From assembly GCA_963778555.1 (NCBI GenBank), contig CAVZUR010000004.1, positions 26,190 to 90,189 of the forward strand: a DNA stretch of 64,000 nt. The letters are read 5' to 3'. Each line of letters opens with the position of its first letter. The stretch's first letter is position 1. The notes under the pieces were generated by a model. The model worked only from the letters and a program-made list of their open reading frames with translations. It had not been told where the DNA came from and did no database searches. Source of the stretch: Candidatus Moraniibacteriota bacterium. Lineage in GTDB: Bacteria; Patescibacteriota; Minisyncoccia; Moranbacterales; UBA1568. This document shows positions 1 to 64,000 of the stretch, piece after piece. The position numbers and the translations under genes were made by a program.

Positions 1-798
1 GGCCGCCATGTCAGCTGCCGCATCACCCTCGTCGAAACGGATTCGATCGAGACAACCGGCGGCGCGGAACGTCTCGCGCACCTCTTCACGCTTCAGCCGA
101 TCGGCCTCGTTCTTGATCCGGCAGGCGAAGAGGAAGATGAATGGTTCGGCAACCGCCCCATTGAAATGCCGGATGAGCGCTTCGACGAGGTAATCAGTCG
201 CGCCGAGCCGAGTGTATTCGCCGGGGTAAACAACAAGAAAATCATCGCCTAAGAGCCGGTACCGATCAAGGACAGCCTGGCTTTTCGGACGCGGCTGATA
301 GTGATTGAGATCGATGCCGGGATAGATGCGTTCAACATTCGTACAGCCGAGCGCTTCAAGTCTGCGCTTTGTCGCATCCGTATAAACCGTAAGCTGGTCC
401 GCAAAAAGCAGTTGTTTGAGGGCCGCCGGGCCGTACAGATCAGTGCGTAGCGTTGCGATGGTCTGAATCGTTCGGCCTTTTGTCGGTGCCGCAAAGGCGC
501 GGATGATACTGGTATTGAATCGCGTCGGGGTAAAGAGATAGTGTGTTATATCAAAACTGTCACGCTGCGACCGGAGATACCGAAAGAGATCACGCTTGGA
601 TCGGAAGTCAAAGGTGGGGGAAGCATAGATGGGCACTGCCCGGGCCGATGCGGGCAGTTCTCCGAGCGAAGTACCAGCCGAGGTGAGCAGAGTCAAGGCA
701 TGACCCGTCACGCTTTTTCCGAGGAAGTATGCGAAATTCTTCGAGGCCTCGTCCCAGGGAGGTGTAATCGGGCGGGTCGCGAGGAGGACATGCTTCAT
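1..798 (-). CDS. Glycosyltransferase family 4 (GT1-domain), C-terminus runs off the window edge
   Basis: Hand translation of the minus strand gives one uninterrupted frame from ATG (complement of 796-798) to position 1: MKHVLLATRPITPPWDEASKNFAYFLGKSVTGHALTLL...VYPGEYTRLGATDYLVEALI...FIFLFACRIKNEADRLKREEV. It is absent from the ORF track because it has no stop inside the window. Its ATG overlaps the TGA of the upstream gene (ATGA). Confidence 0.65.
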   Translation of the reverse strand, partial: MKHVLLATRPITPPWDEASKNFAYFLGKSVTGHALTLLTSAGTSLGELPASARAVPIYASPTFDFRSKRDLFRYLRSQRDSFDITHYLFTPTRFNTSIIRAFAAPTKGRTIQTIATLRTDLYGPAALKQLLFADQLTVYTDATKRRLEALGCTNVERIYPGIDLNHYQPRPKSQAVLDRYRLLGDDFLVVYPGEYTRLGATDYLVEALIRHFNGAVAEPFIFLFACRIKNEADRLKREEVRETFRAAGCLDRIRFDEGDAAADMAA

Positions 799-1157
799 AG
801 CGAACGATAAATGGTCTCGTCGCGGCCCTCATGCGAAACGGTGATGGTGATACGATCGGATTGTGGCGGAAAATCGACCGTGGGGGCATGAGTGAAGTCC
901 GTGCCCGGCGCGACGGACAGTTCGCCCTCGGTAAGCATCCTCCCATCGCTCGAGATGGTGTAGCGGAAGATATTGCTCGCTGTGTGGTTCGAGACGACGA
1001 AAACGAGACTCGTTTCCTCTCTTGGTTCGGCGAAGGAGAGGCTCCACCAGTTTTTCTCACGGTTCGGATCGAGCCCGCGCTCATTCATCAAAAACAAGTA
1101 CCCTGTGGTCAGGGAAAAAAGGAAAAAAAGGCTCAGCCACAAGCGTTTTTCAGTCAT
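795..1157 (-). CDS. Small membrane-anchored/secreted hypothetical protein
   Basis: ORF 795..1274, with a likely start at MTEKRLWLSLFFLFSLTTGYLF (N-terminal TM/signal). Its stop overlaps the ATG of the downstream GT4 gene. Confidence 0.4.
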   Translation of the reverse strand: MTEKRLWLSLFFLFSLTTGYLFLMNERGLDPNREKNWWSLSFAEPREETSLVFVVSNHTASNIFRYTISSDGRMLTEGELSVAPGTDFTHAPTVDFPPQSDRITITVSHEGRDETIYRSL

Positions 1158-1246
1158 AGAGACTCTTCCAGTATACCGTATCCAGCGTGATTTTCCAGGG
1201 TGTAATTGACGCTTCCGAAGGCTCTCTCTATCATGCCGGTACGAGT

Positions 1247-2266
1247 ATGCCTCATGATCCAGCGTCGCCGCCAATTTTTAAGAAAATACCAGTCACACTC
1301 CTGACGGGCTTTCTGGGCGCGGGCAAGACAACATTGCTCAATCACCTGCTTCGGACGAAAACGACTGAGAAAATCGTGGTCATCGTAAATGAATTTGGCG
1401 CCGTTGATATCGACGGAACGCTCGTGGTGGGCGGGGAAGAGCATCTCGTGACACTTGATAACGGCTGTATCTGCTGCACGGTCCGGAATGATCTCATTGA
1501 GACATTGACCGACCTCCTCAAGCGGCGGTTGCAGATGGACGGCGCGGCTCCACTCGAATTTGATCGAGTGGTCATCGAGACGACTGGCTTGGCGGATCCA
1601 ATCCCGCTCATCCAGACATTTATGCTCGATGAAGTGCTCATGACGGCGTATGAAATATCGGCGGTCGTGACCGTGGTTGATGCGTTGCATATCGGCAAGC
1701 AGCTCGGCTATCTTCCGGTCGCGGCGGAACAGATCGCGCTCGCCGATCTCATTCTCTTGAGCAAGACCGACCTTCTTCCAGCAGCGGAGCGGGTGGCGGT
1801 GGAGTCGCGCATTCGGCAGATCAATCCCAGCGCTCTAATCGTATCGGCTGTGATGGGTGCGGTGCCGAATGCGGAACTTTTTCAGGAACGGCGCTTCTTT
1901 TCAGCGCCCCAACTGCCCCAAGCTGAATCGGGACACCTTGATCATGAACGAAGCGAACACCTCGATCAGATTCAAAGCGTCGCGCTCATGACTGATGTTC
2001 CACTTGATCTCGATCGCTTGTATGCCTGGATTGGGGAACTGCAGAACAGTCTCGGCCCGAATCTTCTCCGCTACAAAGGGACCCTTGCGACAACCGAATG
2101 GCCGAAGCAGCGCGCCGTGCTCCAGGGCGTGCATATGCTGTACACCGTCACGCCGGAACGTGCCTGGCAAGACGGCGAAATGCATACGTCAGCCATCGTC
2201 GTTATCGGTCAGGCGCTCGATCCGGTGCAGATCCAAAACACATTTCAAAGGATGGTGACGGGTTGA
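1247..2266 (+). CDS. CobW/COG0523 family GTPase (putative zinc metallochaperone, ZigA/YciC-like)
   Basis: P-loop GFLGAGKTTLL, metal-binding CICC motif and CobW-type C-terminal domain. In-frame ATG at 1247 (MPHDPASPPIFKKIPVTLLTGFLGAGKT); the track's 1187 start is GTG. Confidence 0.8.
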   Translation: MPHDPASPPIFKKIPVTLLTGFLGAGKTTLLNHLLRTKTTEKIVVIVNEFGAVDIDGTLVVGGEEHLVTLDNGCICCTVRNDLIETLTDLLKRRLQMDGAAPLEFDRVVIETTGLADPIPLIQTFMLDEVLMTAYEISAVVTVVDALHIGKQLGYLPVAAEQIALADLILLSKTDLLPAAERVAVESRIRQINPSALIVSAVMGAVPNAELFQERRFFSAPQLPQAESGHLDHERSEHLDQIQSVALMTDVPLDLDRLYAWIGELQNSLGPNLLRYKGTLATTEWPKQRAVLQGVHMLYTVTPERAWQDGEMHTSAIVVIGQALDPVQIQNTFQRMVTG

Positions 2267-2348
2267 TATTGGCCCGCTACTCTTAACGCTTGCTGAAAAC
2301 TGCCAGCGTGCTATATTCGAAGCACGCATTTTACCAAGGAGAAAAGCG

Positions 2349-2636
2349 ATGAGTGAGACCACTCTCACACCAGTCACAGCCGCCGTTCCGCACGAACAGT
2401 TGATTTCTCTCGTTGAGACATTACTTATCCATCCGAAGGATAAAGTCAGTCTCCTTACGCTCGTTGAGCTCACGCCCGGAAGGACCGAGGCAGATTTTTG
2501 GGCGTCGTGGGCTCAAGCCGGAGATCTCAAGGAAATGAACCACGTCGGTCCGAAGGATCTGTTTCGTCAGCTTGCGACCAGACTGGCCAGCTCTGGAGTG
2601 GTAATGAGGTCACTGCTTCCCGCTGATGGCTTTTGA
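2349..2636 (+). CDS. Hypothetical protein (95 aa)
   Basis: Clean ORF with a good SD (aaggagaaaagcgATG); no recognisable domain. Confidence 0.45.
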   Translation: MSETTLTPVTAAVPHEQLISLVETLLIHPKDKVSLLTLVELTPGRTEADFWASWAQAGDLKEMNHVGPKDLFRQLATRLASSGVVMRSLLPADGF

Positions 2637-2667
2637 ATCTCGCGATCAGCCTCTCGCGAGAGAGTCA

Positions 2668-2706
2668 GAAAAACCCGTATCGAGCAAACGCTCGTACGGG
2701 TTTTCA
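2668..2706. terminator. Bidirectional rho-independent terminator between convergent genes
   Basis: A-run, then the imperfect hairpin cccgtatcgagc/gctcgtacggg, then TTTT, located between the 3' ends of 2349..2636 (+) and 2728..4650 (-). Confidence 0.5.
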
Positions 2707-2727
2707 ATATCAAAAGATATTAGATTA

Positions 2728-4650
2728 TCAGGGTGAGCGTTCAAAGATGGCAGCTGTTCCGCTGGAATAGATTTTTGAAAAAGCATCGGTCTTTTCGAAC
2801 TGCGTGCTGTCATAGAGAGGATTGACGACGAGGTAACGGACGCCTGTCTCCCGATAACACCGTTCGCCGCCGGAGGTGTTCGGCGTCGAAATCATGGCAA
2901 GTGAGCAGCGTTCTCGCCGATTGCCGCCTTCTTCATAGCGGCTGAAGAGTCCGCGCGAGAGCGGATAGCCGTAATCGCGGTGGAAGAAGAGCTTCATCCA
3001 CGCATCAGCGGAGAGATAATTGTGGTCCTTCAGGATCATCTCGTTATCGGTGTGGTCGGCGAGGTATTCGGTCGCCGCAAAGGTCTGGACGAGTTCGCGT
3101 GAGCGATCTTTTGCTGTGAGTGAGCTCGCATTATCGAAGGAACCAGAGCCGATGAGAAAGACAGTAACCGCGGCAAGCGTCAGGGCTCGCAGGGAAATAG
3201 GGAGGGTCACGCGCTGCCAGAGCGAGGCCGTGAGCCAGGCGAGAGCAAAGGCCGCTGCAAGTGCGGTTGGATAGGCGAGGTAGCTCCCGATCCGGCTCGA
3301 GGGGATGTCGAGGAGGAGAAGATGTGGGTACATGGCCATGACCAAGAGTATGCCGCCCCAGCCAAGGATGAAGGCGCTCTCGATTGGCCGGCGGCGGATG
3401 GCGAACACGGCGAGCGTCAAGCCATAGAGTCCGAGCGCGACTTTGCCCATGCCGATAGAGTTAGAGACTTGGAGGAAAGACAGTCCCGTGCGGGTGGTTT
3501 TCGTCGGGGTGCCGATGGCGGAATCAATGGCGGCGGTGTCGAGATAGGTGGGGATGGCGACGAGACCCATGAAAAGCCCAGCGATGACGATGAATGACAA
3601 GACCAACGGCGAGACAGCAAGACGCATCCAGTCGCGGATGAAATCCTGCTTCATGCTCATGAGGCTGAGCGCCGTGATGGCAATCGTGCCAGCAAGGATG
3701 AAGGCGAGGACGAGGGTCGAAAGGTGATGGGTATAAGCGAGGATGAACGCGAAGAACAGTCCGAGTGCAATGAAGACGGCCCGCCGCTCGAAGAGCCCGC
3801 GGTAGAAGAGGAGAAGCACGGCGGGGATGAAGAGATTGCCAAAGATATTGCCGACGACTCCGCCAGTCACAAATTTTGTCTGGGGCGAGGCGAGCGCGAA
3901 GAGGGGGCCCAGGATGAGAAGTGCGAAGAGAGCGACATATTCGGGATGAATGTCTTTGGCAAATGGCTGAGCCAATCGAAAGGCGAGGGCGACGACCACA
4001 AGAACAGAAAGGAGATTGATGATATGCAGGAACAGGATCGGGAAGGCGCTCGTCATTGCGAGGCCCGAGAGCTCTGAGAGCAAGGCAAACGGCAAGTGCT
4101 CACCGATGATGAAGTCTGCGATGGCTCGTGGCGGTGCAACGCTCGCTACACCGGTTGCTGGATCGATGACGATCTCGATCTTCTCATAGTTTGGCAGCAA
4201 CTTTGTCTCGCGGATCATCTCGGACCAGTACATGTGATGGCCGAGATCGGTCGCGGTCGGCAGGATGTTCGGTGCGAGGTAGATAGTCCGGATGAAGAGA
4301 GTGAGCGCACAGAGCACCAAGAAAATACGGAGGCCCTGCTTCGTGAAAGTCGGTACGGATTCGATTATCGTCCCAGAGAGCGGTTTCCGTGCCCAGAGCA
4401 TTGCTCCACCGATGAGGGTGAGGAAGAGGAGTGAACCACCGATATACGGCACTGAGAGCGGTAGTCCGACACGGCCGAGGAGGAGCATGATAAGATCGAC
4501 GGCCGCAAGACTCGTGAGGAAGCCGAAGACGATCTCTTCGAGTCTGGAAAATGTACGGCCGAATATCGCCCGCCACCAGATGAAGCCGGGGACGAAGAAG
4601 GCACCAACGAGGGCAAGGAGAAAGGAGGATGTGTGGAAGAGAGTGTCCAT
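2728..4650 (-). CDS. Polytopic membrane protein, putative GT-C-fold glycosyltransferase (ArnT/PMT/YfhO-like) with a C-terminal extracytoplasmic domain
   Basis: 640 aa with at least 12 predicted TM helices and a hydrophilic C-terminal region of about 150 aa. It is the last gene of a glycosylation operon (4 nt from the upstream GT4). Confidence 0.55.
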   Translation of the reverse strand: MDTLFHTSSFLLALVGAFFVPGFIWWRAIFGRTFSRLEEIVFGFLTSLAAVDLIMLLLGRVGLPLSVPYIGGSLLFLTLIGGAMLWARKPLSGTIIESVPTFTKQGLRIFLVLCALTLFIRTIYLAPNILPTATDLGHHMYWSEMIRETKLLPNYEKIEIVIDPATGVASVAPPRAIADFIIGEHLPFALLSELSGLAMTSAFPILFLHIINLLSVLVVVALAFRLAQPFAKDIHPEYVALFALLILGPLFALASPQTKFVTGGVVGNIFGNLFIPAVLLLFYRGLFERRAVFIALGLFFAFILAYTHHLSTLVLAFILAGTIAITALSLMSMKQDFIRDWMRLAVSPLVLSFIVIAGLFMGLVAIPTYLDTAAIDSAIGTPTKTTRTGLSFLQVSNSIGMGKVALGLYGLTLAVFAIRRRPIESAFILGWGGILLVMAMYPHLLLLDIPSSRIGSYLAYPTALAAAFALAWLTASLWQRVTLPISLRALTLAAVTVFLIGSGSFDNASSLTAKDRSRELVQTFAATEYLADHTDNEMILKDHNYLSADAWMKLFFHRDYGYPLSRGLFSRYEEGGNRRERCSLAMISTPNTSGGERCYRETGVRYLVVNPLYDSTQFEKTDAFSKIYSSGTAAIFERSP

Positions 4651-4654
4651 GGGT

Positions 4655-5740
4655 TTAGTGAGTATTCGTTACGCTTTTCATGAAATCCACAAGGAGGGCA
4701 GCATAGCGTCGGCCGATAACACCCCAGTCGAAATATTCCGCAGTGAACGCCTGGCCGCGAAGCCGCTCTTCCTCTCGGGCGGTTTTGTCACGAAGCGATG
4801 TGATGGCTAGAGCGAAAGCCGGGGCATCGAGCGGTGCGACAAGCCGGCCGTTCTGTCCGTTGCTCACGGCATCGGCGAGACCCTCGAGTCGGGATGCAAC
4901 GACGGGGAGTCCAGCGGCGCTCGCTTCGATCACAGCGATGCCGAATCCTTCCATATCGCCCGGGACGGGGATATTGGGCTGAACGAAAACATCGGCGTTG
5001 GCGAGGAGAACTTTTTTGTTGGCATCATTTACTCGACCGAGGAGATGGACTCGCGCCTTGGCGTTCGTCTCGGTAATCGTCTCTCGAATGACAACTTCCT
5101 CTGGGCCGGAACCGGCGACGACATAGTGGAACTCGGGCGGGAGGAGTGGCAAGACATGGCGGATAAACCAGGCAGCACCCTTGCGTTTAACGAGTCGGCC
5201 GACCGTGAGGAGGATGACAGACTCGGTCGTATCGAATCCGAGGAGACTGGACAACATAGCGCGATCGCTCGGGAAGCGAAAGCGGGCTGACTCGATACCG
5301 TTCGGGATGACGAAGATCTTTGACTCGTCGAAACCGCGCTGTACGGCCTCGTCTTTGGTTGCATGGCTGACGGCGATTGCACCATCGAGACTACGAAACG
5401 CACCGTGGACCCAGAGTTTCTGGTAGAGTCCTGACCGATAGGTAATGTCAAGGCCATGGAGGACGGAGACGACGGCCTTTCTCGGATAGAAGAGCTTGGC
5501 GATAGCGCCCAGGAGTGCGAGGACGCCGTCACCGAGGAGGAGCACATCGTGCCTTGGCAGAAGCCAGATCGTTTGGATGATTGCCCATGGATAAAAGATT
5601 GGGAGGAAGCGTTTCCCGCGGCGATTAGCGATGAGCGTCAGCGTGCACTCCTGGCCAAGAAAACGAGCGAGCTCGGCATTCTGCTGTTCGATGCCACCAA
5701 CGCTCGGAGGGAAGGAGCGAGAGACGAAGAGAATACGCAT
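4655..5740 (-). CDS. Glycosyltransferase family 4
   Basis: N-terminus MRILFVSRSFPPSVGGIEQ and C-terminal GT1 motif EGFGIAVIEASAAGLPVVASRLEGL. Confidence 0.8.
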   Translation of the reverse strand: MRILFVSRSFPPSVGGIEQQNAELARFLGQECTLTLIANRRGKRFLPIFYPWAIIQTIWLLPRHDVLLLGDGVLALLGAIAKLFYPRKAVVSVLHGLDITYRSGLYQKLWVHGAFRSLDGAIAVSHATKDEAVQRGFDESKIFVIPNGIESARFRFPSDRAMLSSLLGFDTTESVILLTVGRLVKRKGAAWFIRHVLPLLPPEFHYVVAGSGPEEVVIRETITETNAKARVHLLGRVNDANKKVLLANADVFVQPNIPVPGDMEGFGIAVIEASAAGLPVVASRLEGLADAVSNGQNGRLVAPLDAPAFALAITSLRDKTAREEERLRGQAFTAEYFDWGVIGRRYAALLVDFMKSVTNTH

Positions 5741-6694
5741 TTATTTGAGATACTTGTCTTTCTTGATGAGGTAGCTGAGGTCTTCTGTGAGTTTTCGGCT
5801 TGTTTTGATCATATCGGCGATGAAAGCGAAAACGAGGAGCTGAATGCCAACGAGGAATGTGACACTGCCAAAGAGGAGATAATTTAGATACGGTGTCACC
5901 TTGAAATCGTGAGACAGATATTGGACCAGGAAACTGCCGAAGGCAAGAAAGGAAAGCGTGACAAGGATGAGTCCCGGGATGCCAAAAAATTTCATCGGCC
6001 GGACATCGCGCACCGCCTTCAGGATGATGCGAGCGCTATTGTTGACAAAACTGTAGACGCTTTTCACAATCTTGGATTGGCGATCAGCGAAATAAGTGAC
6101 TTGGACCGGCACCCAGAGCACACGTAAGTTCTTCCCGATCGCGTCGATGATCGTTTCTTGCGTGTAGGTGAATCCAGTCGGATTGTTCAAGCGGAGCAGG
6201 GTCTCCCGGCTATGGGCACGAAATCCACACGTCAGATCGACAGTCTGAACATTCAGGAATGAACCAACCAGAGAGGCTCCGAGACGATTGAAGAATTCCT
6301 TGATCCAAGGAATGTTCTTGGCCGTCGATTGGGAAAAACGATCGCCGACGACCATATCGGCACGGTTCTCGATGATCGGGTCGATGAGCAGCTGAATTTC
6401 CTTGGAATCGAATTGACCGTCGGCATCGATATTCACCATGATGTCGGCGCCCTCACGGAGAGCATTTTCGCTCGCCGTCGCGAACATGACGCCGAGCTTG
6501 CGGTTGATAAGATGTTTGAGAACGAAATCCGCTCCTGCCGATTGAGCGACGTGGGCCGTCCGATCCGTCGATCCGTCGTCGACAACCTGTATGAACACCT
6601 CATCGACCCCCCGAAAATGGCGGGGCATGTTTCTCACGGTATCACCGACGACCGCTTCTTCATTGAAAGCCGGAATATTGATGATGAGGCGCAT
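5741..6694 (-). CDS. Glycosyltransferase family 2, polyprenyl-phosphate sugar transferase type (Dpm1/GtrB/ArnC-like) with two C-terminal TM helices
   Basis: INIPAFNEE...VVDDGSTDRT...DADGQ motifs and a C-terminal membrane anchor. Abuts the downstream GT4 with no spacer. Confidence 0.8.
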   Translation of the reverse strand: MRLIINIPAFNEEAVVGDTVRNMPRHFRGVDEVFIQVVDDGSTDRTAHVAQSAGADFVLKHLINRKLGVMFATASENALREGADIMVNIDADGQFDSKEIQLLIDPIIENRADMVVGDRFSQSTAKNIPWIKEFFNRLGASLVGSFLNVQTVDLTCGFRAHSRETLLRLNNPTGFTYTQETIIDAIGKNLRVLWVPVQVTYFADRQSKIVKSVYSFVNNSARIILKAVRDVRPMKFFGIPGLILVTLSFLAFGSFLVQYLSHDFKVTPYLNYLLFGSVTFLVGIQLLVFAFIADMIKTSRKLTEDLSYLIKKDKYLK

Positions 6695-6697
6695 AGG

Positions 6698-6937
6698 TTA
6701 TTTCTTATGAATAAGCAGTTTCGGATCAAAGCACTGCCACTGGCATTTTTCCTTGACACCCTCGAGGCCAGTCTTCACCAGGTCCGCTTGGCATTGACGG
6801 AGCACCTGTTCGCACTGGGCTTTCCGGTCTGAGAAATACTCCCAGTTGATGCTGTAACCCATAAGCACCAGAAAAAAATAGGCGACGACCGCCATGCCTG
6901 CGAGCCAGATTGCGAGTCGTACAAGGCCGAAGAGCAT
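6698..6937 (-). CDS. Small membrane protein with a Cys-rich tail (hypothetical)
   Basis: 79 aa, N-terminal TM (LAIWLAGMAVVAYFFLVLMG) and four Cys in the tail. Tightly packed between the dehydrogenase and GT2 genes. Confidence 0.35.
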   Translation of the reverse strand: MLFGLVRLAIWLAGMAVVAYFFLVLMGYSINWEYFSDRKAQCEQVLRQCQADLVKTGLEGVKEKCQWQCFDPKLLIHKK

Positions 6938-6942
6938 AGCGG

Positions 6943-8235
6943 TTATGATCGGCCGATGCCGTGATAGCGGACTCCGGAGCGCGCGAAATCTGACTTGCTG
7001 AAAGCGTTCTTGCCGTCAATGAAGATTTTTACCCCATGTTTTTTGAGGAGTTCAGGTGTTATTGTTTCGCGAAACTCACGGTGATCAGTCGCGAGGATGA
7101 CGGCGGTCGATTTCTTCAACAGATTGACCAGACGCTTTTCAGTCGAGTGGGACGGAACGTGTGGATCATGCGTGATGACGGTTGCGTGGTGTCGCTTGAG
7201 AGCCTCGATAATCTTGAGCGCTGGGGATTCCCGGCGATCATCGATATTCGCCTTGTACGCGATGCCGAGAACGCCTACGATCGTACCGTTCAGAGCCAGT
7301 CGTTCGTCATTTAGGGCATCCTGAAGCAGCTCGACCGCATAGGCCGGCATGCTGTTGTTGATTTCGCGCGCGATCTTTAGGAAGCGGTGATCAAAGCCAG
7401 ATTGTTTTGCACGCTCAATAAGGTAATAGGGGTCGACCGGGATGCAGTGTCCGCCGACGCCGCAGGACGGATAGTGGGCCATGAAAGCGAACGGCTTGGT
7501 CGCGGCGCCGTCGATGACGTCTTTCGTATCGATGCCGAGTACGTCGAAGGATTTGGCCAACTCATTCACGAACGCAATATTGATGTCGCGGAACGAGTTC
7601 TCAACGATCTTCACCGCCTCGGCTTCGCGGATGGATTTCATCGGTCGGATTTCAGCATCGACGATCGATTGGTAAAAATGCAGCGCCTTCTCAAGACCGG
7701 CGGCATCGAACGAGCCGACGACCCGCGGAATATTCGTCACGTTCCATTTCACATCACCGGGGTTGATGCGCTCCGGGCAATGAGCGATGGAAATGTCACG
7801 GCCCACCCGTTTGTTGTGGCTTTCGAAAATCGGCCGAATGATCTCTTCTGAAACGCCAGGATTGACCGTCGATTCCAGGACGACCAAGGCACCTTTTTTC
7901 GCATTGCGGGCAACGAGTTGAGAAGCGTTTATCACGGGGGCCAAGTCAGGGTAGAATGACTCATCGACTGGCGTCGGCACGCAGATGAGGAAGATATCCG
8001 CCGCGCGAAGCTCTTTTTCATCGGTTGTGGGCCGGAATTTGTACCGCTCGATGTTCTCCTTCAAAAAAGGGTCCTCAATAGGTGAGACACCTTTCCGGAG
8101 GAGCGCAATCTTCTCCCGGCTCGTATCGAAGCCGATGACTGAGTATCCGCGCTCGCTCGCTCGAAGTGCGAGGGGAAGACCGACATAACCAAGGCCGATG
8201 ACGGCCACTGTTTCTTTCTTTGCCATAGAGACCAT
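6943..8235 (-). CDS. UDP-glucose/GDP-mannose 6-dehydrogenase family nucleotide-sugar dehydrogenase (Ugd/WecC-like)
   Basis: NAD-binding VAVIGLGYVGLP, catalytic Cys in GGHCIPVDP, and a typical three-domain length of 430 aa. Confidence 0.85.
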   Translation of the reverse strand: MVSMAKKETVAVIGLGYVGLPLALRASERGYSVIGFDTSREKIALLRKGVSPIEDPFLKENIERYKFRPTTDEKELRAADIFLICVPTPVDESFYPDLAPVINASQLVARNAKKGALVVLESTVNPGVSEEIIRPIFESHNKRVGRDISIAHCPERINPGDVKWNVTNIPRVVGSFDAAGLEKALHFYQSIVDAEIRPMKSIREAEAVKIVENSFRDINIAFVNELAKSFDVLGIDTKDVIDGAATKPFAFMAHYPSCGVGGHCIPVDPYYLIERAKQSGFDHRFLKIAREINNSMPAYAVELLQDALNDERLALNGTIVGVLGIAYKANIDDRRESPALKIIEALKRHHATVITHDPHVPSHSTEKRLVNLLKKSTAVILATDHREFRETITPELLKKHGVKIFIDGKNAFSKSDFARSGVRYHGIGRS

Positions 8236-8315
8236 AGAGATAGGGGATGGGGCTGGCTACGCTAGTCGTATTGTACGGAAAATGCCTATCGGCAGCAAGG
8301 CCGGAAAGAGTAAGT

Positions 8316-8344
8316 TTGGCTTTAAATAAAGAAAAGAATACAAT
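8316..8344 (+). promoter_or_regulatory. Putative sigma70-type promoter for the HD-hydrolase gene
   Basis: TTGGCT, 17 nt spacer, TACAAT, with the ATG 12 nt downstream. Confidence 0.35.
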
Positions 8345-8356
8345 ATCGCTAGACCT

Positions 8357-8965
8357 ATGCTTCTCACGGATTCCATCTTTCGGGCCATCGAACGGGCAAC
8401 CGCGCTCCACCATGGGCAAACGCGGCGGATCACTGGCGTGCCGTATATTGTGCATCCCTATTCCGTCAGCTTCCTCTTGGCGCACCACACCGACGATGAA
8501 TCGGTCATCATCGCGGGGCTGCTGCATGATGTGCTTGAAGACGTGCCGCGGTATACGCGGGAGATGCTAGAGGCGGAGTTTGGACCGAAGGTCGCACGAT
8601 TAGTGGCGGAAGTGACCGAGGATAACTCAATCTATGAGGAGCATCAAGAACTCTCCCATCCCGAGCGTGTCCGACTCAAGAAAGTGGACTACCTCGCACG
8701 TCTCGCGGATGATTCTCAGGGTGCGCTCATGATCGCCGCAGCGGACAAGATTTGCAATACTCGGTCGTTCCTTGCAGAGTATCCGCAGCTCGGTTCAAAG
8801 TTCTGGGAGCTGTATCGTGGGACGCCCGAAAACTATCTTCGATTTTCCCGAGCAGTGAACGCTGTCATTCAATCAAAGTTGGACCATCCATTGGCGGCGG
8901 ATCTCGATCGCGTAACAAAACTTGCGGAAACGCTTATTCAAACTACTGAGTCAACCGTATGCTAA
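8357..8965 (+). CDS. HD-domain hydrolase of the RelA/SpoT (p)ppGpp-hydrolase family (small alarmone hydrolase-like)
   Basis: ALHHGQTRR...PYIVHP...AGLLHDVLEDV (HD motif), about 200 aa. Confidence 0.65.
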   Translation: MLLTDSIFRAIERATALHHGQTRRITGVPYIVHPYSVSFLLAHHTDDESVIIAGLLHDVLEDVPRYTREMLEAEFGPKVARLVAEVTEDNSIYEEHQELSHPERVRLKKVDYLARLADDSQGALMIAAADKICNTRSFLAEYPQLGSKFWELYRGTPENYLRFSRAVNAVIQSKLDHPLAADLDRVTKLAETLIQTTESTVC

Positions 8966-10104
8966 TCGGTGTTAACGCGAACTTCTTTTCAAAACCCGCG
9001 ACGGGTATTGGTACGGTGACCATTGAGTTTATGCGCGCGTTGGCGAACCTTCCGGAGGGGAAAGCGCATACGTGGATTTGGTACTACGAGGGTGTCGTGC
9101 CAGTTGGCGAATGGCCAAGCAATTGGCGGTTCCAGACAGTTTCAACCTGGTGGACCCGTGACGATGTTCCGCACCGCTATCTCTGGGAACGCTTTGCCCT
9201 CGTCCGCGCTGTAAAGCATGACCGCTGCGATGCGTTCCTGAGTCTCTACCAGTCTGCGACAAGACTGCCAATGTCGCTCCGGCATGTGATGCTCGTGCAT
9301 GACCTCATCCCGAGGCGCTTCCCGGAATACCTGCGCAATGCTCGCCAGCGCTTTCACTACCAGGCAATCGAACGGGCCATCCGTGAGGTTAGTCACATCA
9401 TTGTTCCTTCGCGTTCGACTCAGCGCGATCTCGAACATTGGATCGCTGTTCCTCAGGCAAAGATAACGGTCGCGCCCCTCGGCGTCGCGACGCATTTTCA
9501 CGGGTTGCTCCCTCTGGATGTCAGAGATGGAATTCTCAAGCGTCATCGGATCAAACCGGGGTACTTGTACCATGGCGGAGGTCTGGAATTACGCAAGAAT
9601 ACTACCCTTCTACTACAAGCATACGCGAAATTAGCGCAGTCAAGCGAAAAGGAGAAACTTCCGCCACTCGTTATTAGCGGTTCAGTACACACTGAAAACA
9701 ATCCCCTCGCGACACCAGTTCGGACGCTTGTGAAAGAGCTTGGGCTCTCTGAACGGGTGCGACTATTAGATTGGGTGCCGGAGGCCGATCTGCCAGCGCT
9801 GTATCAGGGTGCGCTCGTTTTCATTTACCCCTCGCGATACGAAGGTTTCGGCTTACCGGTACTCGAAGCGTTCGCATCCGGCACCCCGGTCATCGCGACG
9901 GCTGCCGGCTCGCTCGCCGAGTTGGTGCATGATGCGGCACTGGTTGTGACAACTGATGATGTCGATGGTTTGGCGCGAGCAATCGAAACACTCGTGGCTA
10001 ACACTGACCTGCGTGCGACTCTCGGACGGCGAGGGAAACAGCGTTCCATTGACTACACTTGGCCGTCTTTCGCTTCCGCGGTCGTGTCCCGCTTGTTACA
10101 ATGA
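8959..10104 (+). CDS. Glycosyltransferase family 4
   Basis: GT1 C-terminal motif EGFGLPVLEAFASGTPVIA. Confidence 0.8.
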   Translation: MLIGVNANFFSKPATGIGTVTIEFMRALANLPEGKAHTWIWYYEGVVPVGEWPSNWRFQTVSTWWTRDDVPHRYLWERFALVRAVKHDRCDAFLSLYQSATRLPMSLRHVMLVHDLIPRRFPEYLRNARQRFHYQAIERAIREVSHIIVPSRSTQRDLEHWIAVPQAKITVAPLGVATHFHGLLPLDVRDGILKRHRIKPGYLYHGGGLELRKNTTLLLQAYAKLAQSSEKEKLPPLVISGSVHTENNPLATPVRTLVKELGLSERVRLLDWVPEADLPALYQGALVFIYPSRYEGFGLPVLEAFASGTPVIATAAGSLAELVHDAALVVTTDDVDGLARAIETLVANTDLRATLGRRGKQRSIDYTWPSFASAVVSRLLQ

Positions 10105-11702
10105 GGACTATGGAGACCTTGATGAGAGTGGTTCGTAGCTGGCGAAGCGATCCGCAGGTCCTTTTTGGAGGGATAGCTTTTGCCATCGCTAGCGCCGGCA
10201 TCCTGCTGTCTCTCGTTGAAGCTTTTCCTTTAGCGCCGATTGATCTCATATTTTTTAGCACGCTTCTGTTTCTTCTCTCGCTTTATCGGCCGAACTGGGG
10301 TTTTCTTTTCTTTCTCGCCATAATCTCGTTTGAAACCGTCAACGTTTTTCCGGAGAGCTTTGGTTTCTCATTGCGTCCCTACCAGTGGCAGTTTCTCATT
10401 CTCGTCAGCGCCCTCAGTATCCGAATCATATCCAGGAAATCGTCCTGGCCACTTTTCCGTTTCCAACCGCTCGACGGATGGCTCGCGCTCATTCCTGTCG
10501 GCGCTTGGGTTTCTGGAGTCCTCTCGGGCGGGGAGGGGATACGGCTCGCAGCAATTGTTACGTCATTCTATACGCTCTACCTCCTCAGCCGGGTCTTTTT
10601 CACAACTTCCCGGGATATTCAGATTGGCGGGGCAGTCTTCTTTGCTGGTGGACTGGCGACACTGCTTTTCGGTCTCATCCAAAACATCGCTTTTGAAAAG
10701 GGGATACTGCTCCAGATGATTATGCCAGGTCGACCCAATGCTATGCTCGCGGAGCCAGACTGGTTCGGATTTTTTGCTGTCATTCTGCTCGTATTCACCT
10801 ATACGGCGCTCCAGCGCGCTCTCCAGAGTGAAGAGCGGCAGGCGAGTCTCCAGCTCCCTCCAATTATTGGTTTCGCTCTTCTTCTCATTCCGATAAGTAC
10901 CGCACTCCTTCTCACCGTCAGCCGGAGCGCCTGGCTCGCGGGCTTCATGGCTCTTATCGTCTGGACTATCAGTCTGGTCATCATCCAAGGCAGGGAAGCG
11001 TTGCGTTCCATCCTTCAAACAGCTGAGCTTGGCGCCATCGCTTTTGCCATCGCTCTCTTTCTCGCGGTCGATCTTCCTCTGACGCGCTTCGATCTCTTGA
11101 ACCGGGCAGAAAGCACAGCGACCGGTTTTCAGGAAATAACCGTGGCATGCTCGGAACCGGTCGATCTGCCGGTTCGAATCCAAACGCTCGCCGAATTATC
11201 GACGTATGACTGCCGGCACATCGCGCTTGAAGAACGGGCAGCGCTTCGAGCTGCGGGACTCTCAATCCAACTCGTACAGCGTCCGGACCCGAATATTGTC
11301 ATTCGGAGCGAGATCTATCGCCAGACATGGGCTCAAATCCGCACCCATCCATTCACAGGCATCGGGTGGGGTAATATTGGTGATATCCTCGGGCGTGATG
11401 AGCGGGGCGCGGCCTATAACACGAGCAATGTATGGTTTGAAACATTGCTCGGCAGCGGCCTCCTCGGCCTCCTCGGTCTGGCCGGAGCGCTGTGTTCGAT
11501 TCTCTGGCAGGGCGTTCGAATGATACTGCGACCAGCGGCCCATGAACAGTCAATGGCGCTCTCATTGCCCGCAGTTTTTTCAATCGTGACCGCTTTTGTC
11601 ATTTTCAATCTTTTTAATGCCGGCTTGCTCATCGGTCTCGTCTGGGTACTCTTCGCAACGGTCCCGGTTCTGCTTCCGCAGACTAAGCGGAAAAACGTAT
11701 GA
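10101..11702 (+). CDS. O-antigen ligase/polymerase-like (Wzy_C) polytopic membrane protein
   Basis: Many TM helices and the Wzy_C-type motif SRSAWLAGFMALIVW with a large periplasmic loop. ATG at 10101 overlaps the upstream TGA (ATGA); the track's longer N-terminus is not supported. Confidence 0.65.
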   Translation: MRTMETLMRVVRSWRSDPQVLFGGIAFAIASAGILLSLVEAFPLAPIDLIFFSTLLFLLSLYRPNWGFLFFLAIISFETVNVFPESFGFSLRPYQWQFLILVSALSIRIISRKSSWPLFRFQPLDGWLALIPVGAWVSGVLSGGEGIRLAAIVTSFYTLYLLSRVFFTTSRDIQIGGAVFFAGGLATLLFGLIQNIAFEKGILLQMIMPGRPNAMLAEPDWFGFFAVILLVFTYTALQRALQSEERQASLQLPPIIGFALLLIPISTALLLTVSRSAWLAGFMALIVWTISLVIIQGREALRSILQTAELGAIAFAIALFLAVDLPLTRFDLLNRAESTATGFQEITVACSEPVDLPVRIQTLAELSTYDCRHIALEERAALRAAGLSIQLVQRPDPNIVIRSEIYRQTWAQIRTHPFTGIGWGNIGDILGRDERGAAYNTSNVWFETLLGSGLLGLLGLAGALCSILWQGVRMILRPAAHEQSMALSLPAVFSIVTAFVIFNLFNAGLLIGLVWVLFATVPVLLPQTKRKNV

Positions 11703-12868
11703 CTCCGGAAAAACCCCTCACTATCGGCATTGATATCCGGATCATCGGAAAGAAACGAACGGGGGACGAGGTGGTTTTTTTCCAACTGGTTCGAGAACTT
11801 ATCCGGCGCCATGATGCCTGTTGTCGGTATGAGTTGTACACTGATGAGACTGATGATGACACGCTCGCGTCACTGAGGATCAAGTTGGAAGCAATCGGAA
11901 GGAGTGATATCGAGATTCTCTCCATTCGAGCCGCCAACCGTTTCATCTGGAATGCGATTGCCATGCCGTGGCGCCTCCTTCGACGTCCAGTCGATGTGTT
12001 TCATACGCAGTATATTCTGCCGCTCTGGCTTCCGCGACGACTCAAAGTTGTCGCGCATGTCCATGACGTCTCCTTCCGTGTTCATCCGGAGTGGATTGGG
12101 CGCTGGGATCATTTGTATCTCGCCTGTTTGATGCCGCGAACCTTTTCCCGGTCGGACCGCATCATTGCGCCCTCTGAATTCACGCGATCCGAGATACTGA
12201 AATACTACAGCGTCCCTGGCGACCGTGTCGTCGTAGTAGAGAATGCCGCCGCCGAAGAATGGTTTCATCCCGCTCGCATCGAAGATATCGAGCGAACGGT
12301 ACGACGGTTCGGCCTCGAACGGGGCCAGTACTTCATCTCATCCGGTACGCTGCAGCCACGGAAAAACATCCCGTTCCTCATCACTACTTTTACCCAGGCG
12401 GTGAAAGAGCGAGGGCTGCCGTACCCGCTCGTGCTTACTGGAAATCCTGCCGGGCATAACGTCGATTCGACACTTCAAAAGACTTCCGATGAAAGCATCC
12501 GATATGTCGGCTATGTCTCCGACGACGATATACGCTCTTTGGTCGCGGGCGCGCGAGGCTCGATTGTGCCGTCGCTGTATGAGGGATTTGGACTGCCCAT
12601 CGAGGAAGCGCTAGCCGTGGGAACTCCGGTGTTGGCCGCTGATATACCGGTTTTCCACGAGGTAGGGCGTGATCGGATTCAATTCTTTGATTCCCGGACA
12701 CTTGCTCCAGCCGTCGAAAATCTGTATAATTTTGCTATTGACGATTTTTCTAAAGAGCACTTGCAAGAGAGAATCTCTGGTCAGACGACAATATACTCCT
12801 GGCCCCGGAGCGCCGAAAAACTCGTTCAGCTCTATCAGAAAGTAGGAGAGGACCCTGTTAAACGCTAA
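11699..12868 (+). CDS. Glycosyltransferase family 4
   Basis: EGFGLPIEEALAVGTPVLAADIPVFHEV. Its ATG overlaps the upstream stop. Confidence 0.8.
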   Translation: MTPEKPLTIGIDIRIIGKKRTGDEVVFFQLVRELIRRHDACCRYELYTDETDDDTLASLRIKLEAIGRSDIEILSIRAANRFIWNAIAMPWRLLRRPVDVFHTQYILPLWLPRRLKVVAHVHDVSFRVHPEWIGRWDHLYLACLMPRTFSRSDRIIAPSEFTRSEILKYYSVPGDRVVVVENAAAEEWFHPARIEDIERTVRRFGLERGQYFISSGTLQPRKNIPFLITTFTQAVKERGLPYPLVLTGNPAGHNVDSTLQKTSDESIRYVGYVSDDDIRSLVAGARGSIVPSLYEGFGLPIEEALAVGTPVLAADIPVFHEVGRDRIQFFDSRTLAPAVENLYNFAIDDFSKEHLQERISGQTTIYSWPRSAEKLVQLYQKVGEDPVKR

Positions 12869-12878
12869 CCATCCACCC

Positions 12879-14096
12879 ATGTTTTCCCAGGAGAAGCCCG
12901 TTCCACCGGAGCGCGTTGCACCACCCGCTGACCAGAAAAAACGCATCATCCGGGTAGTGTTGTTTTTTGTCGCGTTGGCGATTATCGCTGGAACAACCTT
13001 TTTCGTGAAGGCGGGATTTGTTTTTGATAAGATCTCTTTAGGGAAGGACGGTATTTTCAAGAATCTCGTTCGCTCATTACCCGGCACTCAAGACACGTTG
13101 AAAGGCGAGGCTACGGGTCGGATCAATGTGTTGCTGATCGGAATGCGGGGTGAAAATGTCCCGGGCGGCGGACTCTTGGCCGATACGATCATGGTTCTCT
13201 CGCTCCATCCAAAGGACGATAAGATCGAGGGTGATACGGCCCGGGCTTCCCTCATTTCCATTCCGCGTGACCTCTTCGTAAAAGTGCCGGGGCGTGAAGA
13301 GCAGCGGAAAATCAATGCGGTGTATGCATTGGGTCAAGAGCGCGGGAAAGGCGGGGGAATCGATGATATGCGACAGATAGTCGGCGAGGTTACGGGCCAA
13401 GATATCCCATATGCGGTGGTCATCAATTTTCAGGGTTTCAAGGATCTCGTGAATGCTCTTGGTGGCGTGTCGATGCATCTGGACGAACCTTTTGAGGAAA
13501 GCATGCAGTTCCGTGGCTTGCAGCAGCGCTGCGACGGCGTGCGTTTTACGATTCCTTCCGGGTCGTTTGAGGAAAAAAGAATTAAGCGAAAAAACGGCAC
13601 CTACTACGCCAATCTGAAGCGCTACCCGCTGTGTTTCGAAAAAATGACTTCACAAGCCATCCTTGAACTGGAGTGCGGTGGCGACTTCAAGCTCCCGGCT
13701 GGGGATAGCGTCCTCGATGGCGACCAAGCGCTCTGTTATGCTCGCGCTCGCTACCAGAGCAATGATTTCGAGCGAGCCAAGCGTCAACAGCGCGTCATCC
13801 AATCCATCAAAGAAAAGGCGCTCTCAATCGGGACGCTGACGGATTTCGGAAAAATAAATGCGTTGCTCGACAGTCTCGGCAATAACGTACTTATCAATAC
13901 GGAGGCCTGGGAGGCGAAGCGTTTTTTCGAGCTGTACCAGGCGAATCAGAATGTTACGCTGACACAGCGCGTTCTCGAGGACTCCGAGGAAGGACTGCTG
14001 TATACGCCGCCCGCGACGCCAGAATCGGGCTATATCCTCCTGCCGCGTGGTGACAATTATGAGCGTATTCAAGCCCTCTTCCGCGACCTTCCCTAA
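12879..14096 (+). CDS. LytR-CpsA-Psr (LCP) family protein
   Basis: N-terminal TM followed by the LCP core INVLLIGMRGENVPGGGLLADTIMVLSLHP...ISIPRD. Confidence 0.8.
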   Translation: MFSQEKPVPPERVAPPADQKKRIIRVVLFFVALAIIAGTTFFVKAGFVFDKISLGKDGIFKNLVRSLPGTQDTLKGEATGRINVLLIGMRGENVPGGGLLADTIMVLSLHPKDDKIEGDTARASLISIPRDLFVKVPGREEQRKINAVYALGQERGKGGGIDDMRQIVGEVTGQDIPYAVVINFQGFKDLVNALGGVSMHLDEPFEESMQFRGLQQRCDGVRFTIPSGSFEEKRIKRKNGTYYANLKRYPLCFEKMTSQAILELECGGDFKLPAGDSVLDGDQALCYARARYQSNDFERAKRQQRVIQSIKEKALSIGTLTDFGKINALLDSLGNNVLINTEAWEAKRFFELYQANQNVTLTQRVLEDSEEGLLYTPPATPESGYILLPRGDNYERIQALFRDLP

Positions 14097-14107
14097 ATTG
14101 CCCCAGC

Positions 14108-14932
14108 ATGCCGCCTCTCGAGGTCTCTATCGCGGTCAATAGCTATCGGAGTCCGGAATTGCTTCGCCTCTGTCTTGAGGCTATCCGCCGTGAACTGGCC
14201 GGAGCGCACTTTACATATGAAGTGCTCGTCGTTGATTCGGCGACCGAAGAGGATACGGAAATGTTGTTACGCGAGGAATTTCCCGATGTTCGATTCTTTC
14301 CGCATCCGGAAAACGTCGGTTTCGGTCGACTCATCAATACCTCAATCCGGGAATCAGTCGGACAGTATGTGTTCTTCCTCAACGCAGATATCATTCTCCA
14401 GTCAGAGACGGTCGGTGCGCTTTTGGCATACGCCCAGTCTCATCCCGATGTCGGGCTTGTCGGTCCGAAACAACTGAATTTCAACGGCTCACTTCAGGCG
14501 ACATGTCTGCGTTTCTATCGGCCAATGACAATCGTCTACCGTCGGACTTGGCTGAAGCATTTTTCCTTCGGACAACGACATCTCGATTGGTTTACGATGC
14601 GTGATTTTGATCATGCCACTGAACGCGACGTAGACTGGATCATGGGATCAGCCCTCTTCGCGTCGCGCTCCGCCATAGATGCTGTCGGCCCGATGGACAG
14701 TCAGTTTTTCATGTACATGGAAGATGTCGACTGGTGCCGCCGTTACTGGGAGAAAGGATACCGTGTCGTCTACGTCCCTCAAGCCTCGGTGTACCACTAC
14801 CATGCCAAAGGAAGTGCAAAAGGAGGTTTTTTCGGATCGCTCTTCATGAATCGACTAACCTGGTACCATATAGAGAGTGCGCTACGCTATTTTTTCAAAT
14901 ACCGCGGTAAACCATTACCCAAACATGCCTAG
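14108..14932 (+). CDS. Glycosyltransferase family 2 (rhamnosyl/glycosyl transferase, WbbL-like)
   Basis: VSIAVNSYRSPELLRLCLEAI...VVDSATEEDT...FFLNADI, 274 aa. Confidence 0.8.
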   Translation: MPPLEVSIAVNSYRSPELLRLCLEAIRRELAGAHFTYEVLVVDSATEEDTEMLLREEFPDVRFFPHPENVGFGRLINTSIRESVGQYVFFLNADIILQSETVGALLAYAQSHPDVGLVGPKQLNFNGSLQATCLRFYRPMTIVYRRTWLKHFSFGQRHLDWFTMRDFDHATERDVDWIMGSALFASRSAIDAVGPMDSQFFMYMEDVDWCRRYWEKGYRVVYVPQASVYHYHAKGSAKGGFFGSLFMNRLTWYHIESALRYFFKYRGKPLPKHA

Positions 14933-16232
14933 TCCTATGGAAGATCGGATTGCAAGTGTCACGACCAATTCAAGCGCAGTACTCCGTCCGCCGAATGCCA
15001 GCCGACGCTATATTGTCGTGGGCGTAATGATTGGACTGGTTGTCTTTGCGTTCTATGCGGGGTATCAGAAGGGTCAGGCCGGCCCGGGCATGAGTGAGAC
15101 GCCAATTTCGCTTGACCAAGCAACCTTCCGGGGTACTCAGGAAGGTCAGGATGCGGCCATTGATTTCTCTTTGTTCTGGAAGGTCTGGAACCTGCTGAAG
15201 GAGAAATATGTCGAGCGCGACGCGCTGGATGCGAAAAAACTGTTTTACGGCGCAATCGATGGCATGCTAGCCGCGACCGGCGATCCCTATACGACATTTT
15301 TTGATCCGAAAGAGAACAAGGATTTCAAAGAAGAACTCGGACAGTCATTCGATGGCATCGGCGCAGAGATGCAAATCAAGGACGGTATCCTGACGGTCGT
15401 CGCTCCGCTGGACGGTTCACCGGCAGAGAAGGCCGGTATCCGGGCGGGGGACAAGGTTCTGAAGATCAACGGGGAGTCGACGGAAAACCTTGGTCTCTCC
15501 GAAGCAGTGGATCGGATTCGCGGTCCGCGGGGCAGCGAAGTGACTCTGTCCATCTTTCATCCGGACGAGGATGAGCGCCTGCGTGAAGTAGTCGTGCAGC
15601 GGGACGTGATCACTGTGAAGAGCGTGGTGCTTGAGATGCGCGACGATGGCATCGCATCTATTCGGGTGACCCGTTTCGGCGAAGATACAACTGACGAGTT
15701 TCAGCGGATTGCCTCGGATGCGAAGCGCCAAGGTGCCCGTGGCATACTCCTCGATGTGAGAAATAATCCCGGCGGTTTCCTTGAGGGTGCCGTCGATTTG
15801 GGTGGCTATTTCCTGCCGGCCGGGTCAGTTGTTGTGATTGAAGAGAACGCGAAAAAGGAGCGTCAAGAATTGAAAACCAGCGGTGCCCCCGCATTCGGTA
15901 CCCTGCCCGTCGTGATTCTTATCAACGAAGGGAGCGCGAGCGCCTCAGAGATTCTGGCCGCTGGCATCCGGGAGAACCGCTCTGACACCGTGTTGATTGG
16001 AGAGAAATCCTTCGGCAAGGGATCGGTTCAGGAGCTGATACCGACTTCAAGCACGACCTCGGTTAAAATCACCGTCGCTCACTGGCTGACGCCGGACGGA
16101 CATCAAATCAATACCGTTGGTATCAGTCCGGACGAGGAGGTGAAACTCACGCGTGAGGACTTTGAGGCTGATCGCGATCCGCAGTTCGACCGTGCGCTTT
16201 CGGTCCTTTTGGAAAAGATGCGGACTCAATAA
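14925..16232 (+). CDS. C-terminal processing peptidase (S41, CtpA/Prc-like) with PDZ domain and N-terminal membrane anchor
   Basis: PDZ region (GSPAEKAGIRAGDKVLKING) and S41 catalytic region (RNNPGGFLEGAV...SASASEILA...GEKSFGKG). The start at 14925 or 14937 is uncertain. Confidence 0.8.
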   Translation: MPSPMEDRIASVTTNSSAVLRPPNASRRYIVVGVMIGLVVFAFYAGYQKGQAGPGMSETPISLDQATFRGTQEGQDAAIDFSLFWKVWNLLKEKYVERDALDAKKLFYGAIDGMLAATGDPYTTFFDPKENKDFKEELGQSFDGIGAEMQIKDGILTVVAPLDGSPAEKAGIRAGDKVLKINGESTENLGLSEAVDRIRGPRGSEVTLSIFHPDEDERLREVVVQRDVITVKSVVLEMRDDGIASIRVTRFGEDTTDEFQRIASDAKRQGARGILLDVRNNPGGFLEGAVDLGGYFLPAGSVVVIEENAKKERQELKTSGAPAFGTLPVVILINEGSASASEILAAGIRENRSDTVLIGEKSFGKGSVQELIPTSSTTSVKITVAHWLTPDGHQINTVGISPDEEVKLTREDFEADRDPQFDRALSVLLEKMRTQ

Positions 16233-16249
16233 CTATTGGACACAAATCT

Positions 16250-16588
16250 ATGGGTGCGTTTGAACAAACGCTGCATGTCTATCGAGAGGCGAGCCAAGAG
16301 CACGCTGAAAATCCTACTGAATTAAAGCGTCTCCGGTCTAATTATTTGCAAAAGGCGTGGGCGGACAAAAAATGCGCCGCTTTGACCGTGGCTGATGAAT
16401 CGGAGCGCGAAGCGATCACAGTCCAGTGGATGGAGGAGTTGGGAGCGTGGTTTAGAGAGAACATCCTCGAGTCTCTGGTAAGGATAGAGGGCAAATCTCG
16501 GAGTGATTATTTTCTGGAGCTTTTTGAAACCAATCCGCCGAAAGCTGTCGAAGAATTGGATACGCTTTTCAAGCAGTCTCGCCACTGA
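16250..16588 (+). CDS. Hypothetical protein (112 aa)
   Basis: Clean ORF immediately upstream of the groES CIRCE; no recognisable domain. Confidence 0.35.
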   Translation: MGAFEQTLHVYREASQEHAENPTELKRLRSNYLQKAWADKKCAALTVADESEREAITVQWMEELGAWFRENILESLVRIEGKSRSDYFLELFETNPPKAVEELDTLFKQSRH

Positions 16589-16615
16589 TTAGCACTCTCT
16601 TGACGAGTCTGCTAA
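16589..16615 (+). promoter_or_regulatory. CIRCE-like HrcA operator with embedded promoter upstream of groES
   Basis: TTAGCACTC-N9-GTCTGCTAA (right arm 7/9 to GAGTGCTAA). TTGACG in the spacer plus a TACACT 17 nt downstream form a sigma70-like promoter, the same layout as at hrcA. Confidence 0.55.
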
Positions 16616-16660
16616 GCATCGATACACTAAGAGGCAGTAACATCGCTAAATCCTCACTCT

Positions 16661-16948
16661 ATGTCCAAAAGAATTCGTATTCAACCCCTTGGGGAGAATG
16701 TGCTCGTGAAAATCGAAGCGAAGGAGAAGAAGACAGCATCAGGTCTGTATCTGCCGGAAACTAACTCAGGTGAGCGGGAACAGCAAGGGACAGTCGTAGC
16801 GATCGGCTCTGATAAGGAAATCAAGGTGAAGCCCGGTAGTGTGGTCATTTTCAAACGGTACGGCACGAGCGAAGAGCTCAAGCTAGCCGGCGTTGATCAT
16901 ATCTTGCTCAATTATAAGGACGTCCTCGCTGTCGTCCTCTCGAAATGA
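16661..16948 (+). CDS. groES: Co-chaperonin GroES (Cpn10)
   Basis: 95 aa, MSKRIRIQPLGENVLVKIEAKEKKTASGLYLPE...VVIFKRYGTSEELKL. No groEL follows; the next gene is on the other strand. Confidence 0.9.
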   Translation: MSKRIRIQPLGENVLVKIEAKEKKTASGLYLPETNSGEREQQGTVVAIGSDKEIKVKPGSVVIFKRYGTSEELKLAGVDHILLNYKDVLAVVLSK

Positions 16949-16999
16949 GTGAAAGAAAAAAACAGCTTGCGGAACTGTTTTTTCTTGTTTTCAATAGGG

Positions 17000-17836
17000 C
17001 TACTTCAATGCTGTTTCAATTGGAAGTCCTTTACTTTGCCAGGACTCGAAGCCACCGGTGATCACACGGAGACCAAAGAAGCCCATGTCAAAGAGCTGCG
17101 TTCCAGCTTGGAAGGTGTCGGCTTCTGACGCGCCATAGACAAAGAGCGAGCCGATGGCAGGAATAGAACCGCGTTCTTTTTCGATTCGAACGAGCGGAAT
17201 ATTGAGAGCGCCTGGAATATGACCGGCAGCATATTCTTGATCACTGCGGACGTCGAGTACAGTGCTCTTAACAAGTGATTGCCGGAGCTCAGGCACCTGT
17301 TCGGGCGTGACCGTGATGACTTTTGTCTGATCGATATATGACCGCGGATCACTTTTCGTGATGACGGTCCCCCCCCGACTGATCCAATTGCGGATACCAC
17401 CTTCAAGGAATCCAAAAGTCATTTTCTTTGCCGAAAAACGGTTGTGGATTTCGCGCAATTGGTCATTGGGATTCTCCTCGCCCCAGATGACGATCACGAG
17501 CTGGCCAGTTGGAGCACTATAGTTCATGAGCTCGGATGCAGTGAGCCAGTCGGAATCAATCAGATGGCTTGATTCGAAGCTCATCGAGGAGCGGATATCG
17601 ATGAAGCGGATATCTTCGTTTTTTTTGATGCGATCCAGGATATTTTCGATGCTGAGAAAGCGTAAACCGACCAGTCCAGCCTCAGGGCTAGTGACTACAG
17701 TGGCAGCTTGATGCTTCTCGTACCAAGCCTTGCCAATCATAAAGAGCGCGCCGCCGAACATCAGCGCCGCCAGGAGAAGAATTACTCTTCCCTCGCCCTT
17801 CGCTTTGGGTATTGGATTGAGCGCCGTCACTGGCAT
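17000..17836 (-). CDS. Membrane-anchored tandem rhodanese-domain protein (putative sulfurtransferase)
   Basis: Two rhodanese-like domains after an N-terminal TM. Start ATG 17836 is preferred; the track's TTG at 17884 would overlap fmt. Confidence 0.6.
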   Translation of the reverse strand: MPVTALNPIPKAKGEGRVILLLAALMFGGALFMIGKAWYEKHQAATVVTSPEAGLVGLRFLSIENILDRIKKNEDIRFIDIRSSMSFESSHLIDSDWLTASELMNYSAPTGQLVIVIWGEENPNDQLREIHNRFSAKKMTFGFLEGGIRNWISRGGTVITKSDPRSYIDQTKVITVTPEQVPELRQSLVKSTVLDVRSDQEYAAGHIPGALNIPLVRIEKERGSIPAIGSLFVYGASEADTFQAGTQLFDMGFFGLRVITGGFESWQSKGLPIETALK

Positions 17837-17840
17837 GTTA

Positions 17841-18836
17841 TTAAATGAGAACGGATTGAATGAAGTCAGGGTAGCCCTTGACAAAATCTTTGATACTCAT
17901 GACCTCCTTGCCTTCTAATTGGAGGGTCTGGAGAAAGATGACGCCACTCCCAGTAACAATGCCAATCTCCTCGCCGATCTCAAGCACTGTTCCAATCGGT
18001 TGAGACAGAGCAGGCGCCGTCTTCTGCAGTGTAATCGCATGAAACTTGATCCGCAGGACATCATCGGCCCCGCGCCTCCAAAAGGAAAAAATTCCGGGCC
18101 AGGGGTGGAGGCCGCGATAGTGATTATAGATCTCGCTTGCCTCGGCGGACCAAAAGATACGTCCGTCTTCGCGGTCGATGAGCTGGCAGAGAGTGACGCC
18201 ATCAGTGGCCTGCGGTGTCGCGGTGAGTGTGCGCGTAATCCACAGCGGCAAGGTCCGGACCAACAGATCGGCACCGAGCGTTGCTAGTCGCGCCAGCAGT
18301 TCCGCACCACGCTCATCAGGTCCGATCGGAGTCTGAGCAAAAGCGATGACATTTCCTGTGTCCATGCCTGGGTCGATCTCCATAAGCGTGACGCCGGTTT
18401 CAGTATCACCTGCCATGAGCGCGTTGGCGACCGGCGAGGCACCGCGCCAGCGCGGGAGGAGTGAGGCATGGATATTGACAGAGCCGAAACCAGGCAATGC
18501 AAGCACATCGGGAGGTAAAAGCTTGCCGTATGCTGCGACCACAAGGATGTCTGGCTTCCAAGCTCGAATAGTCTGAATCGCCTCAGCGTTCAGTTTCTCC
18601 GGCTGGTACACCGGCAGACCATGCCGGAGAGCACGTACCTTCACTGGAGAAGCCGTGAGCTCCTGTTTTCGGCCAGTTTTCCGATCGGGCTGTGTCACGA
18701 CGCCCACGAGATGGTAGGAGGCCTGGATTAGCGCTGCCAAGGCCGTTTCAGCAAACTCGGGCGTCCCCATGAACACCACAGAGATTTGTGGGGCTTTGAA
18801 GGTCGTCGGCGACAGAGTATCGGTTTTAGAGAGCAT
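17841..18836 (-). CDS. fmt: Methionyl-tRNA formyltransferase
   Basis: VVFMGTPEFAETAL...HASLLPRWRGASPV and a C-terminal Fmt domain. The real start is either ATG 18836 (11-nt overlap with def) or the GTG of VVFMGTPEF; the track's long N-terminus overlaps def and is not credible. Confidence 0.8.
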   Translation of the reverse strand: MLSKTDTLSPTTFKAPQISVVFMGTPEFAETALAALIQASYHLVGVVTQPDRKTGRKQELTASPVKVRALRHGLPVYQPEKLNAEAIQTIRAWKPDILVVAAYGKLLPPDVLALPGFGSVNIHASLLPRWRGASPVANALMAGDTETGVTLMEIDPGMDTGNVIAFAQTPIGPDERGAELLARLATLGADLLVRTLPLWITRTLTATPQATDGVTLCQLIDREDGRIFWSAEASEIYNHYRGLHPWPGIFSFWRRGADDVLRIKFHAITLQKTAPALSQPIGTVLEIGEEIGIVTGSGVIFLQTLQLEGKEVMSIKDFVKGYPDFIQSVLI

Positions 18837-19296
18837 AGACCTTTTTGTTTTTTTGTTTTTTATAGCGGTCACAGATAAGCACGCCGTCGAGATGATCGAG
18901 CTCGTGCTGGAGGCAGATGGCGAGGAGACCGTGCGCTTTGAGTTTAGCCTGAGCACCGGCATCATCTACATATCGGACAGTGACTGACTGGGAGCGTTCG
19001 ATGGCAAAAAACTCACCCGGGAGACTCAGACAGCCCTCTTCGAACAAAATTTTTCCTCTGGAAAAGCTGGTGATTTTCGGATTGATGAAGTTCCGGATGA
19101 CGCCGTCAATCTCAATGACGCAGATCCGGAGGTTGTGGCCAATCTGGGGGGCTGCCAAACCGATGCCGTCGGCCTTTCGCATCGCAGCGAGCATCTCAAG
19201 CAAGAGCGCCTGTACATCGGGTGCGCGCGGATCTTTCACATTCTGGTTCTCGGCATGGAGGATTGCATTCTCGGCGCCGGTGACAATGGAATACAT
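18826..19296 (-). CDS. def: Peptide deformylase
   Basis: Motifs GIGLAAPQIG, EGCLSLPG and HELDHLDG. Confidence 0.85.
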   Translation of the reverse strand: MYSIVTGAENAILHAENQNVKDPRAPDVQALLLEMLAAMRKADGIGLAAPQIGHNLRICVIEIDGVIRNFINPKITSFSRGKILFEEGCLSLPGEFFAIERSQSVTVRYVDDAGAQAKLKAHGLLAICLQHELDHLDGVLICDRYKKQKNKKVYAL

Positions 19297-19307
19297 AGGG
19301 CAGAAAA

Positions 19308-21251
19308 TTATCCGTGCAGTGACAAGGGATCAGCAACGATTCGGACCGGTTGCTCGAGCGATCCAAGAAAGCGGTGCAGTGCATCGGGGAAAGCTTCCTT
19401 CGACGGATAGCGGATAAGGACATGGTAGCGGTTTTTCTTGTTAAAAGGCAAATAGCGGGGGAGGATTTCGAGCGTCGGGAGCGCGAGTGATCGGAGGGCG
19501 GATTCAGTTCTTTCAGCGATTGAAAGCGAGCTGGCGTCCGGCGTGGGAAAGCACTCAAGCCGAATGAATCGATAGTCGGGCGGGTAGTGAAGGATTCGGC
19601 GTTCTTCGAGGAGCGGCAGGGCGGTTTGGCTCAGGTCCTCATGAGCCCAAATCGTCCAATACTTCGCCTCCGGCTCGAAAGTTTGAACGATGAGTTTTCC
19701 ATCTTGGGTCAGTTTTCCGCCGAAGCGCCGCAATTCGCGCCAGAGACGTTCTTCTGACTGGAAGTCGGGGTAGAATAAGCCCTGGTCCGGTTCGATCAGT
19801 CCAATGACACCCATGGGGGGCAGCGGAAGGCTATAGGCGGATTCATAGGTGGCGACAATTATTAGTGGTCGTGCACCGGAATCATTCAACTGGGCAACAA
19901 TGTTCTGAAAATCGCGTTTCACGCCGAGTGTATCACGATCAATGCGGATGACACGATCAGCAATCCTGTGCTGAGACAGCGCGCGGACAATCGCTTCAGT
20001 ACCCGCCCCAAAACTTTTAAAATGCATGTGGCCGCACTCGCGACAGGCCGGGAAAAGTGCTGAGCGAAAGCCGCAGGCGAGACAGCGGTAGCGGGCATCC
20101 TTGGTCTCGGTCAGCGCCGCGGAGCAATCTGGGCAACGCAGCGGCGTCTGGCACTTGGCGCAGATCGAAAAGCGCGCCAGTCCACGCTGTTTGACGAGTA
20201 TGAGAACAGATTCCTGTCGAGTGCGGGCGGAACAGACGGCCTGGATGAGATCGGGGGTGAGTGTCTGGCTCGCCCCGCCGCGCTTGTAGGTTTTGCGAAG
20301 ATCGATCGCGACAAGCGGGCGTCGAACTGAGAAAGAGAACGGGGTACCGCTGACGACCGCTTCAGGTCTGAAATATTCGATACCAGGTGCGACGGAAAGT
20401 TTGAAACATGGGATGCGTTGTTCCCGCGCGATAGTTTCAGCAATCGCGACAGCATCGTAGCGAGGCGCCATTTCCCACTGCGTGAATGAAATTCTTTTCT
20501 CTGAATCAATGATGGCAATCGCTCCCAACTTTTCTAGGGGGGCAAAAATCGCCTGGCGCGTTCCGACGATGATGTCGAGGGCACCTTCTTTGAGCGCGGT
20601 GTGAATCAGGTACTGCTCTTTGCTGGTCCGGTGGCTCGAGAGGCAACGAATGACCGCTTTCGGTAGTACTTGCGCTAGTCGCCCGGCGTAGAGTTCTGCC
20701 GCAAGGATTTCTGGCACTAGTATGAGCAAGGGTTTTTTCTCACTGAAAGCCGTTTTTGACAACTTCAGGAGTCGTTCGAACAGATGACTATCGTCCAGGA
20801 GACCCTCGGTCAGTATGCGAGAAATGCGTTTTTTCTTCTGTTGCGTAGATTGATTCGTTCGTGCGATTGCGGCTTTCGATTTGGCCGCCTTGACCTCTCC
20901 TGGTATGGAACGCGGTGCGTGTTGAAGTGGGAAAAAGAGTTTGAAGACGATACCAAGCGGCGTATACAATATATCGCTCAAGTGCCACGCGAGGGCGATT
21001 TGGGATGCTGTCAGAAAACCCGGCAGGATAACCGGCCCGACGAATTTCAGCCAGGGAGGAACGGGGCTGGGTAATTTTTCACACGCCAGTACGGCACCCG
21101 TGAGGTTGCGTTTGCCGAAGGATATCGCGACAAGGGATCCGATGGGTATCGGAATGGGCGAGGCATAGCTAAAACGCGGGTCATGCCGGCCAAAGAGGGG
21201 AGTGAGCGGGACGACCTCGATGCGATAGAGGGATGATAGGGATTTCGGCAT
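19308..21251 (-). CDS. priA: Primosomal protein N' (PriA) homologue with degenerate ATPase motifs
   Basis: PriA N-terminal DNA-binding region and Cys4 zinc ribbon (CAKCQTPLRCPDCSAALT...CLACGF...CRECGH) in the priA-def-fmt arrangement. By-eye alignment to E. coli PriA gives LDDSHL in place of GSGKT, DSEK in place of DEEH, and RELRRFGG in place of QVAGRAGR. Confidence 0.7.
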   Translation of the reverse strand: MPKSLSSLYRIEVVPLTPLFGRHDPRFSYASPIPIPIGSLVAISFGKRNLTGAVLACEKLPSPVPPWLKFVGPVILPGFLTASQIALAWHLSDILYTPLGIVFKLFFPLQHAPRSIPGEVKAAKSKAAIARTNQSTQQKKKRISRILTEGLLDDSHLFERLLKLSKTAFSEKKPLLILVPEILAAELYAGRLAQVLPKAVIRCLSSHRTSKEQYLIHTALKEGALDIIVGTRQAIFAPLEKLGAIAIIDSEKRISFTQWEMAPRYDAVAIAETIAREQRIPCFKLSVAPGIEYFRPEAVVSGTPFSFSVRRPLVAIDLRKTYKRGGASQTLTPDLIQAVCSARTRQESVLILVKQRGLARFSICAKCQTPLRCPDCSAALTETKDARYRCLACGFRSALFPACRECGHMHFKSFGAGTEAIVRALSQHRIADRVIRIDRDTLGVKRDFQNIVAQLNDSGARPLIIVATYESAYSLPLPPMGVIGLIEPDQGLFYPDFQSEERLWRELRRFGGKLTQDGKLIVQTFEPEAKYWTIWAHEDLSQTALPLLEERRILHYPPDYRFIRLECFPTPDASSLSIAERTESALRSLALPTLEILPRYLPFNKKNRYHVLIRYPSKEAFPDALHRFLGSLEQPVRIVADPLSLHG

Positions 21252-21407
21252 ATTGGGTGTCCTTCATTGTACCAGCCTCATGAGAAATCTGACTACGCAC
21301 GTATATCGATCAGCACTCGCGTGCATTTATCATTCTGGAGTGTTCCTCTGTTATTCCTTGCTGCTGGACGGAAAATTCTCTATGATGACGGCACTAAACC
21401 CAAGAGA

Positions 21408-21968
21408 ATGCTTATCACGCGCCGTTTGTTTGTTGGAATTCCATTGTCAGCCAGGCTCCAGAAGCGGCTTGAGCTAGAAGGAGCGGCCTGGAAGCATCTC
21501 CCGGTTATCCTGACACGGCCTGGAAATTTTCATATCACGCTGATGTTCCTTGGTTTTGTCAAAGAGGAAGAGATACCCCGCATCATTGAGGCGCTTGAGG
21601 GAGCGACGATTGATATCGAGCCATTTGAGATTCGTTTATCGGAAATCACTGCCGATCCAGCGAATCATCCGACCACGGTCTGGCTCTCGGGTGAGACATC
21701 AACCGAACTTGTTGCTTTGCGCAACGCCGTGGCAGCTTCGCTCGATTACCTCACACCGGAATCCAAAAGCTTCCGTCCACATGTGACCCTGGCCAAGATC
21801 CGCCGCGGCCAGTTTGAAACGCTCGAAACCAAGCCGGATTTCGCCAAGTCGCTCCATATTATCGAGCCGGTCGAGACGATTGCACTCTTTGAAAGCACGC
21901 TGGAGAATGGCAAGCGTGTGTACTTGCCGCTCGCTGATTTTCCGCTCACCGGCGAGGGTGGCGAATAG
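21408..21968 (+). CDS. thpR: 2H phosphoesterase, RNA 2',3'-cyclic phosphodiesterase (ThpR/LigT-like)
   Basis: Two H-x-T-x motifs (HITLMFLG and HVTLAKI) about 80 aa apart; start taken at MLITRRLFVGIPL. Confidence 0.6.
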   Translation: MLITRRLFVGIPLSARLQKRLELEGAAWKHLPVILTRPGNFHITLMFLGFVKEEEIPRIIEALEGATIDIEPFEIRLSEITADPANHPTTVWLSGETSTELVALRNAVAASLDYLTPESKSFRPHVTLAKIRRGQFETLETKPDFAKSLHIIEPVETIALFESTLENGKRVYLPLADFPLTGEGGE

Positions 21969-21978
21969 GCGCAGCCCT

Positions 21979-22680
21979 ATGAATATTTTTGGTGTTGACG
22001 TCAGCAATCGCTCCCAGACAGATATCCTGGACCAGATTGAAGTTTGGCTCTTAAGCGCTCGCTTTCACCGTATTGTGACCATCAATCCGGAATTCCTTTT
22101 GCTCGCATTGAAAAATAAGGCATTCCATGGCGCTCTCCTTTCAGCTGATCTCCGGGTGGCTGATGGCGTCGGTCTTTATCTCCCATTCTGGCTGGGCGGT
22201 GAGAAACTCATCGAGCGTGTACCGGGTGCGGATCTCTTACTGGAAATACTTCACCTAGCAGATAAGCACCGACTCTCCGTCGGCCTCTTGCTTGCGCCGG
22301 ACGGTCTGTCATCGTACGAAGAAATACAAACAACACTCGCATGAGCGCTACCCGAATCTCGATGTCCAAAAATTCTCCGCTGAATATCTTTCCTCACCAC
22401 TAAAACCTATTCCCTATACCCTAGTTTTTTGTAACTATGGCGCGCCGCTCCAGGAAATTATCCTCGCTGGTTTACGGCGGTCGCCAGGGAATCTCCGGCT
22501 CGCAATGGGCGTCGGCGGAGCTTTCGATTTTCTGACGGGAAAAATACCCCGAGCACCAAAGTTTCTTCGCTCGATCGGTTTTGAATGGCTGTGGCGGCTG
22601 TGGCAACAACCCAAGCGTTTCAGCCGCATCTGGAATGCGGTCATTATCTTCCCGATTAAAGTCCTCTGCCAAAAATAAAT
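21979..22680 (+). CDS. tagA: WecB/TagA/CpsF-family glycosyltransferase (UDP-ManNAc transferase-like), frameshifted near 22340
   Basis: N-terminal part MNIFGVDVSN...ILDQI...RIVTINPEFLLLA...ADLRVADGVG ends at 22344. The C-terminal family region continues in another frame to 22680 (NYGAPLQEIILAGL...AMGVGGAFDFLTGKIPRAPKFLRSIGFEWLWRLWQQPKRF). One indel at about 22335-22345 joins the two. Confidence 0.6.
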
Positions 22681-22731
22681 GAAGCCCTGGCAGTGTTCCC
22701 GCCAGGGCTTTTGATGGATGGTGGTTCAGTG

Positions 22732-23055
22732 TTAGGTTGGTTCACTGACGAGCACACTGCGCCAATCGTGTGCTGCGCTTTTAGCAGCGACTACTTGCCA
22801 CTCGTCTGTCCCGAGCTGCCGGTGGAGAGTAATTTTCACCCCACCACCATCAAACCGGACGGGTCGGCACTTAATGAGCACATGGCGCTCCTCGTGTGTA
22901 CCCGTATGAGTCAGTCGAGTCGGCAGAGCGTTGATCTCGGAAATCGACGGCCGGACGAGTCCGGAAAGCTCGACAGCGTGTTCATGGAAGAACGCGATCG
23001 CGTTCCCGATACTAGCGCCGAATTCGTACCGTTGAGGCAGAGCCGTGGTAACCAT
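22732..23055 (-). CDS. Truncated metallophosphoesterase (YfcE-like) C-terminal half with its own promoter, possibly a gene remnant
   Basis: SIGNAIAFFHEHA...RLTHTGTHEERHVLIK...RFDGGGV resembles the C-terminal GNHD/GHTHE region of YfcE-like phosphoesterases; the N-terminal DxH/GD motifs are absent. TTGACT-17-TAATAT promoter and SD caggagaag lie upstream of ATG 23055. Confidence 0.35.
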   Translation of the reverse strand: MVTTALPQRYEFGASIGNAIAFFHEHAVELSGLVRPSISEINALPTRLTHTGTHEERHVLIKCRPVRFDGGGVKITLHRQLGTDEWQVVAAKSAAHDWRSVLVSEPT

Positions 23056-23197
23056 CTTAACTTCTCCTGTCAAAGGACATTGCAGATTCGGGTCAACCGA
23101 ATCAGGTTACTTCAACACGAAGCAACCGTATATATTAGCACATATTAGCGATAAAGTCAACATAGAAACATGGCTTGGGAAAGGGTATAATTTGCCT

Positions 23198-24764
23198 ATG
23201 CCTGAATCCAGCCAGAAGCCGGTCCGGGTACGGTTATGCTCCGTCGCCGACAGGACTGCAGCATATCGGGGGCTTGCGCACCGCGCTCTACAACTATCTC
23301 TACGCCCAGAAACTTGGCGGGCAGTTCATATTGCGCATCGAAGACACCGATCAGAAACGTTTCGTCGAAGGTGCGCTCGAGAATACAATCGGTTTTCTGC
23401 ATGACTTCGGACTCTCGTATGCTGAAGGACCGATACTCCTGACTGACAAAGATACGGAGAGTGATTCTGTAGGTATGCTTTCGGTCCGGTATCCCGGAAT
23501 CTATGAACTCGGACCTCATGCTCCGTACATCCAATCCGAGCGTCTTGATCTCTATCAGAAATACGCCGCTGAGCTGGTGAAACAAGGAGCAGCCTATTAC
23601 TGCTTCTGCAGCGAAGAACGTCTTACGGCACTGCGCGCGCGCCAGGAGGGGATGAAACACGCACCCCGCTATGATCGCGAATGCCTGAAACTACCAGCAG
23701 AAGAGGTCAAAGAAAGGCGCAGCCACGGCGAAACGAGCGTGGTCCGGTTCAAAATTCCAGAAGCGGGGAAATTTACCGTCCGGGACACGGTACGTGGCAT
23801 GATTGCTTGCGATACCGCAGATTTGGATGACTTCGTGCTGATGAAGTCTGATGGCTACCCCACCTATCATTTCGCGCACGTGATTGATGATCATCTCCTG
23901 GAGATCACGCATGTTTTCCGGGGCGAGGAATGGCTCCCGAGCCTGTCCAAGCATGTTCTGCTCTATCAGGCGTTCGGCTGGACGCCGCCAGAATTTATCC
24001 ACCTGTCTGTCATCCTCGGCCAGGATGGAAAGAAGAAGCTTTCCAAGCGCGAAGGCGATGTCTCCGTTGATTCATTCGTTGCGCAAGGCTATCTCCGGGA
24101 CGCGCTCTTGAATTTCATCGCGCTTCTCGGTTGGAATCCCGGACAGGGCAGTACGCAGGAGATTTTCACTCGCGACGAACTCGTATCTTCCTTTTCACTC
24201 GAGCACTTAAACAAGGCGGGTGCAGTATTTGACCGATCCAAGCTGGACTGGATGAATCACGAGTACATTCTGAAAAAGACTCCGGCCGAGCTGCTCTCGC
24301 TCATCCAGGACGGCGGCTTTCTCCAGCGTAAACCATGGTTTTCAAAGGTGTCTCCTTCGTATACGACGGATGAGTACTTATTGAAAGTTATGGCACTTGA
24401 GCAGGAACGACTGAAGACCCTCACTCAGTTCGGGGAAGATCTCCAATGGTTGTTCACAGATGAGCTCGAGTATCCGGCAACACTCTTGCCTTGGAAGGAA
24501 AACAGCAGGGCGCTAACGGGCGAAGCCTTGGAGAGCGCCAAGGTCGTGCTTGCGGGCATACCAGGAGAAGACTGGACTCGCCCGAAGATAAGCGAAATCC
24601 TTCTGGCCGCTGCGGGGGAAAAACGGGGGGATTTCCTTTGGCCGTTACGCGTGGCACTCTCGGGCCTCCGACACTCGCCAGCGCCGATGGACATTGTCTG
24701 GGTCCTCGGCCGCGAACGTTCGCTTGCCCGATTGGAGGCGGCGCTCAGAAAACTGGAAACATAG
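23198..24764 (+). CDS. gltX: Glutamyl-tRNA synthetase
   Basis: Class I GluRS (APSPTGLQHIGGLRTAL and KLSKREGDVSV (KMSKS-type)). ATG 23198 gives MPESSQKPVRVR in a frame that meets the main frame after a 1-nt insertion at about 23233. The alternative TTG 23175 start reads through but lies upstream of a TATAAT at 23186-23191. Confidence 0.85.
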
Positions 24765-24806
24765 GACTCCTCCGCCGCTATGATGGGAGACAAACGATAT
24801 ATCAGC

Positions 24807-26102
24807 ATGACTCAATATAAAAAACAAAAACAGCACAGGCTTCCGTCAAGGACGCTCCCACTACTGTTCGTCTTCTTCATTTTCGTACTCGCTATTCGGA
24901 TGGTGCAGGCCGCGGAGAGTATTACGACACTGACTGACGAGCAGAAGGGAATCCTCGATGATCGGCAGGATGAATTGGATGACATCAAGGCCAAGATCAA
25001 GGCCTATAACGAGATTGTCGATCTGAAGCAACGTCAAGGGGCCGTCCTAGATGACCAGATCGAAGGACTTGAGGCCCAGGCGAAAAGCCTGGAGCTGCAG
25101 ATCAGTGCGAGCGAAAAATCTTTAGCGGATATTCAAAATGAGATCCAGCAGCTTTCTGAACGCATCAATCAGAAAGAGATCGTAATCGAGACTCAGAAAG
25201 AGCTGCTCTCCGAAATCATGCGGGGGTACTACGCGGATCAATCAGCGCTCATCCCAAGCGAGTTCATCATCAATGCTTCGCGCCTGGCGAATCCATTACA
25301 GGAAGGTGAGTGGACCGCGGAAACCGGCGCCAAGATCAGTGAGCTTCTCACTTCGCTTCAAACGCTCCGTCACAGCCTTATTACCGAGCAGTACGCACTC
25401 GTCGACAAGCAGGCGATCGCGGCCACGCTCAAACTGCAGCTCGAGCAGCGGAGCGCGCACCTGGATTCGACTGTGATGAGCAAGGAACGGCTCTTGGCGA
25501 AAACTCAGGCTGAGGCGCAGAAATATGACGCGCTGGTGGACGATCTGGAAAAACAGCGCGAGGATATCGAGAACGAAATCGAGTCGCTCGAATCTGGAAA
25601 GATCGATGCACTCGACACGAAAGACATACCCGCCTTCAAGAAAGGCTATCTCAGCTATCCTCTGAAAAACATCGTTAAGACTCAGGGTTATGGTAAGACG
25701 AGTTTCGCGAAAAAATCCGGGTTTTATAAATCCGGGTTTCATAATGGCCTTGATTTTTCTGCTGCAACTGGGACGAGCGTGATGGCCGCCGCGGACGGCA
25801 AAGTAATCGCCATTGGCAATAATGGGAAATATGCTTATGGCCGGTACGTCGCTATCGATCACGGTGACGGATTGGTGACCATGTATGGCCACTTGAGTGC
25901 GTACAGCACCAAGCTCGGCAATAAGGTCAAGCGGGGAGACACAATCGCAAAATCTGGCAATACTGGGAACTCAACCGGTCCGCACGTCCATTTCAGTGTT
26001 TTTTCCGCCAAGTCATTCGACATCGTCCCTTCAAAATACGTCTCAAGCGTGAAGGATATTCCCGTCGGCGCGACAGTCAATCCAACTGTGTACCTGCCAT
26101 AG
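24807..26102 (+). CDS. M23/LytM peptidase with N-terminal TM and long coiled coil (EnvC-like murein hydrolase activator)
   Basis: Coiled-coil region of about 280 aa, then the M23 domain with HNGLDFSAATGTSV and GNTGNSTGPHVHFSV. FtsEX is encoded 5 kb away. Confidence 0.75.
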   Translation: MTQYKKQKQHRLPSRTLPLLFVFFIFVLAIRMVQAAESITTLTDEQKGILDDRQDELDDIKAKIKAYNEIVDLKQRQGAVLDDQIEGLEAQAKSLELQISASEKSLADIQNEIQQLSERINQKEIVIETQKELLSEIMRGYYADQSALIPSEFIINASRLANPLQEGEWTAETGAKISELLTSLQTLRHSLITEQYALVDKQAIAATLKLQLEQRSAHLDSTVMSKERLLAKTQAEAQKYDALVDDLEKQREDIENEIESLESGKIDALDTKDIPAFKKGYLSYPLKNIVKTQGYGKTSFAKKSGFYKSGFHNGLDFSAATGTSVMAAADGKVIAIGNNGKYAYGRYVAIDHGDGLVTMYGHLSAYSTKLGNKVKRGDTIAKSGNTGNSTGPHVHFSVFSAKSFDIVPSKYVSSVKDIPVGATVNPTVYLP

Positions 26103-26112
26103 AGATCCAGCT

Positions 26113-26538
26113 ATGTCTTCTTCGAACAATGCGTTGCCGCAAGCTGCAGCGGGATTTTTATTTTGTTCCAAGACAAAACGAGTCCTCCTGCATCAGCGCG
26201 ACGGACAGACCGCTATCAATCCGCACAAGTGGGCATTCTTTACCGGTCTCGTCGAAGGGGATGAATCCCCGCTTCAGGCTTTTATCAGAGAGGTCGCCGA
26301 AGAGATTGGTTATGCACTCACGCTTGAGCAAGTGCATAAGCTCGATAGGTATTTGAATACTGAACGCCAGACGATGCGCCATGTCTTCGTCGCTGCTGTC
26401 AATTCAGAATTTCTCCCCTCAGCAGTCAATGAAGGTGCCGACGTCGGCTGGTTTACCCTGACAGAGGCTTGGTCATTAGATCTGACACATCTCACCAAAC
26501 GGGATTTAAAGAAGTTTTCTGTTCGATGCAATATGTGA
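26113..26538 (+). CDS. NUDIX hydrolase
   Basis: Nudix box GLVEGDESPLQAFIREVAEEIGY matches GX5EX7REUXEEXGU. Confidence 0.75.
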   Translation: MSSSNNALPQAAAGFLFCSKTKRVLLHQRDGQTAINPHKWAFFTGLVEGDESPLQAFIREVAEEIGYALTLEQVHKLDRYLNTERQTMRHVFVAAVNSEFLPSAVNEGADVGWFTLTEAWSLDLTHLTKRDLKKFSVRCNM

Positions 26539-26605
26539 ACCCATAACGTATCTGGCTCCCCCATACTTTCTTAAAAAAAGAAGGGGAGGAGGCGCAAAAC
26601 CATGC

Positions 26606-26866
26606 ATGAAAAGAAATGTTCTAAAAGCAATAACGGGTGAAGCACTTATTACTCAGGTACTTCAAAAGACAGCAAAATACGGCAGGCTAGTGAACCCGGG
26701 GAGAGCGGAACGAGTATGGATTGATACGTGCGCGCTATGTATCAAAATTAAAGTCTGCCCGCAAAGTATATATAAAAAGGACGGCGAATTGGTCCTTGTT
26801 CAGACTCAAGAGTTATCTTCTCTGATATCATGTCTCATAAGTTACATAAGCGGACATGCAGTATAG
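26606..26866 (+). CDS. Small Cys-containing hypothetical protein in an AT-rich stretch
   Basis: Strong SD aaggggaggagg at 9-13 nt; local GC looks lower than the surroundings; no homology recognised. Low confidence. Confidence 0.25.
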   Translation: MKRNVLKAITGEALITQVLQKTAKYGRLVNPGRAERVWIDTCALCIKIKVCPQSIYKKDGELVLVQTQELSSLISCLISYISGHAV

Positions 26867-26872
26867 AAAAGA

Positions 26873-26906
26873 AAGACCGCTCCACTGATGCTTCAGTGTG
26901 CGGTCT
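26873..26906 (-). terminator. Rho-independent terminator of the GGDEF gene
   Basis: Hairpin aagaccgc...gcggtctt followed on the minus strand by TTCTTTTCT. Confidence 0.4.
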
Positions 26907-26928
26907 TGTGTGCCAGGTTGCCGAACAG

Positions 26929-27777
26929 TTAATCCGTCAGCCCACCAAAGGCGGTCGGCGAAGAAGCTTCCTCTCTCGCGACAAGAATAGGCGTCTCGCT
27001 TTGTCCCTTCTGCTTCTTCGCTTCGTACATAGCTTGATCGGCCAAACTGACGACAGCGTCGATGATCTCTGCTCCCCCATCCGAGGATCGAAAATGTCCG
27101 ACGGCGATGCCAATCGAGGCACCGATGGAATATTTCTTAAGGAATGGGTCACCACTCAGTGACTGCGTCAGTGTCATGGCACGCTCGACCGCCGCGCAAT
27201 CGCTTTTTTCTCCGATGAGGTAGGCAAGAAATTCATCACCGCCTGGCCGGTAGATGATGTCATCGGTCCGAAACACGGTCTTCAGAAGTCCTGCGACCCG
27301 AATCAACACTTGGTCGCCGACCGAATGGCCAAAAGAATCATTCACCGCCTTGAAGCCGTCCAGGTCAATCATCAAAACTGAAACTTGATGCCTTGGAGCC
27401 TGAACCATCGACTGTGGTTCTGTGGTGTGATGCTCGCGGCGGCGATACTGGCCCAGCATGCCTTGAAAGGCGTGCTCCGCGCCACGCCGATTGTAGAGGC
27501 CGGTCAATGGATCGAGGAGCGCGATGTTCTCGAGCTGCGCGATCTGCTTTTGCAGACCGTCGATCGTATCGATCTGCGCGACGATTTCAGTCGCCAATCT
27601 GGCGACTTGATAGACGCGCTCTTGCAAGGTCTGGGTCAGCTTTTCGTTCGCGGTTTGCAGACTCTTGACCTGCGCATTCCTCTCAAGCAATGCTTGGAGA
27701 AACATTCTTTCCCCGACCATGGAGGAGTAGGCAAGATCAGCCAACGGTTGGCTGGCTGAACGGATGGTGGCATTCAT
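26929..27777 (-). CDS. Diguanylate cyclase (GGDEF domain) with N-terminal coiled coil
   Basis: DPLTGLYNRR...IDLDGFKAVNDSFGH...RTDDIIYRPGGDEF; the RxxD I-site and the GGDEF motif are both intact. Confidence 0.8.
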   Translation of the reverse strand: MNATIRSASQPLADLAYSSMVGERMFLQALLERNAQVKSLQTANEKLTQTLQERVYQVARLATEIVAQIDTIDGLQKQIAQLENIALLDPLTGLYNRRGAEHAFQGMLGQYRRREHHTTEPQSMVQAPRHQVSVLMIDLDGFKAVNDSFGHSVGDQVLIRVAGLLKTVFRTDDIIYRPGGDEFLAYLIGEKSDCAAVERAMTLTQSLSGDPFLKKYSIGASIGIAVGHFRSSDGGAEIIDAVVSLADQAMYEAKKQKGQSETPILVAREEASSPTAFGGLTD

Positions 27778-27895
27778 GGACTTTTTCCTTTCGGATGGGT
27801 GGGAAAATCGAAATGTTAAAGAAATACCATTGTGACATATAATCTATTACTTGTCAACAGGCGAAGAATAGGTAGTTTTCCGCTACAATGAAGCC

Positions 27896-29053
27896 ATGCG
27901 CCTCTCCTATTCGAGTCTCGATACCTATCAGTCCTGCTCCCTGAAGTACAAGTACCGGGAGATCGACAAGTTGCCTGAGGAGAAATCCAAAGAAGCGGTG
28001 TTCGGCACGCTCATCCATGCCACGCTGAAATACGTCCATGAGCCAGCACTTATTCCCCCGACGGTCGAACAGGCCATTGATTATTTCGGCAAGCACTGGA
28101 GCGGTGAAAAGTTCGAGAATGAGTTAGAGGAACGGGCCGCCTTCGTCCAAGGTGTCGAGATGCTCCAGCGCTACTATGAGGCAAACCGGATCGCCGAGTA
28201 TAATCCGCTCGCGCTTGAAAGTCGTTTTTCTATTGAAATCGGCACAGAAACTACCGGCAGGCATATCATTGCTGGCGTCATCGACCGCATCGATCGCACA
28301 CGTGACGGCTACGAGATCATCGACTACAAGACGAGCAAGAAAATGCCAAGCCAAGACAAAGTTGACAATGATTTGCAGCTTTCCATATATCTCAGGGCCT
28401 TTCTAGCGCGTTATCCGAAAGAATGGGAACGTTTGAACAAGATTACGGTCAGTCTCTACTTCTTAAAGCATGGCGTGAAGCTCTCCTCCACGCGAACCCG
28501 CGCGCAGCTCGAAGCGTTAGACGCGACGTTTCTCGAAGTCATCCACGCCATCGAAGCGGGGAAATTCGAACCAACGCTCTCCCCGCTCTGCGATTGGTGC
28601 AGTTTCCAGAAGATCTGTCCTCTGTGGAAACACAAATTTAAAGCTGAAACAATAGCAATCGAAAAGAGCGATGCGGAACGGGCGATTGAAGAATTTCTTA
28701 CGTTGCGGTTCAAGACAGCCACAGATAAGAAACGTCTTGCCGATCTCCAAGAGGAGATTCTCGGCTATATGGACCAGGAAGGTATCGAGCGAGTTTTCGG
28801 TACGACGGGCATCATCGGGAAATCTGTCCGAACCACCTATACCTACGATGAGGCAAAGCTGCGCGCACTCCTCTTGCCGCTCGGCGAGTGGGAAAATGTC
28901 GTGAAAATCGATGGTGCGGCGCTGAAAGCCGTTCTGGCCGCTCTTCCTTCAGCCGTTCAGAAGGAAGCAGAAGCAACGCGAGAGAAGAAGGAAAGCTTGG
29001 CACTTTCGGTCAAAAAAACCTCGGCCGTTGACACGGATTCGGAAGACGCCTAA
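27896..29053 (+). CDS. PD-(D/E)xK nuclease of the Cas4/RecB exonuclease family (COG2887-like), standalone
   Basis: N-terminal Cys (YQSCSLKYKY), nuclease core GVIDRIDRTRDGYEIIDYKTSK, and C-terminal Cys cluster CDWCSFQKIC typical of Cas4/AddB [4Fe-4S] nucleases. No cas genes nearby. Confidence 0.65.
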   Translation: MRLSYSSLDTYQSCSLKYKYREIDKLPEEKSKEAVFGTLIHATLKYVHEPALIPPTVEQAIDYFGKHWSGEKFENELEERAAFVQGVEMLQRYYEANRIAEYNPLALESRFSIEIGTETTGRHIIAGVIDRIDRTRDGYEIIDYKTSKKMPSQDKVDNDLQLSIYLRAFLARYPKEWERLNKITVSLYFLKHGVKLSSTRTRAQLEALDATFLEVIHAIEAGKFEPTLSPLCDWCSFQKICPLWKHKFKAETIAIEKSDAERAIEEFLTLRFKTATDKKRLADLQEEILGYMDQEGIERVFGTTGIIGKSVRTTYTYDEAKLRALLLPLGEWENVVKIDGAALKAVLAALPSAVQKEAEATREKKESLALSVKKTSAVDTDSEDA

Positions 29054-29129
29054 GCTGGCGCCATGTTCTCTTTTTCTGCTGTCGGAGAACATGGGTAGGT
29101 AGTCCATTGAAAATTGAAAGGGGGTTGCT

Positions 29130-29531
29130 GTGTTGCTATCACCGATATTTTTCAAGGTGGCGTTCTTGACCGTATTGCTTGGTCTGAATAGCTGTATTAC
29201 CATCAGTCCATCTTCCGTCCAAAACGGTCCCACAATCACGGTCGGAGAAGAGATTCACCACTTTTCGCTTCTGTGCCCCACACGCGAGCAGGCTGAACAA
29301 CTTATTCTCACTCGGATCGAAAAGGGTCCAGAGAAAGCCTTTGAGCTTTTCCGAAACAACCATTGCTTCCCGATGACGCTCAATCTTGTTCCGGTCAGCG
29401 TTCTTCTGTCACGCAGTGTTGACGGTTTCGCCATCCGAGTCGTCGAGGTTACCACCAAGACGCGCACCGGATCTACAGTGAATCTCTATATGGTCACCTG
29501 GAACCGGGTGGTCTCGGGTGTCGAAACCTGA
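29130..29531 (+). CDS. Lipoprotein of unknown function
   Basis: GTG start with SD aagggggt; signal peptide with lipobox LLGLNSC. Confidence 0.45.
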   Translation: MLLSPIFFKVAFLTVLLGLNSCITISPSSVQNGPTITVGEEIHHFSLLCPTREQAEQLILTRIEKGPEKAFELFRNNHCFPMTLNLVPVSVLLSRSVDGFAIRVVEVTTKTRTGSTVNLYMVTWNRVVSGVET

Positions 29532-29556
29532 TGGCACATGCATCGGCCGTGGTCCG

Positions 29557-29605
29557 GACGCAACCTGTTGATCATTGAATCAATATTGCGTCTCTTTTGA
29601 AGCCT
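29557..29605 (+). terminator. Putative rho-independent terminator
   Basis: gacgcaa...ttgcgtc hairpin followed by TCTTTTG. Confidence 0.3.
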
Positions 29606-29700
29606 GAGAATTTCCTTTCTTTGTTTTCAGAAGAGTTCAAAAAAATCAAGGAAGACAACAGCGTCATCTTCCTCAAAGAGTCTCGGCTAAAGCCTCCGTG

Positions 29701-29913
29701 TCATTCCTTCTTGACAGCTTCCCCAGCTTTCTTCTTGTCGGCATCCTTGCCCTGGAGAGCGCCGCCGACATCCTTGTAGAACCCGCCGACGCCTTTGGCG
29801 ATCGAGTTGTCGCTGCTCTGCAGCCAATTGCCGGCGCCTTCCATCACGCTACCCGCTGCCGCGCAGCCCCCCAGGGCGATGGCGCTGGCCAGAATGAGAA
29901 GTGTGTGTTTCAC
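29701..29913 (-). CDS. Small lipoprotein (entericidin-like size and composition)
   Basis: GTG start with SD gaagggag; MKHTLLILASAIALGGC lipobox; 70 aa, Gly/Lys-rich. Confidence 0.4.
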   Translation of the reverse strand: MKHTLLILASAIALGGCAAAGSVMEGAGNWLQSSDNSIAKGVGGFYKDVGGALQGKDADKKKAGEAVKKE

Positions 29914-30016
29914 GATGAAACTCCCTTCAGAACCCGGACCAATGCCGGTATTTCAGTTATAGACCGGAATGAGACAGGCCGTCAAACAAGACATCCCTTT
30001 CTAAAGACGAAAAATG

Positions 30017-30087
30017 CTGGGGCGCTAGGATTCGAACCTAGGGTCATGGGACCAGAACCCATTGCCTTACCGCTTGGCCACGCCCCA
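30017..30087 (-). tRNA. tRNA-Gln (anticodon CUG)
   Basis: Hand-folded cloverleaf: acceptor TGGGGCG/CGCCCCA, anticodon stem ATGGG/CCCAT with loop TTCTGGT, T-arm CTAGG-TTCGAAT-CCTAG, discriminator G. Very similar to E. coli tRNA-Gln. Confidence 0.8.
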
Positions 30088-30185
30088 AAATACTCCCCTA
30101 TCCTAGCCGAAAAGCGCATTTCAATCAAGAGAAAAAGCCGCCCCACCGGAATACGATGGTGACGGCTTGATACGAATCGAATCAA

Positions 30186-30836
30186 TCACTTCTGTGGCGG
30201 CGGCAGGAGGTGACGACCGCGCTCGAGCGCCCAGACAGCTTCTTCGAGCTCGTGAATGAGTAGCGTGAATTTTTCAGCCAACGGCAAGTAAATCGTCTTC
30301 GTTTCACGGATTTTCCGTTCGCGTTCTGCTTTGGTCCAGTGCCACAGTGTGCAGAGATTGTGCAACCGGTCGGGAAGTTTCCACTCAGCCGTCTCACGCG
30401 GGGCATCCTGCAAGAGGCTCATATGGTACCGCCAGAGACGTTCATCGGCGTCCCGGATGTGATCAAAGCGACGCTTATTCCCCCACTGTACGCGACTGGC
30501 GACTTCATTACCGAGAGAAGTCTGAATCCGGGTAATCGGGTAGCGCTTCGGCTGGTCTTCAGGGACATCATGCACCAAGCCGCCGGCAATCGCCTCAGAC
30601 TTATGAATTCGGAGGTGATTGAGCATGATAAGCGCCACAGCCCGAGGGTGTTCGAAATAGCGTTCGCCGCTATCGCGAAACTGTTCACGATGAGCGTCCT
30701 TCGCGATGTTGTAGGCTGTTTCGATAAGCGTGTATCCCGAGCTTCCGGGAACACAGATTTCACCGACCGCAAGGAAGAAGGCGCTGCGGTCACGTTGATT
30801 CGCTTTTAGGGTATGGATAAGCTTCTGGAGCGACAT
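30186..30836 (-). CDS. HD-domain hydrolase of the RelA/SpoT (p)ppGpp-hydrolase family, second paralogue
   Basis: AHREQFRDSGERYFEHP...AGGLVHDVPED. Confidence 0.65.
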   Translation of the reverse strand: MSLQKLIHTLKANQRDRSAFFLAVGEICVPGSSGYTLIETAYNIAKDAHREQFRDSGERYFEHPRAVALIMLNHLRIHKSEAIAGGLVHDVPEDQPKRYPITRIQTSLGNEVASRVQWGNKRRFDHIRDADERLWRYHMSLLQDAPRETAEWKLPDRLHNLCTLWHWTKAERERKIRETKTIYLPLAEKFTLLIHELEEAVWALERGRHLLPPPQK

Positions 30837-30967
30837 GCGACACCTGCCTTTCGGAATAGGATGTTAGAGAATGGAATTGATAAAGAGCAAGACGGCACAG
30901 GATAGCAAAAACCGCCTGAATGAGCAAGACGGTGATTGCATTGCGGCCAGGAAACTGTCAGAGTGTG

Positions 30968-31882
30968 CTACGTCTTTAGGTAACGATGGATGGCAATGAA
31001 ACCGGAGATGACGCCTAGGAAAACGCCGAGCAGAAGCGTCGTGACCGCGAGCGTCGGGAGGTAGGCGAAAAAGACTTGGAGAAGATTGCCTTGAGGGAAG
31101 GCGCCTTCGGTATAGCCAGCGAGACCATAGGCGGCCAGCGCGACAAGGCCGATGGCGGCTAGTCCCGCGCAAATCCCGTAGAGAATGCCCTCAAAGACGT
31201 ACGGCATGCGAACATAGAGGTTCGAGGCGCCGACGAGGCGCATAATCTCGAATTCCTGACGGTGCGAATAGATCGTGATGCGGATTGTGTTGAAGGTGAT
31301 GAGCACCGCGATGATCGCGAACGCGACCCCGAGCGAGAGGCCGAATTTCCGAGCGGCGTGACTAATCTGATTCAAACGCTCGAAGATGCGTCGGTTCTTT
31401 TCAAAATTTATACGACTGATATCTCCCTGATAGGGGGAATTTTCGAGCACGGTCGCAATTTTTTCATAATCTGCCTGATTTTTGGCGCGGATGACAAGCG
31501 AAGCGAGCAGTGGATTTTCACCGATTGCATCGATGGCCTGGCGGATGATAGGGTCATTGCCGTTATTGCCGAGAAAGTCCTCCAATGCTTTCTCCCGAGA
31601 GACGTACTCGACGGATGAAATCTCCCGGTATTTCTCGATATTTTGCCTGATCTCAAGCATCCGGCTCTCAGCCACATCCGGGTTGAAGGAGACGGTGACG
31701 CTGACCCGATTTTCCAGGTTGCTCACAATGAGGCGCGTACCGATGGTGATGAGGCCGGCCAAGCTGATAATGAAGAGCGAGAGCGAGAGTACAGTAATGG
31801 TCGCGAATGACAGCCAGCCATTGCGGCGGAAATTCGTCATCCCCTCCTTGAAGGTGCGCCAGAGTTTAAGCGTTCGTTGCAT
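30968..31882 (-). CDS. ftsX: Cell division permease FtsX
   Basis: Four TM helices, a periplasmic domain and typical FtsX length; directly downstream of ftsE. Confidence 0.8.
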   Translation of the reverse strand: MQRTLKLWRTFKEGMTNFRRNGWLSFATITVLSLSLFIISLAGLITIGTRLIVSNLENRVSVTVSFNPDVAESRMLEIRQNIEKYREISSVEYVSREKALEDFLGNNGNDPIIRQAIDAIGENPLLASLVIRAKNQADYEKIATVLENSPYQGDISRINFEKNRRIFERLNQISHAARKFGLSLGVAFAIIAVLITFNTIRITIYSHRQEFEIMRLVGASNLYVRMPYVFEGILYGICAGLAAIGLVALAAYGLAGYTEGAFPQGNLLQVFFAYLPTLAVTTLLLGVFLGVISGFIAIHRYLKT

Positions 31883-31885
31883 AGG

Positions 31886-32596
31886 CTAGGATTTGATATT
31901 GTATTTGCCATTCGCTTCATCATGCACGAGCCGGCCATCGACAAGTGAGATGACGCGCTTCCCGAGCTTGTCAACCACCTCTTTCTTGTGTGTTGCGATA
32001 ATGATCGTCGTTCCGTAGGAATTGATCTCGAGCAACAGATCAGTTATTTCATCCGTCGAGACAGGATCGAGATTACCGGTCGGTTCATCGGCGCAGATAA
32101 TCTGCGGGTGATGGATCAGGGCGCGAGCAATCGCGACGCGCTGCTGCTCGCCGCCGGACAGTTCGCGGGGAAACTTGTCTCCTTTCCCTCGCAAGCCGAC
32201 GATTTCTAAGAGTTCGCTCACTTCCTCCCGAATTTCCTTCGCCGATCGGCCATCGACCTCAAGTGCGTAGGCGATATTCTCGAAAGCGGTTTTTTGAGGC
32301 AGGAGTTTGTAGTCCTGGAAGACCGTGCCGATATTGCGTCGAAAGAATGGGAGTAACCGGCGATTGATGTCCTTAATCGGCCGCTCCTTGAAATAAACGA
32401 TTCCATCGGTCGGCACCTCTTCAGCATAGATCAGCTTCAGGAGAGTGGATTTCCCAGCACCGCTCATACCGACCAGCGAAATGAACTCCCCGGGCTGAAC
32501 AGTAAACGACACTCCCCGGAGCGCGCCGATGCCACCGGGATATTCCTTTGTTACATTCTCAAAAACAACAATCGGCTGGGATTCGTTTTTCAGCAT
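31886..32596 (-). CDS. ftsE: Cell division ATP-binding protein FtsE
   Basis: Walker A GMSGAGKST, ABC signature LSGGEQQRVAIARAL, 236 aa. Confidence 0.85.
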   Translation of the reverse strand: MLKNESQPIVVFENVTKEYPGGIGALRGVSFTVQPGEFISLVGMSGAGKSTLLKLIYAEEVPTDGIVYFKERPIKDINRRLLPFFRRNIGTVFQDYKLLPQKTAFENIAYALEVDGRSAKEIREEVSELLEIVGLRGKGDKFPRELSGGEQQRVAIARALIHHPQIICADEPTGNLDPVSTDEITDLLLEINSYGTTIIIATHKKEVVDKLGKRVISLVDGRLVHDEANGKYNIKS

Positions 32597-32601
32597 GGAG
32601 T

Positions 32602-33703
32602 TTACTTTTTCTGTCTTTGCTCATATTGTAGCTCACTTTCGATAAAGCTGTCCAAGTTACCGTCGAGCACCGCTTGGGCATTACTTGTCTCCGTCTCAGT
32701 CCGATGATCCTTGACGAGCGTATAGGGATGGAGGACATAGGAACGGATCTGATTGCCAAAACCAGCGGACTTGAATTCGCCCCGAATCGACGCCTTCCGC
32801 TCAGCTTCATCCGCGAGCCGTTGCTGGAGGAGTTTTGACTTCAAGAGTTTCATCGCTTGTTCACGATTTTGAAGCTGTGAACGCTCGCTCTGGCAACTGA
32901 CAATGATGCCGCTCGCAACGTGCGTGAGCCGCACAGCAGATTCAGTCTTGTTCACATGCTGACCACCGGCACCCGAAGCCCGGAATGTATCGACTTGGAG
33001 ATCTTCAGGCTTGATGACGATGGACCGGTCCGTATCCGGCAAAACCGGCATCACCTCAACTGAAGCGAAGGATGTTTGACGGAGATTATTCGCGTTGAAT
33101 GGCGATAGCCGGACCAATCGGTGTACACCCATCTCGCCCTTGAGATAGCCATAGGCGTATCGACCCTGGACTTCAAAGGTCACACTTTTGATACCTGCTT
33201 CATTTCCCCGATTCTCATCAAGAATGGCCGTGCGAAAACTGCGTCGCTCGGCATAGCGCAAATACATCCGTAGCAGCATCTGGGCCCAATCCTGTGCCTC
33301 GGTCCCGCCGGCGCCGCTCCGGATTGTCAGGATGGCATGCGTGCTGTCATATTCACCGCCGAGGAGTAATTGGAACTCCCAACCTCGGACCGTCTGCTCA
33401 ATCGCCGCAATATCTTGCTCCAGTGCTGAACGATCGGCTTCCTCAAGACTTTCAATCGATGAAAGCTCTTCGGCATCCGCCATCGAACGTTCCAGCGCGT
33501 CAAAGTCAGCGATCTCTTGTTTCAGCGTATCGAGCGTCTGCATCGTGGTCGCCGCGGCTTCTGGAGCATCCCAAAAACCTGGGCGTTCTGACTCAGTCTG
33601 AAGTGAAGCAATGGTAGTCCGTTTCCCGTCCCAATCAAAGATAGTCCCGCAAGCGGGAATACTGGGTACGGAGAGCAACGAGACGTCGTTTCAGTTCTTC
33701 CAT
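32602..33703 (-). CDS. prfB: Peptide chain release factor 2 with programmed +1 ribosomal frameshift
   Basis: ORF0 MEELKRRLVALRTQYSRLRDYL ends at CTT TGA (stop = complement of 33635-33637). The +1 frame continues DWDGKRTTIASL... through the GGQ motif to 32602. This is the conserved RF2 autoregulatory frameshift site, not a pseudogene. Confidence 0.9.
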
Positions 33704-33817
33704 AGGGTGGTGGGTGCTTCTATCCTAACACGAGGCGAGAATCGCGCGCGCTTGATTCTTCGTCCCAATTTGCTACGATAGAGGGCGTTACTCTTGGGGT
33801 ATGAAACACGGCGGAAT

Positions 33818-33890
33818 GCCACCTTAGCTCAGTTGGTAGAGCGGCGCACTCGTAACGCGCAGGTCTCCAGTTCAATCCTGGAAGGTGGCT
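33818..33890 (+). tRNA. tRNA-Thr (anticodon CGU)
   Basis: GCCACCTTAGCTCAGTTGGTAGAGCGGCGCACTCGTAACGCGCAGGTCTCCAGTTCAATCCTGGAAGGTGGCT; anticodon loop CTCGTAA; close to E. coli tRNA-Thr(CGU). Confidence 0.85.
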
Positions 33891-33959
33891 CATCAGTGAC
33901 ACAGGGAGGGAATCAGCGCACGGTCTCCCGTGATTCTCCGTGTGAGGCACGCGGCTCAA

Positions 33960-34994
33960 TCACGGAGCCAACGCGGCATCCACGAGCGCTTTCAGGTCGG
34001 CGTACGGTGCGGCGCCGGAAATGAATTCGCGATTTACGAATGTCGCTGGAACAGATTCGATGCCAAAATCTTCGGCTCGTTTCTTATCGGCCGTAACTTT
34101 TTCAACAAAAACTCCAGTCTCAAGGCAGCGTACAAAGGCAGGTGCATCCAAACCCTTCACGCGCCAGGCATAGTCCCTGAAACGCCGTTCGCCGCCCTCC
34201 TTCCCCCATTCGTTCCGACGTTCGAAAAGCACGTCAGCGTATGGTAGGAATTGGTTCTGAGCAGCGGCGCACTGACTCGCTTCGGCAGCCGTGACGGCCT
34301 GAGCATGGCTCGCCAGCGGGAAATGCTTCCAGACGATGCGTATTTGTCCCTCGTATTCCGTGAGGAGGCGTTTGTAATTCGTGTGGTATTCCTGACAATA
34401 TTGGCATTGGAAATCGGAAAAAATAAGCAGCGTCACGGGCGCTGTCGGTGCGCCGAGGATGATATCGTTCGCACCCGTTTCCGGGGCGTTCAGATAGCGT
34501 CCGATCGGCATGCCGATCTTGTGCATATCGAAAACAAAGTCCCCATTTTCTTCGCGAAAAAGCGGTTCCGCCTGAGTATAGAACTCGGTCTGTTTGACCG
34601 TTGGGCCAAAGATAAACGCTGGAACTGTCATCAATCGGAAGGCCGTTACCAGGCGCTGCCCCTCCAGACTGGCAACATCTATGCGTTCGGCCTCGATCGT
34701 CGGCACAATGCGCCGGAGCCACAATAAAGCCTCGCTCGGATCGCACTGAGCGCACGTCGCATCATTGATGATCTGGAGCTCGACTTTCGGCTCGCTATAA
34801 CCGACCCAAGTCTTCCCGCCTGTCACCAGTACATCGTGCGACTGGATAGCGGGACCCGAGAATCCACTCCCCGTTACCAGTTCGCCGATATCGACAAAGA
34901 GACTGCCGATAAACAAGCCACTCAGTACCACAATCACGGACCAGAGGTTGCGCCGGTCGTTCTTCCATAGGCTCCACCATTCATTCCACATCAT
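33960..34994 (-). CDS. DsbA-like thiol:disulfide oxidoreductase with N-terminal TM
   Basis: CxxC motif in FSDFQCQYCQ within a thioredoxin fold (tandem thioredoxin-like architecture). Confidence 0.65.
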   Translation of the reverse strand: MMWNEWWSLWKNDRRNLWSVIVVLSGLFIGSLFVDIGELVTGSGFSGPAIQSHDVLVTGGKTWVGYSEPKVELQIINDATCAQCDPSEALLWLRRIVPTIEAERIDVASLEGQRLVTAFRLMTVPAFIFGPTVKQTEFYTQAEPLFREENGDFVFDMHKIGMPIGRYLNAPETGANDIILGAPTAPVTLLIFSDFQCQYCQEYHTNYKRLLTEYEGQIRIVWKHFPLASHAQAVTAAEASQCAAAQNQFLPYADVLFERRNEWGKEGGERRFRDYAWRVKGLDAPAFVRCLETGVFVEKVTADKKRAEDFGIESVPATFVNREFISGAAPYADLKALVDAALAP

Positions 34995-35011
34995 CGAGTT
35001 GTGTTTAGTAA

Positions 35012-35404
35012 TTACTCAGCCGCGTCGAGGCGATCGTCAGCGGACTGATCGCAGGCCGGATACGCGATCTTTTCGCTGACCGGCAGAGCGGCCCCATCCT
35101 GGAGAGCTTCCTGACGCAGAGCATTCAGATCATACAACTGTGCGGCCGGCTTGAGTCGATAGTCCTCGTAACCAATCGTGACGGCGGAATGAGCGGCTGA
35201 TTTCAGGATGAGGCCGAGACAGAGTCCGAGTACGAACAGAGCCGCCCACAACAATAGAGTCACTCGACGAGGGTACCGCCGATACCAACGCCGTAGTTCC
35301 GCATACATATCACCATAGTCCTGTGATAATTCGCTCGCTACCGGACGCCAAGAAATGATCTTTTCCTTGAGGCGAACTAAGAGCTTCGACAGTGTGCTTT
35401 CCAT
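35012..35404 (-). CDS. Single-pass membrane protein (hypothetical)
   Basis: Directly upstream of the DsbA gene; single TM; start taken at MESTLSKL. Confidence 0.3.
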   Translation of the reverse strand: MESTLSKLLVRLKEKIISWRPVASELSQDYGDMYAELRRWYRRYPRRVTLLLWAALFVLGLCLGLILKSAAHSAVTIGYEDYRLKPAAQLYDLNALRQEALQDGAALPVSEKIAYPACDQSADDRLDAAE

Positions 35405-35474
35405 AGCAGAACAGACTAGCATGTGTGCCGCTTCCATGACAAGCGCTCGTCGGACGCGGCGCTCCCCGAGCGCA

Positions 35475-36197
35475 TCAGCGTCCAGGGGCTCGGAATGTCT
35501 GGAAGATGCCCGACGTGTCGCTCTGCCAATCGCTCACCCAGCCTTCGCAATTCGTAGATCGAAGGCAGGTTGCGTCCCAGCCCGAGTAGTCGCTCTTTGC
35601 ATCACGCCAATAATCCATGCCAAATTGGAGCCGGGCTGGGCCGCTGATCTTGGCTTCGACTTCGACGCTATAGTGCATCGTCGGATCGAGCCTGAGCCGC
35701 GGTTCCGTCCAACCATGATAGACGCGCAGCGGCACACGACCGATACTGAGACTCAGTCCCGTCTTCTGAGGCTGAGGCGATGTTCACCCAGCTATCTCCT
35801 TCAGTTTCTCCGAACCACTGCGGGATGCGTGGGAATAGCCGGCCCACAAAGCGCGTTTGATCACGCGGGTCGACTTCCTCAATAACTGTTTCCATGCCGC
35901 GCTCATTTTTGGCAATGATGCGGATTTTTCTGAGTTCGACCGTCGGTGGAGGTAACTGCGTATCTGCGCAGGGAATCGCTGTCGCAATATTCACCCAGCC
36001 GACGAGCGTGGTATATCCTGGCGGAATCTGATCCCAGTGGATCGTTTCTCTCTCCCAGATCGCTCCTGCCGGTGCGCGCTCTGACCAATCGGACTGATCT
36101 GGACAATCAACGCTTACCGGCACCGAAAAATACCCCCAAATAAGGGAGCCTGCGACCGCAGCAAGGACGATGAGTCCGATCCGGAGAGAACGAGGCA
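35475..36197 (-). CDS. Secreted Trp-rich hypothetical protein, probably frameshifted near 35700
   Basis: Signal peptide MPRSLRIGLIVLAAVAGSLIW. ORFs 35668..36258 and 35475..35735 overlap in different frames with similar Trp/Asp-rich composition. Confidence 0.35.
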
Positions 36198-36326
36198 TAG
36201 AGTCTGCCCAAAAAATATTGAATAGCAACGCTGTCCTGACGGTTGACAAATGTAGCATATATGTGTAGAATAATCAAATGCTCTTTTCCAATTCTTGCTC
36301 CCCATCCACAACCACACTGAAAGGAA

Positions 36327-36872
36327 GTGCGCTTCATGTCCCAAACATTCCCTCATTGGATCGACAGCTACTCGGTACCATTGGATGATGAATCGACGGC
36401 CCGTTTCGTTCAAATGCGCTTGGACGCTGATCAGTCGCCGAGAAACCTGGACACACTCCGCGAGATACTCGCGGCCGAGAACGGACATTCACCCTGGGCA
36501 TATGGCTATTCAATCGACCAGGCACGCGGCCGTTTTGTTGCGCTGGCCATGACCGAAGACACGAGCGAGGTCATTGGCCTCGCCCATTGTTTCCAGCTCG
36601 AACAACGCGGTTTGTATTTCGGTCTCGTGACCGCGGTGGTCGTACTGCCAGAGTATCGTCGACGCGGTATCGGAAAGGCACTTCTCTCAGAAACGGGGTT
36701 CGTGTTACAGAACACACGTCGTGTCCGAGCCGCCCGGCCCGCTCAATCTCGGGCCATCGCCACTATCGTTCCGGCTCGCAATCAACGGGCGTTAAATTTT
36801 TTCCAGCACAGCGGGTATACCGCTATGTGCAAGGGCGATCTCTATCACCTCAACCGCCCGCTTTCCCAATGA
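36327..36872 (+). CDS. GNAT family N-acetyltransferase
   Basis: Acetyl-CoA binding motif VVVLPEYRRRGIGKALL. Confidence 0.7.
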   Translation: MRFMSQTFPHWIDSYSVPLDDESTARFVQMRLDADQSPRNLDTLREILAAENGHSPWAYGYSIDQARGRFVALAMTEDTSEVIGLAHCFQLEQRGLYFGLVTAVVVLPEYRRRGIGKALLSETGFVLQNTRRVRAARPAQSRAIATIVPARNQRALNFFQHSGYTAMCKGDLYHLNRPLSQ

Positions 36873-37048
36873 GTGCAACCGATCAGGAGCCACCAGCTAT
36901 GACCCAAACCCACAAGCGTCCGCCCGGTTTTCGTCGCTACAAGAGCGAAAAGAAGAAGTCTGGAGATACCAAGCGTCGCCAGCGAGAGCGGCGCGGTATC
37001 GAATTCGCCAAGAAGCAAAAGCAAATCGAGAATCGAACCAAACATTAA
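36869..37048 (+). CDS. Small highly basic protein (59 aa), translationally coupled to the GNAT gene
   Basis: Its ATG overlaps the GNAT TGA (ATGA). Sequence KRPPGFRRYKSEKKKSGDTKRRQRERRGIEFAKKQKQIENRTKH; possibly a nucleic-acid-binding protein. Confidence 0.35.
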   Translation: MSATDQEPPAMTQTHKRPPGFRRYKSEKKKSGDTKRRQRERRGIEFAKKQKQIENRTKH

Positions 37049-37049
37049 G

Positions 37050-37092
37050 TCGGCATGTCCGACTGAACGAAGGCGGCCTCAGTCTTACGACC
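37050..37092. terminator. Terminator region between convergent genes
   Basis: GTCGG-catgt-CCGAC hairpin and a GC-rich hairpin followed by a T7 run. Confidence 0.4.
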
Positions 37093-37102
37093 GGCCGTTT
37101 TT

Positions 37103-37585
37103 TTATAGTGGCAGTTCGGCAGAATTGAAAAGCACAGCGAAATCCTCGCACCACGTCAGTACATAACGATATTTCGAGAGATCAGTTCCGGCCGGAATCG
37201 GATAGTTTATATTGCCTTCAGTGCCCCGGAGGGGTCCCAAATCCACAAAATCAGTTGCCTGTATATCCGTGGCGAGGTAAACACGGACATCTGGCCCATT
37301 GATCGTCTTATAGTCTTCGTAACGCACATACCGTGTCGTTCCTTCCGCTACGACTCGGACGAACCCTGAAGCCGGATGAGCTACGGTTGGAATGACCGGC
37401 GACCGAGCCATCGTATCCTCCCGCCTCTCATTCTCGGCGACAGAAATTGTTGTTCCCGTATCCAACGGACCCGCCCCTACAGGAAGCGCATCATTAACGA
37501 ACCGATTCATGAAGAGCGGCGAGAGCGCATACCAGGCAATGCCTATGATGAGCGCTGAACCAACGATGATGACAAACTTCTTCAT
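37103..37585 (-). CDS. DM13-domain protein with N-terminal TM (secreted)
   Basis: C-terminal region GPDVRVYLATD...YRYVLTWCEDFAVLFNSAEL resembles the DM13 domain; call from memory, moderate confidence. Confidence 0.5.
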   Translation of the reverse strand: MKKFVIIVGSALIIGIAWYALSPLFMNRFVNDALPVGAGPLDTGTTISVAENERREDTMARSPVIPTVAHPASGFVRVVAEGTTRYVRYEDYKTINGPDVRVYLATDIQATDFVDLGPLRGTEGNINYPIPAGTDLSKYRYVLTWCEDFAVLFNSAELPL

Positions 37586-37691
37586 ACGTGTATGCTGTCA
37601 GTATATCACCGACGCCGGCCATTGGAGCTTGCTCACCAATGAGTAATCTGCTACGGTTTCGCCACTTGTCACTTCCCAACCAGGAGTTCCA

Positions 37692-38213
37692 ATGAAAAAG
37701 TCACTCCGTATTTTCAGCCCCGGATTCCCCGAAGCCGACCCGTTGTCGGACGTTGAGCTGAGTCGCCTCACTGAGATTACGCGTCAGACGTATCGGGATG
37801 TCAGTCTCCAGCTCGTCTATCCGCAAGTTCGCTATCGGCTCCTCGCCTTCCAGTCCAGCCTCAACTATCCTTGGCCCGGGAAACCCTTTTGTTTCCTCGA
37901 GCTGGACATCACCCGCGAGCCAGGGATGCCGCCGTACGGCATCGTCACTCATTGCTGGATTGCAGCTCCGCATCCGGCGGTCAATCAAATGCGTGCGGTC
38001 TTTGGCCAGCTGATGGATCTCTGTTCGGAGCCAAGCCTGGCGTTGCGCTTCGTGCATATCGCACTCAGTCCGTTCCAGGTGCGAAAAATCGGCGGGCAGC
38101 AAATATTGCAGTTCTTCAAATTTGAACGCATTGCGAACGAGAACCGAGCCACGATCGGCTGTACGATGTTCCGACGTCTCGTGAAGCCGCTTGACACTAT
38201 TCGCCTTCGCTGA
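37692..38213 (+). CDS. Hypothetical protein (173 aa)
   Basis: SD ccaggagttccaATG and C-rich third codon positions like other host genes. The equal-length antisense ORF 37701..38222 is judged spurious. Confidence 0.45.
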   Translation: MKKSLRIFSPGFPEADPLSDVELSRLTEITRQTYRDVSLQLVYPQVRYRLLAFQSSLNYPWPGKPFCFLELDITREPGMPPYGIVTHCWIAAPHPAVNQMRAVFGQLMDLCSEPSLALRFVHIALSPFQVRKIGGQQILQFFKFERIANENRATIGCTMFRRLVKPLDTIRLR

Positions 38214-38281
38214 AGGCAGCACGCAAATCGCTCAAGGCAGACGCTCGCCCACTCAGAAAACAATCTGCAGTGGGGAATTTT

Positions 38282-38919
38282 TTATCCGAAAACCGCGTGC
38301 AAGAGTCCGTCGCGTCCTTCACCGGTCTTGGCCGAGTGACGGATTACCGGCGCGGGAGAAAATTCTTTTTCGAACGATCGAATATTTGCTTCCACATCTA
38401 TCCGTCGTCCCTTATCGCATTTATTGGCGAGAATTACGACGGGCGGCCATATTCGCTCAGCAGTTTGAAGATCTCGCGGTCAGAATCTTTAGCACCGATT
38501 TCGGCATCGAGGATAAGAACTGCTGCCCGGATATCGATAGACATATCGGCCGCAAACCACGAAATATAACCAGCCATCTTTTTCCGGAGCGCCCCCGGTA
38601 CATTGGCATAGCCATAGCCCGGCAAATCCGCGAGATACCACGAATCGTTTATCAGAAAGTAGTTGATCTCCGTCGTCCGGCCAGCACGTTTATTGGCATG
38701 CGCCAAATCCTTCTGTCGCGTCAGGGCATTAATTACGCTTGATTTTCCGACATTCGAGCGGCCAAAAAACGCCACCGTCGGTCGGGACGGTTTGGGCAGT
38801 CCCTCGGAGCCGACGACTCCTTTGACGAACGTGGCGCGCTTGATTTCCATGGCCGCGGACTTTACACGTGAATTGCTCAAAGCGTTCATTATATTGACAG
38901 GAAAAAGCGAGTATGGCAA
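38282..38919 (-). CDS. engB: Ribosome biogenesis GTPase YsxC/EngB, frameshifted near 38430
   Basis: G1 GRSNVGKSSVINAL and G3 DLPGYG lie in the frame ending at 38434. The missing C-terminus VVILANKCDK...KTGEGRDGLL (NKxD motif) is in another frame ending with a stop at 38282-38284. Confidence 0.7.
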
Positions 38920-39009
38920 ACGGAATTATAAGGAACTATTGACAGGACTGTAGTTTCGTAGTATAAATTTGTTAATTCCTTAACAACCACTCCGACAAGG
39001 AGATCCGCC

Positions 39010-39582
39010 ATGGGTACGAATCACCTCTACCAGGAAGATGCGCTCTGCCGCATCATTCGGCTCCACTTTCCACCGAAACCGCACCGTGCGACGAAATGGA
39101 ATCGGTTTGTCCACGAGATGCATCCCAATGCAATCAAAAGCATGCATCAGCTCGAAAAGGAGTTACGGCTCCACTCATTCGGACCGCGACCCTATGCGGA
39201 GCTCTGCGCCGGTGAAAGCCATCACGTCTTCTGGGCCTTCGAACACGGTCTTGAAAACAAAGTGCTTGGCATGATGTGTTGCACCCCGCTCGAGGCTTTT
39301 GGGAACCGCTTTGGCGTCATCCACGACGCGATCGTGCTGTGCCAGCACCAACAGCGCGGCATCGCGACCGAACTGCTCGAAGCCATCATCGCCTGGACCC
39401 GGGAAGAGGCATACTCGAAGGGAGTAACACCAATTACGACGCTCCAGACCTGTGTTGCACGGGAGCTGACAGCTGCGACACACTTTCTCATGCGACGTGG
39501 TTTTCGCCGGACTACCGAGGATGACTGTCCGTACTATGAACGCGACATTCGCCCAGGCGAATACCGACCCGCATCGATATAA
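39010..39582 (+). CDS. GNAT family N-acetyltransferase
   Basis: SD aaggag; motif LCQHQQRGIATELLEAI. Confidence 0.7.
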   Translation: MGTNHLYQEDALCRIIRLHFPPKPHRATKWNRFVHEMHPNAIKSMHQLEKELRLHSFGPRPYAELCAGESHHVFWAFEHGLENKVLGMMCCTPLEAFGNRFGVIHDAIVLCQHQQRGIATELLEAIIAWTREEAYSKGVTPITTLQTCVARELTAATHFLMRRGFRRTTEDDCPYYERDIRPGEYRPASI

Positions 39583-39610
39583 CTGACTCACTCAGACTTG
39601 TGCCCGTTCG

Positions 39611-39672
39611 GCGACTGCCAGACGGGTCTTTTTTTACCAAAAAAAAGACGCCCCTCAGGGCGCCTTTCTCTA
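39611..39672. terminator. Back-to-back rho-independent terminators for the convergent GNAT (+) and PepSY (-) genes
   Basis: cccgt...acggg hairpin followed by T8, then an A8 run followed by the gacgcccc/gggcgcc hairpin (T8 on the minus strand). Confidence 0.5.
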
Positions 39673-39679
39673 TGACAAC

Positions 39680-40111
39680 TTAATTATCATCTGAACCACG
39701 GCCTCGGCCGCGTCCCTGATGGTCATCGCCTGCTTCCTTTTCATGTTTCCTCAACCCGAACTTCTCGAGCACATTGGAAAGATGATGCTGGCGGCGGGTC
39801 TTGATGCGTTCTCGAAGTACTTCCCCGGTCAAGGCATCGATACGGAAGTCGCCACGCTGGAGTCCGTCAGTCGAGCGGATACGGATCTGCCACACCGCTT
39901 TACCCTCTTTACACTTGAGTCTCGCTTTTGTGACTGTCCCCGCGAGCTTAGTCTGGGCTGTGGCAATTGCCTGAGCCTCAGTCACCGTTGCAGCGGCCTT
40001 GAGGGCGACGCAGGCGGCACTGGTGAAGCCATCATCTGATCCATTACTGGCGAGCACCGGCAAACCCGGCAGAGCGAGAACCAAAGCGAACGCCCCGAGC
40101 ACTAACTTCTT
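39680..40111 (-). CDS. Secreted PepSY-domain protein
   Basis: Signal peptide MLKKLVLGAFALVLALPGLPVLA; PepSY-like KAVWQIRIRSTDGLQRGDFRIDALTGEVL; charged Gly/Arg-rich tail. Confidence 0.5.
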   Translation of the reverse strand, partial: KKLVLGAFALVLALPGLPVLASNGSDDGFTSAACVALKAAATVTEAQAIATAQTKLAGTVTKARLKCKEGKAVWQIRIRSTDGLQRGDFRIDALTGEVLRERIKTRRQHHLSNVLEKFGLRKHEKEAGDDHQGRGRGRGSDDN

Positions 40112-40323
40112 CAGCATAGCGTTGATGTAAATGTTTAGCTGCATAGGTATGACGCCCCTCCGCGGCCAATCTTTCAGCCCTCGAGTGAGCGTCTGGGGTG
40201 GCATGTCAAGACTTCTCGACTTGACTTTATTGAGAAATCGAAGTAGGATATTGCATTGCTTCGTCGAAGCGATCAATGTGGCCTGTGCTGCATTGCCCGT
40301 ACCTTCCCCAGAGGAGATTCGAA

Positions 40324-40659
40324 ATGGACCCCGTTCCAGTTTCCCCGTGCGATCACGTCATCGCGGCCTATGCGCGCGCCGCTTTTGTTCGGGTGCTCGA
40401 AGAACATGAACTCTTTGTTCACACGGACCACGTCAGTGTTACGGTAACGGATCAGGGCGCCCTCGCGCTGAAGTACGATGGCCCCCATCTGTCGGCGGTC
40501 GGTGTTTTCCACGGCAATCTCAATGAAAGCACGCTTTTGCTGGGCCAGGTTCAAACCAATGCTTGGCAAGCGAATTTCGGATCCGTCGATAGCTTCAGGG
40601 GCGCCATGCCTGATGGCACGCCTCTGCTCTACGTCGGGAACACTGCCGTGACGCGTTGA
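40324..40659 (+). CDS. Hypothetical protein (111 aa)
   Basis: SD gaggag 8 nt upstream of ATG 40324. The antisense ORF 40273..40686 starts with TTG and has no SD. Confidence 0.4.
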   Translation: MDPVPVSPCDHVIAAYARAAFVRVLEEHELFVHTDHVSVTVTDQGALALKYDGPHLSAVGVFHGNLNESTLLLGQVQTNAWQANFGSVDSFRGAMPDGTPLLYVGNTAVTR

Positions 40660-40851
40660 ATCACTCGCTTCCAACGCCGACCGCAACCCTCGACACAGGC
40701 GCCTGCCACAATAGCAGCGCCTTCATTTTTTGCCCGCTCGTGCGGGTGTGAGCGGCACCCATTTTTTAATAAAAGAAAAGGCGCGCACTCAGGTTTGAGT
40801 GAGCGCCTCTCAGCGATTGCGACATTCCACACTGACGCGATTGAACCCCCT

Positions 40852-42069
40852 TCAGAACTGAAACCCACGGGGAACGACCACGATGCCGCTGTCATCGACC
40901 GTCAAACCTCTCGCCTGATCCGCTTCTAGGTCAAAGCCGATACTCATTCCGTCCGGAATCCGAACATTTTTGTCGACGATGACGCGCTTCAATCGGCAGC
41001 CATGCTTGATCCTGACACCCGTGAACAATACCGACTCTTGGACGGTCGATCCATACACGCGGACTTCGCGACCGAGGACGGAGTTGATGAGATCGGAATC
41101 CTCGATGATGCAGCCGCCGCTCACCACTGAATTCCTGGGCCGACCGCTACGCTCCAAGGTCTCATTGAACTTGGCCGGTGGCAGATTGTCTTGAGCAGAA
41201 CGGATCGGCCAGTTTTTGTTGTAGAGATTGAGCTCTGGCTTGATGCGGACCAGGTCCATATTCGCCTCCCAGAGCGCCTGGAGCGTCCCGACGTCACGCC
41301 AGTAGTGTTCGCTCTGGCCCGAAATGACATTGTCCAGGAAGTTATAGGCATGGAGCGGCACGCCTGCGGCTAGCATCCCCGGGATGATGTCTTTGCCGAA
41401 GTCATGGGAGGTCTCAGGACGCAAAGCGTCGCTCGCGAGCCAATGCGAAAGCTCGGCGAACTGAGCGAAGTAATTGCCCATAGAGACCAGACTCAAGCCC
41501 GGTTGGCCGGGAATCGCTTTCGGCTGGGTTGGCTTTTCTTCGAAGCCGACAATGCGCCAATCGCGATCGACTTCCAGCACGCCGAAGCGGCTGGCCTCAG
41601 CTGTCGGCACCGGCATGACACAGACAGTAAAGATGGATCTGTTTAGCCCGATGGTAGGCATGCATCTGGCTGAAATCCATCGCCAGGATATGGTCGCCGG
41701 CCAGGATGGCGCACGGTGTGGAAATCACCCTCACTCTCGATGATGCCCAGATTCTGATAGACCGCATTGGCCGTTCCCTGATACCACATCGCGCCGTGCA
41801 GCTGCTGCGCCGGAACGGTGCGGACGAAGAACCCATGCATCGCGTTTGAGGGATAATTGTCAGCCAGATGCTCGTTCAGTTCATGCGAGCGGTACTGGGT
41901 CGCGACCAGGATATGATGCAGCCCGGAGTTCAGGCAGTTTGCACATCATGAAATCGATGATGCGGTACTTGGCGGCGGCTTCTACGGCGGGCTTGGTGCA
42001 AAGATCAGTCAACGGAGCAAGTCGTGAGCCGACTCCGCCTGCCAAGATGATAGTAATGACGCTTTTCAC
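40852..42069 (-). pseudogene. glgC: Glucose-1-phosphate adenylyltransferase split into three frames by at least two frameshifts
   Basis: N-terminus [21 protein letters not shown] (41881..42069), middle region with WYQGTANAV (41643..41840) and C-terminal left-handed beta-helix region (40852..41661) are each in a different frame; no glgA or glgB adjacent. Confidence 0.75.
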
Positions 42070-42186
42070 GTGACTCTCCTCGAGTGATAATGGAAAATGT
42101 TAAATTACGCCCAGCAATTCTATAACAATTTCATGATTTGTCAAGGCCAATACAATGGCCTCCTGCGTCCGTGCCACCTTGCTAGT

Positions 42187-42426
42187 TCAATCCGGTTGGC
42201 CGTACTTAGTTTCGATCTGAGTCCTCAGCGTATCGATTGCTTCGCGCAGTGCTGCATCCTGCGTCAAAAGGCGAGCGGTATTCAAAGACGCGACAGCTCG
42301 GCGATGGGTGTCAGCATCATAGAAGCCACGTTCAAATTCATCCTCAGCGATACCAAACAGGGTCACAGCATTATCTTTCCCGAGTTCTTGCGCGGCAGCA
42401 TTTTTCGGGGGTGTTTCAGGGTGCAT
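42187..42426 (-). CDS. Small hypothetical protein (79 aa)
   Basis: ORF only; no motif recognised. Confidence 0.3.
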   Translation of the reverse strand: MHPETPPKNAAAQELGKDNAVTLFGIAEDEFERGFYDADTHRRAVASLNTARLLTQDAALREAIDTLRTQIETKYGQPD

Positions 42427-42469
42427 AAGGCTAACGTGTCAAGTACTTTTTATACTACACCCATTTAGT

Positions 42470-42520
42470 GAAGTCGAGGGTAAAAAAAAGGACCCCCCGG
42501 ACGGATATTCGTCAAGGGGT
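42470..42520 (-). terminator. Rho-independent terminator of gene 42541..42864
   Basis: On the minus strand: CCCC-GACG...CGTC-GGGG nested hairpin followed by T8. Confidence 0.45.
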
Positions 42521-42540
42521 GATTCAAGGTCGAGATTCAA

Positions 42541-42864
42541 TTAGCGCCGAACCGTGCAGTCGAGTTGGCGCTCGCGGCACCAAATCACCAGGCTATCGAC
42601 GACTTTGTTTCGGTCGGTAGCACTCACATAGAGTTCTTGCTTGGCGGGCGGATGCTGCACGCTGAGGCGCAGATTGAATTGGTCATGGCTCACGATGAGC
42701 TTGCGCGTCTTGCAGCCGCAGTTGGCATCGATGATGCCAAGACTCACTTTCGTGACCAGGCCGCTCTTATTGAGCATCAGGGCGATGTCGTCGGCCAGGC
42801 CGATAGTCGTCGTGTGGGAACGGGAAATGTACTTTCCCGTGGTATGACCACCTTTGTGTGCCAT
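42541..42864 (-). CDS. Hypothetical protein (107 aa)
   Basis: SD gaggag and its own terminator; MAHKGGHTTGKY... with a CGCK motif; function unknown. The antisense ORFs on the plus strand are judged spurious. Confidence 0.4.
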   Translation of the reverse strand: MAHKGGHTTGKYISRSHTTTIGLADDIALMLNKSGLVTKVSLGIIDANCGCKTRKLIVSHDQFNLRLSVQHPPAKQELYVSATDRNKVVDSLVIWCRERQLDCTVRR

Positions 42865-42984
42865 GGTTGTTCTCCTCGTTTATACTTTCAAGAAACCATG
42901 TAAGTATAGCACTTTTCAGCACTCTTGTCTAGAGTCACTGCCATCGCTTGGCATAACTGATAGGCCACGATAGCAATCGATAAT

Positions 42985-43013
42985 TGACAATCAGCTACGA
43001 CTCCCGTATAACG
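42985..43013 (+). promoter_or_regulatory. Consensus-like sigma70 promoter for the three-gene cassette
   Basis: TTGACA-17 nt-TATAAC, about 30 nt upstream of SD aggaga and ATG 43044. Confidence 0.45.
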
Positions 43014-43043
43014 GACCTACCTTTAACAATAGAGGAGATCAGC

Positions 43044-43472
43044 ATGCGTCGTCATATTGACTTAGTGTGGGAAGCACGGTGGCTCTCGCTGCGCGTACTC
43101 GACCGCATGCGGCGTCTACTGGGGATCCGACAGGGCATGGTCGCCTTCCTCCAGCGGCACCTGCGGGTGAGAATCCTCACCGCCGAACAGCTCAAACACG
43201 TCCAAATTCTCTCCCGAGAGGACGTCCTCCTGAATCTGCTCAAGCCGAACCCATACACCGGCCGGCACCAACCGCCCTATCGTGATGCATTTCTGGTCGT
43301 GGCCGCTGCTAAGAATTTCGGTATTCCCGAAAGCGTCGCATATCGGACACTGAAGGCTATGGCTGCGGCCAGACTCATCACTGGTCGTGTCTCGTCTGAC
43401 GGGCAGATGAACTTTCAGCAATACGCGGTGGGACATTGGGTAGACCCGCCACGTTCCAGTCGAACGAACTGA
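43044..43472 (+). CDS. Hypothetical protein with probable C-terminal winged-HTH
   Basis: FGIPESVAYRTLKAMAAARLITGR resembles an HTH recognition helix; first gene behind the strong promoter. Confidence 0.45.
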   Translation: MRRHIDLVWEARWLSLRVLDRMRRLLGIRQGMVAFLQRHLRVRILTAEQLKHVQILSREDVLLNLLKPNPYTGRHQPPYRDAFLVVAAAKNFGIPESVAYRTLKAMAAARLITGRVSSDGQMNFQQYAVGHWVDPPRSSRTN

Positions 43473-43510
43473 CAGTCGCCACTCAATCGGAAACCAAAAG
43501 GAGATTCCGC

Positions 43511-43840
43511 ATGCTCGACCCTACTCGTATCGCTGCCATTGTCGAGGTCCAAGCGGCAGCCTTGCTCAAAGCCAAAGAATTGGCGCGTCGAAAGCCAAGA
43601 CATGAGCTGCTGAGGTATGCGCGCGATTCTGATGACGAGACGGTGTGGGCGCAGTTCGTGGAACGTTTCGGCCACACGAAGCTGTCTCAGAGCCGACCGT
43701 TGAGCTACTCGGCGCTCAGCACCTTGTATGCAGAGTACGCGTTCGCGCTCTACGATGCGTGCGAGGCAGCGGATGGACCAGTCATCTGTCATGGTCCGTC
43801 CGTCGAGGCGAACCTTGATCCCGCCGATGTCTGCTACTGA
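43511..43840 (+). CDS. Hypothetical protein (109 aa)
   Basis: SD aaggaga; co-directional, second gene of the cassette. Confidence 0.4.
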   Translation: MLDPTRIAAIVEVQAAALLKAKELARRKPRHELLRYARDSDDETVWAQFVERFGHTKLSQSRPLSYSALSTLYAEYAFALYDACEAADGPVICHGPSVEANLDPADVCY

Positions 43841-43857
43841 TATCGAAAGGAACCGCG

Positions 43858-44142
43858 ATGCCAGCGACCACACCGTCCGGACTGTTTTTCGAGTTCCACG
43901 CGCTCTATGGCGATCTCTACCGGATCTATAGCGCCGGAGACGATCTGCGGGCCAAGCGTTGGGACCATGAGCTCTTTCGCTATCTGCAGTCACCTCAAGA
44001 TGTGAGCCTGGGGTACGAATTCCTACAGCGTTTTGCGGGGTATGTCGGGACTGATCCCCCGCTCTCTGTCATCCGTCTCGCTTGCCAGCGCTACCATGCC
44101 GCGCTCCGCCAGGCTGAGCAGTCACTCCCCTTTGTAGAGTGA
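43858..44142 (+). CDS. Hypothetical protein (94 aa)
   Basis: Third co-directional small gene, 17 nt after the previous stop. Confidence 0.4.
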   Translation: MPATTPSGLFFEFHALYGDLYRIYSAGDDLRAKRWDHELFRYLQSPQDVSLGYEFLQRFAGYVGTDPPLSVIRLACQRYHAALRQAEQSLPFVE

Positions 44143-44241
44143 AGCCATGCCGCGCTATCTACGCTTGCCGCCTGTCGTAACACGAATGGTGGCTTTCTTT
44201 TTTCCGATGCAAGCTGTCGATCTTCGCTTCGAATGTCCCTG

Positions 44242-44670
44242 CTAGCAGTATTTCTTCTTCATATCTGCGACCGAACGCTTGATGAGCTTCGTCAGAACTT
44301 TCGTATCGATATCAGACAGCCGTTTGATATAGAGACAAGACACGCTCGTCTTGTATGTACCCAAGTTCCGCATCAGATCCCCGTACGTCTCGAAACCGGG
44401 CATGATGTAGACGGTCAGATTGGCTTTGTGCGGTGAGAACCCCGTCAGCGGCCAGTCGCCTTTCTGCTCGCTCCGCTCGGACTCATAGTGATACTGGCCA
44501 TAGCCGACGATCGCCTCGCCCCACAGTTTCGGCTTCTCCCCGGTCGCGGCGGCAAACAGCTTCAACAGCGCCAGACTGTCGGCACGCTTCTCTTTGTCCT
44601 CGATCGCTTTTATGAAGGCTGCCGGACTCGCCTTCGTCACCTTGGTCTTCAGTTCCGCCATAGCATTCAA
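44242..44670 (-). CDS. DUF1801 (YdhG-like) domain protein
   Basis: WGEAIVGYGQYHYESERSEQKGDWPLTGFSPHKANLTVYIM...SCLYIKRLSDID matches the DUF1801 pattern (recalled from memory). Confidence 0.55.
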   Translation of the reverse strand: MNAMAELKTKVTKASPAAFIKAIEDKEKRADSLALLKLFAAATGEKPKLWGEAIVGYGQYHYESERSEQKGDWPLTGFSPHKANLTVYIMPGFETYGDLMRNLGTYKTSVSCLYIKRLSDIDTKVLTKLIKRSVADMKKKYC

Positions 44671-44676
44671 AGAGCG

Positions 44677-44844
44677 TTAGCTCCCGATGACACCACTCAC
44701 GTATTGGCCGATATAGTACGGCCAAAGGAGGACGGCGAGAACACCCTGCCAGAAGGACAAGCCCAGGAAACCGATAGTGAACAGCCACCCGGCACACCAT
44801 GAGAATGCTGTGAAGCTATGGTTCTCCACTTTCACCTTTTCCAT
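44677..44844 (-). CDS. Small two-TM membrane protein
   Basis: MEKVKVENHSFTAFSWCAGWLFTIGFLGLSFWQGVLAVLLWPYYIG; abuts the DUF1801 gene. Confidence 0.3.
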   Translation of the reverse strand: MEKVKVENHSFTAFSWCAGWLFTIGFLGLSFWQGVLAVLLWPYYIGQYVSGVIGS

Positions 44845-44919
44845 AGGCGTTTGCTTACTGATTAAGAGACTTTTCAACACCGCTATCATACCATGACTTT
44901 TCCCCGAAGTGTCTTAGTA

Positions 44920-45207
44920 TTACTGCGCGTCAAAGCCGATCGGTGCGGTGGTCGGTGCATCACTCGATTTGATCGGACCCAATTGCTTCTCGTATTTCGC
45001 CAGATTGTCAGCGAGCGTGGCGACCATGCGTTTCATATGGCCGGGCGAGACGATGACGCGGGCATTCAGGCTACCCGCCGGTGGAAACACATTCAGGAAG
45101 TCCATCACAAATTCCTCACCGGTATGTGAGATATGGGCCATATTGGAATAGACTCCCTTCAAGACCTCGTCTGTGGCTTTAATCTGGATTTGCTTTTGTT
45201 CGTTCAT
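44920..45207 (-). CDS. DUF3467 family protein
   Basis: VYSNMAHISHTGEEFVMDFLNVFP...RVIVSPGHMKRMVATLADNLAKYEKQLGPIK closely matches DUF3467 consensus as remembered. Confidence 0.55.
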   Translation of the reverse strand: MNEQKQIQIKATDEVLKGVYSNMAHISHTGEEFVMDFLNVFPPAGSLNARVIVSPGHMKRMVATLADNLAKYEKQLGPIKSSDAPTTAPIGFDAQ

Positions 45208-45258
45208 AATATCTTGATGATTACTCTTGAAAGATGTGAATTAAGACATACATTAAAA

Positions 45259-45841
45259 TTACTGCGGATTTGGTAACGGCGTGGCAAGATTCCTTTTCTG
45301 TTTTATCCAAGCCACTCCACCGATAAACAATAGTAGAAAGAAAGATGCAGTAAAGAGGCTTTTCGAAATTGAAAAAAGATTTGTCAGTTGGGCGAGGGCA
45401 GCAGAAAAATCAGGGTACTCCGAGAGCATCATGCTGATACCAACATTCTCCAGATAATCGAACAGTCCGCCAAACATCGGCACCACACTCAACCTCTGCA
45501 CCTTACTCTCCGGCGGGAGACCCTTCTTGAATACGAGGGCCAAGAGAAAGAGAATATGTGACGGCAAAAAGTAATGGATAGACCATATCCAGCGGAATCT
45601 GTCTCCAGAGATAGGCCTCTCTCCCCTCTTGCCCCAGTGTATCGAGTAGTCGTCTCGCATATTCCGGGCTATACCCAGTCGGTTGCATATCCAGTATCTT
45701 CATCCCACCCGAATGCTCCATCACATCTGGGATGGTCACATACAGCATCGTAAAATAGACCGCTTGGGTGAGGAGAAACAAGGTAAAGACAATTTTCCCT
45801 GAAGAGTATTCTTTGAGCCAACGATAGAATTTATTCATCAT
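45259..45841 (-). CDS. Membrane protein (hypothetical), frameshifted near 45560-45610
   Basis: ORFs 45503..45841 and 45259..45660 overlap in different frames and both encode TM-rich sequence. A palindromic ArsR-operator-like motif lies within 6 nt of its ATG. Confidence 0.4.
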
Positions 45842-45842
45842 G

Positions 45843-45865
45843 GCCTATTCGCTCGAATGAGAGAC
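45843..45865. repeat. 23-nt repeat copy 1 (gcctattcgctcgaatgagagac) containing the palindrome TATTCG-CT-CGAATG
   Basis: Exact 23-nt match to 46993..47015. Sits between the arsR stop and the membrane-protein ATG. Confidence 0.6.
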
Positions 45866-45881
45866 TACCAAACCGCTAGGG

Positions 45882-46142
45882 CTAAAGGGCATCAATAATG
45901 TTCTGGATACCGGGAGTCAGTTTAGCACCGGAACGATAGTACACCGCCGTGTTGATCTGCTGTTTCTCGATGAGGTCGGCCATATACAAGATGCGCAGGT
46001 GTTTCGATGTGGCTTTGAACGACAGCTTGATACTACGAGCGATATCCCCTACCGAAGCCGAGGTCCGAGCTCGAAGCAGCTTCAGCATCGCGAGTCGGCG
46101 CGCATTGGCCAGAGCCTTTAACTGTTTCTCAAGTTCCTTCAT
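45882..46142 (-). CDS. ArsR/SmtB family transcriptional regulator
   Basis: LKALANARRLAMLKLL...SVGDIARSIKLSFKATSKHLRIL (HTH_20 winged helix). Confidence 0.7.
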   Translation of the reverse strand: MKELEKQLKALANARRLAMLKLLRARTSASVGDIARSIKLSFKATSKHLRILYMADLIEKQQINTAVYYRSGAKLTPGIQNIIDAL

Positions 46143-46194
46143 AGGCGAATCCTCATTCTTTCCTCTACCCTAGCATGCTCGATCTATATTCGCC

Positions 46195-46208
46195 AATTCG
46201 AGCGAATT
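46195..46208. promoter_or_regulatory. Palindromic operator-like site AATTCG-AG-CGAATT in the arsR promoter region
   Basis: 14-bp inverted repeat 53 nt upstream of the arsR ATG, followed by TAGAGAC. It is the same motif as the 23-nt repeats with the central dinucleotide inverted; likely the ArsR autoregulatory operator. Confidence 0.4.
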
Positions 46209-46390
46209 AGAGACCGCGATATCAGTTTAATTTATGGGTATTGTCTTGAGTATATAGAGGGTTAAGGATGACTCACCCGGGTCCGAATCCGTGTTGCCCG
46301 CCCGTCCAAAGGGATTGACAATTTTTCGAGATTGCTGACATTATACTACCAATCAGCAAGAACCCTTGCTGAAACAACCTGGAGAAACTC

Positions 46391-46876
46391 GTGAACTCTG
46401 CATGGTCTGTAAGTGTTGTCTGTCACAAAATCACTGTCAAAGAGACGCTGGCGGGGGCAGCTCTTGTCGATATTAATCGACTCATGTCCCAGTTGACCAC
46501 GAAGTGCGCTGGTCTCAATCCGGACGACCTGGAACAAATCATCAGTCAAGGTCGCTACCTCTTTGTGAAGCAACAAGGTACGATCATCGGAGTCACCACA
46601 CTGTTCCTTTCTTACAAGTCAACTGGATGGTTTGCGGAGATCCATGACGTGGTTGTGGAAAATGCGTTCCGGGGACAGGGTATCGGACGCGTCCTGATAG
46701 AACAGGCTATCACTTCGGCGAGGCAAGCTGGAGCCAAATACATTGAATTGACATCGAATCCCAGTCGCAAAGCCGCGAATAAACTGTATCGGTCGCTGGG
46801 CTTCATTTGTATCGCGAGAGCCAACCCGACGAAAAAAGGCGGCAAGGGTACGAATCTCTACCGCCTCACGCTTTGA
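46391..46876 (+). CDS. GNAT family N-acetyltransferase
   Basis: HDVVVENAFRGQGIGRVLIEQAITSARQAG; the start could be an internal Met. Confidence 0.65.
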   Translation: MNSAWSVSVVCHKITVKETLAGAALVDINRLMSQLTTKCAGLNPDDLEQIISQGRYLFVKQQGTIIGVTTLFLSYKSTGWFAEIHDVVVENAFRGQGIGRVLIEQAITSARQAGAKYIELTSNPSRKAANKLYRSLGFICIARANPTKKGGKGTNLYRLTL

Positions 46877-46992
46877 ACAATCTCACCCGCGGCGACTCCC
46901 GTACTCCGACCGACCCCAACACTGGAGGTCGGTCACATCATTTCTCCTCGGTATGCGACATGCAGTTGATGAATTGCATATGATTCTTAATC

Positions 46993-47015
46993 GCCTATTC
47001 GCTCGAATGAGAGAC
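46993..47015. repeat. 23-nt repeat copy 2 at the edge of the low-GC island
   Basis: Identical to 45843..45865. It is followed 40-70 nt later by a sequence (47058..47084) about 77% identical to 46285..46311 in the arsR-GNAT intergenic region. Confidence 0.6.
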
Positions 47016-47169
47016 ATATGGATACTACTGTCGGGGTCTTATGATTTGCCTTGATCTGAATCTGTGCTGCCTGCCCGCCCGAAGCCTTGGCGAAAGAGGG
47101 TTGTGCTCAGGGTTATAATTTCTTTTCTGATATATCTAGCTTTCTGAAACCAGCAGAATCTTACAAAGG

Positions 47170-47864
47170 TCATTGTAGAATTTTGATGCGGATTCTATAG
47201 AGGCGAGCTTTTAAGCTAAGGGATTTTGCTAAGGTTACATCATCTCTTTTCTTGAAATACTTAACGTCTGAATCTGAAAAAGATCGACTCATTGCGCTGC
47301 CATGTACTAAGATATTCCTCCTGTGATATAACCAGTCGGCATATCCCGGTACGGAATTTGGGATTGTCGCGTGTTTGAATACCTTATTTTTTTCCAATAT
47401 GAACCAGTGTTTGGATTAACTCTCGGTCGATTTGAGTCGCTGTCAGGCCAGCTGTAGCATTTTGCAAGAAGGTCACTCAATTTTTTTCGATGACTTAGTG
47501 AAAGGTAGTTTAGCGACAATTCCCTTTTTAATCTTTCAAGTACGGCCTCCTTTGGTTCATTTGAGAGTAGTAGCTTAAAAAGATCACCCTGAGTTATAGG
47601 TTCATCAAGCTTGTTTAGTATTGAGCGTCTAAAGTCTGAATCATCCGTTGCATAAGAGACAATCAAAGAGTCTACCATTGAATCAAAGCGGTTCACAACA
47701 TCAACAAAAACCAGCTTCTGTAGATGCCTCCTATTCTTATCAGGGACACCCTTAAGCTCTTTAATGGCAGACGTGATGTCTTCGTTGAGATATGATACGA
47801 AGTTCGATATTTCGTCAGAGCGGTTCATAAAATTGAGGCGGGGCACTAAGGCCCCGCTAATCAT
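47170..47864 (-). CDS. HEPN-like (Rx4HG motif) abortive-infection/toxin-like protein in a low-GC island, frameshifted near 47307-47397
   Basis: Two overlapping frames (47307..47864 and 47170..47397). The C-terminal part carries YHRRNILVHGSAM, which matches the HEPN R-x4-H-G signature. The region is markedly AT-rich compared with its flanks; there is no partner gene in the island. Confidence 0.4.
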
Positions 47865-47865
47865 T

Positions 47866-47888
47866 ACTTCTTTTCTTCCTCTTTCGGT
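47866..47888. terminator. GC-rich hairpin between HEPN-like gene start and the 3' end of the upstream gene
   Basis: gcggggc-actaag-gccccgc. Confidence 0.3.
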
Positions 47889-48905
47889 GCCTCTTCGGCT
47901 GGCTTCTCTTCAACTTCAGCATCTTTCGGCGCGTCAGTCACGACAGCTAGCGCTGGCGCTATTTCGGCCACTTTCGATGCGGCAGAGGCATCAGCAGTAG
48001 CGATCTTTACCGGGGCCGGGAGTTTCTTGCCTCTTGACAGGCTCAGTGCCTGCGGATTTCGTGAAGTTCAGGATCGCCATGCCGAACAAGACGAGAGTAA
48101 AGAGGAGTGGGATGCCACGATGACCACCGAGAGGAGCAGTGGCGACAAATGGCGCTGGGAGGAGGTAGAGAGTCGAGAGATAGGCTCGGCCATACGTGAG
48201 CCGTTCCCCGGAGATGGGCCGCCAGCCACACGACGAGGGCTCCTAGGAGGGAATAGACCAGGTAGCCGATCCAGAGGCCGAAATACATGAGAAGCGGGAG
48301 CGTATACATGAGGAGGAGGGTCCCCGTCTGGATGAGTGAGCCGCTTCGCCCCACCCAATAATTGACCGTGGCGCTCGTGACTTCGAACTTCTTGTCCATG
48401 CGCGCTTCGGAGAGAGCATAGATGCGAGTCTCGCCCCGACCAGGCTTATGGAAGCCGATCTCGGTTTCACTGGCAAGGACGAGGGTGTCGCGGTCATAAA
48501 GGCCTGGGTGGAGAGGGTGGCATCGCGATCGATCACGATGAGATTGGTCGGCCACTTTTCCCGATCTCGGTCACGGTTCTGTTTCTTGGATTTCGACTGA
48601 TGCTCCCACTCAGTGGGAAAGGGAATCACCACGGGACCGGCTTGATTGGTCAGGAGGCGGCCCTGGTCGAAGGTGAGGACGAGATCATCGGGGTACATGG
48701 CTTCGATGGCAGTCGCTTGTTTCTGCCACAAGTTGGACTCGAAGTAACGGTTCACGCCCCAGAGCGCCGGGATGACGATGAGAGAGAAACCAATAACGAG
48801 CGCGAGAATCGAGAGGGAGTAGAACTGAAAGGCCTGACCCCCGGTAAAGCGTTGATCCCGGAAAAAGTCCGGACGGTAAAAAATGGCTTTAAGTCGTTCG
48901 AGCAT
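47883..48905 (-). pseudogene. Membrane protein of unknown function with multiple frameshifts
   Basis: N-terminus MLERLKAIFYRPDFF... followed by TM helices in the frame from 48905. Plausible continuation occurs in two other frames (48043..48555 and the frame giving ...LLPAPFVATAPLGGHRGIPLLFTLVLFGMAILNF). The 3' end encodes an APKDAEVEEKP...KK tail resembling the DnaK tail. Confidence 0.45.
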
Positions 48906-49016
48906 ATGGGTGAGTGGTTAGGGGTTAGTTACTAGAGGTTAGGGGTGAGAAAAGTGCACTTATAAAACTCATCCGAAGAGAAAGGCAGGGAACGTCCCCT
49001 GCCTCTATCCTACTCT

Positions 49017-50969
<1,953 letters not shown>

Positions 50970-51064
50970 TTATATTAATTACTCTTGAACGGCTTTCTTT
51001 GTCCGAGCGAACCTCGCTCATGAGCCACCCCACGACGTGTGGGGCGGCCGAGCGCGAGGCTCGG

Positions 51065-51478
51065 TTACTTCGCGTCCGAGACCTGAACGGCGATCTTCTT
51101 CGGCTTCACGGATTCCTCCTTGGGCATCGTGATGGTGAGAACGCCCTTATCGTACTTGGCTTGGGCGTCATTCCCTTTCACGGCCATCGGGAGGACAACC
51201 GAGCGCGAGAAGCTGCCCGTGCGGACTTCCTTGCGATAATAGTCCTCACGCTTCACTTCCGATTTGCTCTCGGTCGATCCGGTTACGGTCAGGACATCGT
51301 TTTCGATAGTGATGTCGACCCGACTCGGATCGATCCCGGGGAGCGCGAGTTCGGTCACGACGCTGTCTTTGTCCTGATAGACATCAAGCGCTGGATAGAA
51401 ATCGCTCTGTCCGAGGAACTCATCACCGAAGAATCGGCTGAGCTCCTGGGCTGGGAATGGTATGAGATGGCGTGTCAT
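51065..51478 (-). CDS. Hsp20/alpha-crystallin family small heat-shock protein
   Basis: ALDVYQDKDSVVTELALPGIDPSRVDITIENDVLTVTGS...SFSRSVVLP; SD aaggaggtga. Confidence 0.85.
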   Translation of the reverse strand: MTRHLIPFPAQELSRFFGDEFLGQSDFYPALDVYQDKDSVVTELALPGIDPSRVDITIENDVLTVTGSTESKSEVKREDYYRKEVRTGSFSRSVVLPMAVKGNDAQAKYDKGVLTITMPKEESVKPKKIAVQVSDAK

Positions 51479-51524
51479 ATGTTCTCACCTCCTTTCTTGA
51501 TTCGTATATTCTTGCACCATTTCT

Positions 51525-52421
51525 TTAGCTGACGATAACTTTGGCTGGCCGCACCAGCTTGCCTTTGATCTGGTAGCCTTTCTGAACAACTTTTTCGATT
51601 TTCAATTGTTTGCTCGCTTCCCCTTCAGTGGCTTTGTGATCGAGCGCTTCATGACGGGTCGGATCGAATAGGTCCCCTGGTTTCACCTCGAGCGGCTCGA
51701 CACCGTAGTTTCGGAGCACATCCTCGAATTGCTTTTCGATATAGGTGATGCCCGTGACCCAAGGACTGCCGGCCGCTTCGGACGGGACATGCTCAGTGGC
51801 AGCGTGGAAATTATCGAGGACCGGGATGAGTTCGGTGACGATCTGAGCCGAGAGATGACCGTACAGTTCACGTTCGTCATTCTTCACCCGCTTCTTGTAA
51901 TTTTCGTAGTCGGCCCGGAGACGCTGCACATCCGGGAGGTATTGGCTTTGCGCATAGATGTTGGCCGCCGTTTCGACGAAGCGCTTCACCCACGGACGAT
52001 AATCACTCACTGCCTGGACTTCTTCCCGCGTCTGCCACTGGTATTCACTATGTTCATCGGAAAGAGTGATAGCGCCACCCCGATAGAGGACAAGGAAACC
52101 CTGCATCAGCGTTTGTTTGCCCGGCTGGCCGATTGCCTCCGTATCGACGACACCGACGATTTCATATTTCAGTGCATGACCGGCCTCTTCGCGGATCTCG
52201 CGCTCGAAGGCGGCTGCCGGCTCTTCTCCAGCGTCGATGCGGCCGCCGATGAAGCCCCAGTTCTCCTCTCGACCCGGCTTCGAATCCTTCACGAGAAGGA
52301 ACTTCTGAATCATCGGATCGAACAAGATAGCCTTCTGTCCGACTTGGTACTGCTCCATGGCTACGGATTGATTTTTTTTCATAGGGATATTGGGTTTAGA
52401 CGTATATGACAAGAAAGACAA
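51525..52421 (-). CDS. grpE: Nudix-hydrolase–GrpE fusion protein (nucleotide exchange factor with N-terminal Nudix domain)
   Basis: One 298-aa frame. Residues about 20-150 form a Nudix domain with a canonical Nudix box GGRIDAGEEPAAAFEREIREEAGH. Residues about 150-298 are GrpE (RADYENYKKR...LIPVLDNFHAA...GYQIKGKLVRPAKVIVS). It overlaps the hrcA 3' end by 26 nt. Confidence 0.8.
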   Translation of the reverse strand: MSFLSYTSKPNIPMKKNQSVAMEQYQVGQKAILFDPMIQKFLLVKDSKPGREENWGFIGGRIDAGEEPAAAFEREIREEAGHALKYEIVGVVDTEAIGQPGKQTLMQGFLVLYRGGAITLSDEHSEYQWQTREEVQAVSDYRPWVKRFVETAANIYAQSQYLPDVQRLRADYENYKKRVKNDERELYGHLSAQIVTELIPVLDNFHAATEHVPSEAAGSPWVTGITYIEKQFEDVLRNYGVEPLEVKPGDLFDPTRHEALDHKATEGEASKQLKIEKVVQKGYQIKGKLVRPAKVIVS

Positions 52422-53142
52422 TGAGTGATGAGCTGAGAAGTTTTTTCATGTGCTCAATGAGTGATTTGTTTTTGGCATACTCCATCCGTTTCGGTCCGAT
52501 GATGGCGAGCATGCCGCGCTCTCCGTCGCGGTCCCGGTACGGTGAAATGACCATAGCGCAGTTTTCGATGCCCGCCACCGGATTCTCGCCCCCGATATAG
52601 ATGCGCGTCTCGCCGTCTTTCAATCCCGCCATGAGAATATCGATCTTCTCATCAAGCGTGTCGAGGGTTTCGACCAAGCGCGATAGCTCATCCATTTCCT
52701 GGAATTCAGGACTCTCCATGAGAGACTTCATGCCGAAGTCATACATCTCGTCTTTGCCTGCCATGCCTGAGACACCAAGATTGCCGGAGAGGACCGAAAG
52801 GAGCCGGGCCGTCGTCCGCACCGTGCGATTGTGCTTGGCCTTGAGAATCAAAAATTCTTCCTGGAGTTTCAGCTGATCCTTTTTGGACAGTGGCTTGTCT
52901 CCCATCATCTCTTCAACGTAGTAGCGATAGCCCGCGTCAGTCGGGATGCGGCCCGCGGACGTGTGCGGCTGGTAAAGGTAGCCGCGTTCCTCCAGGGCGA
53001 GCATATCATTGCGTAGTGTCGCCGAACTCACTGGAAAATGATGCCGCTCGAGGAGCGCTTCCGAACCGACCGGTTCGGCAGTTTTGGTATAGAGCTCGAC
53101 GACGGCCGCGAGCACTTCTTTTTGGCGGTCATTCATATCCAT
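52396..53142 (-). CDS. hrcA: Heat-inducible transcription repressor HrcA
   Basis: N-terminal wHTH (RQKEVLAAVVELYTKTAEPVGSEAL) and the HrcA C-terminal domain. Preferred start is ATG 53142 (MDMNDRQ); the track's GTG at 53169 lies inside CIRCE. Confidence 0.85.
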   Translation of the reverse strand: MDMNDRQKEVLAAVVELYTKTAEPVGSEALLERHHFPVSSATLRNDMLALEERGYLYQPHTSAGRIPTDAGYRYYVEEMMGDKPLSKKDQLKLQEEFLILKAKHNRTVRTTARLLSVLSGNLGVSGMAGKDEMYDFGMKSLMESPEFQEMDELSRLVETLDTLDEKIDILMAGLKDGETRIYIGGENPVAGIENCAMVISPYRDRDGERGMLAIIGPKRMEYAKNKSLIEHMKKLLSSSLIVFLVIYV

Positions 53143-53148
53143 GTCCCT

Positions 53149-53189
53149 AGTATAAAAAGCGTTTAGCACTCTGTCAAGTAGAGTGCTAA
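53149..53189 (-). promoter_or_regulatory. Perfect CIRCE operator (53163..53189) overlapping the hrcA promoter
   Basis: TTAGCACTC-tgtcaagta-GAGTGCTAA is a perfect 9-N9-9 inverted repeat. On the transcribed strand, TTGACA in the spacer plus TATACT 18 nt downstream give a sigma70-like promoter with the hrcA ATG 6 nt after the -10, which implies a leaderless transcript and autorepression by promoter occlusion. Confidence 0.8.
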
Positions 53190-53286
53190 TTTTCGCTTAC
53201 ATCAGGCTTGAATAAAGGAAAAGCCTGGCAGGAACGTTGTCCTGACAGGCCTAAAGCGTGACGACATTGTGCGAGTATCACTGGAC

Positions 53287-53448
53287 CTACCCTCTCGGAT
53301 TCAGGATGGGACGGCGGACCTGGTTCTCGTTCGGGAGCACCGTGTAGTGTTGGCCATGCCGGCGATTGCGCCACAGTTCGAGCTCTGGCGACAAGGTCAG
53401 CGGGAGACGAAGAAATCGATCAAATATAAAAAAGCAGATGAAGCGCAT
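53287..53448 (-). CDS. Small hypothetical protein (53 aa)
   Basis: SD gaggag 6 nt upstream of the ATG; MRFICFFIFDRFLRLPLTLSPELELWRNRRHGQHYTVLPNENQVRRPILNPRG; not in the ORF track (below 60 aa). Confidence 0.3.
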   Translation of the reverse strand: MRFICFFIFDRFLRLPLTLSPELELWRNRRHGQHYTVLPNENQVRRPILNPRG

Positions 53449-53527
53449 GACACATCTCCTCAAAATATTTGAAAGGGGTTAGCAATTGAACGCGGACCCC
53501 TCCCGATTAACAGTTGGAAACCTCGGA

Positions 53528-53776
53528 TCAGCCCGTGGCGCACTGCGGTCGATGCTGACACTCCGAGCACTTCAGTGACTGGGGCTGGAAGAGCCGACGC
53601 GCTTCGATAACCTTGATGATCTGTGGACTGCGGCCAGTCATCTTTTGACGGCAACGGACCTTCAATATCGGACCATTCGTCTCGCCGATCGGCCGTGATT
53701 CGGCATTGGCAATCGAGCGGACTCCTGTGGTCCGACGATTCAGGGGAAACTTATGACCAGTTTCGATAAAGTGCAA
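53528..53776 (-). CDS. Small hypothetical protein (82 aa, TTG start)
   Basis: SD aaggag directly downstream of the yidD stop; Cys-containing; low confidence. Confidence 0.25.
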   Translation of the reverse strand: MHFIETGHKFPLNRRTTGVRSIANAESRPIGETNGPILKVRCRQKMTGRSPQIIKVIEARRLFQPQSLKCSECQHRPQCATG

Positions 53777-53794
53777 GATGACTCCTTGAAGTTG

Positions 53795-54049
53795 TTAAGG
53801 TGTTCCTTCGGGCGTTTTGACCGGGTCATACCCGCCCTCGGACCATGGTTGGCAGCGGAGAATCCGTTTGAATCCCATCCACCCTCCTCGGAGCACGCCA
53901 AACCGTTCGATCGCTTGGTAGGTATACTCGGAGCAAGTCGGATGAAAGCGGCAGAACCGCTCGGAAACAATGAGACCGAGAAGGCCATGATTCAACGAGA
54001 GCGTCCGTTGATAGAGACGAATCAGGGCCAGCACAGATGTTTTCAGCAT
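53795..54049 (-). CDS. yidD: Membrane protein insertion efficiency factor YidD
   Basis: [69 protein letters not shown]. The track's N-terminal extension (antisense of corA) is not credible; start ATG 54049. It is not flanked by rnpA or yidC. Confidence 0.8.
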
Positions 54050-54127
54050 GGCAAGAGGATATCCTGATTTTCGGCCTTTGTCAACGGAAAAAGAGCTGAT
54101 ATACTCAGTATAAAGAGCAAAATAAAC

Positions 54128-55040
54128 ATGCGAACCCTCGAGCATAAGCACATCACGTGGATTGATTTTGACTCGCCGACAAAGGACGATGTCACCTATC
54201 TTCACGAGAATTTCAATATCCACCCCCTCGTCCTCGAGGAGCTGATTACGCCGACCTATCAGCCGAAAGTTCTGCAGTATGACAGCTGCCTTTTTTTCTC
54301 TATACACATTCCCCTGTTTGATGTGAAGGAGCGGACGACGTATGCTGGCGAGCTCGATATCATCCTGACCAAAGACCACCTGATCACCGCCCATCGCCAT
54401 CCAATCTATCAGATCGGGAAATTTTTCGGTGAATTGGAGAACAGCGAGGGCAAACGCCGACTCCACATGGAAGAGACTCCGACCCACGTCCTGTATCACC
54501 TGCTCGAGATCCTTCTCAATTCCTGTTTTCCCAAACTCCGCCACATATCGGAAAAGATCGACTATATCGAGACGGAAGTCTTTGCCGGGCATGAAAAGGA
54601 GATGGTGTTCGAAATCTCTCTCGTGAAGCGCGATATACTAAATTTCCGCCGTACGCTCAAGCCCCAACGTTCGCTCATCGAGAGTCTCCTCGCCACCAAG
54701 CATCCCTTCATCCCGGCCAACCTCCAGGCGTACTTCCAAGATCTGATCGGTACGAATGTCCGCGTCTGGAATATGCTGGAAAGCAACAAGGAAACGATCG
54801 AGGCGTTCGAGGCGACCAACAATTCGCTCCTCTCGAACAAGATCGAGCAAACGATAAAGGTGCTCACTATATTTTCAGCCGTCATCCTCCCCCTCACGGT
54901 CTACTCGAATGCAATGTCGATGAATACCCGCCACCTGCCATTTGAGAACAGCGACCGGCGGTTTTTGGCTCCATCTCACCACAATGATTTTTATCTCTGC
55001 CTTTACGATCGTCATCTTCCGAATGAAGCGCTGGATCTAA
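54128..55040 (+). CDS. corA: Magnesium transporter CorA, frameshifted near 54960
   Basis: CorA cytoplasmic domain and TM1 ([16 protein letters not shown]) read in the listed frame. The GMN-motif region is degenerate (YSNAMSMN), and TM2 plus the basic tail ([27 protein letters not shown]) are in the +1 frame ending at 55040. Putative TTGTCA-16-TATACT promoter upstream. Confidence 0.65.
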
Positions 55041-55161
55041 GGCCGCATCATGAATATTGAATTCAGCATACCGAAAGAATCCCCTCTGCGAAGGGATTTT
55101 TTGCTTGCTTCCGAGCATTTTCCGCTCTATTCTATATTCTAGATTCTACATTCATCACTGT

Positions 55162-56565
55162 ATGCTCTCGCTCTACAATACCCTTTCCAAGCAGAAAGAA
55201 GTCTTTACACCACTTGAACCGCCGCGGGTGAAACTCTACACCTGCGGTCCGACGGTTTATGATTTTGTCCATATCGGCAATCTTCGCGCGTACGTGATGG
55301 CGGACACGCTGCGCCGCACCCTAGAGCAGGCCGGTTTCGAAGTGAAACAGGTGAAGAACATCACCGATGTCGGACACCTGACAGCGGACGATGTTGCGCA
55401 GGGCGATAGCGGCGAGGACAAGGTAGCCAAGAAAGCGGCAGCCGAACACAAGACACCCGCCGAGATTGCTGCTTTTTATACCAGCTACTACCACCGGGCC
55501 GAACAAGCGCTCAATATTCTCCCCGCACACAGTGAGCCGCATGCGACCGATTACATCCCGCAGATGATTGCATTCATCGAGCGACTGATCGCTTCCGGAC
55601 ATGCGTATGCCACGAATGGCAATGTGTTTTTTGATGTGACGAGCTTCGCCGCGTACGGCCGCCTCTCCGGGAATACGCTCGAAGCGCTCAAAGTCGGCGC
55701 CCGGCTCGAGGAGCACCCCGATAAGCAGCATCCCTGGGACTTCGCACTCTGGCTCAAGGCGCCAGTTGGCCATCTGATGCATTGGGAATCACCCTGGGGC
55801 ATCGGCTATCCCGGCTGGCATATCGAGTGTTCAGCGATGAATCTCGCGACGCTCGGGACATCCATCGATATCCATACGGGCGGCGAAGACAATATCTTTC
55901 CCCATCATGAGGCCGAGATCGCGCAGAGTGAGTGCGGCAATGCAGCTCCCTTGGCCCGCTACTGGCTCCATACTCGCCACCTCCTGGTGAATGGGGAGAA
56001 AATGTCAAAGTCAAAAGGGAGTTTTTATACGCTCGAAGACGTGCTGGAGCGCGGTTACAGCGCGATGGATTTGCGCCTCCTCTACCTCAGTAGTCACTAT
56101 CGGAGCCAGATGAATTTCACCTGGGAGGCACTGGCTCAGGCCAAAGCCAATCGGGAATCGCTGATGCAGGCCTATGACCGTCTCAAACGTCTTTCAACCA
56201 ATGAGGGTGCTCTCGAACATGATTATTTTGGAACATTCCTAGCTGCTCTGGAGGACGATCTGAACACTCCGCTCGCGTTATCGGCTGCGCTTACTATGGC
56301 CACGCTCATAAATTCAGCCGCAGATAAAAAACTTCCGATTCGTCTTGAGGTTAAGGATCAGTACGCGAAAATACTCTTCAATCTTTTCGGGCTGACCGAG
56401 GAAACATTGAACATCCCAGCTGAAGTCTCAAAACGTATCGATGAAAGAAAGATGGCTCGTGAGAGTAAAGACTTCGCTCGTTCAGATGCACTCCGCGATG
56501 AGATTGCGGCACTCGGTTATCTCGTTGAAGACGGTCCGGATGGACAAATGGTCCACAAGAAATAG
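55162..56565 (+). CDS. cysS: Cysteinyl-tRNA synthetase
   Basis: LYTCGPTVYDFVHIGNLRAY (HIGH), Zn-binding Cys, KMSKSKGS; start at MLSLYNTLSKQKE. Confidence 0.85.
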   Translation: MLSLYNTLSKQKEVFTPLEPPRVKLYTCGPTVYDFVHIGNLRAYVMADTLRRTLEQAGFEVKQVKNITDVGHLTADDVAQGDSGEDKVAKKAAAEHKTPAEIAAFYTSYYHRAEQALNILPAHSEPHATDYIPQMIAFIERLIASGHAYATNGNVFFDVTSFAAYGRLSGNTLEALKVGARLEEHPDKQHPWDFALWLKAPVGHLMHWESPWGIGYPGWHIECSAMNLATLGTSIDIHTGGEDNIFPHHEAEIAQSECGNAAPLARYWLHTRHLLVNGEKMSKSKGSFYTLEDVLERGYSAMDLRLLYLSSHYRSQMNFTWEALAQAKANRESLMQAYDRLKRLSTNEGALEHDYFGTFLAALEDDLNTPLALSAALTMATLINSAADKKLPIRLEVKDQYAKILFNLFGLTEETLNIPAEVSKRIDERKMARESKDFARSDALRDEIAALGYLVEDGPDGQMVHKK

Positions 56566-56704
56566 TAAAAAGAAAGCGGACCGACGAGTGTGTCGTCAGT
56601 CCGTCTAATGTACTCCGATGAGTACGAGGATTTCGCCGGTATGCCGAAGTGCCAAGGGATCAGTATGCCGGTATATTTGTGGGTAGACCCACATGGTCGG
56701 CAAC

Positions 56705-57058
56705 TCAATCAGCCGCCGGTTGCGTTCTTCTTTCGCCCGCCACTTCTGATACACCGAGAGGCTTTTGCAGACTATCGCCGAGTCGATGTTGATGAAGCGC
56801 ACGTTCATTGCCCATCCAGATGAAGTATTGGTTATGCTTGGTCCGGTACGGGTAGCGCTGATCGCCTCGGTAGCGTGACGGCATAACGACGCCCTCGTTC
56901 GGCGAAAGTCCTTGCGCGAGCTTCCACTGGCGAATCACTTGGTTGGGATAGCGCTCGCCATACGGGAACTCAAAAACAATCACGCGACCACGAGGGTCGG
57001 ATAAGGGGGAATCTCCAGGCTTCACGCCACGGAGGTACTCCGGAAATGGCGTGTTCAT
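56705..57058 (-). CDS. Hypothetical protein, possibly VRR-NUC-like nuclease remnant, likely frameshifted at its 3' end
   Basis: NQVIRQWKLAQGLSPNEG loosely resembles the VRR-NUC N-terminal pattern. Overlapping ORFs in other frames (56517..56708, 56605..56808) suggest disruption. Weak call. Confidence 0.25.
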   Translation of the reverse strand: MNTPFPEYLRGVKPGDSPLSDPRGRVIVFEFPYGERYPNQVIRQWKLAQGLSPNEGVVMPSRYRGDQRYPYRTKHNQYFIWMGNERALHQHRLGDSLQKPLGVSEVAGERRTQPAAD

Positions 57059-57196
57059 GGGAAAATCTCCGATTGGTAAAGATTGATTACAGAATGGTAT
57101 ATTTTGTCGCTTTTGTCAAGGGTGAGATATGAACAATCTATGTACATTGATAGCTCGAGTAAACACCGGTAGAATGAAGTACTGACACACGCACTC

Positions 57197-58567
57197 ATGG
57201 CCGCTTCCGCATCCAAAACTGAACACGTGCGCATCCCGCCGCACAATCTTGAGGCCGAGCAATCGGTTTTGGGTTCGCTCATGCTCGACAAGGACGCGAT
57301 CATCAAGGTCGCTGACATCGTCAAGGTCGGCGACTTCTACAAAGACGATCACAATCGTATCTATCAGGCGATGCTCGATTTGTATGAAGAGCGCGAACCG
57401 ATCGACGTCCTCTCGCTCGCGAATCGGCTGGAAGAGCAAAAAACGCTCGAAGCAGTCGGCGGTTCCGGCTATCTCGCCTCGCTCGTGAACTCGGTCCCCT
57501 CAGCCTCAAACATTGTCCACTACGCCAAGGTCGTCCAAAAAAAAGCACTTCTGAGGCGACTCATCGGCGCGGCCTCGCAGATTGTCGAGATGGGCTACGA
57601 TGATTCCGAAGATGTGCAGAAAGTGCTTGACGACGCTGAGCAGAAGCTCTTCGCCATCTCGCAGAAATACCTCAAACAGGATTTCATCCCCATCAAGACG
57701 ATTCTGGAAGCCGCCTTCGACCGTATTGACGAGCTCCACAAGAATGATCAGACGATGCGCGGCGTACCGACGCATTTCCCCGATCTCGACCATATCCTCG
57801 CCGGCCTCCAAAAATCTGACCTCATTATCCTCGCGGCCCGTCCCGCCGTCGGCAAGACATCGCTCGCGCTCGATATCGCCCGCCAGGTCGGCGTGTATGC
57901 GAAAATTCCAGTCGGTATTTTCTCACTGGAAATGTCTTCGGACCAGCTCATCGACCGCATGCTCGCGGCGCAAGCCGGAGTCGATCTCTGGCGCCTGCGC
58001 ACCGGAAAACTCGGGAGCGAAGGCCCGGGCAACGATTTTGAGAAAATCTCGGACGCAATGGGCATTCTTTCCGAGGCGCCGATTTTCATCGATGACTCAG
58101 GCAGTCTGAACATTATGGAAATGCGCACCATGGCCCGTCGTCTCCAGGCGGAGCATAATCTCGGTCTCATCATCATCGACTATCTCCAGCTCATGGAGGG
58201 ACGCTCACGGCAAGGCGACAATCGCGTGCAGGAGATTTCGGAGATCTCGCGTGGTTTAAAGCAGCTGGCCCGTGAGCTCAATATCCCCGTCATCGCCCTC
58301 TCACAGCTTTCCCGCGCCGTCGAATCGCGCCCTGACCAGCGACCCAAGCTATCCGATCTCCGCGAATCGGGGTCCATCGAGCAGGACGCGGATGTCGTCA
58401 TGTTCCTCTACCGCGAAGACCGCGTCCGGCCCGACACCCCGAACAAGAACATTGTCGACATCATCATCGCCAAGCATCGGAACGGCCCCGTCGGCCAGAT
58501 CCAGCTCTACTTCGAGGAGAATGCCACCTCTTTCAAATCGCTCGAACGGTCGCACGCACCGGCATAA
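57197..58567 (+). CDS. dnaB: Replicative DNA helicase DnaB
   Basis: N-terminal domain and RecA-like core with Walker A ARPAVGKTSLALDIA, Walker B IIIDYLQLM, 456 aa. Confidence 0.9.
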   Translation: MAASASKTEHVRIPPHNLEAEQSVLGSLMLDKDAIIKVADIVKVGDFYKDDHNRIYQAMLDLYEEREPIDVLSLANRLEEQKTLEAVGGSGYLASLVNSVPSASNIVHYAKVVQKKALLRRLIGAASQIVEMGYDDSEDVQKVLDDAEQKLFAISQKYLKQDFIPIKTILEAAFDRIDELHKNDQTMRGVPTHFPDLDHILAGLQKSDLIILAARPAVGKTSLALDIARQVGVYAKIPVGIFSLEMSSDQLIDRMLAAQAGVDLWRLRTGKLGSEGPGNDFEKISDAMGILSEAPIFIDDSGSLNIMEMRTMARRLQAEHNLGLIIIDYLQLMEGRSRQGDNRVQEISEISRGLKQLARELNIPVIALSQLSRAVESRPDQRPKLSDLRESGSIEQDADVVMFLYREDRVRPDTPNKNIVDIIIAKHRNGPVGQIQLYFEENATSFKSLERSHAPA

Positions 58568-58625
58568 TCCCAAAAAAACACACGGGTGGATTCATTCCGG
58601 CCCGATGCTGTATGCTGCATGATAT

Positions 58626-59216
58626 ATGCGATATCCGAAAGCCTTCGAATCCCTCATCCATCATTTCTCCAGCCTTCCTTCGATCGGACCGAAGATGGCT
58701 GAGCGTCTCGTACTCTATCTCTTCAAACAGGACGAGGAAAAGCTCGTGGCTTTCGCTGAGAGCCTCGAGGGATTGAAACATCTGTCGAGTTGCCGCGAAT
58801 GTTTTTACATTTCCGAATCCGAACTCTGCGGTTTCTGTAGCGACGACTCGCGTGACCAAACCACCATCTGCGTCGTGGAAGAGCCCCTCGATGTCATCGC
58901 CATCGAGCGCACGGGCAGCTACCATGGCCGCTACCATGTGCTCGGTGGAGTCCTTGATGCCGGCACAGCAGATGAGACACTCCGCGTAACAGAACTCCAG
59001 CACCGCATCACGGATTCATCAGTCGAGGAAGTGATTCTCGCCACCAATCCGACGACCGAAGGCGATATGACCGCCTATTTCCTCAAGACCAAACTCGCGG
59101 CATTCCCCGTGAAAGTGACTCGGATTGCCCGCGGGATGGCGACCGGCGGCGACATTGAGTATGCCGACGAACTCACCCTCTCATCCTCTCTTGAGAATCG
59201 CAAAGCACTGAATTGA
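58626..59216 (+). CDS. recR: Recombination protein RecR
   Basis: Helix-hairpin-helix N-terminus, C4 zinc finger (CRECFYISESELCGFC) and Toprim domain, 196 aa. Confidence 0.9.
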   Translation: MRYPKAFESLIHHFSSLPSIGPKMAERLVLYLFKQDEEKLVAFAESLEGLKHLSSCRECFYISESELCGFCSDDSRDQTTICVVEEPLDVIAIERTGSYHGRYHVLGGVLDAGTADETLRVTELQHRITDSSVEEVILATNPTTEGDMTAYFLKTKLAAFPVKVTRIARGMATGGDIEYADELTLSSSLENRKALN

Positions 59217-59261
59217 CACTCCGTATTAAAAAAACCACCCACTTGTGCGGGTAGTTTTATG

Positions 59262-59567
59262 TTAAGCGGCAATCTTCGTAATTTCAATTGCCGTGTAGTC
59301 CTGGCGATGCCCATAACGGGTCATTTCACGCTTCTTGGCTTTGTGCCGGATACCGGTCACCTTCGCGTGGCGGCCATGGGCGACGACTTTCCCTTCAACA
59401 TGGGTCTTTACGGCCGGAACGCCGATCTCAATCGCGCTTTCGTCCCCGATAAACAGGGTCTCAAATTTCAGGGTATTACCGGGCTCAGCCTCAAGCTTTT
59501 CGACTTTGACCACATCGCCTTCCGCGACTTTGTATTGCTTTCCACCGGTCTTGATAACAGCGATCAT
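59262..59567 (-). CDS. rplU: 50S ribosomal protein L21
   Basis: MIAVIKTGGKQYKVAEGDVVKVEKL...GHRQDYTAIEITKI. In the ORF track it is fused to the upstream alaS frame, but it starts at its own ATG 59567. Confidence 0.85.
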   Translation of the reverse strand: MIAVIKTGGKQYKVAEGDVVKVEKLEAEPGNTLKFETLFIGDESAIEIGVPAVKTHVEGKVVAHGRHAKVTGIRHKAKKREMTRYGHRQDYTAIEITKIAA

Positions 59568-59638
59568 AGGTCTCGAAAAAAATGATACTGCCTGAGTATA
59601 GCCCGAGAATGAGCCATTGTCAATCCAGCTACCCGGCT

Positions 59639-61406
59639 TTATTCCAAAATAGCTTTTATTCGTCTGACGCCCGCCGAAGATGCCTCTTCCTTGATGATCT
59701 TGAAGCTGTCCAAACGCCGCGATATCAGCCGTCGTGACCACATGCGGGCCGCCGCAGAGCTCCTGGGAATAGGCAGTCCCATCGGGTCCGACCACCCGGT
59801 AGACAGTCACCTTTTCGGGGTATTTCTCCCAAAAGCTCCCTTCCACCCCAGCGGCCTTGGCGGCAGTCTTGTCCATGATTGTGGTACTGACGGTCGCTTT
59901 GGCTTCGATTGCCGCGTTCACAAAGGCTTCGACCCGATCCAGCGTCTCGCGCGGCACTTTTTCAGGATACGTGAAATCAAAACGGGTGCGCTCAGCGGTG
60001 ATATTCGAGCCCGCCTGATGCACTTCGCCGCCGAGTTCCTGGCGTAGGGCTGCCAGCATGAGGTGCGTCGCTGTATGGAACGCCGTCACTTTAGCACTCT
60101 TATCTGCTAACCCGCCTTTGAATTTCCCGACGCTCGCCGTACGGGAGAGATTTTGATGTTTCTTGAATTCTTCACGAAACGCTGATTCATCAATCATGAT
60201 GCTATGCTCTTGGGCGAGTTCTCGAGTCATTTCAAGCGGGAAGCCGTATGTCGCGAAGAGATCAAAGGCATCTTTGCCCGAGAGCGTGCCAGCCTGCGCG
60301 CGGCGACCCAACTCCTTGAGTCCCTTTGAAAGCGTTGCTCGGAACTTGGTTTCTTCCCGGTTCAACTCATCAATTATCCGTCCCCCGTTGTCACGGATCG
60401 ACGCATAGACGGTTTCGAATTTCACCATGAACAGCTTTGCGATTGCAGCGATGGCCGGCTCCTCATATCCCATTTTATAGAATTCTCGAATCGCCCGTCG
60501 AATGAGTCGGCGCAGAATATATCCCTGATCGACATTCTTCGGAACGATGCCGTCGGCAATGATATGAGTAGCAGCCCGAAGATGATCGGCAATAATACGC
60601 GCTGAACGTTCGACATACCGTTCGGTGGTTACGATGCCGCGGATCGCCTCAAGCACATCGGCAAACGCATCGGTCTCATAGACGTTCTTCAGCCCGTTCA
60701 GCGTGACGATGGTGCGCTCCAGCCCCATACCAGTATCCACGCAGGGGGCAGGCAACCTATCAAGCGTGTCGGCATCGATGCGGTTGTACTGCATGAAGAC
60801 ATTGTTCCAAATCTCCATCCATGCCTTGGGGTGAGACTCTTTATTTCCGACTGGCGCGCCGTCCCCGACCCAGTAGAAAATCTCCGTATCCGGCCCGCAG
60901 GGACCAGTCGGACCAGCGGCCCACCAATTGTCTTCGGCTGGGAGATAGGCGATACGCTCTTTGGGCATCCCTAAGGATTCCCAGATCTTGGCCGACTCTT
61001 CATCACGCGGTGCATTCTCATCACCTTTAAAGACGGTGACGGAGAGTTTATCAGGAGAAAGTCCAAGCCATTGCGTGTCAGTCAGGAATTCCCAGGACCA
61101 AGCGATCGATTCCGGCTTGAAGTAGTCGCCCAATGACCAATTGCCGAGCATCTCAAAGAAGGTGAGGTGGGTGTCATCGCCGACATCATCAATATCGCCC
61201 GTCCGGACGCATTTTTGCACGTCAGTGATGCGCTTCCCCATTGGATGCGGCTTGCCGAGGAGGTACGGAACGAGCGGCTGCATGCCGGCCGTATTGAACA
61301 AGACTGAAGGGTCATTTTCGGGTACCAGCGGCGCCGACGGGATGATAGCGTGACCTTTGGTCTTGAAAAATTCCAGATATTTCTGGCGGATGTCATTCGT
61401 CTGCAT
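59639..61406 (-). CDS. alaS: Alanyl-tRNA synthetase, short form lacking the C-terminal C-Ala/DHHA1 region, with one frameshift near 59705
   Basis: Class II AlaRS catalytic core (MQTNDIRQKYLEFFKTKGH...FNTAGMQ), tRNA-recognition and editing domain (HTATHLMLAALRQELG...CGGPHV). After ...TTADIAAF the conserved FKIIKEEASSAGVRRIKAILE* continues in the +1 frame and stops at 59639-59641, about 590 aa in total. Confidence 0.75.
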
Positions 61407-61416
61407 AGAGGAAAAG

Positions 61417-61635
61417 CTAGCGGATGGCTCGTTCGACACCTTTCTTGATATCACGCGAGAGCTTCCATGACAACAGTTGGTCGATCGCTTCGATCGCACC
61501 GGCGGCATCGATTGATCGCGCTTCGAATTGTCTCCCGATGGCCTTGATTGAGGAGCGGAGAAAACTCGTGTCCGAGATGTTCGGACTCTTCAAGATTTCG
61601 GGCATTACCTGCGAGACAAATGTGTCAGCCTTCAT
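61417..61635 (-). CDS. Small hypothetical protein (72 aa)
   Basis: ORF 11 nt upstream of alaS; no motif recognised. Confidence 0.3.
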   Translation of the reverse strand: MKADTFVSQVMPEILKSPNISDTSFLRSSIKAIGRQFEARSIDAAGAIEAIDQLLSWKLSRDIKKGVERAIR

Positions 61636-61644
61636 AGTGTATCG

Positions 61645-61920
61645 TTAGCGCTTGAAGCTCTGGCGCTTCATGCGCAAAAGATCTGCGTCGACGCCCTGTA
61701 TCTTCAGAATGATGCCTTTTCTCTCCGCAATTCGCGAATCCAGATGGAGCTGTCGCTCTTTGAGATCCCGCTCCATAGAGCGAATCTCGGCATCTAATTC
61801 GTCTGAGTGCCGAACCAAACGCGAACGGTCAGACTGAAGCATGAATACCTCGCTCTCGCTGCGTCGTTTTTTCACGTGGCTGGCCCGAACTTCGTCCGGA
61901 CTACTTTCATCCTCTGTCAT
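61645..61920 (-). CDS. Coiled-coil hypothetical protein (91 aa)
   Basis: Charged, heptad-like sequence; possibly a division/septation-type coiled-coil protein. Confidence 0.3.
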   Translation of the reverse strand: MTEDESSPDEVRASHVKKRRSESEVFMLQSDRSRLVRHSDELDAEIRSMERDLKERQLHLDSRIAERKGIILKIQGVDADLLRMKRQSFKR

Positions 61921-61934
61921 AGAATCATAATTGC

Positions 61935-63785
61935 TTATTCATCTTCACTCGAAATAATACGGACTGTCACACGCTCGGGATCATCCGGAATCGTTGCGAT
62001 GAATATCTTTGGTTTGAATTCAACCTGAAGGCGCTTGATTTCCGGATGAGACGAGAGGAAGTTCCGAATGCCATCTTCATTGAGTCCGAGGAGTTCCGAC
62101 TTCAATCCTGCTTCGTTCAGTGCAGAACGGAACAGCACCTTGCTTTCAACAGTCAGATCCACTCGTTTCGCCTCGAAATTCGAGAGCACGGCGCCGTAGT
62201 CGATCACATACTCAGCCGGTCGCAGCAGCACCCCGCCCGACTCTACCGTCTCCTTGTCAAGGATACCCCGGATGGCGGTTTCGGAGATGATAAACCCCTT
62301 CACTTGGAAACGTGCCTCATAATCGAACTGGGTCGCCGCCGTCCCGACCGCGGGCGCCACAGGCGTCCCGACGAGCGAGGTCTGAAAGGATGGTTCGAGC
62401 ACAGCTTCTCCTGCTTCCAATCCCTGTGCAAAGTCCGCCATGACCGATTTTTTCGCCTCGTCTTCAGCAGCAGTTTTGGCGCGCTCGATATCATTTGCAC
62501 TCACACTCGAAGGCTGATCCGAGTCTCCATCACTCCCCCCAGTCAAGGGTGTTTTCACTCTCGCTGTGATCTTTTCATATTTCGGACCGCCTTTGAAACC
62601 CGGTATCATGAAAGTTCCTGATCCGATATTGAAGCTGGTTCCCGCACTATCCGCAACGACGCGCGCATCAATCGTACCCGGTACAGATTTGCCATCGACT
62701 GTTTTTGTACCCGGTACGGTTAAACCCTCCACCAGCCGATAGAGCTTGCCATCAGAAGTCTCAAACCGAGTCGTCGCCACCAACGATTGTGCCGCATCAC
62801 TGTATTCGTTGAGAATCGTAATGAGACCGCTCGCCTTGGCCCGATTTCCAGAATCTTTTCCGGTTGCCTCCTGTGAAAATCGGATAGTCTTTTCTGCCTC
62901 GACATAGCGGGCGGGAACATTCACTGCCCCAGTCGCCGCGTCCGCCGTCCCAACAAGCGAGAGCTTGACGGACTGTACGGCTGTTTGCGGCTCGATGGAA
63001 ATGACGGCTTCCGGTCGCAGGAAAAAATAACCAGCAAGAACCGATGCCGCCAAAAGACTTGCGCCGACTCCCAACCACAGTCCTGGCCGGCCAACGGAAT
63101 GCGCTTCATTAACGCGTGCCGGCGCCGAAACTGCTACCGTTTGAGGTGCAGTCGCGGGAGCCATAGTCGGACGATTCGGCATACCTTTGCTCTCGAATAG
63201 TCGCCGAAGCTTCTCTTTGCGGGCATCAGGGACAGCAGTGGGTCTCTCGCTTTGCGCTACTGCACGAGATTGTTGGGTCGGGCGCTTGGAATTGAGCGCA
63301 GTCTGAACAATCGGTGACGCATTCCTCACCCGGAGCGGTAGCGGAGGAGTAGGTGGAGTAATTATCCCCTCTTGGGGAATCAGCGTCGTTTGTGCGGCAT
63401 AAAAGCTGGACGAGCCGATTTCATCGGAACGTCGGAGACCGACCGGCTCTTCTTTCTCAGGCATCGGTATAGATTCGCCGTGTTTGACGGTAAAGCGCGC
63501 TGCCATCTCCGGACGGTTCTCGCGGAGCACGGCGTCTTGATACTCCTGAACCCGCAGTCCCGACTTCTCTGCCAGACGCATACCCTGTTCGTCCTGACTC
63601 ATCACTATCACTTTCTTGCCGAGCTTGTCTGCCTCGCGACCCAAGAGCTTCAGATTGATGATGCTTTGGAGAATAAGTGCACGCTTTGGGAATACGAAAA
63701 TATTTTCCGCTTCGCTCGAACGCCGCAACCGGCCGACAGCGCTGATAATCTCTTCGTCTGATTCGATATAATGCGTCTCTGGCAT
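61935..63785 (-). CDS. Large single-pass membrane protein with N-terminal cytoplasmic domain, Pro-rich linker and large extracytoplasmic region (hypothetical)
   Basis: 616 aa; N-terminal domain of about 90 aa; TM PGLWLGVGASLLAASVLAGYFFL; Ala/Thr/Gly-rich beta-rich ectodomain. Confidence 0.45.
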   Translation of the reverse strand: MPETHYIESDEEIISAVGRLRRSSEAENIFVFPKRALILQSIINLKLLGREADKLGKKVIVMSQDEQGMRLAEKSGLRVQEYQDAVLRENRPEMAARFTVKHGESIPMPEKEEPVGLRRSDEIGSSSFYAAQTTLIPQEGIITPPTPPLPLRVRNASPIVQTALNSKRPTQQSRAVAQSERPTAVPDARKEKLRRLFESKGMPNRPTMAPATAPQTVAVSAPARVNEAHSVGRPGLWLGVGASLLAASVLAGYFFLRPEAVISIEPQTAVQSVKLSLVGTADAATGAVNVPARYVEAEKTIRFSQEATGKDSGNRAKASGLITILNEYSDAAQSLVATTRFETSDGKLYRLVEGLTVPGTKTVDGKSVPGTIDARVVADSAGTSFNIGSGTFMIPGFKGGPKYEKITARVKTPLTGGSDGDSDQPSSVSANDIERAKTAAEDEAKKSVMADFAQGLEAGEAVLEPSFQTSLVGTPVAPAVGTAATQFDYEARFQVKGFIISETAIRGILDKETVESGGVLLRPAEYVIDYGAVLSNFEAKRVDLTVESKVLFRSALNEAGLKSELLGLNEDGIRNFLSSHPEIKRLQVEFKPKIFIATIPDDPERVTVRIISSEDE

Positions 63786-63801
63786 ACGCCCGTCCGTTGG
63801 T

Positions 63802-64000
63802 TATTTTTTTTCGATTGATTCCATGCTTCGCTGGAGGATGCCGGTGAGTATCGGCTCCTCGTCCAGGGCATTGAGGAGTGCAAGGTGAGCGAGTCCCATG
63901 GGAGTGATGTCCTGAGGGTTATTCAGCTCGCCGGTCTCGTCGACGATACGCGCGATATCATGTGGCTGGAGATAGCTGATCTGCGGCGGTTTCGCGAAGG
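63802..64000 (-). CDS. C-terminal fragment of a gene whose N-terminus runs off the window edge (hypothetical)
   Basis: Hand translation: ...FAKPPQISYLQPHDIARIVDETGELNNPQDITPMGLAHLALLNALDEEPILTGILQRSMESIEKK*, with the stop as the complement of 63801-63803. Confidence 0.35.

Follow-up and report, generated by a model that had tools for sequence, protein, structure and literature searches.

In this work, we report that the priA gene in the window, the whole 64,000-nucleotide (64-kb) stretch of Candidatus Moraniibacteriota DNA that was analysed, encodes a PriA protein that keeps the fold, the collinearity and the locus of PriA, but carries none of its ATPase and helicase motifs. We propose, with a probability of roughly 70%, that it is a true priA orthologue turned pseudohelicase, which acts as a static platform bound to the replication fork. 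From the sequence we infer, on good support, that the protein lacks ATPase activity, binds forks and recruits DnaB as a scaffold.

The assignment to PriA is backed by profile, pairwise and structural searches. NCBIfam PriA models match the 647-aa protein with a best E value of 5e-68, and phmmer aligns it with the PDB entries of Klebsiella pneumoniae and Escherichia coli PriA at E = 2e-32, even though its identity to canonical PriA is only 20-23%. The AF2 model (pLDDT 91.4, pTM 0.91) contains the two RecA-like lobes and the overall PriA fold; in Foldseek its best match is E. coli PriA (8fak_H, E = 1.7e-41, TM 0.77), followed by 6dcr, 6dgd, 4nl4 and 4nl8, and the top nine matches are all PriA. 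The protein also aligns end to end with 28 homologues, and, as the sequence-only reading claimed, the N-terminal region and the collinearity of PriA are kept. Its TIGR00595 score is 198.4 bits, under the equivalog cut-off of 230.35, and close relatives (P0004 and P0025) are called hypothetical proteins in NCBI because they score below the same cut-off.

Table 1. Coordinates of the priA locus, of dnaB and of the domains and motif sites of the 647-residue PriA protein in the window
Feature	Position	Strand	Details
priA orthologue (pseudohelicase, proposed)	19308..21251	minus	647 aa plus stop codon, ATG start
def (peptide deformylase)	18826..19296	minus	Pfam PF01327, E = 7e-43
fmt (methionyl-tRNA formyltransferase)	17841..18965	minus	Pfam PF00551 and PF02911
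dnaB (replicative helicase)	57197..58567	plus	Pfam DnaB_C, 354 bits, and DnaB N-terminal domain
3′ end-binding domain, residues 1-110	20922..21251	minus	Pfam PF17764, residues 26-108
Variable linker, residues 111-145	20817..20921	minus	Winged-helix position of longer PriAs
RecA-like lobe 1, residues 146-300	20352..20816	minus	Motif table, model, fold match
Former Walker A (motif I) site, residues 146-158	20778..20816	minus	ILTEGLLDDSHLF; without P-loop
Motif II remnant and aromatic-rich loop, residues 245-270	20442..20519	minus	IIDSEK; loop SFTQWEMAPRYDA
RecA-like lobe 2, residues 301-530	19662..20351	minus	Model and fold match; zinc-module insertion inside
Cysteine-rich region, residues 361-410	20022..20171	minus	8 Cys, two predicted zinc sites
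Motif V and VI remnants, residues 466-516	19704..19856	minus	VATYESAYS ... EPDQGLFYPDFQSEERLWRELRRFGGKL
C-terminal domain, residues 531-647	19311..19661	minus	hhalign, HMMER, model

The 3′ end-binding domain (26.1 bits against a gathering score of 22.7) is the sole Pfam domain detected in the protein, and it is confidently modelled (pLDDT 87-97) and varies little among clade members (entropy 0.84-0.98). It is followed by a linker of low confidence (pLDDT 47-69), which is the most variable region (entropy 2.5-2.6) and gapped against E. coli PriA; the winged-helix domain is absent, as in other short PriAs. Within lobe 1, motif Ia (LVPEI) is kept and motif Ib reads GTRQA, and in the aromatic-rich loop, which in PriA binds the lagging-strand template (PMC5175346), every clade member has S255, Q258, W259, P263 and Y265. 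The zinc insertion had been described as a Cys4 module, which falls short of the eight conserved cysteines found here (C364, C367, C373, C376, C390, C393, C403 and C406), which correspond in the alignment to E. coli C436 to C479 and form two predicted zinc sites. Among 61 sequences, seven of them never vary and at least 90% have C393, and all eight are kept in 72 of 76 representatives that lack Walker A. The C-terminal domain (pLDDT mostly above 90) could be aligned to E. coli PriA up to residue 624 by hhalign and 618 by HMMER; Pfam PriA_C (PF18074) gave no match, and neither Pfam nor the AF2 model revealed a newly acquired domain.

On this preserved framework, the motifs of the motor are erased. 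At the Walker A site, the window segment ILTEGLLDDSHLF pairs with LLAGVTGSGKTEV of E. coli PriA, with GLLDDSHL in place of the P-loop GVTGSGKT. Phmmer pairs GITG-SGKT with GLLDDSHL, DEEH with DSEK and QVSGRAGR with ELRRFGGK, the MAFFT alignment to E. coli PriA agrees to within one residue, and the hhalign alignment between the clade profile and E. coli PriA (E = 1e-38) begins only beyond the Walker A site. Additionally, motif III has changed from SAT to SVA, motif IV from NRRG to KQRG, motif V from GTQMLAKG (GTQxxxKG) to ATYESAYS, and motif VI, where the aligners differ, from QVAGRAGR to ELRRFGGK or RFGGKLTQ. Every set of residues required for ATP binding and hydrolysis is lost: in DEEH the second acidic residue and the histidine, in motif V the glutamine and Lys-Gly, in motif VI the glutamine and both arginines, and also the P-loop and SAT. 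A regular-expression scan found GK[ST] or DExx nowhere in the 647 residues, which together with the three aligners rules out a hidden or shifted P-loop; likewise, the Pfam domains DEAD, Helicase_C and ResIII were not detected even at E <= 1, and canonical relatives carry all three along with the 3′ end-binding domain. In the AF2 model, strand 146-150 at the former P-loop is kept and a helix starts from residue 154, so that strand 1 and helix 1 are joined, at the position of the phosphate-binding loop, by only a three-residue loop capped by Asp153/Asp154. The former Walker A site is itself variable in the clade (entropy about 2.0-2.1).

The sequence-only reading had proposed, from an alignment by eye, a PriA homologue without catalytic motifs, and the HMMER, MAFFT and HH alignments all agree with it; neither a GxGKT P-loop nor a DExH box was found by the profile HMM, profile-profile or structure-guided routes. 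Its pairings of LDDSHL and DSEK were borne out, while the register of RELRRFGG at motif VI was shifted by a residue or two, without effect on the conclusion, and the degenerate motifs III, IV and V go beyond its list. It is highly improbable that the protein still works as an ATPase through a non-canonical site, such as the GGK(L)T at motif VI, or through residues of a partner. RRFGGKLT does hold a Gly-Gly-Lys, whose lysine K513 is invariant, and a second, weaker nucleotide site was earlier suggested for E. coli PriA (review, PMC5778457). However, the P-loop, the catalytic acidic pair, motif III, the motif VI arginines and the equivalent of the Q-motif are all gone, the short Asp-capped loop occupies the place of the phosphate-binding loop, and in E. 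coli PriA the single change K230R abolishes both the ATPase and helicase activity (PMC4504706; PMC5778457).

The 28 closest homologues, which are 32-61% identical and have the same synteny, all share the losses, and the Walker A lysine is also missing in broader Moranbacteria and other Patescibacteria sequences; the check proposed in the sequence-only reading, whether orthologues in related genomes carry the substitutions, thus came out positive. The ORF is full-length and intact in 29 of 29 clade members; a short ORF of 531 aa in one relative (L005), which might be taken for a disruption, was traced to a scaffold gap of 100 Ns with duplicated flanks. The dN/dS is 0.12-0.20 among the pairs with measurable dS, which are 8 of 28, dS being saturated in most pairs. 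Because the losses are common to the 28 homologues and dN/dS is this low, the gene is under purifying selection and appears to be a selected pseudohelicase rather than a decaying gene. A functionless relic that drifts toward loss would fit a reduced genome, in a window where other genes are visibly broken, but is extremely improbable here: the intact ORFs at such divergence, the dN/dS values, the invariance of the cysteines and of many other residues, and the confident model all argue against it, and a pseudogene was ruled out on the intact orthologues, dN/dS and cysteines.

The strongest conservation in the clade lies in the remodelled motifs themselves. Whereas the protein as a whole has an entropy of 1.19-1.37, the motif II and aromatic-rich segment has 0.69-0.87 and the segment of motifs V and VI, at 0.58-0.80, is the best-conserved part of the clade; E251, W259 and K513 are invariant in these remodelled segments. 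Such conservation could arise from a new activity or ligand, beyond structure and DNA binding. We consider it unlikely, however, that the protein is a neofunctionalised PriA, in which the former ATP cleft has been rebuilt for a protein partner, another ligand or a DNA feature and which has taken on another or additional role, for example in fork protection, clamping or DnaB regulation. The segments IDxEK, QWEMxPRYDA and EPDQGLFYPDFQSEERLWRELRRFGxKL (together 0.58-0.87) and the invariant K513 are indeed conserved beyond what simple decay predicts, but the aromatic-rich loop and PDFRxxER, which contribute to DNA binding and to the structure of the lobes in canonical PriAs, are highly conserved there too (PMC5175346), and the operon context is the ancestral one, with no domain gained.

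This context identifies the gene as the orthologue of PriA. The def gene lies 11 nt downstream of priA in the same operon, and the start of the listed fmt ORF is probably over-extended, the fmt orthologue at locus L006 being 332 aa. The order priA-def-fmt is kept at the degenerate-priA loci L006, L008, L011 and L013, and also at L012, a Saccharibacteria locus with a canonical PriA; priA-def-fmt is the ancestral locus, and the window gene is the PriA orthologue there. That it is instead an accessory paralogue, a specialised or regulatory duplicate beside a canonical, active PriA elsewhere in the genome, is very unlikely. The inspection covered 64 kb here and, for each relative, no more than 22 kb of surrounding DNA, which leaves room for another copy or for a compensating helicase, but the gene occupies the ancestral position, the 64-kb window holds no second priA-like locus, no canonical PriA named as Moranbacteria occurred among the matches listed, and the motif decay is graded across the lineage, as expected of a single-copy orthologue. 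The window also encodes a DnaB with an intact Walker A (AARPAVGKTS), which is presumed to be the client reloaded by PriA; tRNA and Rfam scans of the window returned two tRNAs only and nothing relevant. Wall-polymer genes surround the locus, including a gene of the LCP (LytR-CpsA-Psr) family and a TagA-type wecG, and both wecG and dnaK are visibly broken. Three related MAGs are labelled uncultured Bdellovibrionales; this label was set aside, since relatives are named Candidatus Moraniibacteriota or Moranbacteria by independent submitters and the surrounding wall-polymer genes give no pointer to Bdellovibrionales.

At a wider scale, with the taxonomy of the relatives taken from database labels only, the Walker A lysine is missing in half of the best 150 cluster representatives. 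The named ones without it are Moranbacteria, Azambacteria and other Patescibacteria, and a separate lineage within Bipolaricaulota lacks the lysine as well. The extent of motif decay varies by degrees over the lineage, and canonical or near-canonical PriAs, such as P0100 and the GPxxSGKT forms, occur in other candidate phyla. The trait is lineage-wide in Moranbacteria and present in other Patescibacteria, and the window protein stands at the extreme end of a wide trend; the neighbour-joining tree, crude and prone to long-branch attraction, gives no number of independent losses.

Based on these findings, we propose how the pseudohelicase most likely works. Abandoned forks would be recognized through the 3′ end-binding domain together with the aromatic-rich loop, the zinc module and those faces of the two lobes that are turned toward the DNA, and the fork-bound PriA would then form a static platform that recruits DnaB, either directly or through a loader and SSB, while the lagging-strand arm would be left un-unwound by PriA itself. 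As the helicase activity of E. coli PriA is needed in some pathways, namely PriA-PriC and Mu transposition (PMC5778457), a PriA that acts only as a scaffold would restart a narrower set of substrates. A more far-reaching idea, which we put forward as speculative and rather doubtful, is that motor loss in PriA goes beyond Deinococcus and is recurrent among bacteria (in Moranbacteria, Azambacteria, other Patescibacteria and Bipolaricaulota), and that in this subclade the ATP cleft has been rebuilt as a conserved interface, formed by IDxEK, the inserted W259 and the invariant K513 in RRFGxKL, which locks PriA on forks and recruits DnaB directly; if true, reduced genomes would thereby have a minimal primosome for restart that works without ATP.

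The retention of PriA under selection in whole candidate-phylum lineages, after the erasure of its ATPase, strengthens the view that the indispensable core job of PriA is fork recognition and replisome recruitment, over unwinding. It may also represent a naturally minimal restart system, with a short PriA that has neither winged-helix domain nor motor and apparently works without PriB and DnaT. In genomes with such PriAs, automated reconstructions will wrongly call replication restart absent, because such proteins do not reach the TIGR00595 cut-off and the annotation of close relatives reads hypothetical protein.

Compared with canonical PriAs (4NL4, 6DGD and 8FAK), the window protein shares the fold, the 3′ end-binding domain, the two lobes, the two-zinc region with eight cysteines, the aromatic-rich loop, the collinearity and, as the alignments and the model suggest, the C-terminal domain, but, unlike the E. 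coli and K. pneumoniae proteins, has no ATPase/helicase motif and no winged-helix domain. E. coli PriA had been cited as able to restart replication without helicase activity, and this is correct: the ATPase/helicase-dead priA300 (K230R) and K230A/D variants assemble the primosome and allow near wild-type growth, and priA300 supports restart (PMC5778457). These alleles show that a scaffold-only PriA is viable; however, they are laboratory point mutants reliant on PriB and DnaT, whereas the window PriA is a natural loss of multiple motifs in a host without known PriB or DnaT. The PriAs of Candidatus Bipolaricaulota/Acetothermia without Walker A (P0102 and about 70 clusters), of which we found no description in the literature, resemble the window protein in the deleted or replaced P-loop (LLF---SRxRWE) and the single-arginine motif VI, but differ in retaining DEEQ, SAAPS, NRRG and the greater part of motif V; they are a separate lineage, which groups with a canonical PriA in the rough neighbour-joining tree.

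The closest precedent is the PriA of Deinococcus radiodurans, a pseudohelicase without ATPase or helicase activity that binds ssDNA, fork DNA and DnaB (Lopper, Boone & Morrow 2015, PMC4504706). As in that protein, the Walker A lysine is lost in the window PriA and its 28 relatives, and the gene is retained across the lineage under selection. The Deinococcus Walker A, however, is still recognisable, with the lysine replaced by arginine, beside a poor motif II (PMC4504706), whereas the window protein has no P-loop left and has lost motifs III, IV, V and VI too. The former belongs to Deinococcus-Thermus, whereas the window PriA comes from Patescibacteria, has 647 aa and no winged-helix domain, and is known from its sequence and model. 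The different phylum and the canonical or near-canonical PriAs of other candidate phyla suggest that the losses in the two lineages were independent. By analogy, D. radiodurans PriA may be taken as the best functional model, and the window PriA probably works, like it, as a passive scaffold on DNA forks. The natural ATPase-dead PriA proposed in the sequence-only reading is less new than was supposed there, since the principle has its precedent in Deinococcus. No report of a candidate-phylum PriA pseudohelicase was found in the literature searched, most subscription journals lying outside it, and the occurrence in candidate phyla appears to be unreported. Natural ATPase-dead PriAs have been known since the Deinococcus work of 2015, and the window protein appears to represent an independent and far more thorough case.

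The product of the window ORF is PriA. NCBIfam PriA models match it with E-values as low as 5e-68, its TIGR00595 score of 198 bits falls slightly below the equivalog cut-off of 230, and the PriA 3′ end-binding domain is the sole domain detected by Pfam. In a phmmer search, residues 147-618 match the K. pneumoniae and E. coli PriA structures (E = 2e-32), while an AlphaFold2 model built from 61 sequences is confident (pLDDT 91.4, pTM 0.91) and retrieves PriA as all of its best nine PDB matches, headed by the fork-bound E. coli protein (8fak_H, E = 1.7e-41, TM 0.77). Residues 111-145, highly variable and modelled with low confidence, form a linker in the place of the winged-helix domain of longer PriAs, a domain also absent from many short PriAs, canonical ones included. 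Two close relatives, P0004 and P0025, carry 'hypothetical protein' annotation in NCBI records (P0025 under the label Undibacterium sp., likely a mislabel). Given such annotations and the sub-cut-off TIGR00595 score, automated pipelines would call priA absent from these genomes.

By all routes tried, the catalytic motifs are absent from this protein. The sequence-only reading, aligning by eye to E. coli PriA, had put LDDSHL at Walker A and DSEK at DEEH and had taken motif VI as lost, and the same substitutions are returned by HMMER against K. pneumoniae PriA (motifs I, II and VI) and by MAFFT with E. coli PriA and 60 relatives (all motifs). No GxGKT P-loop or DExH box was placed in the window protein by HMMER, MAFFT or hhalign, the last of which, run with the clade profile against E. 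coli PriA (E = 1e-38), starts its local alignment past the Walker A site; GK[ST] and DExx strings have zero occurrences across the entire protein. In the model, the former P-loop retains its strand-loop-helix topology, with a loop of just three residues and Asp153/Asp154 at the helix start.

Helicase motifs of canonical PriA and the aligned residues of the window protein
Motif	Canonical PriA	Window protein
I (Walker A)	GVTGSGKT	GLLDDSHL
II (Walker B)	DEEH	DSEK
III	GSATP	LSVAP
IV	LNRRG	VKQRG
V	GTQMLAKG	ATYESAYS
VI	QVAGRAGR	ELRRFGGK or RFGGKLTQ, aligner-dependent

Other modules are retained. Motifs Ia (LVPEI) and Ib (GTRQA) are found in the MAFFT alignment, and the aromatic-rich loop following motif II persists as SFTQWEMAPRYDA, with S255, Q258, W259, P263 and Y265 invariant across the clade; in E. 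coli PriA, cross-links form at the fork junction between this loop and the lagging-strand template (PMC5175346). The zinc-binding insertion noticed earlier is indeed kept, only not as a Cys4 module: the two-zinc region retains its full set of eight cysteines, making it Cys8.

The substitutions are shared by orthologues in related genomes. A word-indexed protein search gave 29 clusters at 32-60% BLASTP identity, none with helicase Pfam domains, and below about 29% all matches were canonical PriA with the full domain set. The window protein was aligned with 28 of these clusters, and ID[SAPC]EK, SVAPG, ATYE and RRFGxKL are common to all 28 relatives, with FPEE in place of ID[SAPC]EK in the three that diverge most. 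Within the clade, the site of the former Walker A ranks with the most variable regions (entropy about 2.0-2.1, against 1.19-1.37 over the whole protein), and the best-conserved segments are motif II with the aromatic loop (0.69-0.87) and motif V-VI (0.58-0.80). dN/dS is 0.12-0.20 in the pairs with measurable dS, dS being saturated in most clade pairs. The short ORF of one relative (L005) is not a truncated gene, as it is explained by a 100-N scaffold gap at about 11560-11660, where duplicated flanking sequence (IAMIEPDQGLFYPDFQSE twice) mimics truncation.

The degenerate gene holds the ancestral priA position, as follows from the conserved priA-def-fmt synteny and the single priA-like locus in the window. 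In relatives at 52% and 36% identity (L006 and L008), priA-def-fmt-rhodanese adjoins a block with the order gltX, hypothetical gene, wecG, ligT, and a distant Moraniibacteriota genome (L011) has the same arrangement. A canonical, motif-bearing Saccharibacteria PriA (L012) likewise lies within priA-def-fmt, and the degenerate PriA of a 'Patescibacteria group' bacterium (L013) is directly upstream of def-fmt. That the genome carries a second priA copy elsewhere is unlikely.

Features of the window
Feature	Coordinates	Strand	Remarks
priA	19308-21251	minus	single ORF, ATG start, 647 aa
Peptide deformylase (def)	18826-19296	minus	11 nt downstream of priA, same strand
Methionyl-tRNA formyltransferase (fmt)			next gene after def
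LigT-like phosphoesterase, WecG/TagA glycosyltransferase (wecG, next row), gltX			upstream of priA, divergent
wecG	21814-22678	plus	frameshift; overlapping ORFs 21814-22344 and 22292-22678
dnaB, recR	57197-59216	plus	adjacent, 36 kb from priA; dnaB Walker A intact (AARPAVGKTS)
dnaK	49167-50951	minus	broken
grpE, hrcA		minus	just upstream of dnaK, higher window coordinates
GrpE ORF	51525-52421	minus	N-terminal NUDIX hydrolase domain (residues 28-147), GrpE 163-298
alaS-rplU	59262-61508	minus	748-aa ORF
640-aa ORF	2728-4650	minus	no Pfam match at E <= 0.001
616-aa ORF	61935-63785	minus	no Pfam match at E <= 0.001

The window has ordinary housekeeping content and a GC of about 54%, and several of its genes are disrupted. 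In tblastn with E. coli DnaK, residues 1-37, 43-99, 114-507 and 507-600 fall in frames -3, -2, -1 and -3 (at least three frameshifts); dnaK is an essential chaperone gene, and its broken state is either an assembly indel error or a pseudogene. The wecG orthologue is single and intact in L006, L008 and L011 (231, 228 and 266 aa). The alaS-rplU ORF carries first the catalytic and SAD domains of alanyl-tRNA synthetase and then, in frame, ribosomal protein L21, which starts with a Met of its own, residue 648 (MIAVIKTGGKQYKV); since some 50 residues ahead of L21 look out-of-frame, another frameshift explains this join better than a true fusion would. These three disruptions point to indel errors in the assembly, or pseudogenes in the genome. 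priA itself is intact, and its collinearity extends to every homologue; the pseudohelicase finding (a PriA kept under selection after loss of its ATPase motifs) is therefore unaffected by them. The NUDIX-GrpE arrangement represents an unusual fusion, or else arises artefactually from over-extension of the ORF.

Searching the clade profile against 1.84 billion cluster representatives yielded a graded continuum of sequences, not an isolated clade. GK[TS] is missing at the Walker A position in 76 of 152 full-length sequences (top hits and references; representatives P0121-P0269, further proteins P0277-P0325, P0346, P0353 and P0356), and 72 of these 76 retain all eight cysteines. Throughout this Walker-A-less series motifs I and VI are gone, and motifs II (EEQD, DEAHD) and V (IGTQMxLKG) are retained to differing extents; the subclade of the window protein stands at the extreme of this erosion. 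It nests within the Walker-A-less radiation in a rough neighbour-joining tree, which is unusable for counting losses. When 50 diverse Walker-A-less representatives were made into a profile for a second search, the named hits came from Candidatus Moraniibacteriota/Moranbacteria and 'Patescibacteria group', and cluster look-ups added Candidatus Azambacteria besides Moranbacteria. Other short PriAs show an unusual GPxxSGKT / DEEQ / GRxxR variant and may be active still.

Taxonomy of the relatives follows database labels: independent submitters labelled both close and more distant ones Candidatus Moraniibacteriota or Moranbacteria (e.g. L002, L004), which NCBI taxonomy places within the Parcubacteria group of Patescibacteria. 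The label 'uncultured Bdellovibrionales' on three MAGs of one third-party assembly project (L001, L003, L005) is likely a mislabel, the same gene and synteny occurring in L002 and L004. The 1.29-Mb contig that carries one related PriA fits the premise of a reduced genome. Another protein, P0102 (L009 6285-8309), led to about 70 PriA clusters (P0392-P0464) of Candidatus Bipolaricaulota/Acetothermia, in which the P-loop has become LLF---SRxRWE and motif VI GLxGRL, with one arginine, and DEEQ, SAAPS and NRRG are kept; they probably constitute another pseudohelicase lineage, apparently undescribed.

Based on the retained fork-recognition modules and the intact dnaB 36 kb away, we propose that the window PriA would best be explained as a scaffold recognising forks and recruiting DnaB; if a nascent lagging strand is unwound at all, a different helicase would have to do it. 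A scan of some 50 window ORFs recognised no dnaC/dnaI, dciA, priB or ssb. The rebuilt cleft is strongly conserved, which leaves room for the main rival, that it serves as a new interface. The scaffold reading has precedent, as natural PriA pseudohelicases are a kind of protein known since 2015, Deinococcus being the sole exception listed in a 2017 review. A literature search of incomplete coverage found no paper on PriA pseudohelicases in Patescibacteria or Bipolaricaulota, and the window PriA is phylogenetically distant from the known case, has degenerated much further and belongs to a wide trend that appears undescribed; it is of moderate value for replication-restart specialists and useful for annotation. 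In E. coli PriA, K230R by itself abolishes ATPase and helicase activity, and primosome assembly and near-normal growth are still seen (PMC5778457, PMC4504706); D. radiodurans PriA, with natural defects in Walker A and B, has no ATPase or helicase activity and retains binding to ssDNA, forks and DnaB (PMC4504706). Compared with both, motif loss in the window protein is far more complete, which argues strongly that it would be ATPase-dead.

What the first reader, a model, noticed from the sequence alone, without database searches (positions are those of the whole stretch)
46880..47890. Low-GC island carrying a solo HEPN-like (Rx4HG) toxin/Abi-type gene, flanked by a duplicated operator-like repeat
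A stretch of about 1 kb is conspicuously AT-rich relative to its flanks. It encodes one gene of about 230 aa, split by a frameshift, whose C-terminus has YHRRNILVHGSAM, the R-x4-H-G signature of HEPN RNases found in abortive-infection and toxin proteins. The island's left edge carries a 23-nt exact copy of a sequence found 1.15 kb away next to arsR, followed by a second segment about 77% identical to part of the arsR-GNAT intergenic region. This suggests the island inserted with, or recombined through, a duplicated promoter/operator segment. No integrase, cognate antitoxin or MNT partner is present. The gene could be an orphan defence or toxin gene under ArsR-type control, a decayed system, or part of a system whose partner is unrecognised.
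Basis: partly seen in the sequence, partly recalled or inferred. Interest (0 to 1): 0.62.

Follow-up and report, generated by a model that had tools for sequence, protein, structure and literature searches.

The report
Solo HEPN-like RNase gene, uncurated family
The AT-rich patch is one horizontally acquired gene for a stand-alone, probably RNA-cutting (HEPN-type) protein of a small unnamed family that often sits beside anti-phage systems. The neighbouring "duplicated operator" belongs to a separate ArsR regulator cassette, and the gene's frameshifts are most likely assembly errors.

Summary
Window 47136-47828 (minus strand) has the lowest GC of the 64 kb (0.398 against 0.537) and encodes one protein of about 230 aa with an invariant R-N-x3-H motif. 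The 23-nt repeat and the second similar segment are real.

Three corrections:
- The gene has two frameshifts, not one. dnaK in the same window carries seven single-base indels, so these are probably assembly errors. The gene evolved under purifying selection (pN 0.20, pS 0.87 against its ortholog).
- No curated Pfam, NCBIfam or PADLOC model reaches threshold. Only weak, in-register hits to HEPN models appear (RiboL-PSP, MAE_28990, Apea, DzbB, RT-associated HEPN). [quoted passage not shown] This is an uncurated HEPN-like family of about 100 clusters, mostly in CPR bacteria, with no conserved partner. At least 11 loci have restriction-modification, BREX, SIR2-HerA, HepT-MNT or AbiE genes nearby.
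- The repeat is the conserved operator of the adjacent ArsR regulator (found in 15 of 15 relatives). It lies 3' of the gene and outside the low-GC patch. Related genomes carry the HEPN-like gene alone, the arsR cassette alone, or both, so these are independent cargo at one variable site.

Verdict: a new member of a known kind, of modest interest.

The parts
47136..47828 (-). HEPN-like gene, 230 aa after correcting two 1-nt indels. Start ATG 47826-47828, stop TAG 47136-47138. Carries the invariant Asp (NRFDS), HRKK and RRNILVH (Rx4H) motifs.
   Evidence: Full-length alignment to 7, then 51, homologs. GC 0.398.
47387..47400 (-). Frameshift 1: one base missing relative to homologs, either in TCA|TAT or in the A7 run at 47387-47393.
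47209..47212 (-). Frameshift 2: one extra base in an A4 run (T4 on the plus strand). Removing it restores the conserved C-terminal helix ...KLASIESASKFYNDLCKILLVSES.
47838..47857 (-). Terminator-like GC hairpin plus T-run lying between the stop of the upstream membrane-protein gene and the HEPN-like ATG. No room is left for a promoter. L004 has a degenerate equivalent.
47048..47084 (-). Element S_C. The left part (47055-47084) is 80% identical to S_B at 46282-46311. The right part (47048-47069) matches the 5' coding end of DUF3467 (QIQIKA) of L004 at 21 of 22 bases, so it is a relic of the ancestral HEPN-like to DUF3467 junction.
46983..47015 (-). Box C: third copy of the ArsR-subfamily operator (core ATTCGCTCGAAT). 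It lies 3' of the HEPN-like gene and has no intact gene behind it.
46391..46876 (+). GNAT acetyltransferase gene, part of the neighbouring cassette and not part of the HEPN-like unit.
46182..46214 (-). Box B: operator copy about 40 nt upstream of arsR. S_B lies at 46282-46311.
45882..46142 (-). ArsR-family (HTH_5) regulator, 86 aa, without cysteines.
45833..45865 (-). Box A: operator copy between arsR and the downstream membrane-protein gene, overlapping that gene's start codon.
45259..45841 (-). Small membrane-protein gene downstream of arsR. It is split by an indel and has no Pfam match.
44920..45207 (-). DUF3467 gene. In L004 it follows the HEPN-like gene after 54 nt.
47864..48905 (-). Membrane-protein gene downstream of dnaK, split by several indels. 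It is the conserved left flank of the variable site in the window, L004 and L026.

Best explanation
Window 47136-47828 (minus strand) encodes a stand-alone protein of about 230 aa from a small, uncurated family of the HEPN superfamily. It is most likely a metal-independent RNase that uses the invariant Arg-Asn-x3-His motif.

Shown:
- The family exists: about 100 clusters at 50% identity, mostly in CPR/Patescibacteria, with scattered members in Verrucomicrobia, Gammaproteobacteria, Nitrospirales and others.
- D49, K116, R170 and H175 are invariant across the family.
- The confident predicted fold places R..H at the end of one long helix and the invariant Asp in the second long helix, with a helical insert of about 95 aa between them.
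- The gene is AT-richer than its host almost everywhere.
- It has no conserved neighbour.
- In at least 11 loci it lies beside or inside restriction-modification, BREX, SIR2-HerA, HepT-MNT, AbiE, NERD, FRG or ORF6N/integrase contexts.
- In this lineage it occupies a variable site between the dnaK-adjacent membrane-protein gene and DUF3467. It is present in the window and in L004, absent from L026, and under purifying selection.

Inferred:
- It acts as a single-gene defence or abortive-infection-type effector or toxin.
- Its activity is probably restrained by needing dimerisation or a trigger to assemble a composite HEPN site, with the large insert (nearly invariant His113, invariant Lys116) as a candidate sensor or substrate-binding module.
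- Expression is probably low, given the terminator-like hairpin directly upstream and the AT-rich codons.

The adjacent repeats are the operator of the neighbouring ArsR-family regulator cassette. That cassette is an independent insertion at the same site and does not regulate this gene. The two frameshifts are most likely assembly errors.
For: Family and motif:
- 8 hits in the 5.8 G protein set and 101 in the 1.84 G representative set; 22 genome loci.
- D49, K116, R170 and H175 invariant in 52 sequences.

HEPN likeness:
- Sub-threshold hits that all cover the motif: PF18735 in 8 of 52 members (best E 1.7e-4), plus PF18737 and PF18739.
- PADLOC DzbB in 11 of 52 members, mapping to its C-terminal 232-322/341, and RTasHEPN in 4 of 52.
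- AF2 model with pLDDT 94.4 and pTM 0.90, with helices 3-26, 30-61, 159-175 and 207-226. This matches the published HEPN description: motif at the end of helix 3, acidic residue in helix 2, insert between helices 2 and 3, polar residue after Arg (PMC3710099).

Horizontal origin:
- The gene's GC is below the locus average in all 24 loci examined and below both available flanks in 22 of them. GC3 is 0.40.
- The gene is absent from syntenic L026.

Functional constraint:
- pN 0.20 and pS 0.87 against the L004 ortholog.

Defence context.

No partner gene: all-against-all clustering of neighbours.

Frameshifts as artefacts: seven single-base indels in dnaK and other split housekeeping genes.

Operator:
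- ATTCG-NN-CGAAT upstream of arsR in 15 of 15 relatives, and usually downstream as well.
- Only three copies in the window against 0.28 expected.
Against: - No HEPN profile reaches its curated threshold. The window protein itself gives no Pfam, PADLOC or PDB-sequence hit.
- No homolog was found in phage, plasmid or IMG/VR collections.
- Several loci are housekeeping contexts.
- In the window and L004 the gene sits co-directionally in the dnaK region, so a non-defence role is possible.
- Nothing here tests RNase activity, toxicity or phage protection.
Confidence: 0.6

Rival explanations
1. The gene is a decaying pseudogene. On this reading the two frameshifts are real and the locus is the remnant of a lost defence or toxin system.
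For: - Two frameshifts in 0.69 kb.
- The deposited annotation calls only a 185-aa fragment (P0002).
- Relics of other genes lie next to it.
Against: - dnaK in the same window has seven single-base indels relative to two orthologs, and an engB-like gene and others are also split. The indel rate in the HEPN-like gene is therefore no higher than in essential genes.
- All invariant residues are retained.
- pN/pS is about 0.23 against the intact L004 ortholog.
Confidence: 0.2
2. It is a housekeeping or stress-response RNA-processing enzyme of this CPR lineage, co-expressed with the grpE-dnaK region, and not a defence or toxin gene.
For: - Same position and orientation downstream of dnaK and the membrane-protein gene in two genomes.
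- No own promoter is evident.
- Purifying selection.
- Some relatives sit among housekeeping genes.
Against: - Absent from the syntenic relative L026.
- Patchy distribution across phyla.
- Consistently foreign composition.
- Many relatives lie inside restriction-modification, BREX or other defence loci, or next to an integrase.
Confidence: 0.15
3. It is the toxin of a toxin-antitoxin pair whose antitoxin is unrecognised. One candidate is a small RNA or peptide from 46.9-47.17 kb, for example a plus-strand transcript starting near the TATAAT at 47115 and running antisense to the 3' end of the gene, possibly gated by ArsR binding at box C.
For: - Solo HEPN toxins usually need a restraint.
- Region C copies part of the arsR-GNAT promoter region, and TATAAT at 47115-47120 can be read directly in the sequence.
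Against: - The scan found no promoter-like site with canonical spacing there, and there is no Rfam hit.
- The L004 ortholog has only 54 nt before DUF3467 and no arsR cassette.
- No conserved small ORF or neighbour was found across 24 loci.
- Box C is oriented like boxes A and B, for minus-strand transcription.
Confidence: 0.07
4. The protein is not a HEPN domain at all. The R-x4-H match would then be coincidental within an unrelated all-alpha fold of unknown function.
For: - No profile hit reaches threshold.
- Foldseek found no significant structural neighbour.
Against: - R170, N171 and H175 are conserved across 52 diverse sequences (R170 and H175 strictly invariant), together with an invariant Asp in the second helix.
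- The only recurrent weak hits are five different HEPN models, all in register with the motif.
- The predicted topology matches the published HEPN description.
Confidence: 0.15

Closest known systems
RiboL-PSP-HEPN (Pfam PF18735), which PMC3710099 describes as distantly related to AbiD/AbiF
   Same: - It is the most frequent weak profile hit: 8 of 52 members, and the match covers the RNxxxH region.
- The size is similar: a 191-position model against about 225 aa.
- One relative (L006) is immediately followed by an endoribonuclease L-PSP/RidA gene.
- A review table (PMC10952713) lists PF18735 as the HEPN domain for the defence systems PD-T4-2, PD-T4-5, PD-T7-3 and ApeA.
   Different: - All hits are below the gathering score of 28.4 bits (best 16.8 in the detailed table).
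- The window protein itself gives no hit.
- There is no ParB/DUF262 partner.
- L-PSP adjacency occurs in 1 of 24 loci and never as a fusion.
DzbB of the Dazbog defence system (PADLOC PDLC03836)
   Same: Weak hits in 11 of 52 members (best E 1.3e-4) to the C-terminal part of the DzbB model (positions 232-322 of 341), including the motif.
   Different: - DzbB is longer and works with the DUF262 protein DzbA (PMC10952713). No DUF262 or DzbA gene is next to any member examined.
- The scores are sub-threshold.
Solo HEPN abortive-infection proteins embedded in restriction-modification loci (AbiJ, AbiU2 and Ymh solos in PMC3710099, Table 1)
   Same: - Stand-alone HEPN-type protein.
- Found in or beside R-M operons (EcoO109I, MvaI/BcnI, NgoPII) and BREX.
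- No antitoxin.
   Different: - No sequence match to those families was detected in Pfam.
- A distinctive insert of about 95 aa carries the conserved RHSKK and PRVN motifs.
- The family is mostly in CPR bacteria.
HepT-MNT (HEPN toxin with nucleotidyltransferase antitoxin)
   Same: Rx4H RNase-type motif. HepT-MNT pairs occur 1.5 kb from family members in L008 and L010.
   Different: - No MNT partner is adjacent to the gene itself in any locus.
- The protein is twice the size of HepT.
- There is no RX4HXY signature; after the His comes Gly or another small residue.

Membership tests
HEPN superfamily (as defined in PMC3710099) | Conserved Rx4-6H motif with a polar residue (N, D or H) immediately after the Arg | tested here: met
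   R170 and H175 are invariant and N171 is conserved across the 52 aligned sequences. The window protein has RRNILVH. The definition is quoted.
HEPN superfamily (as defined in PMC3710099) | Second conserved acidic residue in helix 2, near the motif (typically Ex3[KR]) | tested here: inconclusive
   An invariant Asp (D49, in NRFDS) lies in the second long helix (30-61) of the model. However, it is D-x3-D rather than Ex3[KR], and its spatial proximity to the motif could not be measured because no coordinates were available.
HEPN superfamily (as defined in PMC3710099) | Four-helix up-down bundle with the motif at the end of helix 3, before the loop to helix 4, often with an insert between helices 2 and 3 | tested here: inconclusive
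HEPN superfamily (as defined in PMC3710099) | Metal-independent RNase activity dependent on the Arg and His | not testable with these tools
   Requires biochemistry.
Pfam PF18735 HEPN_RiboL-PSP | Score at or above the Pfam gathering threshold (28.4 bits) | tested here: not met
   The window protein gives no hit. The best member in the detailed table scores 16.8 bits, and the best E over 52 members is 1.7e-4.
Pfam PF18735 HEPN_RiboL-PSP | Fusion or adjacency to endoRNase L-PSP, or an operon with ParB (PMC3710099, Table 1) | tested here: not met
   An L-PSP gene is adjacent only in L006. No ParB/DUF262 gene is adjacent in the loci examined; in L042 ParB lies 3 kb away and is unrelated.
Known defence systems (PADLOC-DB v2) | Significant match to a system protein, together with the system's partner genes | tested here: not met
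   No hit for the window protein. Family members give only weak DzbB and RTasHEPN hits, and no partner genes are present.
Type II toxin-antitoxin HEPN-MNT | Adjacent MNT nucleotidyltransferase antitoxin gene | tested here: not met
   None is adjacent in the window or conserved across 24 loci.
ArsR/SmtB regulon (for the repeats) | Palindromic operator conserved next to the regulator gene in relatives | tested here: met
   ATTCG-NN-CGAAT lies 29-80 nt upstream of arsR in 15 of 15 relatives, and most have a second copy 3-84 nt downstream. The window has three copies against 0.28 expected. Binding itself was not tested.

The most novel reading that the evidence does not exclude
The family is a self-contained, single-protein antiviral sensor-effector that is enriched in CPR/Patescibacteria. 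In this reading the conserved insert of about 95 aa (RHSKK, PRVN) between HEPN helices 2 and 3 senses infection and licenses the Rx4H RNase. A sister subfamily adds a C-terminal winged-helix domain. Its persistently AT-rich codons, despite saturated synonymous divergence between orthologs, would reflect selection to keep expression of a toxic protein low.
Probability: 0.2. Interest if true: 0.55.

Novelty: new member of a known kind. Interest (0 to 1): 0.35.

Why it matters
The family could be added to HEPN and defence-gene catalogues. About 100 sequence clusters, all annotated 'hypothetical', have no Pfam, NCBIfam or PADLOC model. A confident structure prediction is available, and the gene is repeatedly embedded in restriction-modification, BREX and SIR2-HerA loci. 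Most members are in CPR bacteria, which have tiny genomes and appear to have few recognised defence systems (general knowledge, not tested here). A single-gene RNase effector would be a cheap form of immunity there and is easy to test in a surrogate host.

The analysis also yields a clean operator motif (ATTCG-NN-CGAAT followed by AGGCGAAT) for an uncharacterised, cysteine-free ArsR subfamily. It also documents a small variable site downstream of dnaK that has three cargo states in three related genomes.

None of this changes a major concept.

Tried and rejected
- Pfam, PADLOC and NCBIfam on the corrected window protein gave no meaningful hit. phmmer and a profile search against PDB sequences gave nothing, or only spurious designed armadillo repeats.
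- The first AF2 run, with 7 sequences, was unusable (pLDDT 50). The run with 52 sequences was good.
- tblastn against plasmids and phages, and a scan of IMG/VR, found no relatives.
- I tried to bridge to an annotated HEPN family through the distant long subfamily. No hit had a precomputed Pfam domain.
- Conserved-partner search: the only neighbour 'cluster' directly abutting the gene (cluster 4) is antisense ORFs over an N-terminal extension of one subgroup, not a gene.
- Rfam and tRNA scans of the locus found nothing nearby.
- The exact-sequence look-up of the window's own 185-aa fragment (P0002) was not on record, so the window's source organism was inferred only from synteny with Candidatus Moraniibacteriota contigs.
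- I rejected the idea that region C (46877-47135) is a full decayed DUF3467 copy. Only the 5' 22 nt are significant. The colinear downstream protein-level matches are individually non-significant.
- Literature searches for this family in CPR defence found nothing specific.
Full report
**1. The observation**

The composition profile shows a sharp GC trough at about 47.1-47.9 kb (0.38-0.43, against 0.52-0.60 on both sides). For 760-bp windows the window-wide mean is 0.537 with sd 0.028, and the minimum (0.399) falls exactly here. The trough coincides with one minus-strand gene. The corrected CDS at 47136-47828 has GC 0.398, and the upstream gene has 0.568. The repeat-bearing segment 46880-47099 has GC 0.523, so it lies outside the trough. 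GC3 of the gene is 0.40, against 0.50-0.76 for six neighbouring genes.

The 23-nt exact repeat (46993-47015 = 45843-45865) is real (E 2.4e-7). It belongs to a three-copy 33-nt family at 45833, 46182 and 46983. The second similar segment (47055-47084 against 46282-46311, 24/30 identical) is also beyond chance: none of 1000 shuffles and none of 1340 other windows reached its score.

**2. The gene**

Three-frame translation and alignment to homologs show two frameshifts, not one. One base is missing after ...RPRVNPNTGS, somewhere between 47387 and 47400. One base is extra in the run at 47209-47212. With both corrected, a 230-aa protein aligns end to end with its relatives, including a conserved C-terminal helix that the uncorrected frame loses.

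These frameshifts are not evidence of decay. dnaK in the same window carries seven single-base indels relative to two orthologs, mostly outside homopolymers. An engB-like gene and others are also split. The assembly is simply indel-prone.

Against the intact ortholog in L004, pN is 0.20 and pS is 0.87 (saturated), which indicates purifying selection.

A terminator-like hairpin (47838-47857) plus a T-run sits between the upstream stop codon and the ATG. L004 has a degenerate equivalent. I found no separate promoter.

**3. The family**

- The corrected protein has no hit in Pfam, PADLOC, NCBIfam or PDB sequences.
- Only 8 proteins matched in the word-indexed 5.8 G set. A profile search of 1.84 G cluster representatives found 101 (52 at E<=1e-30). 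A genome scan found 22 loci.
- Hosts are mostly CPR/Patescibacteria (Moraniibacteriota, Parcubacteria, Saccharibacteria, Nomurabacteria, Minisyncoccia). There are also Verrucomicrobia, Gammaproteobacteria, Comamonadaceae, Nitrospirales, Deltaproteobacteria and Methylomirabilota.
- Every source name is 'hypothetical protein'.
- No relatives occur in the plasmid, phage or IMG/VR collections.
- In a 52-sequence alignment, the invariant columns are D49 (NRFDS), K116 (RHSKK), R170 and H175 (RRNxxVH).
- A sister subfamily of about 325-350 aa keeps KRNAxTH and adds a C-terminal DeoR-like winged helix.

**4. Is it HEPN?**

Per-member scans give only sub-threshold hits, but they are consistent. They are PF18735 HEPN_RiboL-PSP (8 of 52 members, best E 1.7e-4), PF18737 and PF18739. 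They also include PADLOC DzbB (11 of 52, mapping to the model's C-terminal positions 232-322 of 341) and RT-associated HEPN (4 of 52). All overlap the motif.

AF2 with the 52-sequence alignment gave pLDDT 94.4 and pTM 0.90. The published description of the HEPN domain has four elements:
- Rx4-6H at the end of helix 3, running into the loop to helix 4;
- a polar residue after the Arg;
- a conserved acidic residue in helix 2;
- frequent inserts between helices 2 and 3 (PMC3710099).

The model matches this. Its helices are 3-26 and 30-61 (the latter containing D49), followed by a helical insert at 62-158. Helix 159-175 ends in R170..H175, then comes a loop, and the last helix is 207-226.

**5. 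Context elsewhere**

All-against-all clustering of neighbours across 24 loci found no conserved partner. The gene's GC is below the locus average in all 24 loci examined and below both available flanks in 22 of them.

Pfam on neighbours shows defence or mobile contexts in at least 11 loci:
- AbiEi (L002)
- HepT + MNT (L008, and L010 by clustering)
- EcoO109I restriction-modification (L011)
- XRE + MvaI/BcnI restriction-modification (L014)
- SIR2 + HerA (L015)
- FRG (L016)
- NERD-helicase (L017)
- Within a BREX cluster, between Fic and an Eco57I-type methylase and downstream of BrxC (L018)
- ORF6N (L022)
- ORF6N + tyrosine integrase + VapBC (L041)
- An NgoPII restriction-modification operon on 14 contigs (L044-46)

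Some contexts are housekeeping. In L006 an L-PSP/RidA gene follows immediately.

**6. Context here**

The window is collinear with L004 (Candidatus Moraniibacteriota, SSEF01000010.1) over about 28 kb at 72-84% nucleotide identity. The HEPN-like gene is at the same place there (67% nt, 71% aa) and is equally AT-rich. In L004 it is followed after 54 nt by DUF3467.

The window has an extra 1.9 kb between the two genes (45208-47135). It contains a small membrane-protein gene, arsR, a divergent GNAT gene and region C.

A second relative, L026 (ArsR 87% identical), reads dnaK - membrane protein - S - box - arsR - box - 327-aa gene - box - DUF3467. It has no HEPN-like gene and no remnant of one.

So the site has three cargo states in three related genomes. 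The HEPN-like gene and the arsR cassette are independent. Region C begins with a 22-nt relic of the DUF3467 5' coding end (21 of 22 matches to L004; 0 of 1000 shuffles). This fits an ancestral HEPN-like to DUF3467 junction, followed by gain or loss of the cassette through short homology. The direction of that event is not resolved.

**7. The repeats**

The core ATTCG-NN-CGAAT occurs exactly three times in 64 kb, against 0.28 expected. In 15 of 15 metagenomic loci with a close ArsR homolog, the same palindrome (extended consensus roughly TCTCTAATTCGCGCGAATAGGCGAAT) lies 29-80 nt upstream of arsR. Most of those loci have a second copy 3-84 nt downstream, and some have further copies 0.6-1.2 kb away. 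It is therefore the operator of this cysteine-free ArsR subfamily.

Box C is oriented like boxes A and B, lies 3' of the HEPN-like gene, and has no intact gene behind it. Together with S_C it is a duplicate of the arsR upstream unit (S + box), which L026 also has. ArsR control of the HEPN-like gene is not supported. No Rfam family or tRNA is nearby.

**8. Verdict**

The finding is a real, compositionally foreign, single-gene insertion encoding a probable HEPN-type RNase from an uncurated, defence-associated family. The gene is likely intact, because the frameshifts look like assembly noise. It is not linked to the ArsR operator repeats. I rate it a new member of a known kind, with interest of about 0.35.

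Noticed in passing
window 49017-50951 (dnaK); also 47864-48905, 45259-45841 and 38288-38856: The assembly is full of single-base indels. dnaK has seven relative to two orthologs, mostly outside homopolymers, and several other conserved genes are split. Any 'pseudogene' call in this window is unsafe.
   Followed up: yes
window 45833-45865, 46182-46214, 46983-47015; loci L026-L040: A conserved operator (ATTCG-NN-CGAAT followed by AGGCGAAT) flanks the gene of a small cysteine-free ArsR-family regulator in 15 of 15 relatives, typically as box-arsR-box with the next gene starting right after the second box. This defines a regulon motif for an uncharacterised CPR regulator.
   Followed up: partly
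window 44920-48905; L004 8958-11040; L026 2671-5831: The gap between the dnaK-adjacent membrane-protein gene and DUF3467 is a small variable site with three states in three related genomes: HEPN-like gene only, arsR cassette only, or both. A 22-nt relic of the DUF3467 5' end (47048-47069) marks the junction.
   Followed up: partly
window 47901-47935 and 49042-49076: The 3' end of the membrane-protein gene repeats the coding sequence of DnaK's acidic C-terminal tail (29 of 35 nt identical; 0 of 1000 shuffles reach the score). The orthologs in L004 and L026 end differently.
   Followed up: partly
L006 10001-11059: One family member (Saccharibacteria MAG) is followed 28 nt later by an endoribonuclease L-PSP/RidA gene. 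This is the association that gave RiboL-PSP-HEPN its name, but it is seen in only one of 24 loci.
   Followed up: no
proteins P0081, P0084, P0087, P0090, P0095, P0124-P0126, P0131-P0137: A sister subfamily of about 325-390 aa keeps the KRNAxTHNRN motif and adds a C-terminal DeoR/Mga-like winged-helix domain. This suggests nucleic-acid binding or self-regulation.
   Followed up: partly
L018 2478-13658: In a Verrucomicrobiaceae MAG the family member sits within a BREX cluster, between a Fic protein and the Eco57I-type (PglX-like) methylase and downstream of BrxC.
   Followed up: partly
L022 9376-10690 and L041 4376-6747: An ORF6N-domain gene lies directly upstream of the family member in two loci. 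In L041 a tyrosine integrase follows, and the whole unit sits between inverted copies of a PRiA4_ORF3 + 459-aa gene pair, which suggests a mobile element.
   Followed up: no
L019 1135-1928: In a deltaproteobacterial MAG an unrelated ArsR-family gene (my own reading of its sequence; not scanned against Pfam) lies about 400 nt downstream of the family member. This is probably coincidental.
   Followed up: no

Follow-up and report, generated by a model that had tools for sequence, protein, structure and literature searches.

A predicted Nudix–GrpE fusion protein in the heat-shock operon of Moranbacteria-type Patescibacteria

In the 64 kb window (the whole stretch of DNA analysed here), one gene of a heat-shock operon encodes a Nudix hydrolase domain joined in frame to the co-chaperone GrpE. 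We propose that its product would be a bifunctional heat-shock protein, in which a normal GrpE carries an active stress-nucleotide pyrophosphatase as its N-terminal head, a reading built on sequence comparison that we hold with moderate confidence.

GrpE is among the best-studied co-chaperones, and there is current debate over its N-terminal tail and stalk as elements that tie client release and temperature to nucleotide exchange. A bacterial lineage that appears to have swapped the tail for a folded, apparently active nucleotide pyrophosphatase, while close relatives retain the tail, is of interest in this respect: tailed and Nudix-headed relatives would form a natural experiment on the role of the GrpE tail. 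It has been known for decades that Ap4A rises on heat shock and binds DnaK, without a clear mechanism, and we know of no earlier case in which genome context (‘guilt by association’) ties a Nudix enzyme to the Hsp70 machinery. Should the halves act independently of each other, a Nudix hydrolase would still be part of the minimal heat-shock regulon in these ultra-small bacteria.

Two domains in one reading frame

Pfam profiles recognized each half of the open reading frame (ORF) separately and above cut-off. NUDIX (PF00293) matched amino acids 28–147 of the full ORF (57 bits against a cut-off of 21, E = 2.5e-15), and GrpE (PF01025) matched amino acids 163–298 (117.8 bits against 25.8, E = 5e-34). 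The GrpE match covers positions 32–164 of the 165 in the profile and leaves positions 1–31 unmatched; on this alignment, Nudix sequence takes the place of the opening third of the profile, a point missing from the original prediction. None of the NCBIfam GrpE equivalog cut-offs was reached among the 25 models listed (best NF010750, 89 bits against 194), because the matches cover just the C-terminal two thirds of each model.

The original prediction described an uninterrupted ORF of 298 amino acids. The frame is indeed open from end to end (51525..52421, reverse strand), but that length depends on a TTG at 52421, which is an unlikely start: it would overlap the 3′ end of hrcA (stop codon 52396..52398), and gene calls and homologues begin at or after an ATG. 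The ATG at 52382 and the ATG at 52358 are likelier; from the second, the product is 277 amino acids long and equals the database gene call (protein P0001, 100% identical).

An independent assembly (L001, Logan ERR11593397) is identical through nudix::grpE, shows no break of frame between the halves and differs by 1 single-nucleotide polymorphism in the 2.2 kb that span hrcA, grpE and hsp20. The fused gene is therefore no frameshift artefact, and a sequencing or assembly artefact is ruled out by this identity together with the same architecture in 98 homologues. The in-frame fusion, which was the core of the original prediction, is thus confirmed.

Table 1 Features of the nudix::grpE locus in the window (amino-acid positions count from the ATG at 52382)
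Feature	Position	Strand	Remarks
CIRCE operator TTAGCACTC-N9-GAGTGCTAA	53163..53189	.	Perfect, 0 mismatches
Sigma-70-like promoter TTGACA-17-TATACT (putative)	53149..53177	-	11/12, consensus scan
hrcA repressor gene	52396..53142	-	248 aa from ATG 53142; Pfam HrcA C-terminal domain; gene call in L001
nudix::grpE gene	51525..52382	-	285 aa from ATG 52382; stop codon 51525..51527
Nudix domain	51942..52349	-	aa 12-147; minimal alpha/beta/alpha Nudix fold, ~135 aa
Nudix box G47-H69 (GRIDAGEEPAAAFEREIREEAGH)	52176..52244	-	Translation check
Single continuous helix (predicted)	51792..51995	-	aa 130-197, 68 residues; AF2 DSSP
GrpE part	51528..51941	-	aa 148-285; stalk helix, helix bundle, C-terminal beta-domain
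hsp20 (small heat-shock protein, 137 aa)	51065..51478	-	Pfam HSP20, E 5e-20
dnaK	49017..50951	-	At least 6 single-base frameshifts in the window (three-frame translation)
Terminator-like hairpin (weak)	48987..48999	-	Directly 3′ of dnaK; consensus scan

A heat-shock operon under putative HrcA control

The ORF list and Pfam give the gene order hrcA, nudix-grpE, hsp20, dnaK (Table 1). In the hrcA product, the winged-helix DNA-binding domain gave a weaker match of 19.4 bits, under the 21-bit Pfam cut-off. The CIRCE pattern has a chance expectation of 0.01 matches in the window when up to three mismatches are allowed, and the perfect copy found here overlaps the putative promoter, whose −35 hexamer falls within the CIRCE loop and whose −10 hexamer stops 6 nt short of the hrcA start codon (ATG). 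A perfect CIRCE at the promoter and the Pfam HrcA match bear out the HrcA/CIRCE operon context that had been predicted.

The operon order had also been called atypical, with hsp20 inserted and dnaJ missing. The order itself stands, and no dnaJ was found in the 64 kb window with an E. coli sequence and one from L088 as probes. However, hsp20 lies between grpE and dnaK in 15 related loci, whether grpE is fused or unfused, and dnaJ directly follows dnaK in at least one relative (L088). Because the hsp20 insertion is typical of the clade and dnaJ lies past dnaK in L088, the operon order is not remarkable in itself.

The original prediction overlooked the frameshifts in dnaK, through which the gene for the partner of GrpE may be non-functional in the assembly analysed here. 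Compared with the window dnaK, the first 146 codons of the gene are open in L001.

The Nudix head is apparently an active enzyme

The Nudix box fits GX5EX7REUXEEXG and departs only slightly from the ‘full’ GX5EX7REUXEEXGU match first claimed for it: the final U position is His, not I, L or V. Across the 98 fusion proteins, G47 and R61 (both 100%), E53 (97%) and G68 (98%) are kept, E65 and E66 are present in all, position 62 carries either Glu (89%) or Asp (11%), and E110, downstream of the box, is invariant. The Nudix catalytic residues are thus present, as predicted, and essentially invariant in the family. In orthologous pairs, dN/dS is 0.07–0.15 for the Nudix halves and 0.03–0.11 for the GrpE halves. 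By these comparisons, the catalytic residues and the DnaK-contact residues described below are under purifying selection, and the head is apparently an active enzyme.

Such conservation bears on the idea that the Nudix fold is a pseudo-enzyme cap, that is, a structural domain for dimerization or stability of a shortened stalk. Many Nudix proteins are dimers, and here the Nudix domain supplies about the first 17 residues of the stalk helix. Yet the invariance of the catalytic residues in 98 sequences and the low dN/dS argue otherwise, and unfused relatives form the equivalent stretch of stalk from ordinary GrpE sequence; we give this idea hardly any credence.

The nearest folds to the head are small MutT-, Ap4A/Ap6A-hydrolase-, NudI- and RppH-like enzymes, and its top PDB sequence match has an E value of just 3e-4. 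No subfamily assignment was obtained from the PDB matches, from the fold neighbours (MutT, Ap(n)A, NudI and RppH types mixed) or from motifs. Among subfamily markers, ADP-ribose enzymes have a Pro about 15–16 amino acids past the box, Ap4A enzymes a Tyr 16–18 amino acids past it, NADH enzymes the motif SQPWPFPxS and CoA enzymes a NuCoA motif before the box. The window protein has neither the ADP-ribose Pro nor the Ap4A Tyr, although this is a weak test; residues 84–87, which follow the box, read I-G-Q-P and are poorly conserved (conservation 2–3 out of 9). The SQPWPFPxS and NuCoA motifs are absent from its sequence.

The head is predicted to be rigidly mounted on the GrpE stalk

In the AlphaFold (AF2) model of the window protein (H130–197, H207–225 and β-strands 228–284; pLDDT 75–91), the C-terminal helix of the Nudix domain (130–147) continues directly, with no intervening linker, as the long stalk helix of GrpE and then the first helix of the bundle. 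A type-B fusion, P0013, has the same overall layout, with an equivalent helix at H142–209 that is also 68 residues long (AF2 DSSP). The spacing from W131 to A157 is exactly 26 amino acids, free of indels, in 98 of 98 sequences, whereas a loop in the Nudix core varies from 38 to 50 amino acids. Because the last Nudix helix is continuous with the stalk helix, the enzyme head would be rigidly mounted at the N-terminal end of the stalk. According to the two models, it occupies the place of the disordered GrpE tail, immediately before the DnaK-binding patch; whether the Nudix domain sits where the N-terminal thermosensor tail normally is had been raised as a question in the original prediction. Both models are monomers; head–head dimerization and the placement of the head with respect to DnaK are inferred.

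A nucleotide-sensing exchange factor could be built in the same way. The head would then be mainly a ligand-binding or regulatory domain, with or without turnover, that replaces a pseudo-substrate tail mechanism, and binding of a stress nucleotide would alter stalk stability or SBD contacts and so tune exchange and substrate release. With the helix continuous with the thermosensing stalk and the head beside the SBD-contact patch, a ligand would be expected to change one or the other. One continuous helix and an indel-free junction are consistent with sensing, as is the leader ahead of the Nudix domain: it is short (median 14 amino acids in the 98 fusions), and an IIM-like, SBD-binding triplet (I-[IVL]-[MLI]) occurs in it in 0 of 98. 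A Nudix gene in the operon, moreover, is never seen without a fused copy. Against this, full conservation of the catalytic Glu argues for turnover over mere binding; heads less than 40% identical interchange on near-identical GrpE bodies, and an acidic tail can replace the head, which makes a finely tuned allosteric interface hard to reconcile with the data. We regard a mainly sensing role as rather unlikely. It is also doubtful that the head makes GrpE nucleotide-gated, with an alarmone such as Ap4A, bound or hydrolysed, setting the rate of exchange and client release through the stalk and SBD. If true, alarmone levels would be physically tied to the Hsp70 cycle, and the fast swapping of head paralogues would be a retuning of the nucleotide input.

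The GrpE part retains the DnaK-contact residues

The DnaK-binding basic patch in the GrpE stalk is formed by R154, N161, K163, K164 and R165. In the 98 sequences, R154, N161 and R165 never vary, nor does G211, which corresponds to E. coli G122; K163 and K164 are kept in at least 90%. As mapped by PDB alignments to 4ani, 8gb3, 3a6m and 1dkg (offset of 90 to E. coli and M. tuberculosis numbering), R154, N161, R165, K163 and K164 align with the M. tuberculosis Mut-1 residues R64, N71, R75, R73 and K74, and the sixth Mut-1 residue, R78, corresponds to Asn168 in the window protein. When the six-residue Mut-1 patch of M. tuberculosis GrpE was mutated, DnaK binding and viability were lost (PMC10803776). 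The contact residues are thus kept, in line with the prediction that the DnaK-binding region is complete, and the C-terminal part is best read as an ordinary dimeric GrpE that would open the DnaK nucleotide cleft.

In the model and alignments, the head sits on the N-terminal end of the stalk, close to the SBD, and the cleft-opening β-domain lies at the other end (PMC10803776). An exchange factor and a nucleotide pyrophosphatase in one polypeptide could be taken to mean that the head cleaves ADP or ATP leaving DnaK, or an adenine nucleotide bound there, and so drives or biases exchange, and some Nudix enzymes do accept NDPs and NTPs; the structural neighbours of the head include NTP pyrophosphohydrolases. 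But the head is at the far N-terminal end of the stalk, with the cleft-opening β-domain at least 110 residues downstream, and the gap between head and bundle is at least 40 helical residues, or about 60 Å as estimated from helix rise, a distance over which free ADP would diffuse off without channelling. In addition, near-identical GrpE proteins work without a head, and wholesale breakdown of ADP or ATP would burden a bacterium whose genome is very small. On the model, direct hydrolysis of DnaK-released ADP looks unlikely, and we consider direct coupling to the DnaK nucleotide to be very improbable overall. The geometry, with the head opposite the cleft-opening β-domain, thus speaks against the original suggestion of a hydrolase that works on the nucleotide in the DnaK cycle.

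The fusion is widespread and its head appears exchangeable

The same architecture is found in 98 homologues that are 38–79% identical, all of them encoded between hrcA and dnaK; where a record bears a plausible name, that name is Moranbacteria or Patescibacteria. A scan of GTDB species genomes recovered the fusion in 20 of the best 80 loci, again always between hrcA and dnaK, and a wider census of Nudix-domain relatives came from an exhaustive homology search. By this phyletic distribution, the fusion is neither rare nor unique but conserved in many Moranbacteria-type Patescibacteria. Full-text literature searches, among them searches on Nudix with GrpE or Moranbacteria and on GrpE in Patescibacteria, yielded no description of it, and the Nudix–GrpE fusion seems never to have been described before. 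The original claim of novelty holds in that sense, but database entries of the fusion, labelled ‘GrpE’ alone, already exist and the architecture is conserved in many relatives.

Sister Moranbacteria with unfused GrpE (P0041, P0052 and P0101; loci L002, L003 and L007) share the synteny of the window (cysS, corA, hrcA, grpE, (hsp20), dnaK). Their GrpE is 73–82% identical to the GrpE half of the window protein, and DNA homology is 78–88% on either side of the N-terminal module, breaking exactly at the module boundary. Where the window has its Nudix head, they have an acidic low-complexity tail of 45–55 amino acids and an ordinary helix start. Since these relatives lack the head although their GrpE halves are about 80% identical, the chaperone cycle would not depend on it.

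Other close relatives carry a different Nudix paralogue, or two Nudix domains, on GrpE. L009 and L010 share 96% identity over the GrpE half (dS 0.75) and 37% over the Nudix half (dS 2.3), and in the GrpE tree fused and unfused proteins intermingle. A single ancient fusion inherited vertically is not supported by this interleaving, the discordant identities or the unequal dS, which point instead to module replacement or differential loss from a two-Nudix layout. By these comparisons, the Nudix head is a swappable, facultative module.

Separate Nudix genes that encode proteins of 142–150 amino acids occur in the same operon (P0121 in L086 and P0124 in L088). P0121, one of just 3 proteins returned by a word-prefiltered homology search with the Nudix domain alone, is encoded between hrcA and grpE; it shares 64% identity with the Nudix head of the window and has the same terminal helix (YRPWVKRFVETAA...). 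Unlike the window, these loci then have a second, different Nudix head fused to GrpE, and the window gene looks like this layout minus the second head. A separate operon Nudix gene was found only upstream of a Nudix–GrpE gene (3 assemblies from 2 lineages, L086/L087 and L088), and none of about 60 Patescibacteria-type loci has a free Nudix gene beside an unfused grpE. The pattern across these loci suggests that the physical link between Nudix and GrpE matters.

It is also conceivable, although unlikely in our view, that the fusion is essentially neutral, arising when an operon Nudix gene lost its stop codon and leaving two independent halves linked by co-expression only. That the fusion is kept down to 38% identity, that no linker or indel was ever acquired at the junction and that the dimeric stalk fixes the geometry of the heads all speak against neutrality, as does the retention of a fused copy at each free-Nudix locus, with none pairing a free Nudix gene with unfused grpE. 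The separate Nudix genes at the same position and the gain, loss and swapping of heads among close relatives would fit it, and co-expression is already ensured by co-transcription of the operon.

A proposed bifunctional heat-shock protein

Under the bifunctional reading that we prefer, the N-terminal head (aa 12–147) would be a catalytically competent minimal Nudix pyrophosphohydrolase that replaces the GrpE tail and is held rigidly next to the basic patch docking onto DnaK subdomain IA and the substrate-binding domain. Expression of the whole protein, along with that of hrcA, hsp20 and dnaK, would be driven by the CIRCE/HrcA-controlled promoter. The head would hydrolyse a stress-related nucleotide, of which the most plausible class would be a dinucleoside polyphosphate such as Ap4A or a non-canonical (d)NTP; the GrpE dimer would dimerize the head, co-induce it and bring it to DnaK, and nucleotide exchange itself would need no head. 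Ap4A is plausible as a substrate: its level increases upon heat shock, it can be cross-linked to DnaK, GroEL and ClpB, and Nudix enzymes break it down (PMC10148737). The substrate is possibly of the Ap(n)A/NTP type.

Comparison with known systems

The C-terminal 138 amino acids of the window protein align end to end with canonical GrpE (E. coli 1DKG, M. tuberculosis 8GB3, Geobacillus kaustophilus 4ANI and Thermus thermophilus 3A6M; E values from 1e-15 to 3e-10). Both have the stalk helix, the bundle and, in the model, the β-domain, and they share the DnaK-contact residues and the position in an hrcA-grpE-dnaK operon. The disordered tail of canonical GrpE, about 33 amino acids in E. coli and bearing the IIM motif, is missing from the window protein, in which, unlike canonical GrpE, a folded Nudix domain supplies about the first 17 stalk residues. 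In E. coli GrpE, the tail residues 17-IIM-19 bind the SBD, and unfolding of the stalk gives temperature dependence (PMC12915176).

Compared with the small single-domain Nudix hydrolases listed as its fold relatives, namely the MutT-related 3GRN, the Ap6A hydrolase Ndx1 (1VC8), the Ap4A hydrolases 3I7U, 5CFI and 1KTG, NudI (3OGA), MutT2 (5ZRC), BdRppH (3EES) and the NUDT6 domain (3H95), the head is 16–25% identical and has no subfamily motif, and its C-terminal helix extends about 50 residues further to form the stalk and the first helix of the bundle in GrpE. To our knowledge, no characterized small single-domain Nudix hydrolase carries a co-chaperone fusion.

Two known proteins offer partial precedents, although neither joins a Nudix enzyme with an Hsp70 co-chaperone. 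Anabaena All4144 (bioRxiv 10.1101/2025.04.14.648684) is a precedent for an extra domain on GrpE, in that case an HTH rather than a Nudix domain, and the NMN adenylyltransferase/ADP-ribose pyrophosphatase (PDB 2QJT) is a precedent for a Nudix domain fused to a functionally related partner.

A Nudix domain and GrpE in one reading frame

The nudix::grpE frame encodes 298 aa, in which Pfam finds a NUDIX match (aa 28–147, 57 bits) and a GrpE match (aa 163–298, 118 bits) that covers only profile positions 32–164 of 165. The original prediction of an in-frame fusion with an N-terminal Nudix domain is thereby confirmed, and the Nudix box that it quoted maps within the frame. Every NCBIfam GrpE equivalog model scores under its cut-off, because the N-terminal third of these models has no counterpart in the window protein. 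The TTG start overlaps the last hrcA codons (hrcA stop codon 52396..52398), and translation more likely begins at the first ATG (52382, MKKNQ..., 285 aa) or the second (52358, MEQYQ..., 277 aa, the database gene call P0001). Residues are numbered here from ATG 52382, with the Nudix 'head' at aa 12–147 and the GrpE half at aa 148–285.

L001, a 99%-identical Logan assembly from a different run (ERR11593397), has hrcA, nudix-grpE and hsp20 as in the window, differing by a single SNP in the 2.2 kb next to dnaK, and its nudix-grpE ORF is identical to that of the window. A word-indexed search with the window protein returned 583 homologues, and among the best 120 of these, 98 full-length proteins (38–79% identical) contain both Pfam domains. 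The identical ORF and these homologues exclude a frameshift or read-through artefact.

Features of the nudix::grpE region, its relatives and the rest of the window
Feature	Sequence	Coordinates	Strand	Basis
nudix::grpE open frame	window	TTG 52421 to stop codon 51525..51527	minus	ORF list
Nudix box of nudix::grpE	window	52176..52244		
Perfect CIRCE, TTAGCACTC-N9-GAGTGCTAA	window	53163..53189		pattern scan
dnaK	window	49017..50951	minus	
YidD-like ORF	window	53795..54592	minus	
Stand-alone Nudix gene	window	26113..26538	plus	
CIRCE-like element	window	16589..16615		
groES	window	16661..16948	plus	
Two Nudix modules in operon	L086	8001..9305		
Two Nudix modules in operon	L088	5001..6334		
Two Nudix modules in operon	L019	5236..6789		
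Two Nudix modules in operon	L090	1496..2845		
Small ORF between hrcA and grpE	L003	2598..2726		
Small ORF between hrcA and grpE	L004	5861..5989		
Small ORF between hrcA and grpE	L005	4356..4493		

Heat-shock context

The fusion lies, as proposed, in an HrcA/CIRCE operon with the order hrcA, nudix-grpE, hsp20, dnaK, followed by a weak terminator-like hairpin. The CIRCE is perfect, against a chance expectation of about 0.01 pattern matches per window with up to three mismatches allowed. A consensus scan places the −35 hexamer of a sigma-70 promoter (11 of 12 consensus positions) within the CIRCE loop; the −10 hexamer ends 6 nt ahead of the hrcA ATG at 53142 (minus strand, 53142..53189), so the operon mRNA is probably leaderless or nearly so. 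Only 13 nt separate the hrcA stop from the nudix-grpE start, and the scan found no convincing same-strand terminator between the operon genes. In the closest relatives a conserved small ORF of 42–45 aa lies between hrcA and grpE, fused or unfused alike; it is missing from the window.

The operon order had been called atypical. The position of hsp20 and the absence of dnaJ from the 64 kb window are as described, but hsp20 also sits between grpE and dnaK in 15 related loci with fused or unfused grpE and is thus a feature of the clade, not a peculiarity of the nudix-grpE gene. In the relative L088, dnaJ lies two genes downstream of dnaK.

Single-base indels split the window dnaK over at least six frame segments. 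In L001 the frame is open over the first 146 codons, and the two assemblies differ inside 430 bp of dnaK by four one-base insertions and about 20 SNPs. The stretch looks like strain-chimeric or poorly polished contig; the alternative is a very recent pseudogene.

Elsewhere in the window, a second CIRCE-like element with two mismatches lies directly upstream of groES, which no groEL follows; the next genes (rhodanese-like, fmt-like, def) are on the opposite strand. The C-terminal ~80 residues of a 265-aa ORF resemble the membrane protein insertion efficiency factor YidD; the long stretch before them could belong to a separate gene or reflect a mis-joined frame.

Both halves look functional

The GrpE half aligns to solved GrpE structures, and subtracting 90 from a window residue gives E. 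coli and M. tuberculosis numbering. Of the six residues in the M. tuberculosis Mut-1 stalk patch, five (R64, N71, R73, K74 and R75) are kept as R154, N161, K163, K164 and R165, all invariant or at least 90% conserved in the 98 fusions, whereas the sixth, R78, is Asn168 in the window protein. When this six-residue patch is mutated in M. tuberculosis, DnaK binding, nucleotide exchange and viability are all lost (PMC10803776). G211, equivalent to E. coli G122, is invariant, and the half looks like a working GrpE.

The Nudix half likewise looks like a working enzyme. In the 98 fusions, G47, R61, E65 and E66 are 100% conserved, G68 98% and E53 97%; E62 is Glu in 89% and otherwise Asp. E110, downstream of the box, is invariant and presumably corresponds to MutT E98, an additional metal ligand. 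Orthologous heads have dN/dS values of 0.07 (L008/L011), 0.15 (L017/L019) and 0.07 (window versus the free copy in L086), and GrpE halves 0.03–0.11. The AlphaFold model of the window protein contains a Nudix fold (pLDDT 88 overall, 88–98 in the head). The best sequence match of the head to a solved structure is marginal (E 3e-4) and none of the Nudix subfamily markers known to us is present in its sequence; we therefore assign no firm substrate class and lean only mildly to Ap(n)A or NTP-type substrates. A stand-alone 141-aa Nudix gene with an intact box (GLVEGDESPLQAFIREVAEEIGY) also lies in the window, so at least one further Nudix hydrolase is encoded by the genome.

The head is a swappable module

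With one genome per GTDB species, the fusion occurs in 20 of the 80 best loci, every time as hrcA, nudix::grpE, (hsp20), dnaK; in one of these, L034, a frameshift interrupts the gene. Reliable-looking record titles name Candidatus Moranbacteria/Moraniibacteriota, Patescibacteria group or Parcubacteria group. Another 30 or so loci of Moranbacteria type carry unfused grpE, and the roughly 30 loci from other phyla all lack a Nudix gene within 6 kb. Among L006–L033, many GTDB MAG records with the fusion bear the titles 'uncultured Bdellovibrionales', 'Micavibrio', 'Candidatus Fimivivens' or 'Bathyarchaeia'. These titles seem untrustworthy, given that the GrpE tree places the hrcA-grpE-dnaK loci of the same records among Moranbacteria.

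GrpE halves in the syntenic loci L002, L003 and L007 are about 80% identical to that of the window (unfused set, 73–82%), but a 45–55 aa acidic tail replaces the head. DNA homology to these relatives is 78–88% in the flanks on either side and stops precisely at the edges of the module. In L086, hrcA is followed by a stand-alone Nudix gene (P0121; 64% identity with the window head), then by a GrpE fusion with a different Nudix head, then by dnaK; the window gene aligns to the L086 hrcA and stand-alone Nudix gene and next straight to the L086 GrpE part, lacking roughly 500 bp with the second head. The more distant L088 shares this two-Nudix layout, and L019, P0118 and P0133 have Nudix-Nudix-GrpE in one polypeptide. 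Two-module relatives have either a free Nudix gene ahead of Nudix-GrpE or a 447–518 aa Nudix-Nudix-GrpE; in L090, a DMP19-family gene also sits between grpE and hsp20.

L009 and L010 have GrpE halves that are 96% identical (dS 0.75) and Nudix halves that are 37% identical (dS 2.3), which indicates non-orthologous heads, not fast-drifting ones. Heads are <50% identical in 7 of 25 protein pairs with GrpE ≥90% identical, the 21 proteins of the window's GrpE cluster (≥75% identity, single linkage) bear seven distinct head clusters, and fused and unfused forms interleave on the GrpE tree. An exhaustive search with the head alone gave 44 representatives with E values of 1e-10 or below; ten of the top matches, analysed with Pfam, comprised free Nudix proteins (150–208 aa), Nudix-GrpE fusions, a single Nudix-Nudix-GrpE and a single di-Nudix protein. 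By these sequence comparisons, the head is a swappable module.

The head takes the place of the GrpE tail

Models of the window protein (type-A head) and of P0013 (type-B head) both contain a single unbroken 68-residue helix (H130–197 and H142–209, respectively). Its opening ~17 residues are the usual C-terminal helix of the Nudix fold, and the free copy P0121 stops there. E. coli residue 40 is the counterpart of residue 130, and the E. coli stalk in 1DKG starts at about residues 34–40; the head therefore replaces the disordered tail and also forms the initial segment of the stalk. In all 98 sequences W131 and A157 are exactly 26 residues apart, and the internal Nudix loop E66–E110 varies from 38 to 50. 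A purely neutral fusion is less likely, because this junction is free of indels and no locus compared has a free Nudix gene adjoining an unfused grpE.

The IIM motif in the E. coli GrpE tail binds the DnaK substrate-binding domain (SBD) (PMC12915176); the short leaders before the head (median 14 aa) contain no IIM-like motif in the 98 fusions. Monomer models and homologous complexes suggest that the head, ending 7 residues before the stalk patch, should lie beside the SBD and interdomain linker, away from the nucleotide cleft, which is opened by the beta-domain at the opposite end of the protein. This position, and the near-identical GrpE proteins that manage without a head, speak against the stronger reading in which the head hydrolyses nucleotide released by DnaK. 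A possibility that we find more interesting is that a ligand bound by the head may adjust the stalk or the SBD contact.

Discussion

The two-domain protein is conserved, selected, rigidly built and under heat-shock control. We infer that it is at once a normal exchange factor and an active stress-nucleotide pyrophosphatase; the GrpE stalk would dimerise the Nudix heads and bring them to DnaK. Ap4A makes an attractive candidate substrate, though only as a lead: its level increases during heat shock, it cross-links to DnaK, GroEL and ClpB, and Nudix enzymes remove it (PMC10148737).

We found no description of the Nudix-GrpE architecture in full-text literature on the fusion, Ap4A or the GrpE tail, and the words 'Nudix', 'fused' and 'fusion' are absent from a 2025 review of GrpE-like factors, consistent with the initial impression that it had not been described. 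Both domains are well-known families, and fused proteins are already in public databases, the named ones labelled only 'GrpE'. The fusion is no new kind of system, and it merits an experimental look.
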